Shown one piece after another: positions 1 to 32,000 of a DNA stretch of 32,000 bases (the stretch's first letter is position 1; each line of letters opens with the position of its first letter). Source of the stretch: Gemmata obscuriglobus (GTDB lineage Bacteria; Planctomycetota; Planctomycetia; Gemmatales; Gemmataceae); the NCBI RefSeq assembly GCF_008065095.1, contig NZ_CP042911.1, positions 1,140,001 to 1,172,000 of the forward strand. The letters are read 5' to 3'. The position numbers and the translations under genes were made by a program. The notes under the pieces are model-generated. The model made no database searches, was not told where the DNA came from, and worked only from the letters and a program-made list of their open reading frames with translations.

Positions 1-45
1 GTGTCTCGTTACTCATACGTGAACCCGCAATGGGTGTCGCCTTTC

Positions 46-112
46 TTGACGAGCCGCGACCGCCAGGGAGCGGTGCCACGTACCCCGCTCCCTGGCGGTC
101 GCGGCTCGTCAA
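46..112. repeat. palindromic repeat, family C (28-bp perfect arms, 11-nt loop)
   Basis: ttgacgagccgcgaccgccagggagcgg and ccgctccctggcggtcgcggctcgtcaa are exact reverse complements. The same element recurs at 24058-24124 (loop differs by 1 nt), with a decayed piece near 25480-25530. The flanks (about 1-45 and 113-155) are also similar between copies. Confidence 0.9.
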
Positions 113-190
113 GAAAAGCGACACCACCACCGAGCACATGTATCAGAGCGGGCGCCGACAACCCGACCGCCGCACGAGGACATCGCTCAC

Positions 191-715
191 GTGAAGAAGC
201 TACTACTTGGGCCGGCGGTGTTTTGCTTGTTGACGACCGGGTGCGGGGGATGCCTCGGGAAGCCGTCCGCCGGGAGCTATGACCTGGTCGTGGGCGCCCA
301 GACAACGACACTGCCGGCCTACGACGACCCCGTGCTCATTCAGAACGACATCCTTTCCCATCTCAAACCGCTCTGGGACAACCTGCAATCCGGGGAATCG
401 GTCACGTTCTACTGCACGCGAAACACACTCTTCCAGCTCGGGGCCAGCGGCAACGAGATCGAGAGCGAACGCCGTGGCGCCATCCCGGTGACCGTAACAA
501 CGCCTTCGTTCAGGTTCTTCAAGGACAGGCACGGCACGAACGGGCTGGAGCAAGCCGAGCCGGACCGGCCCCCCTCGCCGATGATATCGGGCGCCGACCT
601 CAAGTGGACCGTCGTCGAGCAGTACCTTCGGGCCGGTGCGCTCAGCACCCAGAAGGTTCGTGAGCTGCTGCAAGGCGGTTGGGGCGATCCGGTGAACGCG
701 CCCGGCGGCAAGTAG
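191..715 (+). CDS. putative lipoprotein, unknown function (174 aa)
   Basis: GTG-initiated ORF. The N-terminus VKKLLLGPAVFCLLTTGCGG has a basic n-region, a hydrophobic core and a lipobox-like L-T-T-G-C. Its composition is balanced, unlike the Arg/Pro/Gly-rich overlapping ORFs. The last ~10 codons and the stop lie inside the family F repeat. Confidence 0.55.
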   Translation: MKKLLLGPAVFCLLTTGCGGCLGKPSAGSYDLVVGAQTTTLPAYDDPVLIQNDILSHLKPLWDNLQSGESVTFYCTRNTLFQLGASGNEIESERRGAIPVTVTTPSFRFFKDRHGTNGLEQAEPDRPPSPMISGADLKWTVVEQYLRAGALSTQKVRELLQGGWGDPVNAPGGK

Positions 716-906
716 TTGTTCAACGCACTCACGTCGCGAACTCCGCGCAAGCCCGCGCGACCGGAGCCGTCGTTCCGTCCGCCCTTGAGCCGCGCCCCGG
801 TGCAACGCCACCTCGGCCCGTCCACGGTGTGCGGTGCCATCAGATAGATGGGGGCCGTGCCAAGTACGCCGCGCGGCTGTAACGGGGGTTACACCGAATC
901 CGGTGG
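687..906 (+). repeat. ~200-bp dispersed repeat, family F, copy 1
   Basis: Aligns by eye along its length with 5822-6028, differing at a handful of substitutions and one short indel block. Both copies begin and end with atccggtg. Both start at or just after the 3' end of a plus-strand gene. A 15-nt exact fragment, gtgcggtgccatcag, recurs at 31133-31147. Confidence 0.85.
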
Positions 907-1135
907 CTCCAGGTGTGCGGCAGGCAACGGGCTGCCTCTGTGGAGCGCGGCCGTCCCGGCCGCCTGGCGACGCACACGAATACGGTACGCGCGCGTCTCC
1001 AGTTCCTCGGCGGAAAGCGGACGGGACGAGCTGTTGGCGCGCAGCCACTCGCCGGCGGCGATCAGGGACGCCAGCACGACCACCGGGGCAGCAACTTGCG
1101 GAAGATGACTCCCCTCAAAGCGTCTGGCGCGCCCA

Positions 1136-1522
1136 TTACCCGGTGACCGCGGCTACGACCGCACCGGCGGCGCGGAGCGCGTCGGCGGCAGGCTTGCACA
1201 CGGCCGCGAGGCTGTCGAGCCAGCGGGTCACGCGCCCCGGGCGCGCGGGGTCGGGGTCGGTCTTCTTCACCTCGTCCTGAATCTTTCCGACCGTGCCGGC
1301 GGCATCGGCGCGGTCCGGTTCGGCGAGCGTCGCCTGCTTGAGTTCCGCCAGGGCCTTCGTGACCGCGGCCGTGAGGTCGCCCGGCGACGTCTGCGCCGCC
1401 TGAGTCACGTGCGCGATGATCTGTTCCGCGGTGACGCTCGCGCCGCGGCCGATCGCGGACCCGACCACGGTCCCCGAAACGGTGAACGTGTCGCCGCCGG
1501 TGTTCTTGGGCTCGTCGGACAT
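1136..1522 (-). CDS. small protein (128 aa) with an N-terminal Gly/Ser/Val motif shared with the neighbouring giant protein, followed by a helical Ala-rich C-terminal part
   Basis: Internal ATG at 1522 with AGGAG 9 nt upstream (reverse complement of 1523-1540). The longer 218-aa version has an Arg/Gly/Pro-rich, non-protein-like extension. Residues 10-37 (GDTFTVSGTVVGSAIGRGASVTAEQIIA) match residues 898-925 of the 1892-5791 product at 17/28 positions without gaps. Confidence 0.7.
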   Translation of the reverse strand: MSDEPKNTGGDTFTVSGTVVGSAIGRGASVTAEQIIAHVTQAAQTSPGDLTAAVTKALAELKQATLAEPDRADAAGTVGKIQDEVKKTDPDPARPGRVTRWLDSLAAVCKPAADALRAAGAVVAAVTG

Positions 1523-1891
1523 CGGAACGGCTCCTGAAGGTGAGTGCGGTGAAGAACCCCTCCCCAACCCCTCCTCCATGCTCGCCGGTCCTGTCAGCAG
1601 AGCTTCCCGCGGACCGGCGGAGAAGGGAGGGGCTTCAAGCCACTGCGCACCGATTCCGCATCGGAAGCGCGGTTGCTTTGCTCCCCCTCTCTTCTTAGGA
1701 GAGGGGGTTAGGGGGAGAGGTTCTTCGCCCCGCGGACCAGCCGACACGTCGTTACGATCGTACCCGCCGGCGCCCCCGCGCCCAAGGCTCACCGGTGTTA
1801 ATTCTCACAGCGCGAGATCGCGCACCGGGCGCTTGCGTTCGCACCGCCGTTCGGCCAGCATGGGCGAATCATTCCTCTGAGGGTTCGCCCG

Positions 1892-4800
1892 ATGGCCAAG
1901 AAGAAGAAGCCGAAAGCCGCTGCCAAGCCAAAACCGAAACCGAATTCCCTACCAAAGCTACCGGAGAGCGAGAACCCGGACGCCATCCCACCCGGGTTCA
2001 CGCTTAGGCATACGCTCCGCGGGCACACGGGCTGGATTGCTCGGCTCGCGTGGTCGCCTAGTGGACAATTAATTGCAACACCGTCAGATGACACAACGGT
2101 ATTTATATGGGATGCAGAAAAAGGAGAGCATTTACGAACGCTGAAAGGGCACACTTACGGCGCACGCGCGGTATCATGGTCGCCGAACGGGCGATTGCTG
2201 GCGTCATCCGGTATGAACCGACAAATAAAAATATGGAATTTTGTAACTGGTGAACACGTACGCACCCTAGAGGGGCACAGCGCCAACGTGAGCTCCCTGT
2301 CGTGGTCGCCGGATGGGCTGCTTTTGGCATCGGCTGGTTATGACAGCACGATAAGGGTGTGGAATGCCGAAACCAGCCAGCAAGTGCGCATCCTAGAAGG
2401 TCATGCCACGTCTGCTAACGCAACCTCATGGTCCCCAGACGGGCAGCTCCTTGTCTCAGCAGCAAGTGACGCGACGGTACGGGTGTGGGATGCGAAAACC
2501 GGTAAGCAAGTGTGCATCCTGAGAGGCCATACCGAGGATGTCTGCGCGGCGTCATGGTCCCCGAGCGGGCAGCTACTTGCCTCGGCGGCAGGTGACAAGA
2601 CAATACGGGTGTGGGACGCAAGAACCGGTAAGCAAGTGTGCATCCTAGAAGGTCATACGAGAGGGGTCCGTGCCGTATCGTGGTCTCCGGACGGACGGCT
2701 CTTGGCCTCGAAATCCTCTGACGGAACGTTTCGGCTTTGGCGTAGCGACGCTTGGGTACAGGCCGTTGCTCTACCAGAGCCCGCAGCCACGTCTAAGCCC
2801 CCGAGCCTGGCATTTCATCCGTCGCGCCCTGTCCTGGCGACCTTAACTGACGACGACAAGTCGGTTCGGATCTGGGATCTGGACATCGACCTCATCTTGA
2901 GCCGAACCCCAGCCGCACCGCCCACTGCGTATAAGTCGGCGAAGGTGGTCGTCCTCGGCGACAGCAACGTCGGCAAGTCGTGGCTCGCGTCACAACTGTT
3001 CGAGAAGCGCCACCCTACGGAAGACGAGCGCGGGACCACGCACGGGATGCGCATCTGGAAGAAGCCAGCGGGAGAGTTCCACACCAGCGCCGCCGCGCCC
3101 ATCGGCGAGGACCGGGAGGTATTCCTGTGGGACTTTGGCGGACAACCGGAATACCAACTCGTTCACCAGATGTTCCTGCACGACAGCGCCCTCGCGCTGA
3201 TCCTTTTCGACCCGACCCGTAGCAATGCCGAGCGGGATAAGGCCAAGGCGTGGAACCTGCGGCTCGGCAAACAGATCGGCCACCGCACAGTCGTCAAATT
3301 CCTGGTCGGGGCGCAGGTCGATGACGATGCAAAGGCGAAGCTCATCGATCGGGCCGCGATCGATAAGCTTCGCTCCGATTGCGGGTTCAACGACTTCTAC
3401 CCGACCAGCGGCATGACTGGTTACGGGGTCGAGGAGTTGCGTGCGGCGCTCGCCGGAGCCATCGACTGGTCGCTCGGTCAGACCACTCGGCCGGAGTTGT
3501 TCCAGCGCATCCGCGAAGAAATAGATGCTCGGCGAGCCGCGGGCGAGGTCGTCGTCACCCTGCGTGCGTTCAATGACGCGCTGCGCAAGAAGTTCCCCCA
3601 CATCTTCGCGGAAGACGCGGCCCGTGCAGTCACCGACCAACTCGCCGGGCAGGGACTTCTCGCTAAAACGCAAACCCGCGACGGAGGCGAGGCGCTGATC
3701 CTGCGGGTGGATGTGGTCGAGAAGTACGCCGGCTCGCTCATCTTCCTCGCCCGCGACAACCCGCGTGGCGTCCCGGCACTCCCGGAGAGCGACCTCGGCG
3801 TGCGACAAAATACCCTTCCCTGGACGGGAAAAGACCGGCTCGCGTGGGAGCAGGAACGGATCGTTCTGGAGTGCGTGACCGAATTGATGATCCGCCACGG
3901 GGTGTGCTTCCGCCACCAGGGCGTACTGGTATTCCCAACCCTGTTTCCGGAGGCGCAAACAGAAGCCGATGCAGAACCGCTCGCGCACGCCGTACCGCTG
4001 TGGTACGATTTCACCGGCGCCATCGACAACGTGTTTGCGTCACTGGTCAGCGGCCTCATGGTGCTGCACACGTTCGGTACGGGTCGGCTTTTGCCTGGGC
4101 GCGCTGAGTTCGACGACCCGGATCACGGGCTATGTGGACTCCGCCGACTCGCCCGTCCGGGTGGACTCGCTCACCTCGAACTGTTCTTCGGTCCCAAGAC
4201 CGCGCAGCCCCACCGGGATAAGTTCGTCGCCTATGTCGAAGCTCACCTCCGAGAGTACGGCGTGGAGGTCGCCGAATGTCAGGCCATCAAGTGCCCGGGG
4301 TGCGGCAAAGAGATCAACGAGGAGACCGTGCGCGAACGGATCGCCGACGGCAAGGAGGACGTGGTGTGTGGCCGATGTGAGCGCCGGACCCCAATTCAAG
4401 TAAGCTTGCTTGCCGGTGGAATCGCCGAGGTGCGCGAGCGCGACCCGCAGACCGACGTGAAGGTGCTCGCACTACGTCAAGAAATCAAAGAACAACTCGC
4501 GCTTGACGCGTTAATAGCCAAGGCGGTTATCGCGGCGGTAGACGGTGCCCCGCTTGACGCCCGGTCAATTCACATCCACATCGGCGACCGGTTTGATAAC
4601 TCCGGCACCATCACCGGCTCGGCCGTCGGGCGCGAGGCACAAGTAACGGCCCAAGACATCGTTGCCGCGGGGAATACTGCTGCTCGCGTCGCGAAGGCCA
4701 CCCCAGGGGCGGCAGGTGGTGACGTTAAACGCGTCCGCATTCTGCACCTGAGCGACCTGCACTTCACCAAAGGTACCGACTGGCGGCAGCACCTGGACCC

Positions 4801-5791
4801 GCTGCTCCACGACCTCAGCCACGCCGACCTGAAGTGCGACGTGGTTCACCACCTCGTTGTCAGTGGGGACTTCGTGGACAAGGGTGCCGGCGTGGCGTTC
4901 CACCCGGCGCGCGAGTTCGTGTCGGCGCTGCGCGAGCGGCTCGGGATCTCGATCGAGCGCGTGGTGCTGGTGCCCGGCAACCACGATGTGGTGGACGACG
5001 ACGCGTTCTACGAGTGGCGTAGCAAAAAGGACGGGTTGAAGGAGGGAGAGTACACCCCGAAGGGGGACGGGTTTCTAACGCGCAACTCGAAGACCTGGCC
5101 GAAGCGGTTCAAGCCGTTCTCCGACCACCTGTACCACCCCCTGTTCCAGCAGCCGTACCCGCTCAAGCCGGACGACCAGGGGCAAGGGTTCCCGACGGGC
5201 CGCACCAACGTGCAGTTCCTCGCGTTCAACTCCGCGTGGGCCGTGGACCAGACGGACCGCAAGCGGAGCGGGCTGCACCCCGGGGCGCTGCTGAAGGGCA
5301 TCGGCGCCGCGGACGGACACGAGAAGAATCTCCCCGGCCTGCGCCCCCCACTACGGGTGGCGGTGTGGCACCACGCGCTGATGCATCCGGACGGAATGAA
5401 GGACGAGTCGCCGGTGGAGCACCTGACGAACGCCGGAGTGCGGATCATATTGCACGGGGACGTTCACGAGGCGAACCCGGCGGCGAACCCGTTCCGCTGG
5501 CCCGGGCTGGTGGTGCTCGGGGCCGGGGCCTTCGGGGCTGAAGCGACGGCCCGCCCGGAATCGATCCCGGGTTTGTACCAGGTGATCGAGTTGTACACCG
5601 GCGACGGCCCGGGCGGGTACGAGTGGGCACGGGTCCACACCCGCGCCCGCGCGAAGGTCAACGGCCCCTGGGAGGGCTGGTACAACTGGCGTGACCCGGA
5701 CGGTGGAAACCGGCGGGTGTCGCACTTCGACGTGGACCTGAAGACCGGCGCCCCGCGCCCGGCCGCCGCGCGCCCGGCGGCCCGAAGCTAA
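1892..5791 (+). CDS. multidomain ROCO-like protein: WD40 repeats, Roc-type small GTPase, COR-like region, zinc ribbon, calcineurin-like metallophosphoesterase (1299 aa)
   Basis: ATG with GAGGG about 10 nt upstream. aa 38-330: seven WD40 blades (GH...SWSPDGxLLAS...DxT[IV]R[IV]WD). aa 349-526: GTPase with G1 GDSNVGKS, G3 DFGGQ, degenerate G4 VGAQVD and G5-like TSG. aa 527-795: COR-like, judged by position and length only. aa 801-829: CPGC-x21-CGRC zinc ribbon. aa 898-925: the shared motif. aa 947-1250: metallophosphoesterase with all motifs intact (LSDLHF, SGDFVDKG, PGNHD, WHH, LHGDVHE). Confidence 0.95.
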   Translation: MAKKKKPKAAAKPKPKPNSLPKLPESENPDAIPPGFTLRHTLRGHTGWIARLAWSPSGQLIATPSDDTTVFIWDAEKGEHLRTLKGHTYGARAVSWSPNGRLLASSGMNRQIKIWNFVTGEHVRTLEGHSANVSSLSWSPDGLLLASAGYDSTIRVWNAETSQQVRILEGHATSANATSWSPDGQLLVSAASDATVRVWDAKTGKQVCILRGHTEDVCAASWSPSGQLLASAAGDKTIRVWDARTGKQVCILEGHTRGVRAVSWSPDGRLLASKSSDGTFRLWRSDAWVQAVALPEPAATSKPPSLAFHPSRPVLATLTDDDKSVRIWDLDIDLILSRTPAAPPTAYKSAKVVVLGDSNVGKSWLASQLFEKRHPTEDERGTTHGMRIWKKPAGEFHTSAAAPIGEDREVFLWDFGGQPEYQLVHQMFLHDSALALILFDPTRSNAERDKAKAWNLRLGKQIGHRTVVKFLVGAQVDDDAKAKLIDRAAIDKLRSDCGFNDFYPTSGMTGYGVEELRAALAGAIDWSLGQTTRPELFQRIREEIDARRAAGEVVVTLRAFNDALRKKFPHIFAEDAARAVTDQLAGQGLLAKTQTRDGGEALILRVDVVEKYAGSLIFLARDNPRGVPALPESDLGVRQNTLPWTGKDRLAWEQERIVLECVTELMIRHGVCFRHQGVLVFPTLFPEAQTEADAEPLAHAVPLWYDFTGAIDNVFASLVSGLMVLHTFGTGRLLPGRAEFDDPDHGLCGLRRLARPGGLAHLELFFGPKTAQPHRDKFVAYVEAHLREYGVEVAECQAIKCPGCGKEINEETVRERIADGKEDVVCGRCERRTPIQVSLLAGGIAEVRERDPQTDVKVLALRQEIKEQLALDALIAKAVIAAVDGAPLDARSIHIHIGDRFDNSGTITGSAVGREAQVTAQDIVAAGNTAARVAKATPGAAGGDVKRVRILHLSDLHFTKGTDWRQHLDPLLHDLSHADLKCDVVHHLVVSGDFVDKGAGVAFHPAREFVSALRERLGISIERVVLVPGNHDVVDDDAFYEWRSKKDGLKEGEYTPKGDGFLTRNSKTWPKRFKPFSDHLYHPLFQQPYPLKPDDQGQGFPTGRTNVQFLAFNSAWAVDQTDRKRSGLHPGALLKGIGAADGHEKNLPGLRPPLRVAVWHHALMHPDGMKDESPVEHLTNAGVRIILHGDVHEANPAANPFRWPGLVVLGAGAFGAEATARPESIPGLYQVIELYTGDGPGGYEWARVHTRARAKVNGPWEGWYNWRDPDGGNRRVSHFDVDLKTGAPRPAAARPAARS

Positions 5792-5821
5792 AGAGTGTTC
5801 CCGCGTGCCGCGATTGGACCC

Positions 5822-6028
5822 ATCCGGTGAACGCGGGATGGGTCGGCTCGCACTCACGTCGCGAACTCCGCGCAAACCCCGCGCCGACCGGAGCCGTCGT
5901 TCCGTCCGCTCCTGAGCCGCGCCCCGGCGCAACGCCACCTCGGCCCGGCTACGGTGTGCGGTGCCATCAGATAGATAGGGGCCGGGTGCGCCGCGCGGCT
6001 GTAACGGGGGTTACACCGAATCCGGTGG
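5822..6028 (+). repeat. ~200-bp dispersed repeat, family F, copy 2
   Basis: See 687-906. This copy starts 31 nt after the stop of the 1299-aa gene. Confidence 0.85.
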
Positions 6029-6043
6029 AATCGTGCCTTTGCC

Positions 6044-6148
6044 GGAGCGCGGGCCTCTGGCCCGCTGGTACGCCCCAAAAGTGAGCCTCGGGTACACGCG
6101 CAGCCGAGCCGAACCGCGTAACAACAGCGGGCCAGAGGCCCGCGCTCC
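6044..6148. repeat. 24-bp perfect inverted repeat with a 57-nt spacer
   Basis: ggagcgcgggcctctggcccgctg (6044-6067) and cagcgggccagaggcccgcgctcc (6125-6148) are exact reverse complements. Confidence 0.9.
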
Positions 6149-6250
6149 AGAAAAGGCCACAACGCACACGCGCTTCAACCGGGTCGGCTACCACACTCGC
6201 GGTACGAGTACAGCCGATGGGGGCACGACGAGACACCCGCTGGCACCGTC

Positions 6251-6294
6251 GCTGCCGATTCGCTGCCGATTCGCTCCCGATTCGCTACCCGTTC
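6251..6294. repeat. 11-bp tandem repeat, 4 units
   Basis: gctgccgattc gctgccgattc gctcccgattc gctacccgttc, which is two perfect units followed by two decaying units. Confidence 0.9.
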
Positions 6295-6623
6295 GCGGGC
6301 GTTGGAGTGGGTTCAGTTGTGCGGCTTTTGCCGTCGGCGGCGGTCAATGTCCGGACGGGGCCGCGACCCGGAAGCGAAGTTAGATCATTGCGGCGTGAAT
6401 ACTCTCGGACATTATCAGAGGGTGAGCCGCGTCATGACGCCTGTTACCCGACCGCCGCAACCGCCCCGCACCGGTGACGAAACGGGTGTGTGCACACGAG
6501 ATATCGTCGTCCGGATTGCGAATAACCGTGCGGTCGCGCATTCCGTTGGAGTGCCGGGGCAGGCGAGAATGGACGCCGCGACCGGTTACGGACCGTTTAC
6601 CTACTGCGAGGAGCGAGACCACC

Positions 6624-6983
6624 ATGAAGGGCATCGAGCGGCTCGTGTTCGTCGGCCTGAACGGGTACGCGGTGGCGCTGGACCGCGAGACCGGCGAAAT
6701 CGTCTGGTCCAACAACGAACTCAAGTCCGGGTACGTCACCCTGCTGCTGGACGGGGACCGGCTGATCGTGTCCACGAACGGGTACATCTTCTGCCTGGAC
6801 CCGCTCACCGGCCGGGTCATCTGGAACAACCACATGAAGGGGTACGGCGGCGGGGCGCCGACGGCGCTCGTGTCGGTGCGCGGGCAGAGTTCGCAGGTGC
6901 TGACCCAGCAGGCGGCCGAGGCGACCGCGTGGCAAGCCGCCGCGTCGGCCAACCACACCACCAGTCACACCACGTCCAGTTGA
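6624..6983 (+). CDS. small PQQ-like beta-propeller-repeat protein (119 aa)
   Basis: ATG at 6624 preceded by GGAG at about -12. Repeated G-x-[VI]-[VI]-W motifs (ETGEIVWSN, LTGRVIWNN) are spaced like PQQ/BamB-type blades. The upstream part of the 169-aa ORF is Arg-rich and not protein-like. Confidence 0.6.
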   Translation: MKGIERLVFVGLNGYAVALDRETGEIVWSNNELKSGYVTLLLDGDRLIVSTNGYIFCLDPLTGRVIWNNHMKGYGGGAPTALVSVRGQSSQVLTQQAAEATAWQAAASANHTTSHTTSS

Positions 6984-7036
6984 CGGCGGACGCGGGCGGG
7001 CCGCACCGGCGCGCGCGGTCCCGGCCCGGGGGCGCG

Positions 7037-7924
7037 TCACTTCTTCTTCGGGGCCGGCTTCACCACGGGCGTGTCGTCGGCGTTGCCCCACTCGGACCAG
7101 CTCTGGTAGTAGTTCCGCACGTCCGTCGCGCCCATCAGCTCCAGCCCGTAGGCCATGACCGACGCCCGGCCCCCGGACTGGCAGTGGGTGGCGGTCGGGC
7201 GGCTCAGCTTGATGCCGGCGGCGTCGAACAGCGTCTTCAACTCGTCCGCCGGTTTGAAGCGGTGCGAGTCCGCGTCGATCAGGTCGGACCACTCCAGTTG
7301 CTTCGCCCCGGGGACCGCGCCGGCCCGCTTGTTCTTCAGCGCGTCGAGGCCGCAGAACTCCCCCTCCGAGCGGGCGTCCACGATCTGGAGCGTGCCGCCC
7401 GGGAGGGACTTGAGCAGTTCGTCCTTCGTGGCCATCCGCTCCGGGGCGGCGACGGCCTTGAACGCGCTGGGCTTGACCACGGGTTCCGCCTTCTCTGTGG
7501 GGTGCTTCCCCTTCTCCCACCCGAGCCAGCCGCCGTTGAGGAGGCGCACGTCCTTCACGCCCCAGTAGCGGAGGACCCACCAGACGCGGGCCGCGTCCTT
7601 GGCCCGGCTGTCGTCGTACACGACCACGCGGCTGTCGGCGGTCAGGCCCAGGCCCGCGACCCGCTTCGACCACCCCGCCGCGTCCCGGCCGTCGCCGAAG
7701 CCCTTGGCCCACTCGGCGTGGTCCACCCACCGGGCGCCCGGCACGTGCCCGGCGTCGTACTTGGCCCGCGGCCGGGCGTCGAGGACGACGAGCCCTTTGG
7801 GCGCTCCGGGGCCGGCGAGGGCGGCCGGTTCGACCAGCAGGTCCGGCCGCGGGTAGTCCCCGGCCCGGCCCATTCCGGCCGCGGCGAGCGCCGCGACCGC
7901 GGCGAGTGTAACGAACCTTGTCAC
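7037..7924 (-). CDS. secreted tandem-rhodanese sulfurtransferase (thiosulfate/3-mercaptopyruvate type, 295 aa)
   Basis: GTG at 7924 with AGGAGGA 6-7 nt upstream (tcctcct at 7931-7937). Signal-like N-terminus VTRFVTLAAVAALAAAGMG. Two rhodanese halves (VVLDARPRAKYDAGHVPGA... and QIVDARSEGEF...) with an active-site loop HCQSGGRAS. Confidence 0.9.
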   Translation of the reverse strand: MTRFVTLAAVAALAAAGMGRAGDYPRPDLLVEPAALAGPGAPKGLVVLDARPRAKYDAGHVPGARWVDHAEWAKGFGDGRDAAGWSKRVAGLGLTADSRVVVYDDSRAKDAARVWWVLRYWGVKDVRLLNGGWLGWEKGKHPTEKAEPVVKPSAFKAVAAPERMATKDELLKSLPGGTLQIVDARSEGEFCGLDALKNKRAGAVPGAKQLEWSDLIDADSHRFKPADELKTLFDAAGIKLSRPTATHCQSGGRASVMAYGLELMGATDVRNYYQSWSEWGNADDTPVVKPAPKKK

Positions 7925-8140
7925 GGGTGTTCCTCCTGATAGAGCGGGCGCGTGCGGCCCGCCCGGCAGCGTTCCGACGGTTCCGTTGTAGCCGCCCCCG
8001 CGCCCCCGACGCCACCCCGAACCGGCCACGGGACCACCACGAACGGGACGGCACCGCCCGCCGGCCCGGTGCCCGACTCCCGAAACGCCCCGAGCTTGCA
8101 CCGCCGGGCGAATCGGTCATGCTAACGGCGGAGGTGCCCG

Positions 8141-8767
8141 ATGACGGAAGCGGAATGGCTGGCGTGTGACAACCCGGAGGCGATGCTTCAAGTGCTGGGC
8201 ACGCCGAGCCCGCGCCGGATGCGACTGTTCGCCTGCGCCTGCTGCTGGCGGATCGCGTCACAACTGACCGAGGCGGGACGGCGGGCGATCGAGGCCGCCG
8301 AGCGCTTCGCGGACGCCGGTGCGGCTCAAGACGAGCTACGTCCCGTTCTGGTATCGTTCCGGTCGATGGAACTGCGGAACCAAGGCGCGAACCTCGACAC
8401 GCATCTCGCTGTGAGTGATGCGCTGGACGTGCGGGACGGCAATCGCACTGCGATATGGGCGAGCCGTTGGGCCGCGTCGGGCGCCGCCGATACCCCAGCA
8501 GAATGGAAGGCGCAGGCCGCGTTGGTGCGCTGCATCTTCCGCCGCGCGCCCCCCTCCCCGCTCGACGCGGCGTACCGCACCGACACTGTCCTGGCGCTGG
8601 CCGCGCAGATGTACGAGTCCCGCGACTTCAGCGCCATGCCGATCCTCGCGGATGCGCTCCAGGATGCCGGGTGCGACAACGCCGACGTGCTCGACCACTG
8701 CCGCGACCCCGAGGGCGCCCACGCCCGTGGCTGCTGGGTGGTAGACCTCGTACTCGGTAAAGAGTGA
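8141..8767 (+). CDS. paralog 1 of a Gemmata/planctomycete-expanded family (208 aa), unknown function
   Basis: The N-terminus MTEAEWLAC and the C-terminal block MYESRDFSAMPILADALQDAGCDNADVLDHCRDPEGAHARGCWVVDLVLGKE are shared with 9349-9969 and 10506-11135. The ADxLxxxGCD segment resembles the ADWLEExGD motif of the Gemmata repeat-companion domain (from memory). Confidence 0.85.
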   Translation: MTEAEWLACDNPEAMLQVLGTPSPRRMRLFACACCWRIASQLTEAGRRAIEAAERFADAGAAQDELRPVLVSFRSMELRNQGANLDTHLAVSDALDVRDGNRTAIWASRWAASGAADTPAEWKAQAALVRCIFRRAPPSPLDAAYRTDTVLALAAQMYESRDFSAMPILADALQDAGCDNADVLDHCRDPEGAHARGCWVVDLVLGKE

Positions 8768-8871
8768 CGGCCGCTTGTGGAGGTGATGACTGGCGGATAC
8801 CTTTTGCATGAACATTCATCATCACGCCAATCGTGAATCGATCACGAAGGCGATTTTCCAGGAGTAAGCGT

Positions 8872-9297
8872 ATGTCGTTCGATTCGGATGAGGAGCCGCC
8901 CGTCCGGCGGCGCTCGCGGCTGTGGTCCGTCGCCGTCGTGTTCCTGCTCGTCGCCGCCGGTGTGGCGCTGTGGGTGTGGCTCCGGGCGGACCCGTACTTC
9001 ATCAACCGGCCCGACATGAAGGCGTCGAAGGCGCTGCTGGACACGGCCCGGAACCGGCCCCTCACCGACGAGGAGTTCGAGCAAGCGCTCGCCCTGCTGA
9101 CCACCCCGACCAAGGCCGCCCAACTGGCCGCGATCGCGACCGTCCAGGCCGACGTGGCCCGCGTGCCCGCCCGGCGCGAGCGGGCGATCGCGGCCCTGGA
9201 GCGGTGCCAGGAAGGCGCCCCGCCGGAGATCGCCCGGGCCGCGGCGCAAGCGGTCGCCCGGCTGAAGGAGCCGCCGCCACCCGCCCCGGCCCCTTGA
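8872..9297 (+). CDS. membrane-anchored Ala-rich helical protein (141 aa), unknown function
   Basis: ATG at 8872 with AGGAG 8-9 nt upstream. One TM segment (LWSVAVVFLLVAAGVALWVWL), then an amphipathic helical sequence and a Pro-rich end. Confidence 0.55.
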   Translation: MSFDSDEEPPVRRRSRLWSVAVVFLLVAAGVALWVWLRADPYFINRPDMKASKALLDTARNRPLTDEEFEQALALLTTPTKAAQLAAIATVQADVARVPARRERAIAALERCQEGAPPEIARAAAQAVARLKEPPPPAPAP

Positions 9298-9348
9298 CCC
9301 GCGCGCCCCGCACCCCGCACCGACGAGCTAACCACGAGGACTCACGGC

Positions 9349-9969
9349 ATGACGGAAGCGGAGTGGCTGGCGTGCGCGGACCCGAACCTGTTCTTGCTCG
9401 CTTTGCAGGGCAAGGCAAGCGACCGAAAGATGCGGTTGTGTGCGTGTGCCATTGTCCGTTGGGAGCCCGGGTACACCTCGGATGAACTCCGGCAGCGCGG
9501 GGTGAAACTCGCGGAACGGGTCGCCGACGGGTTAGCGACCGAAGAGGAGTGGGAGGACATGCGTGAGGAACTCCAGGTGCGTAAAGAGCATGAGGTAGCG
9601 CAAGGGGAGTTCGACCGGGCGATCGCCACGCGCAACGCTCAATACTGTCTGGACCGTAACCGGAGATACTTCTCTTGGTTCGATCCGGGGCATCGGGTGC
9701 TGCCGCCGGAAAGCACGCTCGTGATCCGCTGCATCTTCGGGAACCCGTTCCGCCCGGTCGCTTTCGCTCCGGAGTGGCGCACCAGCACCGCCGTGGCGCT
9801 GGCACAAGGCATGTACGAGTCCCGCGACTTCAGCGCCATGCCGATCCTCGCCGACGCGCTCCAAGATGCGGGCTGCGATAACGACGCCATGCTCGACCAC
9901 TGCCGCGACCCCGAGGGCGTTCACGCCCGCGGGTGCTGGGTGGTCGATTTGGTGCTGGGGAAGGAGTGA
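9349..9969 (+). CDS. paralog 2 of the MTEAEWL family (206 aa)
   Basis: Same N- and C-terminal blocks as paralog 1. Also shares GNPFRPVAFAPEWRTSTAVA with paralog 3. Confidence 0.85.
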   Translation: MTEAEWLACADPNLFLLALQGKASDRKMRLCACAIVRWEPGYTSDELRQRGVKLAERVADGLATEEEWEDMREELQVRKEHEVAQGEFDRAIATRNAQYCLDRNRRYFSWFDPGHRVLPPESTLVIRCIFGNPFRPVAFAPEWRTSTAVALAQGMYESRDFSAMPILADALQDAGCDNDAMLDHCRDPEGVHARGCWVVDLVLGKE

Positions 9970-10003
9970 GGGTGTTTGTTCAGAAGGACGAGGTGGGTGC
10001 GAG

Positions 10004-10387
10004 ATGGCGCGTGACCTGGGAGTGTATCGGTTCGAAGACATCGTTGAGGGACCAACCGGCTCCTGGCACGTCCGCGACGGAGCCGAGGATTTGTTCGATC
10101 GTCCGCTCGGCAGCGAGTCGGCGGTCCGCGTGTTCTGGTCCGAACCGGCAACGGCACTCGGGCTGCCGTTGATCGCGTCCGTGTACGAATACGGATTCTA
10201 CCACGGGGTTCGGTGGTCCGGGGACCAGTTCCGGGCGGTGGCCGCGGAGGTGGACCGGTTAGAAGCGTACTGGATTGCGGCCGGTTTACCGCCGGACACG
10301 CTGGCCGACCTGCGCGCGCGAGCCGCACTCGTAAGACAGGCCGTGTCCGCGGCCGAGGCGTGCGGCGGTTGGGTCGTCATCACATGA
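10004..10387 (+). CDS. hypothetical protein (127 aa)
   Basis: ATG at 10004, 34 nt after the paralog 2 stop. Balanced composition (MARDLGVYRFEDIVEGPTGSWHVRDG...). I recognise no family. Confidence 0.5.
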   Translation: MARDLGVYRFEDIVEGPTGSWHVRDGAEDLFDRPLGSESAVRVFWSEPATALGLPLIASVYEYGFYHGVRWSGDQFRAVAAEVDRLEAYWIAAGLPPDTLADLRARAALVRQAVSAAEACGGWVVIT

Positions 10388-10505
10388 TACGCAGGAGCCG
10401 GCGCCGCACCGGACCCGGCCACCCCGTCACGCTGACCGCCCACCACCTCCGCGGTCGTGGTGTCCCGGGTCGCGGTCACTGTTCACATGGCGGGGGGCGG
10501 TTGCG

Positions 10506-11135
10506 ATGACGGAAGCGGAATGGCTCGGGCAACCCGACCTTGTCAGTCTTGAGAAGTTCATTCTCCAAGGCGGCGGGGAAAAACGCCGATTGCGGCTTCT
10601 CGCGTGCGCGTGTGTTCGCGCCGACTGGGAGATTGCGTCCGAAGGAGCCCGTGAGGCGATTCAGGCGGCTGAAGCTTACGCCGATGGCTCACTCCCAAAG
10701 GGTGCATTGAACCTCGCGGGGGACGCGGCCAGACGGGATTACATGGGTTTTAATCGAGGTACGAAAAGACAAATAGTTGCCATGCGAGCGGCCACTGTGA
10801 CCAACCCCAATGTTCAGGGCGCGCTGCGCGGGGTGCTCTGCGTGGGAATTTACCGCGAACCGGCTCTGCAGCGACGGCGAGCCAAGTTGGTCCTTGACGT
10901 TTACGGTAACCCGTTCCGCCCCGTTACTTTCGCTCCGGAGTGGCGCACCAGCACCGCAGTTGCAATCGCACGTCAGATGTACAAAACACACGACTTCAGC
11001 GCGATGCCGATCCTCGCCGACGCGCTTCAGGATGCGGGCTGCGACAGCGCCGACGTGCTCGACCACTGCCGCGACCCGAAGGGCGTTCACGTCCGCGGCT
11101 GCTGGGTGGTCGATTCGGTGCTCGGCAAGGGGTGA
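10506..11135 (+). CDS. paralog 3 of the MTEAEWL family (209 aa)
   Basis: MTEAEWLG start. C-terminal block YGNPFRPVTFAPEWRTSTAVAIARQMYKTHDFSAMPILADALQDAGCDSADVLDHCRDPKGVHVRGCWVVDSVLGKG. Confidence 0.85.
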   Translation: MTEAEWLGQPDLVSLEKFILQGGGEKRRLRLLACACVRADWEIASEGAREAIQAAEAYADGSLPKGALNLAGDAARRDYMGFNRGTKRQIVAMRAATVTNPNVQGALRGVLCVGIYREPALQRRRAKLVLDVYGNPFRPVTFAPEWRTSTAVAIARQMYKTHDFSAMPILADALQDAGCDSADVLDHCRDPKGVHVRGCWVVDSVLGKG

Positions 11136-11154
11136 CCAGCAACGTGTGCAGAAA

Positions 11155-11508
11155 GGTCTGGCCTTGAGTGTGGTCCGCTCGCTCCGCGAGCGGTCGCGTT
11201 ACTGCGGGTGACGGTATGAGAAGCTCACCGAGGCGCGAAGCACCGCTCGCGGAGCGAGCGGGCCACACTCAAATCTGTAGCCGGCCTCTGTGAGGCCGGT
11301 ACACGGGTGGGGTCGCACCGGCCTCACAGAGGCCGGTTACAGAATACCGCCACCGTCCAACCGAATCCGGTATGACCGGCGACGGTTGCCGAGGTGTCTG
11401 GGTCTTGAGGGTGGTCCGCTCGCTCCGCGAGCGGTCGCGTGGTCGTGAGTGACGGTATGAGAAGCTCACCGAGGCGCGAAGCACCGCTCGCGGAGCGAGC
11501 GGGCCACA
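11155..11508. repeat. nested repeat block: two ~113-bp direct repeats (11155-11267, 11395-11508), each internally palindromic, flanking an inverted pair of ccggcctc-nnn-gaggccgg hairpins (11280-11298, 11317-11335)
   Basis: The unit gtctgg..cttgag.gtggtccgctcgctccgcgagcggtcgcg...gtgacggtatgagaagctcaccgaggcgcgaagcaccgctcgcggagcgagcgggccacac occurs twice. Within a unit, gtggtccgctcgctccgcgagcggt pairs with accgctcgcggagcgagcgggccac with one mismatch. Confidence 0.9.
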
Positions 11509-11540
11509 CGGGAGGTCGGAACCGGCCCACACCGTTCGCA

Positions 11541-13667
11541 TCACTTCTTATCTTTCTTGGGCTCTTCCTTCTTGGGTTCCGTCTTCTTGGGTTCGGGCTT
11601 CTTCGCCTCTTCCTTCTTGGGCTCGGGCTTCTTGGGCTCCTCCTTCTTGGGCTCGGTCACGTCCAGCGTGACCAGCAGCGTGACCGCGAAGTCCTTTCCG
11701 CCCACCTTGGTCGTCGCGCGGAACACCAGCGGCGTCGGCCCCGCGGCGGCGCCGGGCTGCACGGTCAAACCGATCTCGCCCTTGGCCTGCCCCTTCGCGA
11801 CCGGCTTCACGGCGGGCACCACCGTCGGCGGGACGAGCAGCGGCGCGAGCGCGATGTCGCCGTCGGCGCCGGCCCCGCGGGTCACGTCCAGAACGATCTT
11901 GCCGGCCTTGCCCTTCTCCACCGCGGCCGGGTCGAACGTCGCCTTGAGCGCGAACGGCGGCGCGTCGGTCACCCCGACGGCGCACCGGTCGAGCAGCTCG
12001 GCCGGCGGGTTCGGGATGCCGCCCAGGTTCGCCTTCACCGCGTCGGTCAGCGTGCCGTAGCGCGTCACGGTCGCGCCGTCGGCGGCGATCGTGCCCTTCA
12101 CCCGGAACGGGTACGCGCCGGGCTTGGTCCCCGCCTTCACTTCGAGCGGCACGAACGCGACCGTCTGCCCCGCGGGGAGCGTCGCCTTACCGCCCGCAAC
12201 CGCGCCGCCGTCGATGCTCAGGTCCACCGGACCGGCGTACCCGTTGAGGCGGGTCACGGTGGCCATCACCGCGGTGGCGCCCCCGGCGGGCGCTTCGGCG
12301 CGGTCGAGCGCGAGCGCGACGGCGAAGTCCGGGCCGGCGGGGGCGACCGTGAGCAGGTAGACCTCGTTCGGGCCGTGGAGGAAGTTCTGGTGCTCGCAGG
12401 CGAGCACGTACTCGCCGTCGGCGGCGGGCGTGAACTCGAACCGGTTGACCGGCGCCGCCGGGTTGCTCCGGGCCACCTCGGCGCCCTTGGCGTCGAGCAC
12501 CCGCACCAGCACCTCGGCCGGCGAGTTCACCTCGAACGTGGACACCGACACCGCGAGCTTCTGCCCCTTCTTCCCGGTCACGGCGAAGTGGTCCACGTCG
12601 TTCGGCTTGTCGAACCGCCCGGACGCGCCGCCGGGCACCGGGAGCTTGTTCGCTTTCGCGCGGTCGTCGTTCGGCTCCTGCTCGGTGATCTGCGGGTGGT
12701 CGGTGACCAGCACCGGGACCGGCCAGCCCGCGTCCTTGCCGGCAGACGGCACCGCGTAGACCGCGCCGCCCGCGTCCTTCGGCACCGCGAGGGCCGTCGC
12801 GGGGACCGTTTCGGGGCCGGCGAACCCGACCTTCGCTTCCTTGCCCCGCTCGGCCGCAAGGGGGAACGCGGTGGTGGCGCCGGGGAAGTCGCCGATCCGG
12901 AGCCGGTAGAAGTAGTCGCCCCCGCCGCGGTGCGTGGTGTCGCGCACCTCCACGAGCACCTCCCCCGCCTCCTTGAACGTGTGCGCGAGCCGGCAGTCGC
13001 CCTGGAGCCCGGGCGTGTCGTCAGCGTACAGGTCGATCAGCTCGCGCCGCGTCTTGGCGTCGTGGAGCACGACGATCGGGTCGAGCGGCGACCCGATGCG
13101 CCGGGCCAGCACCTCGAACGCGAGCTTCTGCCCCGCGGCCACCTTCACCTTGTAGAAGTCCGACGTTTCGGCCGCGACGGAGCCGCTCGCCACGCACGGC
13201 ACCGGCACCGCCTGCGCGGCGTCCTTCGAGCGGCCCGCGCCGGTCGCGGCGACCGGCGGGAGCGGGTCCACCACGAACGGGCGGGCGTTCGAGGCGCCGT
13301 GCTTGGTCGCCGCCCGCACCGTGTACAGCCCGGGCGGGCACTGCGGGTCCACCTTCACCTTCACGCGCAGCTTCGCGGGGTCGGTGCCGTTCTTGTTGTC
13401 GGTCGGGACGCTCACCCGGCCCGGGCAGCTCAGGAGCACGCCCGCGGGGTCGGCGAGGTTGGTGCCGGTGAGGACGAGTTCCACCTCGTCGCCGGGCCGC
13501 GCGCCCAGGTTCGCGGGCGTCGTGAGCGTGGGGGCTTGCGGCGCGGGGGTGACGACGGGCGCTTTCGGCTGCGCCCGCGCGACGCGGCCGTCGGTCGAGA
13601 GCATCGCGGCCGCGCCGGCCGCGAACCCGGCGAGCGCGAGCGTCCAGGTGAGACGTCGAGATTGCAT
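11541..13667 (-). CDS. secreted multi-domain beta-sandwich protein with pre-peptidase-C-terminal (PPC)-like modules and a Lys/Glu/Pro-rich C-terminal tail (708 aa)
   Basis: ATG at 13667 gives the signal-like MQSRRLTWTLALAGFAAGAAAML. There are two PPC-like signatures (DFYKVKVAAGQKLAFEV...YFYRLRIG and DVDHFAVTGKKGQKLAVSV...VYLLTV). The tail is KKEEPKKPEPKKEEAKKPEPKKTEPKKEEPKKDKK. The function is not known. Confidence 0.85.
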   Translation of the reverse strand: MQSRRLTWTLALAGFAAGAAAMLSTDGRVARAQPKAPVVTPAPQAPTLTTPANLGARPGDEVELVLTGTNLADPAGVLLSCPGRVSVPTDNKNGTDPAKLRVKVKVDPQCPPGLYTVRAATKHGASNARPFVVDPLPPVAATGAGRSKDAAQAVPVPCVASGSVAAETSDFYKVKVAAGQKLAFEVLARRIGSPLDPIVVLHDAKTRRELIDLYADDTPGLQGDCRLAHTFKEAGEVLVEVRDTTHRGGGDYFYRLRIGDFPGATTAFPLAAERGKEAKVGFAGPETVPATALAVPKDAGGAVYAVPSAGKDAGWPVPVLVTDHPQITEQEPNDDRAKANKLPVPGGASGRFDKPNDVDHFAVTGKKGQKLAVSVSTFEVNSPAEVLVRVLDAKGAEVARSNPAAPVNRFEFTPAADGEYVLACEHQNFLHGPNEVYLLTVAPAGPDFAVALALDRAEAPAGGATAVMATVTRLNGYAGPVDLSIDGGAVAGGKATLPAGQTVAFVPLEVKAGTKPGAYPFRVKGTIAADGATVTRYGTLTDAVKANLGGIPNPPAELLDRCAVGVTDAPPFALKATFDPAAVEKGKAGKIVLDVTRGAGADGDIALAPLLVPPTVVPAVKPVAKGQAKGEIGLTVQPGAAAGPTPLVFRATTKVGGKDFAVTLLVTLDVTEPKKEEPKKPEPKKEEAKKPEPKKTEPKKEEPKKDKK

Positions 13668-13715
13668 ACGAAGGGCCTCGGGAGGGATCTCGTGCCCGGT
13701 CCGCTGTGCCCGCTT

Positions 13716-13785
13716 CTTGTGGCACAGACATTCCTGTCTGTGCGGTTCTGGTGCGCCGCACAGACAGGAATGTCTGTGCCACAAG
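13716..13785. repeat. palindromic repeat, family A, copy 1 (30-bp perfect arms, 10-nt loop)
   Basis: cttgtggcacagacattcctgtctgtgcgg / ttctggtgcg / ccgcacagacaggaatgtctgtgccacaag. Similar flanks extend outward (for example aagaaacagaaacc...ccggatcgtgaatcag). It lies in a divergent intergenic region. Confidence 0.95.
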
Positions 13786-13918
13786 AAACAGAAACCAGGA
13801 ACAGGCACCGGCAACCGGATCGTGAATCAGGCGGGATGCCGCGATGATACCGGTTCCGGCGCCGCGTGGCGAGTGGGAAGCCGCCGCGGGGCGCGCGACC
13901 CGCTACAGTAACGGCACC

Positions 13919-15490
13919 ATGAGCGACACCCCCGGCAACAGCTACGACGACGTCCCCTACGACAGCTTCGCGTACCCGCACACGCACCCGGCGCGGCTCG
14001 CGACCGTCGCCACCCTCTTCGGGCTCGCACCGCCGGACGTGGCCCGGTGCCGCGTGCTCGAACTCGGCTGCGCCGCGGGCGGCAACATCATCCCGATGGC
14101 GGAAGCGTTCCCCCACAGCGCCTTCGTGGGGATCGACCTTTCCGGCCGGCAGATCGCGGACGGCACCGCCGTGGTGCGGGAGTGCGGGCTCACGAACGTG
14201 CGCCTCGAACACGCCAGCATCACGGACCTGGACGGCTCCTACGGCGAGTTCGATTACGTCCTGTGCCACGGGGTGTTCTCGTGGGTGCCGCCGGCGGTGC
14301 AGGAGGCGATTTTCGCGGCGTGCGCGCGGCACCTGGCGCCGAACGGGGTCGCGTTCGTGTCGTACAACACGTACCCCGGCTGGCACATGCGCGGGATGAT
14401 CCGCGACATGATGCGGTACCACGCGCTCCAGTTCGACCGGCCCGACGAGCGCGTCGGCCAGGCCCGCGCGCTGCTCGACTTCCTCGCCCAGACGACGCAG
14501 AAGGAGGCCGGCGCCTACGGGGTGCTGCTGCGGTCCGAACTCGACCTCCTGAAGCACCAGTCCGACCACTACCTCTACCACGAGCAGCTCGAAGAGCACA
14601 ACCAGCCGCTGTACTTCCACCAGTTCGTCGCCCGGGCCGAGCCGCACGGGCTGCGGTACCTCGGCGAGGCCCTCGTCAACACGATGCTGCCGGGCAACTT
14701 CGGCCCCGACGTGCAGAAGACGCTGGCCCAGCTCGCGCCAGGGCAGATCCAGACCGAACAGTACCTGGACTTCGTCCGCAACCGCACGTTCCGCGAGACG
14801 CTGCTCGTGCGCGCCGACAACGTGCCCAACTGGGAGATGGTCCCGGAGCGCGTGTTCAACCTGCACGTGTCGTGCGGGGCGAAGGCGGTCGGGAGGGCGA
14901 CGGACCCGGGCACGAAGGCGCCGATGCAGTTCCGCGGCCCCAGCGGGATGGTGCTGTCCGCGAGCAACCCGGTCTTCAAGGCCGCCATGATGGAACTCAT
15001 CGGGGCGTGGCCCGGGACCGTACACTTCCCCGAGTTGCTCGACCGGAGCGCGGCGCGGCTGGGGCGGCCGGCGTCGGAGGAGGACCGGCAGGCGCTCGCG
15101 GCTGGGGTGCTGAACGCGCACGTGTCGTCGGACCTGGTCGAGCTGTCGGCCGCCCCGGTGCGGTTCGCGCGGGTGCCGCCCGAGCGGCCGGTCGCGCTGG
15201 TTCACGCCCGGGCGGCGGCGAAGGGCGGGCGCACGTCGGTGTCGAACCGGCGGCACGAAACGGTGAGGCTGGACGACCTGAGTTCGCGGCTGCTGCCGCT
15301 GCTCGACGGCACCCGCGACCGCGCCGCGCTGGTCGAGGCGCTGGCCGCGCTGGCGAGGGCCGGCGAGCTGACGGTGCAGCGCGGCGGGCAGGCGCTCGCG
15401 GACGCCGACGCGATCCGCGCGAGCGTCGCGGGCGCGCTGGAGGACGCGCTCGGCGAACTGGCCCGCGACGCGCTGCTCGCGGAGGTGTGA
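13919..15490 (+). CDS. class I SAM-dependent methyltransferase with a C-terminal 'methyltransferase regulatory' domain (523 aa)
   Basis: ATG at 13919. The start MSDTPGNSYDDVPYDSFAYPHTHPARLATVATLFGL plus the SAM motif I VLELGCAAGGN is the typical opening of this family. The long C-terminal domain matches the family architecture (from memory, PF10119-like). Confidence 0.88.
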   Translation: MSDTPGNSYDDVPYDSFAYPHTHPARLATVATLFGLAPPDVARCRVLELGCAAGGNIIPMAEAFPHSAFVGIDLSGRQIADGTAVVRECGLTNVRLEHASITDLDGSYGEFDYVLCHGVFSWVPPAVQEAIFAACARHLAPNGVAFVSYNTYPGWHMRGMIRDMMRYHALQFDRPDERVGQARALLDFLAQTTQKEAGAYGVLLRSELDLLKHQSDHYLYHEQLEEHNQPLYFHQFVARAEPHGLRYLGEALVNTMLPGNFGPDVQKTLAQLAPGQIQTEQYLDFVRNRTFRETLLVRADNVPNWEMVPERVFNLHVSCGAKAVGRATDPGTKAPMQFRGPSGMVLSASNPVFKAAMMELIGAWPGTVHFPELLDRSAARLGRPASEEDRQALAAGVLNAHVSSDLVELSAAPVRFARVPPERPVALVHARAAAKGGRTSVSNRRHETVRLDDLSSRLLPLLDGTRDRAALVEALAALARAGELTVQRGGQALADADAIRASVAGALEDALGELARDALLAEV

Positions 15491-15530
15491 CGCCGAATCC
15501 GGTCGGCCAACGGCGCTCGTTTTGGCTGCT

Positions 15531-15570
15531 TTCTTTGTGGCACAGACAGAAATGCCTGTGCCACAAGAAA
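15531..15570. repeat. palindromic repeat, family A, short variant (copy 2)
   Basis: ttgtggcacag / acagaaatgc / ctgtgccacaa retains only the outer arm segments. It is the centre of a larger imperfect palindrome, about 15482-15660, whose ends ggtgtgacgccgaatccgg and ctggattcggtatcacacc match at 16/19 positions. Confidence 0.85.
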
Positions 15571-15684
15571 CAAAACCAAAGCCGACACCGGTAACGGAAT
15601 CGTGTATCAGAGGCCGGCGACAGAAGGCAGTTATTCTTCAACTGGATTCGGTATCACACCAACGTGACGGAGACCCAAGAAGAG

Positions 15685-15761
15685 TTTGACAGGATCGACA
15701 GGATAAACAGGATTTCAAACTGATCTGTCTTCATCCGGTGAATCCTGTTCATCCTGTCAAA
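15685..15761. repeat. palindromic repeat, family D (gacaggat-type), copy 1
   Basis: tttgacaggatcgacaggataaacaggat...aatcctgttcatcctgtcaaa. Related copies are at 23928-23996 and 25284-25354. Confidence 0.85.
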
Positions 15762-15845
15762 AGCGGCCTCCGCAACAACATGAGACGAGTCCCGACGCCC
15801 GCTCGGCTCGGAAGCGCCTGCGCAACCGGGCTCGTCACCCGGCGG

Positions 15846-16631
15846 CTACCGGATCAGGTCCGTGGTCACCTGGAGCACTTGGCTCTCGAGCTGAAGGGCC
15901 TGCGTGTTGAACCGGAACGCCTGCTGGGCGACGATCAGGTTGACCAGCTCGTTCGCCAGCTCGACGTTCGACTGCTCCAGCCGGCCGCTCTCCACGCTGC
16001 CGATCCCGTTCGTGTTCGGCGCCCCGTTGATGGCGTCGCCCGCGGCCGGGGTCGCGGTGTACACGTTGTCGCCGGACCGCGACAGCCCGCCCGGGTTCAC
16101 GAACCGCGTCAGCGTGACCTGCCCGATCACCTGCGCGGTGCCGTTGTCGAGCGCCGCGGTGACCGTCCCGTCCGGCGCGACCGTGATCGACGAGGTGTTC
16201 GCCGGGACGATCAGGTCGCTCACCAGCCGGTAGCCCTGCGGGGTCACCAGTTGCCCGGTGTTGTCGGTCACGAAGTTGCCGGCCCGCGTGTACCCGGTGC
16301 TCCCGTCCGGCAGGATCACCTGGAAGAACCCTTCGCCCTGGATCGCCAGGTCGAACCGCCCGGTCGATTCCAGCGCGGCCCCTTGGGTGAACTTCCCGGT
16401 GATGGCGTCCACCACCACCCCGGAGCCGATCTGCGTGCCGCTGGGCGGGGTCACGCCGGTCGTGGGCGCGCCGACCGGGTCGGCGGCGCGGTACAACTGG
16501 TCCTGGAACGTGATCTGGCCCGTCTTGTAACCCGGGGTGTCCGAGTTCGCAATGTTGTTGCTCGTCACGTCGAGGTACGTCGACGCCGCCCGGATGCCGC
16601 TGGCGCTGGAGGTGATGGCACTGGCTAGCAT
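15846..16631 (-). CDS. flgG: flagellar basal-body distal rod protein FlgG (261 aa)
   Basis: N-terminal NNIANSDTPGYK, central GEGFFQVILPDGSTGYTRAGNF and C-terminal LEQSNVELANELVNLIVAQQAFRFNTQ match the conserved FlgG/rod-family blocks. The length also matches FlgG. Confidence 0.88.
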   Translation of the reverse strand: MLASAITSSASGIRAASTYLDVTSNNIANSDTPGYKTGQITFQDQLYRAADPVGAPTTGVTPPSGTQIGSGVVVDAITGKFTQGAALESTGRFDLAIQGEGFFQVILPDGSTGYTRAGNFVTDNTGQLVTPQGYRLVSDLIVPANTSSITVAPDGTVTAALDNGTAQVIGQVTLTRFVNPGGLSRSGDNVYTATPAAGDAINGAPNTNGIGSVESGRLEQSNVELANELVNLIVAQQAFRFNTQALQLESQVLQVTTDLIR

Positions 16632-16989
16632 AGTTGATGCGCCGGTTGGGGTGTAATACGATCGTGCCTGTTCAGTCTCGGTCCGCCCGGGCCGCGAACC
16701 AAACCCGGGCCGCGAAGTTCGTCGCGCCGCCCGCCGGCCCCGGGCCGACGAACCGCACGACCGCTACGAACCCGCCGCCGGGCCGCGCTGCATCTTACCT
16801 CCCCGTTCGGGCCGCCGCCACGAGCACGCGCCGCACGGCCCGCAAAACTTCGGCCCCCGGGGCTTCCGCGCTAACATTCGCGAACGGTAAGCGCGCAAGA
16901 GCCGCCCCGCCCGACCGCCCGCGCTGTGTTGACCGCCCCGGCCGGTCGCGTCACAATGACACCGCCCCGCTGTTCCGCACCCGTGATAC

Positions 16990-17094
16990 CGAAGCCGGTC
17001 GTTCCAGGTTCCACGTTCCACGTGCGGCTCAAGGCACACGAATGGCCCGGGCTTTAGCCGAGCCGGTTACCGGAACCTGGAACGACTGGCTTCG
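16990..17094. repeat. palindromic repeat, family E (ggttccaggttcc-type), copy 1
   Basis: The arms cgaagccggtcgttccaggttcc (16990-17012) and ggaacctggaacgactggcttcg (17072-17094) match at 22/23 positions. It lies between the divergent flgG and kinase genes. Confidence 0.85.
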
Positions 17095-17115
17095 CTACGA
17101 TTAGGGGCCACGACC

Positions 17116-18756
<1,641 letters not shown>

Positions 18757-18847
18757 TGGCAAGCAGCGGCGGACATGGGCTCGGGGTGAGCGCGCGTCGC
18801 GGGGTGTGATCCGCGCGGTGCATCGGGCTGTGCTGCCCGATCTTGGC

Positions 18848-18917
18848 TTTGTGGCACAGACATTCCTGTCTGTGCGGCCTTCACGCGCCGCACAGACAGG
18901 AATGTCTGTGCCACAAA
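18848..18917. repeat. palindromic repeat, family A, copy 3 (30-bp perfect arms)
   Basis: tttgtggcacagacattcctgtctgtgcgg / ccttcacgcg / ccgcacagacaggaatgtctgtgccacaaa. It lies between convergent genes, so it might act as a transcription block, but neither side has a U-tract. Confidence 0.95.
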
Positions 18918-18940
18918 AAACAGGCACTCGCCCCTCGGCG

Positions 18941-20467
18941 TCAGTGGTTGGTGTTGAACTCGGTGCTGTTCACGAGCGCCCAGAACACGTCCCCCAGCGC
19001 GCGGTCGCGGTCGGCCTCGAACGCGCCCTCGATGTGGTCGGTCATGGTCCGCAGCTCCTTCGCCGTCGGCTCGCGCCCCAGGGCCGCGAGGAACAGCGTT
19101 TCCACCTTGCCCTTCGTGTCCAGGAACGGCGCGCCCACCACCCCGCCGAGCGTCGGGTTCTTCGCGGGGTCGGCGAGGTCGCTGGTGAGCCGCCCGTTCA
19201 TCATCGCCAGCGCCTGCGTGACCGACCGCTCGGCGGTCACCGGCCGCTCGACGTGGAACCGCGCCGCGAACCGCTTGCGGGCCTCCAAACCCAGCCCGCG
19301 GTCGGTGTCGGCGCGCTCGGTGGGCAGCCCGGCGGCGGTGCGCAGGCTGTCGTACAGTTGTTCGCCGGTGAGCCCGCGGACCGGCATCCGGGCGAACAGC
19401 CGCGGGTCGGAGGGTTGGTCCTCGGCGACCACCGCGGACAACTGGTACGCCTTCGTGAGCACCAGCGCGCGGGTCAGGTACTTCAGGTCGAACCCGCCGT
19501 CCGCGAACGCGGTCGCGAGTTCCTTCAACAGGTCGGCGTGGTAGCCGGTGTTCCCCCCGTCGCCCGAGAGGTCGTCGAGCGGCTCCACCAGCGCGGTCCC
19601 GTACAGGTGCGCCCACAGCCGGTTCACCGCGTTCCGCGCGAAGTACGGGTTGTCCTTCGCGGTGAGCCAGCCCGCGAGCAGCGCGCGGCCCGTGTCGGGG
19701 GCGGGCGCGTCCGGCCACGTCACGGCGGTGCCGTCGAGCAGTTCGGGGCTCAGCGCGCGCTTCGTGTTCGGGATGGTGAGTTCGGGCGGCGCGGGCTTCC
19801 CGGCCTTATCCTGCATCGGCGGGGCGAAGAACGCCGCCGTCTGCCAGAACTGGTCGCGGGTCCAGCGGGCGAACGGGTGGTCGTGGCACTGCGCGCAGTC
19901 CAAGTTCACCCCCAGAAACGCGCGGGTGGCGCTGGCGGCCAGGTTCTCGGGCTTGCTCTCGCTGGCGGCGAAGAACCCGACCGGACTCACCGGGCCGCGG
20001 GCGGTGCGGGCGGCGGGCAGGGTCAGCAGCTCGCGCACCACGCGGTCGTAGGGCGCGCCCTCTTGCAGCCGGGCGCCGACCCACGCCTCGAAGTCGTCCG
20101 CGAGGCGGGCGAACTCGGGGGTGTCGGCCTGCGGCACCCAGGTGCGGCGCCAGAACGTCGCCATGTGCCGGGTGTGCCCGCCCGCGGCGGTCAGCCGCGC
20201 GACCAGCTTCGCCCGCTTGTCCGGCGCGGCGTCGGCGAGGAATTCGCGCACCTCCGCGGCGGCGGGGACGCGCCCCAGGAGGTCCAGCGAGGCGCGGCGC
20301 AGGAAGGTCGCGTCGTCGACCGCCGGCGCGGGCGCGACCCCGGCCTTCTTCCACTCGGCCGCGAGCCGGGCGTCGATGACGGCGGCGAGCGCCGCGGGGT
20401 CGCGGGGGGCGGCGGTCAGCGCGGCCGGCACGGCGACGAGGGCGAGCAAACAGCAGGAGTAGCGCAT
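18941..20467 (-). CDS. DUF1549/DUF1553 domain protein (planctomycete PSD1-type, 508 aa)
   Basis: ATG at 20467 gives the signal peptide MRYSCCLLALVAVPAALTAAP. DUF1549 block DDATFLRRASLDLLGRVPAAAEVREFL. DUF1553 block FLGVNLDCAQCHDHPFARWTRDQFW. Typical C-terminal end ALVNSTEFNTNH. Confidence 0.9.
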   Translation of the reverse strand: MRYSCCLLALVAVPAALTAAPRDPAALAAVIDARLAAEWKKAGVAPAPAVDDATFLRRASLDLLGRVPAAAEVREFLADAAPDKRAKLVARLTAAGGHTRHMATFWRRTWVPQADTPEFARLADDFEAWVGARLQEGAPYDRVVRELLTLPAARTARGPVSPVGFFAASESKPENLAASATRAFLGVNLDCAQCHDHPFARWTRDQFWQTAAFFAPPMQDKAGKPAPPELTIPNTKRALSPELLDGTAVTWPDAPAPDTGRALLAGWLTAKDNPYFARNAVNRLWAHLYGTALVEPLDDLSGDGGNTGYHADLLKELATAFADGGFDLKYLTRALVLTKAYQLSAVVAEDQPSDPRLFARMPVRGLTGEQLYDSLRTAAGLPTERADTDRGLGLEARKRFAARFHVERPVTAERSVTQALAMMNGRLTSDLADPAKNPTLGGVVGAPFLDTKGKVETLFLAALGREPTAKELRTMTDHIEGAFEADRDRALGDVFWALVNSTEFNTNH

Positions 20468-20514
20468 GGGTTCCGTGTGCTCGGGTGGGTGAATATCGGC
20501 CCCGTGGGGTGCTG

Positions 20515-20634
20515 CACCCGCCTGCTCACGCAGGCGGTTCGACAAGCCACGGACCGCTCGCTACGCGCCACCCGCCTGCTCACGCAGGCGGTTCGACAAG
20601 CCACCGTCGAACCGCCTGCGTGAGCAGGCGGGTG
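20515..20634. repeat. palindromic repeat, family B, one and a half copies
   Basis: cacccgcctgctcacgcaggcggttcgacaagccac occurs at 20515-20550 and again at 20569-20604. It is followed by the inverted arm gtcgaaccgcctgcgtgagcaggcgggtg (20606-20634). Confidence 0.9.
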
Positions 20635-20646
20635 GCGCCGGCGGCG

Positions 20647-21615
20647 TTAGAAGTCGTTGGGGCTGACCGCGTGGCCGTCGTCGCGGAGCGTCAGGTACGC
20701 GAACGTGAGCGGGTCCAGCTTCGGGCCGACGAACTTCACCGCCCCGTCGCACATCAGGACGTTCGCGCCGCCGGCGTGGAACCCGTAGACCCCGAACCAG
20801 TTGTTGCAGTTGACGGCGCAGTCGGTGGCGTCGCCCCGGCCCGGGCTCTCGCCGGTCGCGGCGTCGGCCGGGCCGAACGCGATCGAGCCCCACCCGGCCC
20901 ACGCGCCGCGGGCGTTCGGGCTCATCCCGAACTGCCCGTCGCTGTCCCGCTTCTTGCCGTTACGCCACACGGCCGGGCGGCCCGCCTGCTCGATCAGCAG
21001 CAGCGTGGTGGAGGTGCCGTCGGTGATCTTCGCGAGCGGGGTCACGTCGTTGTCGCCCATCGGCTGGCGCTGGTTGCCGTTCATCTGGCCGGCGTCGTTG
21101 AAGTTCAGCGCGTACCCGCCGCGGGGCAGCAGCACGCCGTTGGAGGCGATGTAGTCGCTGACGGCGGCCGCCACGGTGAACACCGTGTCCTTGTCCGGGT
21201 TGGCGGCCTTGGTGGACGCCTGCGACTCGATCCGCACCGCCCGCTCGGCCGGCGCGGCCGGGCACAGGAACGGCTTCACCCGGGTCTCGACGGCCGCCTT
21301 GTTGGCCGGGTCGAAGAAGTCGAGCTTGGGGTTGTACTTCTTCGCGGTCGCCTCTTCGCCGAGGTGCGGGAGGATGGCGGCGCCCCACCCGCTGTACGGC
21401 TCGCCGTTGTTGAACCCGCCGCGGCGCGGGGGCAGGCCCCCTTGCGCCTTTTCGAACTCCAGGCACGCCTGCCCGAGCTTGCGGAGGTTCTCGGTACACT
21501 GCGCCCGGGCCGCGTCGGCGCGGGCCGCCTGCACGCGCGGCAGCACCAGCCCGGCCGCGGCCAAGCACAGCACCGCGGAGACCGCGAACTCGGTGCGACT
21601 CAGCCCGTATCGCAT
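20647..21615 (-). CDS. DUF1559 protein with a degenerate prepilin-like N-terminus (322 aa)
   Basis: C-terminal H-x9-DG signature FHAGGANVLMCDGAVKFV. N-terminal helix LSRTEFAVSAVLCLAAAGLVLPRVQAARADAARAQCTENLRKLGQA resembles the canonical [10 protein letters not shown]...[20 protein letters not shown] but has diverged from it. Confidence 0.85.
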   Translation of the reverse strand: MRYGLSRTEFAVSAVLCLAAAGLVLPRVQAARADAARAQCTENLRKLGQACLEFEKAQGGLPPRRGGFNNGEPYSGWGAAILPHLGEEATAKKYNPKLDFFDPANKAAVETRVKPFLCPAAPAERAVRIESQASTKAANPDKDTVFTVAAAVSDYIASNGVLLPRGGYALNFNDAGQMNGNQRQPMGDNDVTPLAKITDGTSTTLLLIEQAGRPAVWRNGKKRDSDGQFGMSPNARGAWAGWGSIAFGPADAATGESPGRGDATDCAVNCNNWFGVYGFHAGGANVLMCDGAVKFVGPKLDPLTFAYLTLRDDGHAVSPNDF

Positions 21616-21634
21616 GACTCGTTCCCTGCGAGGA

Positions 21635-21762
21635 AATCCAGTAGTTTCAGGTTCCAGGTTCCAAGTTCCAAGTCGGAACCCCGCTCGTCACAAGCGCCGG
21701 CGATTCGTGTCGCTTGTGACTCCACTTGGAACTTGGAACCTGGAACCTGAAACTACTGGATT
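21635..21762. repeat. palindromic repeat, family E, copy 2 (39-bp perfect arms)
   Basis: aatccagtagtttcaggttccaggttccaagttccaagt (21635-21673) is the exact reverse complement of 21724-21762. The 50-nt spacer contains its own hairpin, tcacaagcg...cgcttgtga. Confidence 0.95.
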
Positions 21763-21767
21763 CGGTA

Positions 21768-22682
21768 TCAGATGTCTTCCGACAGGATCTCGCCGCCGTT
21801 GCACGTGACGACGGCGAACAGCGTGTTGGGGTTCATGCCCACGCGCATGAACCGCACGCTGCCGTCGCAGAACACGGCCGGCGCGCCGCCGCTGTGGAAG
21901 GCGTACACGCCCTGGCTGTTGTTGCAGTTAATGGTACACGAGCCGCCGTCTCCGTCCGCGGTGATCCCGTCGGACCCGAACTGCTGGAGCCGGGTCACCT
22001 GGTAGGCGGCCCACGGCCCCCACTGGTTGTAGGCGGACTGCGCGGTGTTGCTGGCCTGTTTCACCCCGAGGATGTAGAAGTCCGGCCGCCCGGCCTGCTC
22101 CGTCACCAGGAGCGTGTTCGAGGTGCCGTCGGTGATGTCGGTGAACTTGCGGTTCGCGTTGTCGCTCATCGCGGTGCAGGTGTTGTTGCCGCTCAGATTC
22201 GGGTTGCCGTACAGCGTGGACTGGAAGCTGTTCGGGCCGAAGTAGTCCCCGGCGGCGCCGGTCGCGGACACGCCGGAGAACGTGACCGTCACCGTGCGCG
22301 GGCTGTTCGGGACCGACGGGCAGGTGAAGATCTTCAGCGGCACGATGATGTTGGCCGCGTTCTCGGGCGCGAAGAACTCTTTATCGAGCCGGTAGTTCCC
22401 GCCGAGCGCGGCCTGTTCGACGTAGGGGAGGATCGCCGGCCCCCACCCGCGGCGCTGGCCCGTGGTGGTGTTCCGCCGCGGCGGGAGCCCGCCGTTCGCG
22501 GACTCGTAGTTGTGCATCGCCAGACCGATCTGCTTGAGGTTGTTCTGGCAGCTCATGCGCGCGGCGGCCTCGCGCACCTTTTGAACGGCGGGCAGTAGCA
22601 ACCCGATCAGGATGGCGATGATGGCGATCACCACCAGCAGTTCGATCAGTGTGAACCCGCGGTGCGTGTGTCGAGCGGTCAT
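21768..22682 (-). CDS. DUF1559 protein with a canonical prepilin-type N-terminal cleavage/methylation domain (304 aa)
   Basis: [52 protein letters not shown], plus the C-terminal [18 protein letters not shown]. Confidence 0.92.
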
Positions 22683-22972
22683 AACCCTTTAGTTCTCACG
22701 AGTTCCGCAGTGGGGCGCGGTAAGCCGTTGTCGTCGGGAGGCGGGGCCGACTCGGGCCGTTTGCGCCGGTCGTTGCGAACGCTGTGCCGAAGGGCACCGG
22801 GCCACAAAAGCACCGGCAAAAGGCGTGAATCGTGCCCGGAGCCGTCACCGCCGGCGGCGCGCGCTGGCCATTCCATTTCCGCGCGCGATCACCACGTGCC
22901 CAGCCCCGAACCGGAAGCACCTCTGGCACCTGAGACACGAACCGGCTGTTGCTGCCCGTTTTGGTTTTTGTC

Positions 22973-23040
22973 TTTGTGGCACAGACATTCCTGTCTGTGC
23001 GGCCTTATCGCGCCGCACAGACAGGAATGTCTGTGCCACA
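22973..23040. repeat. palindromic repeat, family A, copy 4 (29-bp perfect arms)
   Basis: ttgtggcacagacattcctgtctgtgcgg / ccttatcgcg / ccgcacagacaggaatgtctgtgccacaa. It lies in a divergent intergenic region. Confidence 0.95.
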
Positions 23041-23184
23041 AGAAACAGACACAACCAGCCGGACCGTGAATGAGCGAGCGACGAAGCCGTCTCGGCCCGC
23101 ACGCGGGGCGAACGAGCCCGCTGGTCGCTCGGTCTCGTAGCCCGCGGGCGGTACAATGACAGGCGCCTTCTAACCGGGAACCTT

Positions 23185-23871
23185 ATGCCGCTGCACGACT
23201 GGACCGATCGCCCCGGGTGGGAGGGGTTGCACATCTTCTGGATGACCGAACTCGCCCGCGCGCTCCGGGCCGCCTTGCCGCCGGGGTATCGGGCGATCAT
23301 CGGCTCCAGCCCCCTGGTGGCCATCGGGGCCGCGGCGATCAAGCCCGGCGTGGCGGTCATTCAGCCGAACGGGACCGCACCATCTGCGCCCGAAGCTCCC
23401 GCGCCGGAGCCGGACATGGAAGTGGCGGTGGCGACGCTCGAAGAGGACACCTCAGTTCAGGTCGAACACGACGGCCGGCTGGTGGCGGTCGTGGAACTGG
23501 TGTCGCCGCGGAACAAGGACCGCCCCGGTTCCCGCGACCAGTACGCGGCCCGGTACTTGAGCTACTTGCGGGCGGGCGTTCACACGCTGCTCGTCGACGT
23601 TCACCGCCGCCCGCTCGGGTTCTCGTTCCCGCAACTGATCGCAGCCGGTTTGGGGTCGGAGTTGCCGGGGCCGGAAGCGCCGTCGGCGGTGAGCTACCGG
23701 GTGGGAGGTCCGGCCGCGACCGGCGGGCGGATGCTGGCGGTGTGGCACCACGCGCTGGCGATCGGCGCCCCGCTCCCACCCATTCCGCTCGCCCTGACCA
23801 CCGAGCGGGCAATCACGCTCGATCTGGAAGGCACCTACACGCGCGCCGCGGCGGACAGCTACGTCACGTGA
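23185..23871 (+). CDS. DUF4058-like protein (228 aa)
   Basis: The start MPLHDWT...HIFWMTELARALRAALPPGY and the later VVELVSPRNK block resemble the MP[LI]HDWTR...FH..W / E[IV]VSPGNK pattern that I associate with DUF4058 family proteins of cyanobacteria and planctomycetes. The family call is from memory. Confidence 0.65.
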   Translation: MPLHDWTDRPGWEGLHIFWMTELARALRAALPPGYRAIIGSSPLVAIGAAAIKPGVAVIQPNGTAPSAPEAPAPEPDMEVAVATLEEDTSVQVEHDGRLVAVVELVSPRNKDRPGSRDQYAARYLSYLRAGVHTLLVDVHRRPLGFSFPQLIAAGLGSELPGPEAPSAVSYRVGGPAATGGRMLAVWHHALAIGAPLPPIPLALTTERAITLDLEGTYTRAAADSYVT

Positions 23872-23927
23872 CGCGGCCCCGCTCAACACGAAAGCGGGAC
23901 ACGCGGCCCCGCACTTCTGAAAACCGC

Positions 23928-23996
23928 TTTTGACAGGATCGACAGGATGAAGACAGATCGGCTTTAAATCCTGTTCATCCTGTTGATCCTGTCAAA
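23928..23996. repeat. palindromic repeat, family D, copy 2
   Basis: ttttgacaggatcgacaggatgaagacagatcggctttaaatcctgttcatcctgttgatcctgtcaaa. Confidence 0.85.
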
Positions 23997-24057
23997 TAAT
24001 TCTTGGCCTTTCCATCCCACGTTCGTGCCCCACCCCCGGGCGATGGATGTTGTTTTA

Positions 24058-24124
24058 TTGACGAGCCGCGACCGCCAGGGAGCGGTGCCACGTATCCCGC
24101 TCCCTGGCGGTCGCGGCTCGTCAA
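24058..24124. repeat. palindromic repeat, family C, copy 2
   Basis: The same 28-bp perfect arms as 46-112. The right flank aagcgacacgaccaccgggcacgtgtatgagaacggg parallels 114-155. Confidence 0.9.
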
Positions 24125-24199
24125 GCAAAGCGACACGACCACCGGGCACGTGTATGAGAACGGGTGGATCGTCGCGGCCCGTGCGGGGCGCACGCTTCT

Positions 24200-25283
24200 A
24201 AAACAGTTAGGACTTACGCAGTTGCGCTGGCGCAGGATTTGCGCATGGTGTGTTGTTGGTCTATGATCGGGCCATGAACGCACCACGTGCGAGCGCCGAG
24301 GACTACATCCAATTCCTGATCGCCACCCCCAAGGTGGCGTCGGCCGCGGAAGCCGCGCGAGCCCAACCGGACCATCCGACGGCGCCCGCGCATGATGCGT
24401 TCACCCGACTGCTGCACCGGCTGGAACCGGACCCAGCGGCGTTGTGGGACGAAGCCCGGTCGTCGGTCCGCCCGGGCGGTGCCGTGGTGCTCGACGACTC
24501 GGTGCTGGACAAGCCGTTCGCCCGGCACATGGGGCTGGTGCGCCGGTGCTGGTCCGGGCGGCACCGCCGGGTGGTGAGCGGGATCGGGCTGGTGACCCTG
24601 CTGTGGACCGACGGGGCCGCCCTGGTACCGTGTGATTACCGGCTCGCCGACCCGGCCCGAGCCGAGACCAAGAACGACCACTTCCGAGCCATGCTGGCGG
24701 TCGCCAAGGGACGGGACCTGTCGCCCCGGGTGGTACTGTTCGACACCTGGTACTCGGGCAAGGACAACCGGAAGGCGGTGCGGGCCCTGGGGTGGCACTT
24801 CCTGACCCGGGTGCGGAGCAACCGGCGGGTGAACCCGGATCGCACGGGCAATCGGGCCATCGAGGGGTGCCCGATCGGGGCCGCCGGTACGGTGGTGCAC
24901 CTGGAGGGGTTCGGATTGGTGAAGGCGTTCCGGATCGCCACCGGTGATGGGGGCACGGAGCATTGGATCACCAACGACCTCGACATGGACGAGGCCACTC
25001 GTGCGGTTCTGGCCGGGCACGCGTGGGGCATCGAGGAGTATCACCGGGGCCTCAAGCAGCATTGCCACGTGGACCGGTGCCAGGTGCGCATGAGCCGGGC
25101 CCAAGCGGTCCACATCGGGCTCGCGATCCGCGCGTTCCTGCGGCTCGAGTGGCACCGGCTCAAGTCCGGCGTCAGTTGGTTCGCGGCCAAGACGGCCATC
25201 GTGCGCGAAGCGGTGCGAACCTACCTCGCCGCACCTACATACCTACTTACCCAAAAGTCAACTACGTAAGTCCTAACAGTTTT
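24200..25283 (+). mobile_element. insertion sequence, ~1084 bp, single DDE transposase, 19-bp terminal inverted repeats (IS701/IS4-superfamily-like)
   Basis: IR-L aaaacagttaggacttacg (24200-24218) matches the reverse complement of IR-R cgtaagtcctaacagtttt (25265-25283) at 18/19 positions. The transposase stop codon lies inside IR-R. I saw no clear target-site duplication. Confidence 0.88.
24274..25269 (+). CDS. DDE transposase (IS701-like, 331 aa from the ATG; an alternative GTG start is at 24250)
   Basis: VVLDDSVLDKPFARHMGLVRRCWSGRHRRVVSGIGLVTLLWTDG (first D), VVLFDTWYSG (second D) and WGIEEYHRGLKQ (E and K of the YREK-like signature). This arrangement is typical of IS701/IS4-type enzymes. 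Confidence 0.9.
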   Translation: MNAPRASAEDYIQFLIATPKVASAAEAARAQPDHPTAPAHDAFTRLLHRLEPDPAALWDEARSSVRPGGAVVLDDSVLDKPFARHMGLVRRCWSGRHRRVVSGIGLVTLLWTDGAALVPCDYRLADPARAETKNDHFRAMLAVAKGRDLSPRVVLFDTWYSGKDNRKAVRALGWHFLTRVRSNRRVNPDRTGNRAIEGCPIGAAGTVVHLEGFGLVKAFRIATGDGGTEHWITNDLDMDEATRAVLAGHAWGIEEYHRGLKQHCHVDRCQVRMSRAQAVHIGLAIRAFLRLEWHRLKSGVSWFAAKTAIVREAVRTYLAAPTYLLTQKSTT

Positions 25284-25354
25284 TGACAGGATCGACAGGA
25301 TAAACAGGATGAAGACAGACCGATTTTAAATCCTGTTCATATGTTCATCATGTC
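25284..25354. repeat. palindromic repeat, family D, copy 3 (right arm decayed)
   Basis: tgacaggatcgacaggataaacaggatgaagacagaccgattttaaatcctgttcatatgttcatcatgtc directly abuts IR-R of the IS. Confidence 0.8.
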
Positions 25355-25745
25355 TTGCCTCCTCACGCACCGCCCGCCACAGAATTCGCGCCGGCGTGTC
25401 CGCTCGCCTCTCGGACCCTCGTTTCACACGGGGAAGCGTCTCGCACCGGCATGGTGCCGAGCCCAGCCACGCACGTACCGGGTGGGTGTCGCTATCCTCG
25501 ACGAGCCGCGCCCCGTGCGGTCGCGCCAACCGTGATGGCACGAAAAGCGGCTCCGGGCTACCATCGCAACCCGCTGCCACCCGGGGTGAGCGCGAACCTA
25601 CCGGTCGGGGCTCGTCTCCGGCTATACCGGAGGTCCCGTTCCGTCCGCGAGCGAGAGCATTTTTGGAACGGGGCGTCTCGCCAAACAGATGCCAGTAGTT
25701 CCAGGTTCGCGCAATCTTGGCGACCGGCTGGGCAACCCGAGTACG

Positions 25746-25826
25746 CCGAGGCTACACCCGCCTGCTGACGCAGGCGGTTCGACCGTGGCTTGTCGAACCG
25801 CCTGCGTCAGCAGGCGGGTGGCGCAC
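25746..25826. repeat. palindromic repeat, family B; left member of an 81-bp perfect inverted pair
   Basis: I checked base by base that 25746-25826 is the exact reverse complement of 26307-26387. Each copy is itself a hairpin, with 29-bp arms cacccgcctgctgacgcaggcggttcgac / gtcgaaccgcctgcgtcagcaggcgggtg. Confidence 0.95.
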
Positions 25827-25938
25827 GCATGTGACCAACGGGAAGCTGCCGAATCACAATTTCGTGTCAGGGCTTTTTAATTTGCGGCGAGACGGGCGGA
25901 CGGATAAAGATCGGACGTGAGCGAACGGAGCGCAAATC

Positions 25939-26238
25939 ATGAAGGTTATTCCCCTGCTCGTTGTGTTCGCGGCCGGCGCGGTGATCGGCTGGGGCGCCCG
26001 CACGAACGACCCGAAGCTCGACGGCACCGGTCCGAAAGAGATGCTCGTTCAGCACCCCGACCCGGACCGCGTCGGGCTCAGCATGTGGACGCAGGTGCGG
26101 TTGTGCCGGGTCGGCGACACCGACCTCGAAGCGATCCCCTCGTCCACCACGCCGAAGGAGTACTGGGTGATCACGCTCGGCGGCGTCCGCTACTGCGGCG
26201 TCGGGCACGAAACGAAGCGCCTGGTCAACGTCCCGTGA
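25939..26238 (+). CDS. small membrane-anchored protein (99 aa), unknown function
   Basis: ATG with GGAG about 10 nt upstream. N-terminal TM segment VIPLLVVFAAGAVIGWG, then a balanced soluble part containing three Cys. Confidence 0.5.
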   Translation: MKVIPLLVVFAAGAVIGWGARTNDPKLDGTGPKEMLVQHPDPDRVGLSMWTQVRLCRVGDTDLEAIPSSTTPKEYWVITLGGVRYCGVGHETKRLVNVP

Positions 26239-26306
26239 TCCGCCCGGCCCGGCCGGCGCGCACATCTTCGTGCCCGCGGAGCGCAGGCGGTTCCAGTTTG
26301 TTGGTG

Positions 26307-26387
26307 GTGCGCCACCCGCCTGCTGACGCAGGCGGTTCGACAAGCCACGGTCGAACCGCCTGCGTCAGCAGGCGGGTGTAGCCTCGG
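26307..26387. repeat. palindromic repeat, family B; right member of the 81-bp perfect inverted pair
   Basis: See 25746-25826. Confidence 0.95.
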
Positions 26388-26462
26388 TGAGTCGCCGATT
26401 CGAAACGACCGGATGCGATTTCTTGGCGCGGCGCGAGGCGCACGCGGGTGCCGAAATGAGGG

Positions 26463-27515
26463 CTACACGCTCGACGCGACCGGCGCGGCGGCCGGCGGCG
26501 CGGCGGTCGTTCGATGTGCGTCCGCGCGGAGCGCCGCGGCCAGTTCGAACGACCGCACCCGGGCGGCGTGGTCGTACACCTGGGCGGTCAGGATGAGTTC
26601 GTCCGCCCCGGTCGATTCGGTAATCACGTCCAGCGCGCGGCGCACGGCGGCCGGCGCGCCGACCGCCGAGCACACCGTCATCCGGTCCACGTGGGCGCGT
26701 TCGATCGGGTTCCACCGGCCGTCCATCGATTCGACCGGCGGCGGGAGCAACCCGGGCGCGCCCCGGATCAGGTTCAGAAACGCCTGCTGGACCGACGTGA
26801 ACAGCTTCCGCGCCTCGGCGTCCGTGGCCGCCACCACCACGTTCACCCCCACCATCGCATATGGCTCGGCGAGCGCGGCCGACGGCTCGAACTCGCGGCG
26901 GTACAGCGCCAGCGCTTCGTGCAGGTAGTCCGGCGCGAAGTGCGACGCGAACGCGAACGGCAGCCCGAGCCGGGCCGCCAAGCGCGCGGAGAAGTCGCTC
27001 GACCCGAGCAGCCACACCGGCACGTCCAGCCCCTCGCCGGGGACCGCGTGGACCCCGTTCCCGGGGCCGCCGGGGCGGAAGTACCCGCGCAGCTCCTCCA
27101 GGTCCTGTGTGAAGTTGTCCGCGGGGCCGAAGTGGCGGCGCAGCGCCCGGGCGGTGCGGTGGTCCCCGCCGGGGGCGCGGCCGATGCCCAGATCGACGCG
27201 GCCGGGGAACAGCGCCGCGAGCGTGCCGAACTGCTCCGCGATGACGAGCGGCGGGTGGTTCGGCAGCATCACCCCGCCGGACCCGACCCGGATGCGCGCC
27301 GTGGCGGCGGCGACCTGCCCGATGACGACGGCGGTGGCGGCGCTGGCGACCCCGGGCAGCCCGTGGTGCTCGGCCAGCCAGTACCGGCGGTAGCCGAGCC
27401 GGTCCGCGTGCCGCGCGAGGTCGATGGTGTTGCGGAGCGACTCGCCGGCGGTGCCGCCCGCGCGCACCGGGGACAGGTCGAGAACGGAGAACGGGACCTG
27501 GGGCAGCGGTTTCAT
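26463..27515 (-). CDS. LLM-class (luciferase-like) flavin-dependent oxidoreductase, YhbW/MsnO8-like (350 aa)
   Basis: ATG at 27515. FSVLDLSPV...[84 protein letters not shown] is the characteristic N-terminal block of this LLM subgroup. Confidence 0.9.
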
Positions 27516-27610
27516 CGGGTGCCTCGCGAGCCGGGCGCCGGGCCGCACGCCGTACCAGAGATACCCGCGAACGGCCGCCATATTACGCGCCGGTGCCGCA
27601 CGTGTTCAGT

Positions 27611-27715
27611 CGTTCCAGGTTCCCGGTTCCAAGTTGGGAACCGGCTCGGCAAAGGCTACGGGCATTCGTGTGCTTTGAGCTTCACGTGCGACGTGGAGCG
27701 TGCAACGTGAAACGA
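27611..27715. repeat. palindromic repeat, family E, copy 3 (degenerate)
   Basis: cgttccaggttcccggttccaagttgggaacc ... cacgtgcgacgtggagcgtgcaacgtgaaacg is related to the 16990 and 21635 copies, but the arms have decayed. Confidence 0.6.
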
Positions 27716-27726
27716 GTGGTGTCGGG

Positions 27727-28554
27727 TTAGTGTGCGGTCTTCGCGACCTCTTCGGCGAACTGCTCGGCCTCGGCGTAGGGCACGAACCGGACGTGGAACG
27801 CCTCGAGTGTCTCGCGGAACCGCTTCTCGATGTCCGGTTCCGCGCCGCTGTCGGCGGACATCACCACCAGCCGCCCCGGGTGGTCGTCGATCGGCTTTTG
27901 GTGGATCAACTGGCCGTTAAACCCGAGTTTCGGGAGCCGGTCCTCGGCCCTGTTTCGGTCCGCGAGCGATTCCGCCCGGACGTAATTGGTGACGCCGTTC
28001 TGGTACGCCAACGACACCTCGAACGGGCGCCGCACGCCCGGCACCTTCAGCGGCTTCGGGCGCCACACCTTCCGCTCGGCTTCCAGCCGGCCGAACACCT
28101 CGGCCACGCGCGACGGGAGGGAAACGTGTTGGGGCGCGACGCGCTCTTTGATATCGGGGTCGCCGACCAGTTCGGCGTACAGCTCGTCGAACTCGGCCCG
28201 CGGGTCGGTGACGACGGCGAGCTTCGGCGGGGTCAGTCGCACCGTGTCGGCGCGGGTGGCTACGAAGTGCTCAAACTGCCCTTCGGTTTCCAACTCGGAG
28301 CGGGCGAGTTCGAGCCGGTGCTTCAGCGCCTCGACGTTGAGTTCCACCCGGCGGAGTTGCGTTTTGGACGGCTTGAAGAACTGGCGCACCCGTTCGAGTG
28401 TGGGCGACGTGCGCACGAGGACGCGCGCGGCGGGCGGGGCCGACGGGACGAACAGCACGACGCCGGCGTTCGCGCCCTCGGCCCGGCCGCTGTCGGGGAC
28501 GTACTGGATGATGCTGTAGAGCGTGCGAATGCGGTTCATGGGTGCCGTGGTCAC
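27727..28554 (-). CDS. DUF3037 domain protein (275 aa)
   Basis: YSIIQYVPDSGRAEGANAGVVLFVP matches the hallmark [YL]-x-Y-V-P-D-x3-E-x2-N-x-G-V-[VI]-L opening of DUF3037. The GTG start at 28554 overlaps the stop of the upstream remnant (GTGA; tcac at 28551-28554). An alternative ATG is at 28539. Confidence 0.8.
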   Translation of the reverse strand: MTTAPMNRIRTLYSIIQYVPDSGRAEGANAGVVLFVPSAPPAARVLVRTSPTLERVRQFFKPSKTQLRRVELNVEALKHRLELARSELETEGQFEHFVATRADTVRLTPPKLAVVTDPRAEFDELYAELVGDPDIKERVAPQHVSLPSRVAEVFGRLEAERKVWRPKPLKVPGVRRPFEVSLAYQNGVTNYVRAESLADRNRAEDRLPKLGFNGQLIHQKPIDDHPGRLVVMSADSGAEPDIEKRFRETLEAFHVRFVPYAEAEQFAEEVAKTAH

Positions 28555-28841
28555 GGGTTGGGAGTCGCCGCGACAGGGGAATCCGTGCGCCCGTCGAGAG
28601 GCCAGCCGTTGTGAATTCTAGTTGCCACGAACGCCGCCCGGCGAACGATCTGCTCGACCAGTGCGGCGCGGCCCGCGTCGGGCACGCCCCACGCGGGCGG
28701 TATCCGGTCCACGATACCCGCGACCGTTCCGCGGCGCAACGAGCTGAGGAACCCTTCGCACCACTCCCGCTCCTGGTACTCCAGCCCGTGGATCGAGACC
28801 AAGTGCCGTTGCGCCAGCGGAATACGCGGCCCGGTGAGGCT
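28551..28841 (-). pseudogene. 3'-terminal remnant (96 codons) of the gene that preceded the DUF3037 gene, possibly a HipA-like kinase
   Basis: The frame is open only from 28841, with an in-frame TAA at 28842-28844. There is no plausible start or RBS. The product ...LVSIHGLEYQEREW...IPPAWGVPDAGRAALVEQIVRRAAFV... reads like a real protein C-terminus. The stop is coupled (GTGA) to the DUF3037 start. Composition changes immediately upstream. Confidence 0.4.
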
Positions 28842-29172
28842 TTAGTGTGCGGGGCGGGCTGTCTGTGTGGAAGTGGTAGGGAGGGGAGTTACAGCGGGGC
28901 ACAACTCGCAATGTACCTCGTGCCATCAGCCGATATGCTGGGCGTGACTGTCGAGAGCGGCTATCTGCCGAAATACACTCCCGCTCCCCGGGTTCGCGCT
29001 TACGCCCGGTTACCTTGGAGTGGTGCCAACGGATTCCAAGTGCGGACGTCCGCACCGTGCCCAATTCGCGTTGTCTGACCGCAGGCGCGTCGGTATCTGG
29101 TGGCTATTCCGCTCAGACGGTGCGATTATTAAGGGGTGGAGGTCGGCAGTTGCAGTGCGAGGACACAGAGCC

Positions 29173-29910
29173 ATGAACGCGAGCGGGCAATATTCGAGGG
29201 CGCCGCTCATTGAGGCTGTACTCGACATCCAGGTGAGCTTGGCGCCAGACTTTCCGCTTGACAAGCTCCAGAATTGCCAAAAGCGAGTGAAGGCGGAATA
29301 CCCTGGGCGTAAAGAAACCCGGCTTCACCACGGCCATTTCGAGTTCGCCAATCAGAAGTCGCTGACCAGCACGTCAACGCACCCGCTTGGGTACCAGTTC
29401 GTGTCCGCGGACAAGAAGCAGGTTTTCCAGGCCAAACTCGACGGTTTCGCGTTCAACCGCCTGCGTCCCTATAATGGCTGGGATGAGTTCTTCGCTGAGG
29501 CTCGGCGCCTGTGGGAAGAGTACCGGCGCGTAACGAAGCCGAGTCGGTACAACCGCGTGTCGTTGCGGTACATCAACCGCTTCGACTTCCCGCACGCGAA
29601 CGTTAAGCTCGAAACGTATTTTAAGACGTTGCCGACGATTGCACCCGAGTTGCCGCAAGACTTGGGCGCCTACTTTTTTCAGGCAATTATTCCGCTTGAA
29701 GAAAATGGAACAACCGTTGCGATCACGCAGACAGCGGTCGAGCCTCCGGCCCAAGGGCAGGTCTCTGTCATCTTCGACCTCGATCTGTTTTGCACAGAAG
29801 GCATCGTGGGCGAGAATGACATTTGGCCAATTTTCGGTAAGCTTCAGAAGTGGAAGAATAAGGTTTTCGAGGCCTGTATTACCGAGGAAACGCGGAAGCT
29901 CATAAGCTAA
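29173..29910 (+). CDS. TIGR04255-like family protein (245 aa), unknown function
   Basis: ATG at 29173 with GAGG about 10 nt upstream. The opening Y-x-x-A-P-L-I-E-A-V-L-D-I-Q-V and the internal SLRYINRFDFP resemble the conserved blocks of TIGR04255 (from memory). It lies in a low-GC segment. Confidence 0.7.
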   Translation: MNASGQYSRAPLIEAVLDIQVSLAPDFPLDKLQNCQKRVKAEYPGRKETRLHHGHFEFANQKSLTSTSTHPLGYQFVSADKKQVFQAKLDGFAFNRLRPYNGWDEFFAEARRLWEEYRRVTKPSRYNRVSLRYINRFDFPHANVKLETYFKTLPTIAPELPQDLGAYFFQAIIPLEENGTTVAITQTAVEPPAQGQVSVIFDLDLFCTEGIVGENDIWPIFGKLQKWKNKVFEACITEETRKLIS

Positions 29911-30278
29911 TGGCCACTCTTTCCTCTACCCACCGGCCGCACTTGATGAGCCTTCCGGGCGCTCAGAATGATGCCGCCGAACGGGCTTCGCAAGCGTCGT
30001 ACCGTCGCTGGCGAACGGGACCGGTGAGCTTGGACGGCATGTTCCCGAGCAGCGAGCCTGCTGTGGTTGAGTTTACACCGAAGCCAATTGCTCACACGCC
30101 GGGCTTAATTGGCAGCTTACGAACATCCGTCGCAATGACGGTCGCAAGTCTAGCAATCGGTATTGGGCAATTCGTAGTCGGAGAGAACGCGCTCGCGGTG
30201 GGTTTTTTACTTCTGGCGGTAGTCGGAGTGATGACGACATCTTTTCTTCGCGGCGTTAGTAAGAGAAGATCAGCCTAA
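29910..30278 (+). CDS. small membrane protein, 2 predicted TM helices at the C-terminus (122 aa)
   Basis: The ATG overlaps the preceding stop (TAATG at 29908-29912). TM segments SVAMTVASLAIGIGQFVV and ALAVGFLLLAVVGVMTTSFL. Confidence 0.55.
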   Translation: MATLSSTHRPHLMSLPGAQNDAAERASQASYRRWRTGPVSLDGMFPSSEPAVVEFTPKPIAHTPGLIGSLRTSVAMTVASLAIGIGQFVVGENALAVGFLLLAVVGVMTTSFLRGVSKRRSA

Positions 30279-30294
30279 GCCCGTCCACGGCGTT

Positions 30295-30765
30295 ATGATG
30301 TCGCCCAACTCTTCGTTCAGGCTATTGCTGGTCGTTCTCACAGTGTGCGTGGCCGTTGCAGCCGCTGTGAGCCTTCTGCCACCCGAGCAATTGGCATTTT
30401 TCGAGAGCATACCTGCAAAACGCTGGCTGACCGGTTTCTTGGCAATCAATCTAGCTGCCGCGGCATCAATCGTTTACTTTTATCTCGTTTTGCCTTCGCC
30501 ACCCCGGTTCGCTTCCACAATGGCATTCCTGGGGATCGGAGTAATATCCGCCATGATTGCCGGGACCGCTCTGCGCCCGGACGAGTTCACGTTCGCTTTC
30601 AATCACGAGCGTGGCTTTCCTGAGCTAAAGGTGAAATTCGGTGGGCTGAACGGATGGAGCGTGCTCCTCGGCTTTGGATTGTTGCTCTTTATTTTCTTTA
30701 TCGTTCGATTTTATCCTGAGGAATACTACCGGCACTACAGGAAGTCATCCGTCACGGATAAGTAA
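30295..30765 (+). CDS. small integral membrane protein, 4 predicted TM helices (156 aa)
   Basis: Hydrophobic segments FRLLLVVLTVCVAVAAAVSLL, WLTGFLAINLAAAASIVYFYLVL, MAFLGIGVISAMIAGTAL and WSVLLGFGLLLFIFFIVRF. It starts 16 nt after the previous stop and uses AT-rich codons. Confidence 0.65.
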   Translation: MMSPNSSFRLLLVVLTVCVAVAAAVSLLPPEQLAFFESIPAKRWLTGFLAINLAAAASIVYFYLVLPSPPRFASTMAFLGIGVISAMIAGTALRPDEFTFAFNHERGFPELKVKFGGLNGWSVLLGFGLLLFIFFIVRFYPEEYYRHYRKSSVTDK

Positions 30766-31184
30766 AAGCGAATGAAAGAATAAGTTTCTCTTACCCCCGC
30801 GGGGACCGACCCACGCCGTTCACCACCACCGCCGTTGCGAGCACCTGGAACAAGTTGCTCTTCTCGTCCACGATCGGGCCGCAGTTGCTCACCTCACACA
30901 CGGCAACCTCGCTCACCCCTGCGAGTCGCTACCGGTTGAGCGGGATCGTCACGAGCCGGGGGGAACCCGGTGAGGTTCGCGGCCCGGTGTGCTTCTCGCC
31001 GTGGCTCCTCCCGTCCCCGAGCAGCATCACCGCGACCGGGTAGCCCCGCCCGTCCGCCCGTGTCCGCCGGCGGGTAGCGCGCCCATCACCGGCCCTCTTG
31101 CGTTGGAAGCGGCGTCAGTCGCACCGGGCTGCGTGCGGTGCCATCAGGTGAGTAGGGGGACGGTCCGCGCGGACACTGCGACCG

Positions 31185-31201
31185 CCCCCCCCCCCCCCCC
31201 C
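31185..31201. repeat. homopolymer tract, C17 (G17 on the minus strand)
   Basis: Counted directly: C at every position from 31185 to 31201. It is intergenic, 92 nt beyond the stop of the DUF1559 gene at 31293. Confidence 0.95.
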
Positions 31202-31292
31202 GCGGGCGATCCGGGCGCGTCCCGCGGGCACAGCGGTAACGGCCTTTTGCGGGCCGTTCGGGGGGCGGCACATTCGGGCCGCCGCCGCGGAG

Positions 31293-32000
31293 TCACCAAG
31301 TCGCGTCCGCGAAGTCGCCGCGGTCCGGGGTCATTGCGAACCACCACGCCGCAGCGGACACCCCTTCCGAGACGAACCGGACGCTCCCGTCCGCCAGCCC
31401 CCCGTGGATGCCGCCCGGGTGCTCTGCGCTGGCGTTCGTCATGCACACCGAAAGCTGTTTCGGCCAGCCGGAGCCGTTGACGGGGCGGATGTTCGTTTCG
31501 CAGTACGACTGGGTCGGCCGCACAACGAACTTGGCGGTCGAGTAGTCGACCGGCGTCTGCTGCTCGTTCACCGCCCCCGCGTCGTAGCCGAAGTGGCTCA
31601 CGTCGACCATGTTGGCGAAGATCATATTTCCCGCCAGCGAGGCCAGGTACGGGCGCTGGTACAGCTCCCCCGGTATCGCCCGTGCGAGCTTTTCCGACGT
31701 GATGAGCGTGTTCGAGGTGCCGTCGGGAATCCCCGCCGGGTACCGGCGGTACGAGATCGACTTGGGGTTGTACAGCCAGGGCTCGTTGCCCGGGGCGCTG
31801 GCGACCAGGAAATTCGTGGCGTAGCTGCCGAACGTGTGCAGCCCCTCAACGCCCCCGCTCGGGACGGTCGAGTCGACCGGGCAGGTGTACGCCGGGAACG
31901 GTTTGTTCGCCATCCCGGACCGCCCCGGGATCGACGGGTAACCGACGGTCCCGGGTTGCGCCCACGCGCACCGCGACACGATGTTGTAGTAAATCGGCCT
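31293..32000 (-). CDS. DUF1559 protein, C-terminal part; the gene continues past the window edge
   Basis: H-x9-DG signature HPGGIHGGLADGSVRFV near the C-terminus. The reading frame stays open from 31979 to position 32000 (RPIYYNIVSRCAW...), so the listed start at 31979 is not the real one. Confidence 0.85.
   Translation of the reverse strand, partial: RPIYYNIVSRCAWAQPGTVGYPSIPGRSGMANKPFPAYTCPVDSTVPSGGVEGLHTFGSYATNFLVASAPGNEPWLYNPKSISYRRYPAGIPDGTSNTLITSEKLARAIPGELYQRPYLASLAGNMIFANMVDVSHFGYDAGAVNEQQTPVDYSTAKFVVRPTQSYCETNIRPVNGSGWPKQLSVCMTNASAEHPGGIHGGLADGSVRFVSEGVSAAAWWFAMTPDRGDFADATW

Follow-up and report, generated by a model that had tools for sequence, protein, structure and literature searches.

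A 28-residue motif shared by a small helical protein and a divergently transcribed WD40-Roc GTPase-phosphoesterase of Gemmata obscuriglobus, a candidate docking element

Why should two neighbouring, divergently transcribed genes of Gemmata obscuriglobus encode the same 28-residue segment in otherwise unrelated products? Both genes lie in the window, by which we mean the whole stretch of 32,000 nucleotides that was analysed. The small gene (GobsT_09470; 1136..1522, minus strand), identified as an open reading frame and by its translation, encodes 128 amino acids plus a stop and begins with an ATG at 1522, with AGGAG 8 nt upstream. The giant gene (1892..5791, plus strand) encodes 1299 amino acids plus a stop. 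The divergent intergenic region between them (1523..1891) is 369 nt long and contained no sigma-70-like promoter and no terminator match. One copy of the motif, GDTFTVSGTVVGSAIGRGASVTAEQIIA, occupies residues 10-37 of the small protein (1412-1495, minus strand); the other, GDRFDNSGTITGSAVGREAQVTAQDIVA, occupies residues 898-925 of the giant (4583-4666, plus strand). Re-translation and BLASTP of the whole proteins reproduced the coordinates and alignment reported in an earlier note on this DNA: 17/28 residues are identical and 21/28 are positive, without a gap (E = 2e-7). The same note had called the two proteins unrelated outside the motif, which holds, as every other BLASTP segment between them has an E value of at least 0.88.

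A chance or compositional match between segments rich in Gly, Ala and Val might be expected in a high-GC genome, and both proteins are Ala- and Gly-rich, but this explanation is extremely improbable. The BLASTP search was composition-adjusted, and in a six-frame scan of the 32 kb both copies scored 133-138 against each other's template, whereas the runner-up 28-mer scored 31 (background mean -20, sd 10.6). Both copies are also picked up by independent profiles, and orthologues of the small protein and of the giant retain the motif. The A6 profile, built from six distant family members with the Gemmata clade left out, matches the giant at residues 894-927 only (25.5 bits, E = 4e-10 for a single sequence). 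A loose regular expression for the motif, run over all six frames of the window, returned the two copies and none further. The earlier note had allowed that the motif might be a common low-complexity segment; since the next-best 28-mer falls far below both copies it is not one in this window, and low complexity was rejected as the source of the match. At the nucleotide level the copies have 49/84 bases in common, and 12 of the 17 identical residues have differing codons, which indicates constraint at the protein level and excludes a recent DNA copy or gene conversion as the origin of the motif. By these comparisons, the similarity of the two copies is real, old and maintained at the protein level. 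The consensus of the motif is h-G-D-x-h-x-h-x-G-x-V-x-G-S-A-h-G-x-x-A-x-h-x-A-x-x-I.

The small protein had no family match in Pfam, NCBIfam or PADLOC. An identical protein is annotated in Gemmata obscuriglobus, and eight metagenomic homologs with 54-66% identity all keep the motif. Downstream of the motif lies a helical domain (1139..1411, minus strand; residues 38-128) with approximately five predicted helices, the last of which is rich in Ala, Gly and Val. The hydropathy of this last helix is 1.24, compared with 1.4-1.9 in most family members, so a membrane-active role for the Gemmata protein is weakly founded. An AlphaFold model made from a nine-sequence alignment has a pLDDT of 54, too poor for a fold search; its helices are of low confidence, and residues 1-30, the motif included, fall below 50.

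To describe the family to which this protein belongs, a profile of the motif was searched against 1.84 billion representative proteins, yielding 45 matches at E <= 1e-3. In 55 of the 66 family proteins that were collected, the motif is followed by a helical domain of approximately 90 amino acids. In all 55 of these full modules the motif precedes the helical domain, the module ends 0-8 residues from the C-terminus of the protein, and N-terminal extensions span 0-490 amino acids. Because this arrangement of motif and helical domain at the C-terminus prevails, the small Gemmata protein can be equated with the module itself. Module profiles match it over its full length (A4, 126 bits; the independent A6, 68 bits), and by profile it is a stand-alone copy of a module of approximately 120 amino acids. 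The earlier note had thought the placement of the motif, N-terminal in one protein and internal in the other, unusual; it is instead the rule, with the motif N-terminal to the helical domain on one side and at the C-terminal end of the sensor part of the partner on the other.

The proteins in which the module is fused to other domains vary in what they carry at the N-terminus. Pentapeptide repeats precede the module in P0132 and P0169 and TPRs in P0159, while P0137, P0143, P0160 and P0164 have hydrophobic N-terminal stretches that, read from the sequence, are probably membrane-spanning. Precomputed annotations added DUF8370/DUF8371 to these partners, which by their annotated domains are of sensor or scaffold types. 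P0134 carries COR-A (1.2e-26) and COR-B (3.3e-18) with the whole module directly at its C-terminus, and by domain layout it is in effect a fused version of the Gemmata pair. In fused proteins a conserved H/x-M-G-D falls exactly at the start of the motif, where the stand-alone genes begin. Pfam DUF5955 (PF19380) matches six of 30 family members at E <= 0.1, all below the gathering score; the best of these is P0135 (residues 137-209 against model positions 10-82 of 88, E = 2e-4, 22.1 versus 27.1 bits), and the Gemmata small protein itself had no DUF5955 match at E <= 0.1. Against the PDB, the module profile matched nothing but designed helical repeats and coiled coils, a compositional effect. 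The C-terminal module of ~120 amino acids is unnamed and unannotated, and merits a name.

The giant belongs to a family of 120 members (P0010-P0129) and is laid out, on the plus strand throughout, as WD40, Roc GTPase, post-Roc region, zinc ribbon, long helix, motif insertion and metallophosphoesterase. The WD40 beta-propeller (2003..2881, residues ~38-330; Pfam WD40 E = 1.6e-72) has seven repeats with ~44% identity among themselves. It is followed by a Roc/Ras-type GTPase (2942..3454, residues ~351-521; Pfam Roc E = 8.9e-16, Ras E = 7.7e-12), in which the PF08477 Roc match spans residues ~351-477. Pfam gave no COR-A or COR-B match at E <= 0.1 in the giant, whose ~280 residues after Roc have no domain assignment, and found no STAND domain (NACHT or NB-ARC) in it, where Roc/Ras, WD40 and Metallophos were matched instead. 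The CxxC...CxxC zinc ribbon (4292..4378, residues 801-829) was recognized as a sequence pattern, and a weak NCBIfam match to ECs_2282_CxxC covers residues 799-832.

The C-terminal domain of the giant, with a C-terminal beta extension (4733..5788, residues 948-1299), is a calcineurin-like metallophosphoesterase by score, motifs and predicted fold. The PF00149 score is 30.1 bits against a gathering score of 21.5; LHLSDLH, SGD and GNHD (the D-x-H / GD / GNH motifs) are conserved throughout the giant family; and the model (pLDDT 86) has as its top Foldseek matches the YydD model 9a6c_B, Rv0805 and GpdQ, with a probability of 1.0 for the last two. Membership in the anti-phage phosphoesterase families was rejected, as NCBIfam DS9_1 (E = 4.7e-19) scored 68.6 bits against an equivalog cut-off of 420 and DS8 scored 44 bits against 790, values that indicate a related domain only. 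PADLOC reported PDC-S60 and Effector matches on the giant.

The motif of the giant sits in an insertion of ~60 amino acids whose approximate limits are 4544..4726 (residues ~885-945); it lies in the linker that joins the zinc ribbon and helix to the phosphoesterase. Measured from the zinc ribbon to LHLSDLH, the linker is 121-127 amino acids long in P0010-16, P0020 and P0041, and 52-72 in all other members in which both landmarks were found. By this measure the motif is a lineage-specific insertion limited to the closest Gemmataceae relatives, and among these it is degenerate in P0012, P0013 and P0016. In the AlphaFold model of the giant, the first half of the motif is a short hairpin (pLDDT 53-73) and residues 914-936 begin a helix (pLDDT 80-89). 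The monomer models thus present a weak hairpin and then a helix start, with no confident beta structure for the motif.

The earlier note had proposed testing whether motif carriers co-occur in neighbouring genes elsewhere. A profile scan with A2, built from Gemmata-clade sequences only, detected the motif in a gene neighbouring the stand-alone module gene at 3/3 independent loci sampled, a sample that is small because scans of genome, plasmid and viral collections did not recover the family. At L011 a 520-amino-acid partner ends in the motif, and a gene for a 118-amino-acid module, with its own motif at the start, lies 18 nt downstream. At L012 a partner with a C-terminal motif is followed by a 91-amino-acid gene and then a 117-amino-acid module gene, and at L009/L010 a 117-amino-acid module gene precedes a 229-amino-acid protein that has a second full module. 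The gene table gives a similar picture for P0163, which carries a C-terminal motif and whose gene is separated by 1 nt from a following 119-amino-acid gene. Pfam, in the copy searched, returned no match for the partner proteins of L009, L011 and L012. The L011 partner is 45% identical to P0162 over 519 amino acids, and P0162 runs on into the helical domain; by alignment, one partner family (DUF8370/8371) occurs both fused (P0162) and split (L011), with the motif on each half. Each split pair has two distinct motif copies, and for this reason a frameshift artefact was rejected as the cause of the split pairs.

The motifs of true pairs resemble each other more than they resemble those of other pairs. 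In each of four independent lineages the within-pair identity is the highest of its row, and the true pairing gave the highest summed identity (1/24 permutations for the four lineages, 2/720 for six pairs), a test that comprises only four to six pairs. At motif position 21 both partners have V in the G. obscuriglobus pair, and both have L in the pairs of L005 and L007. Local duplication of the motif, occurring independently each time, or common descent within a lineage could also produce the within-pair similarity. Taken together, the data support a role for the motif as a putative recognition element between the products of adjacent genes. The mutual recognition proposed in the earlier note is partly supported, by the recurrence of pairs, the split and fused forms, the COR protein P0134 and the within-pair maximum. 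The partnership is not obligate, as the relatives of this locus make clear.

L005 and L007 keep the divergent arrangement of small and giant gene, but the small open reading frame of L005 stops after 33 amino acids, and that of L007 has lost the helical domain and has a degraded motif. At L008 no small gene was found within 8 kb. The giants of all three loci retain a good motif. Decay of the small gene in two syntenic relatives whose giants keep the motif indicates that the pairing is not obligate, and the small protein would seem either dispensable for the giant or replaced in trans.

An alternative is that the motif is simply the N-terminal cap or first structural element of the module, acting in cis only. 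Illegitimate recombination would have carried a fragment of the neighbouring gene, or of a paralogue, into a linker of the giant that tolerates it, where it would serve as a spacer or local structure with no contact with the small protein. The position in a lineage-specific linker insertion, the persistence of the motif where the small gene has decayed (L005, L007) or was not found (L008), its degeneration in three members of the giant family (P0012, P0013 and P0016), and the modelling of its second half as a helix start in both proteins are all consistent with such a leftover. We nonetheless consider it unlikely, because 17 of the 28 residues are retained despite saturated synonymous sites, an unrelated partner family (L011, L012) likewise has motif-only C-termini beside module genes, within-pair similarity is maximal, and a passive leftover does not explain why the split DUF8370/8371 protein has the motif on both halves.

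On balance we lean towards the motif being a like-with-like docking element that would couple a sensor or NTPase protein to the small C-terminal module. In this locus the giant would have gained the motif alone, inserted just after its core of GTPase, zinc ribbon and helix. The WD40 sensor and the GTPase switch would lead the giant to self-associate, gathering its motifs; the gathered motifs may then engage the small protein's copy by strand-on-strand pairing or stacking. The helical domain would thereby be recruited or activated and, as effector or adaptor, would add a second output to that of the fused phosphoesterase. What we infer from sequence is that the proteins interact physically, that their strands stack, in which order these steps occur and what the helical domain does. 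The suggestion in the earlier note that the small protein is an effector or adaptor fits the adjacency and the split and fused forms, but the motif is no free-standing tag in it, the whole protein being the module.

Docking could also be between unlike partners. The motif may bind a groove of the helical domain in cis, keeping that domain closed in module proteins, and the motif of the partner may compete for this site in trans, opening or inhibiting the small protein, which might then just as well inhibit or regulate the giant. In favour of this, the motif always adjoins the helical domain and the module always stands at the C-terminus, one domain would have to accommodate both motifs of a pair, from which within-pair similarity also follows, and the monomer models lack stable beta structure for the motif. 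However, the AlphaFold model of the small protein left the motif undocked on the helical domain (a low-confidence result from nine sequences), and the h-x-h-x-G-x-V-x-G pattern would seem closer to beta-arc segments than to a groove-binding peptide; we regard displacement as quite unlikely. A further alternative, that both proteins carry the motif as a tag read by some third factor (for instance a processing protease, a chaperone or the sorting machinery) and never touch each other, is very unlikely. The H/x-M-G-D at the motif start of fused proteins could mark a processing point, and related conflict systems are known to release effectors by proteolysis (PMC7159879; 10.1101/2025.11.14.688446), but no protease or other conserved third gene is present in the four neighbourhoods examined, and a common tag does not predict within-pair similarity.

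The closest known parallels to the docking reading are amyloid-type pairs. The bacterial amyloid signalling sequences BASS1-10 are shared by Bell domain/NLR pairs (Dyrka et al. 2020, 10.1101/2020.01.06.895854), and BASS11 was found in the Bab/Agp anti-phage pair (10.1101/2024.11.07.622273). Like BASS and fungal HET-S/NWD2, the Gemmata pair combines a motif of ~25 amino acids, rich in Gly, small and aliphatic residues and common to adjacent gene products, with a small helical non-catalytic protein and a large repeat-containing sensor or NTPase; all-in-one fused and two-gene versions occur, and paired motifs are most alike. A short gapless motif shared by neighbours, as in BASS, is found in the window, L011, L012 and L009 pairs. 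The differences are equally clear. In BASS pairs the effector carries the motif C-terminally and the NLR N-terminally, whereas here the helical domain follows the motif (55/55), the L011 and L012 partners have it at their C-terminus, and in the giant it is internal, before the fused enzyme. The BASS partner is a NACHT/NB-ARC NLR, whereas here it is a Roc GTPase, a DUF8370/8371 protein, or a pentapeptide or TPR protein. BASS effectors are of the Bell/HeLo type with an N-terminal hydrophobic helix, whereas here the most hydrophobic helix is C-terminal and the helical domain matches no named family besides the weak DUF5955. The Gemmata genes are divergent and 369 nt apart, whereas 91% of Bell/NLR pairs are collinear, mostly <=10 bp apart or overlapping. 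Our motif is set apart from BASS1-11 by description, the BASS logos being figures that permit no direct sequence comparison, and the BASS preprint (10.1101/2020.01.06.895854) does not mention Planctomycetes, Gemmata or GTPases. By analogy, amyloid or prion-like templating by the motif is a candidate reading only.

Coupling by effector-associated domains (EADs) in NTP-dependent conflict systems (Kaur, Burroughs, Iyer and Aravind 2020, PMC7159879) is similar in that the same element occurs on an NTPase or sensor and on an adjacent effector, adjacent copies are most similar, and partners are diverse. EADs are helical domains, described as Death-like adaptors in PMC8195603, whereas here the element is 28 amino acids long and Gly-rich, and the helical domain is unshared. 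The Pfam models for EAD, TCAD and EACC1 gave no match at E <= 0.1 except TCAD2 (E = 0.014, one of 30 members), and EAD membership was rejected on these grounds. EACC1 has one conserved TM helix, which bears a central Gly patch, and is paired with a caspase-type gene (PMC7159879); membership was likewise rejected, given no NCBIfam or Pfam match, approximately five predicted helices and no caspase neighbour.

The giant also invites comparison with GTPases of another kind. Prokaryotic ROCO proteins are Roc-COR GTPases and relatives of LRRK2. Like them, the giant has its Roc GTPase flanked by repeat and output domains, and P0134 has COR-A/COR-B fused to the module. Unlike them, it has no COR Pfam match, and its output would be a metallophosphoesterase plus a recruited small protein. 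A search of the literature returned nothing on the motif strings, on DUF5955, DUF8370 or DUF8371, or on ROCO proteins with amyloid or phage defence.

Most likely, a sensor would here recruit a small helical partner in a manner resembling amyloid-type signalling, though motif and partner domain are new and the orientation is reversed. A stronger version, credible but doubtful, is that the motif defines an undescribed prion-like or amyloid-type family in reverse of the BASS/HET-s orientation, which would link Roc-type GTPases (the LRRK2 lineage) and other sensor scaffolds to a new C-terminal helical executioner and would form in G. obscuriglobus a two-output system of fused phosphoesterase and recruited helical effector, the first in Planctomycetes. 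If docking is correct, signalling by motifs shared between neighbours would extend beyond STAND/NLR receptors and Bell-type effectors, to positions downstream of Roc-type GTPases and unrelated scaffolds, with reversed orientation and a different helical output. It would also suggest how a bacterial LRRK2-type relative passes a signal to a separate protein, and insertion of the motif into an existing sensor-enzyme fusion, as in Gemmata, would be a simple route to a second output. The A2 and A4 profiles can serve as search tools, and the natural split and fused pairs make the docking hypothesis directly testable.

Searches of other collections added little to the neighbourhood sample. Genome-contig scans with the small-protein alignment and with the six-sequence module alignment gave pattern matches, none confirmed by tblastn, and the module family had no match in plasmids (tblastn) or viral contigs. 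The genome-contig scan missed G. obscuriglobus itself, which points to a limit of the scan or the collection and is no evidence of absence. The metagenome scan added one locus, L006, a disrupted copy.

The neighbours of the pair in the window encode a PQQ propeller, a rhodanese and a methyltransferase, and do not make up a recognisable defence island. The only Rfam matches, to miRNAs and all sub-threshold, fall on a hairpin at 1-189 and are spurious. The two-gene cassette is bracketed by a direct repeat, with a left copy of ~183 nt (724..906, plus strand) and a right copy (5849..6028, plus strand) that has 94-97% identity to it.

The small divergent protein and the giant protein encoded beside it share a 28-residue motif that is very probably a real, selected element common to both genes. 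Translation of the window places the two copies precisely where the earlier note had put them, at residues 10-37 of the small protein (1412-1495, minus strand) and 898-925 of the giant protein (4583-4666, plus strand). A BLASTP comparison of the full-length proteins aligned the motif without gaps, with 17 of 28 residues identical and 21 positive (E = 2e-7), and all remaining segments gave E values of at least 0.88, in keeping with the claim that the two proteins are otherwise unrelated. Scored against the templates in all six frames of the 32 kb, the motif copies reach 133-138 and the runner-up 28-mer 31, which rules out a recurrent low-complexity segment. The nucleotide sequences of the two copies have 49 of 84 bases in common and use different codons at 12 of the 17 identical residues, ruling out a recent copy or gene conversion and indicating that the similarity is old and maintained at the protein level. 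Within each pair the residue at motif position 21 agrees: Val in G. obscuriglobus, Leu at two of the loci compared, L005 and L007.

The small gene, GobsT_09470 (1139-1522, minus strand), has an ATG start with AGGAG 8 nt upstream and encodes a 128-aa protein that is annotated as hypothetical; searches of Pfam, NCBIfam and PADLOC returned no family for it. Eight homologues from metagenomes, 54-66% identical to it, are conserved across the motif and the rest of the protein alike. A 36-column motif profile (A2), made from Gemmata-clade small and giant proteins, was used to search 1.84 billion representative proteins and yielded 45 hits at E <= 1e-3; in most of them a stretch of 86-92 residues after the motif can be aligned with the remainder of the small protein. 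Copies of this module, which comprises the motif and a helical domain of about 90 aa, have in common an acidic helical stretch (DLxExDKxDhxDxLxKLxEELxKP), a conserved Arg, and a last helix with many Ala, Ser, Gly, Val and Ile residues. The full module is present in 55 of the 66 family proteins collected, ending 0-8 residues short of the C-terminus and preceded by 0-490 aa of N-terminal extension. The small protein amounts to this unnamed C-terminal module encoded on its own. A six-member distant profile without Gemmata-clade sequences aligned with the small protein over its whole length (68 bits) and with the giant protein at residues 894-927 only (25.5 bits).

The N-terminal partners of the module include COR-A and COR-B domains (P0134), pentapeptide repeats (P0132, P0169), TPR repeats (P0159), hydrophobic stretches that, as read from the sequences, are probably membrane-spanning (P0137, P0143, P0160, P0164) and, in precomputed annotation tables, a 500-aa region labelled DUF8370/DUF8371. 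The helical domain resembles Pfam DUF5955 at a sub-threshold level only, and a profile search of the PDB revealed no informative relative of it. In the fused module proteins of the family (P0130-P0170) a Met directly precedes the motif (HMGD, QMGD, VMGD), at the exact start site of stand-alone module genes (MGDK..., contig L009, 9998-10093); this residue may serve as an internal start, mark a processing point or have a structural role. One copy of the small gene (L006, 1383-1835) has had its N-terminal half, including the motif, replaced by short peptide repeats of the SLARI / SFAQG type, and its homology is confined to the C-terminal 68 residues.

The giant gene (1892-5791, plus strand) is a 1299-aa open reading frame encoding, from N to C terminus, a seven-blade WD40 propeller, a Roc/Ras GTPase, about 280 residues that are COR-like by position only and have no match in Pfam, a CxxC...CxxC zinc ribbon, a long helix, the motif and a calcineurin-like metallophosphoesterase. 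One public annotation (P0010) gives the gene as a 964-aa metallophosphoesterase beginning downstream of the WD40 region; in another assembly (L001) the same gene is called as 1299 aa, including the in-frame propeller. A search with residues 600-1299 recovered 120 relatives, mostly WD40-Roc-phosphoesterase proteins. The distance from the zinc ribbon to LHLSDLH, the first phosphoesterase motif, is 121-127 aa in the closest Gemmataceae relatives and 52-72 aa in all other relatives in which both landmarks were located, and the shared motif sits within the approximately 60 additional linker residues. Matches to the motif profile among the giant relatives are limited to these closest, long-linker Gemmataceae; the motif is degenerate in P0012 and P0013, and P0016 has the insertion with the motif unrecognisable. 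On these comparisons, the motif in the giant protein is a lineage-specific insertion.

The phosphoesterase domain (4733-5788; model pLDDT 86) superposes best on a B. subtilis YydD model, Rv0805 and GpdQ, rather than on the Mre11/SbcD nucleases, so that it may act on a nucleotide or a phosphodiester, not on DNA ends. Rv0805 is a cyclic-nucleotide phosphodiesterase. Two NCBIfam families of anti-phage phosphoesterases, DS9_1 and DS8, also resemble the domain, below threshold. The surrounding genes in the window do not form an obvious defence island.

The idea that motif carriers co-occur in neighbouring genes was borne out on three independent contigs with stand-alone module genes, none of whose sequences went into A2: at all three that profile detected a second motif in a neighbour. 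On L011, a 520-aa DUF8370/8371 protein with a C-terminal motif is followed 18 nt downstream by a 118-aa module gene that starts with its own motif. A homologue of this partner on L012, likewise with a C-terminal motif, precedes a 91-aa gene and then a 117-aa module gene. At L009/L010, a 117-aa module gene is followed by one for a 229-aa protein carrying a second complete module. The third gene of the L009 cluster (11179-12333) encodes a 384-aa protein without a Pfam match, in which a weak motif-like segment near the N-terminus, VSITHIAGDAVNCAIGAGASLTGRDLLT, has E = 0.05 with A2 and 1e-3 with the module profile A4.

Over 519 residues, the L011 partner shares 45% identity with P0162, a module-family protein that continues directly into the helical domain, showing that the same components occur both fused and as a split pair. 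Each half of the split pair bears one motif, and because these are two distinct copies a frameshift artefact was rejected. P0134, with COR domains fused directly to the module, is the counterpart of the P0162 fusion for the Gemmata pair. The true pairing of partner and module motifs has the top summed identity of 24 permutations across four independent lineages; with six pairs, the corresponding figure is 2 of 720 permutations. A shared tag read by a third factor is a less probable function of the motif than recognition between the paired proteins. The L011 split pair (1-20357) has a plasmid- or ICE-like setting: nearby are an integrase, ParA/ParB, a TraG-type coupling protein, an RPA replication protein and a ParD-PIN pair.

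Retention of the small ORF in relatives, on which the pairing had been made to depend, holds in part: at L005 and L007 it lies in divergent synteny upstream of the giant gene, but it is truncated or decayed there. The L005 ORF stops after 33 residues, immediately past the motif, and the L007 ORF has a degraded motif and has lost the helical domain. Transposases split the giant gene of L004 (3024-7808), which has a degenerate motif and no accompanying small gene; the giant gene of L008 (2893-4959) is fragmented, with no small gene nearby. Both loci are from Gemmataceae MAGs, where the giant homologues are interrupted or flanked by DDE transposases and apparently fragmented. The giants of L005, L007 and L008 still keep good motifs (57-64 bits), implying that pairing is non-obligate or that another module protein serves in trans. 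That the motif is a leftover acting in cis only is judged less probable than recognition between the paired proteins.

AlphaFold monomer models are not decisive on the structure of the motif: its pLDDT is below 50 in the small protein (9-sequence alignment), and in the giant protein its first half is modelled as a weak hairpin while the second opens a confidently modelled helix. The pattern of alternating aliphatic residues, with invariant Gly between them and a conserved Asp/Asn, would suit a fold of three short strands connected by arcs of Gly, like a beta-solenoid rung or beta-arch. The helical domain is always terminal and lacks a catalytic signature, and its final helix, rich in small residues, is moderately hydrophobic (hydropathy 1.4-1.9 in most module proteins and 1.24 in Gemmata); it may plausibly act as an executioner or adaptor domain. 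We lean slightly towards the earlier note's proposal that the motif mediates recognition between the small and giant proteins, and regard it as rather unlikely that this recognition works by amyloid-like templating and that the helical domain is the executioner. On the best-supported reading, the motif would serve as a like-with-like docking element, enabling a sensor/NTPase protein to recruit or activate the small module, and the putative beta rungs of the motifs would stack when the GTPase protein self-associates. A displacement scheme in which the motif binds the helical domain is judged less probable than such docking.

The proposed rung stacking would mirror the logic of HET-S/NWD2 and Bell/NLR pairs (10.1101/2020.01.06.895854, 10.1101/2024.11.07.622273), and the Gemmata-type pair would work similarly to BASS/HET-s signalling pairs and to EAD coupling (PMC7159879). 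However, its orientation is reversed, its partner is not a STAND NTPase, it has no Bell, HeLo or EAD domain, and its shared element is not a helical domain. For these reasons the system belongs to neither BASS/HET-s nor EAD; the comparison with BASS was drawn on these features. A literature search found no mention of the motif, the module or Roc proteins in such a role.

The two-gene cassette is flanked by a direct repeat of about 183 nt (724-906 and 5849-6028, 94-97% identical) that has only these two copies in the 32 kb. Both copies lie near the ends of L002, a short-read contig from this genome, and L001 ends near the right-hand one, which suggests a multi-copy element or the boundary of a mobile cassette. 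A long hairpin lies at 12-146 (62-nt arms, 82% complementary, 11 nt apart); its Rfam matches to miRNAs are sub-threshold and certainly spurious in a bacterium. Directly past the right-hand direct-repeat copy is an inverted repeat (6035-6157) with 33-nt arms that are 94% complementary and 57 nt apart.
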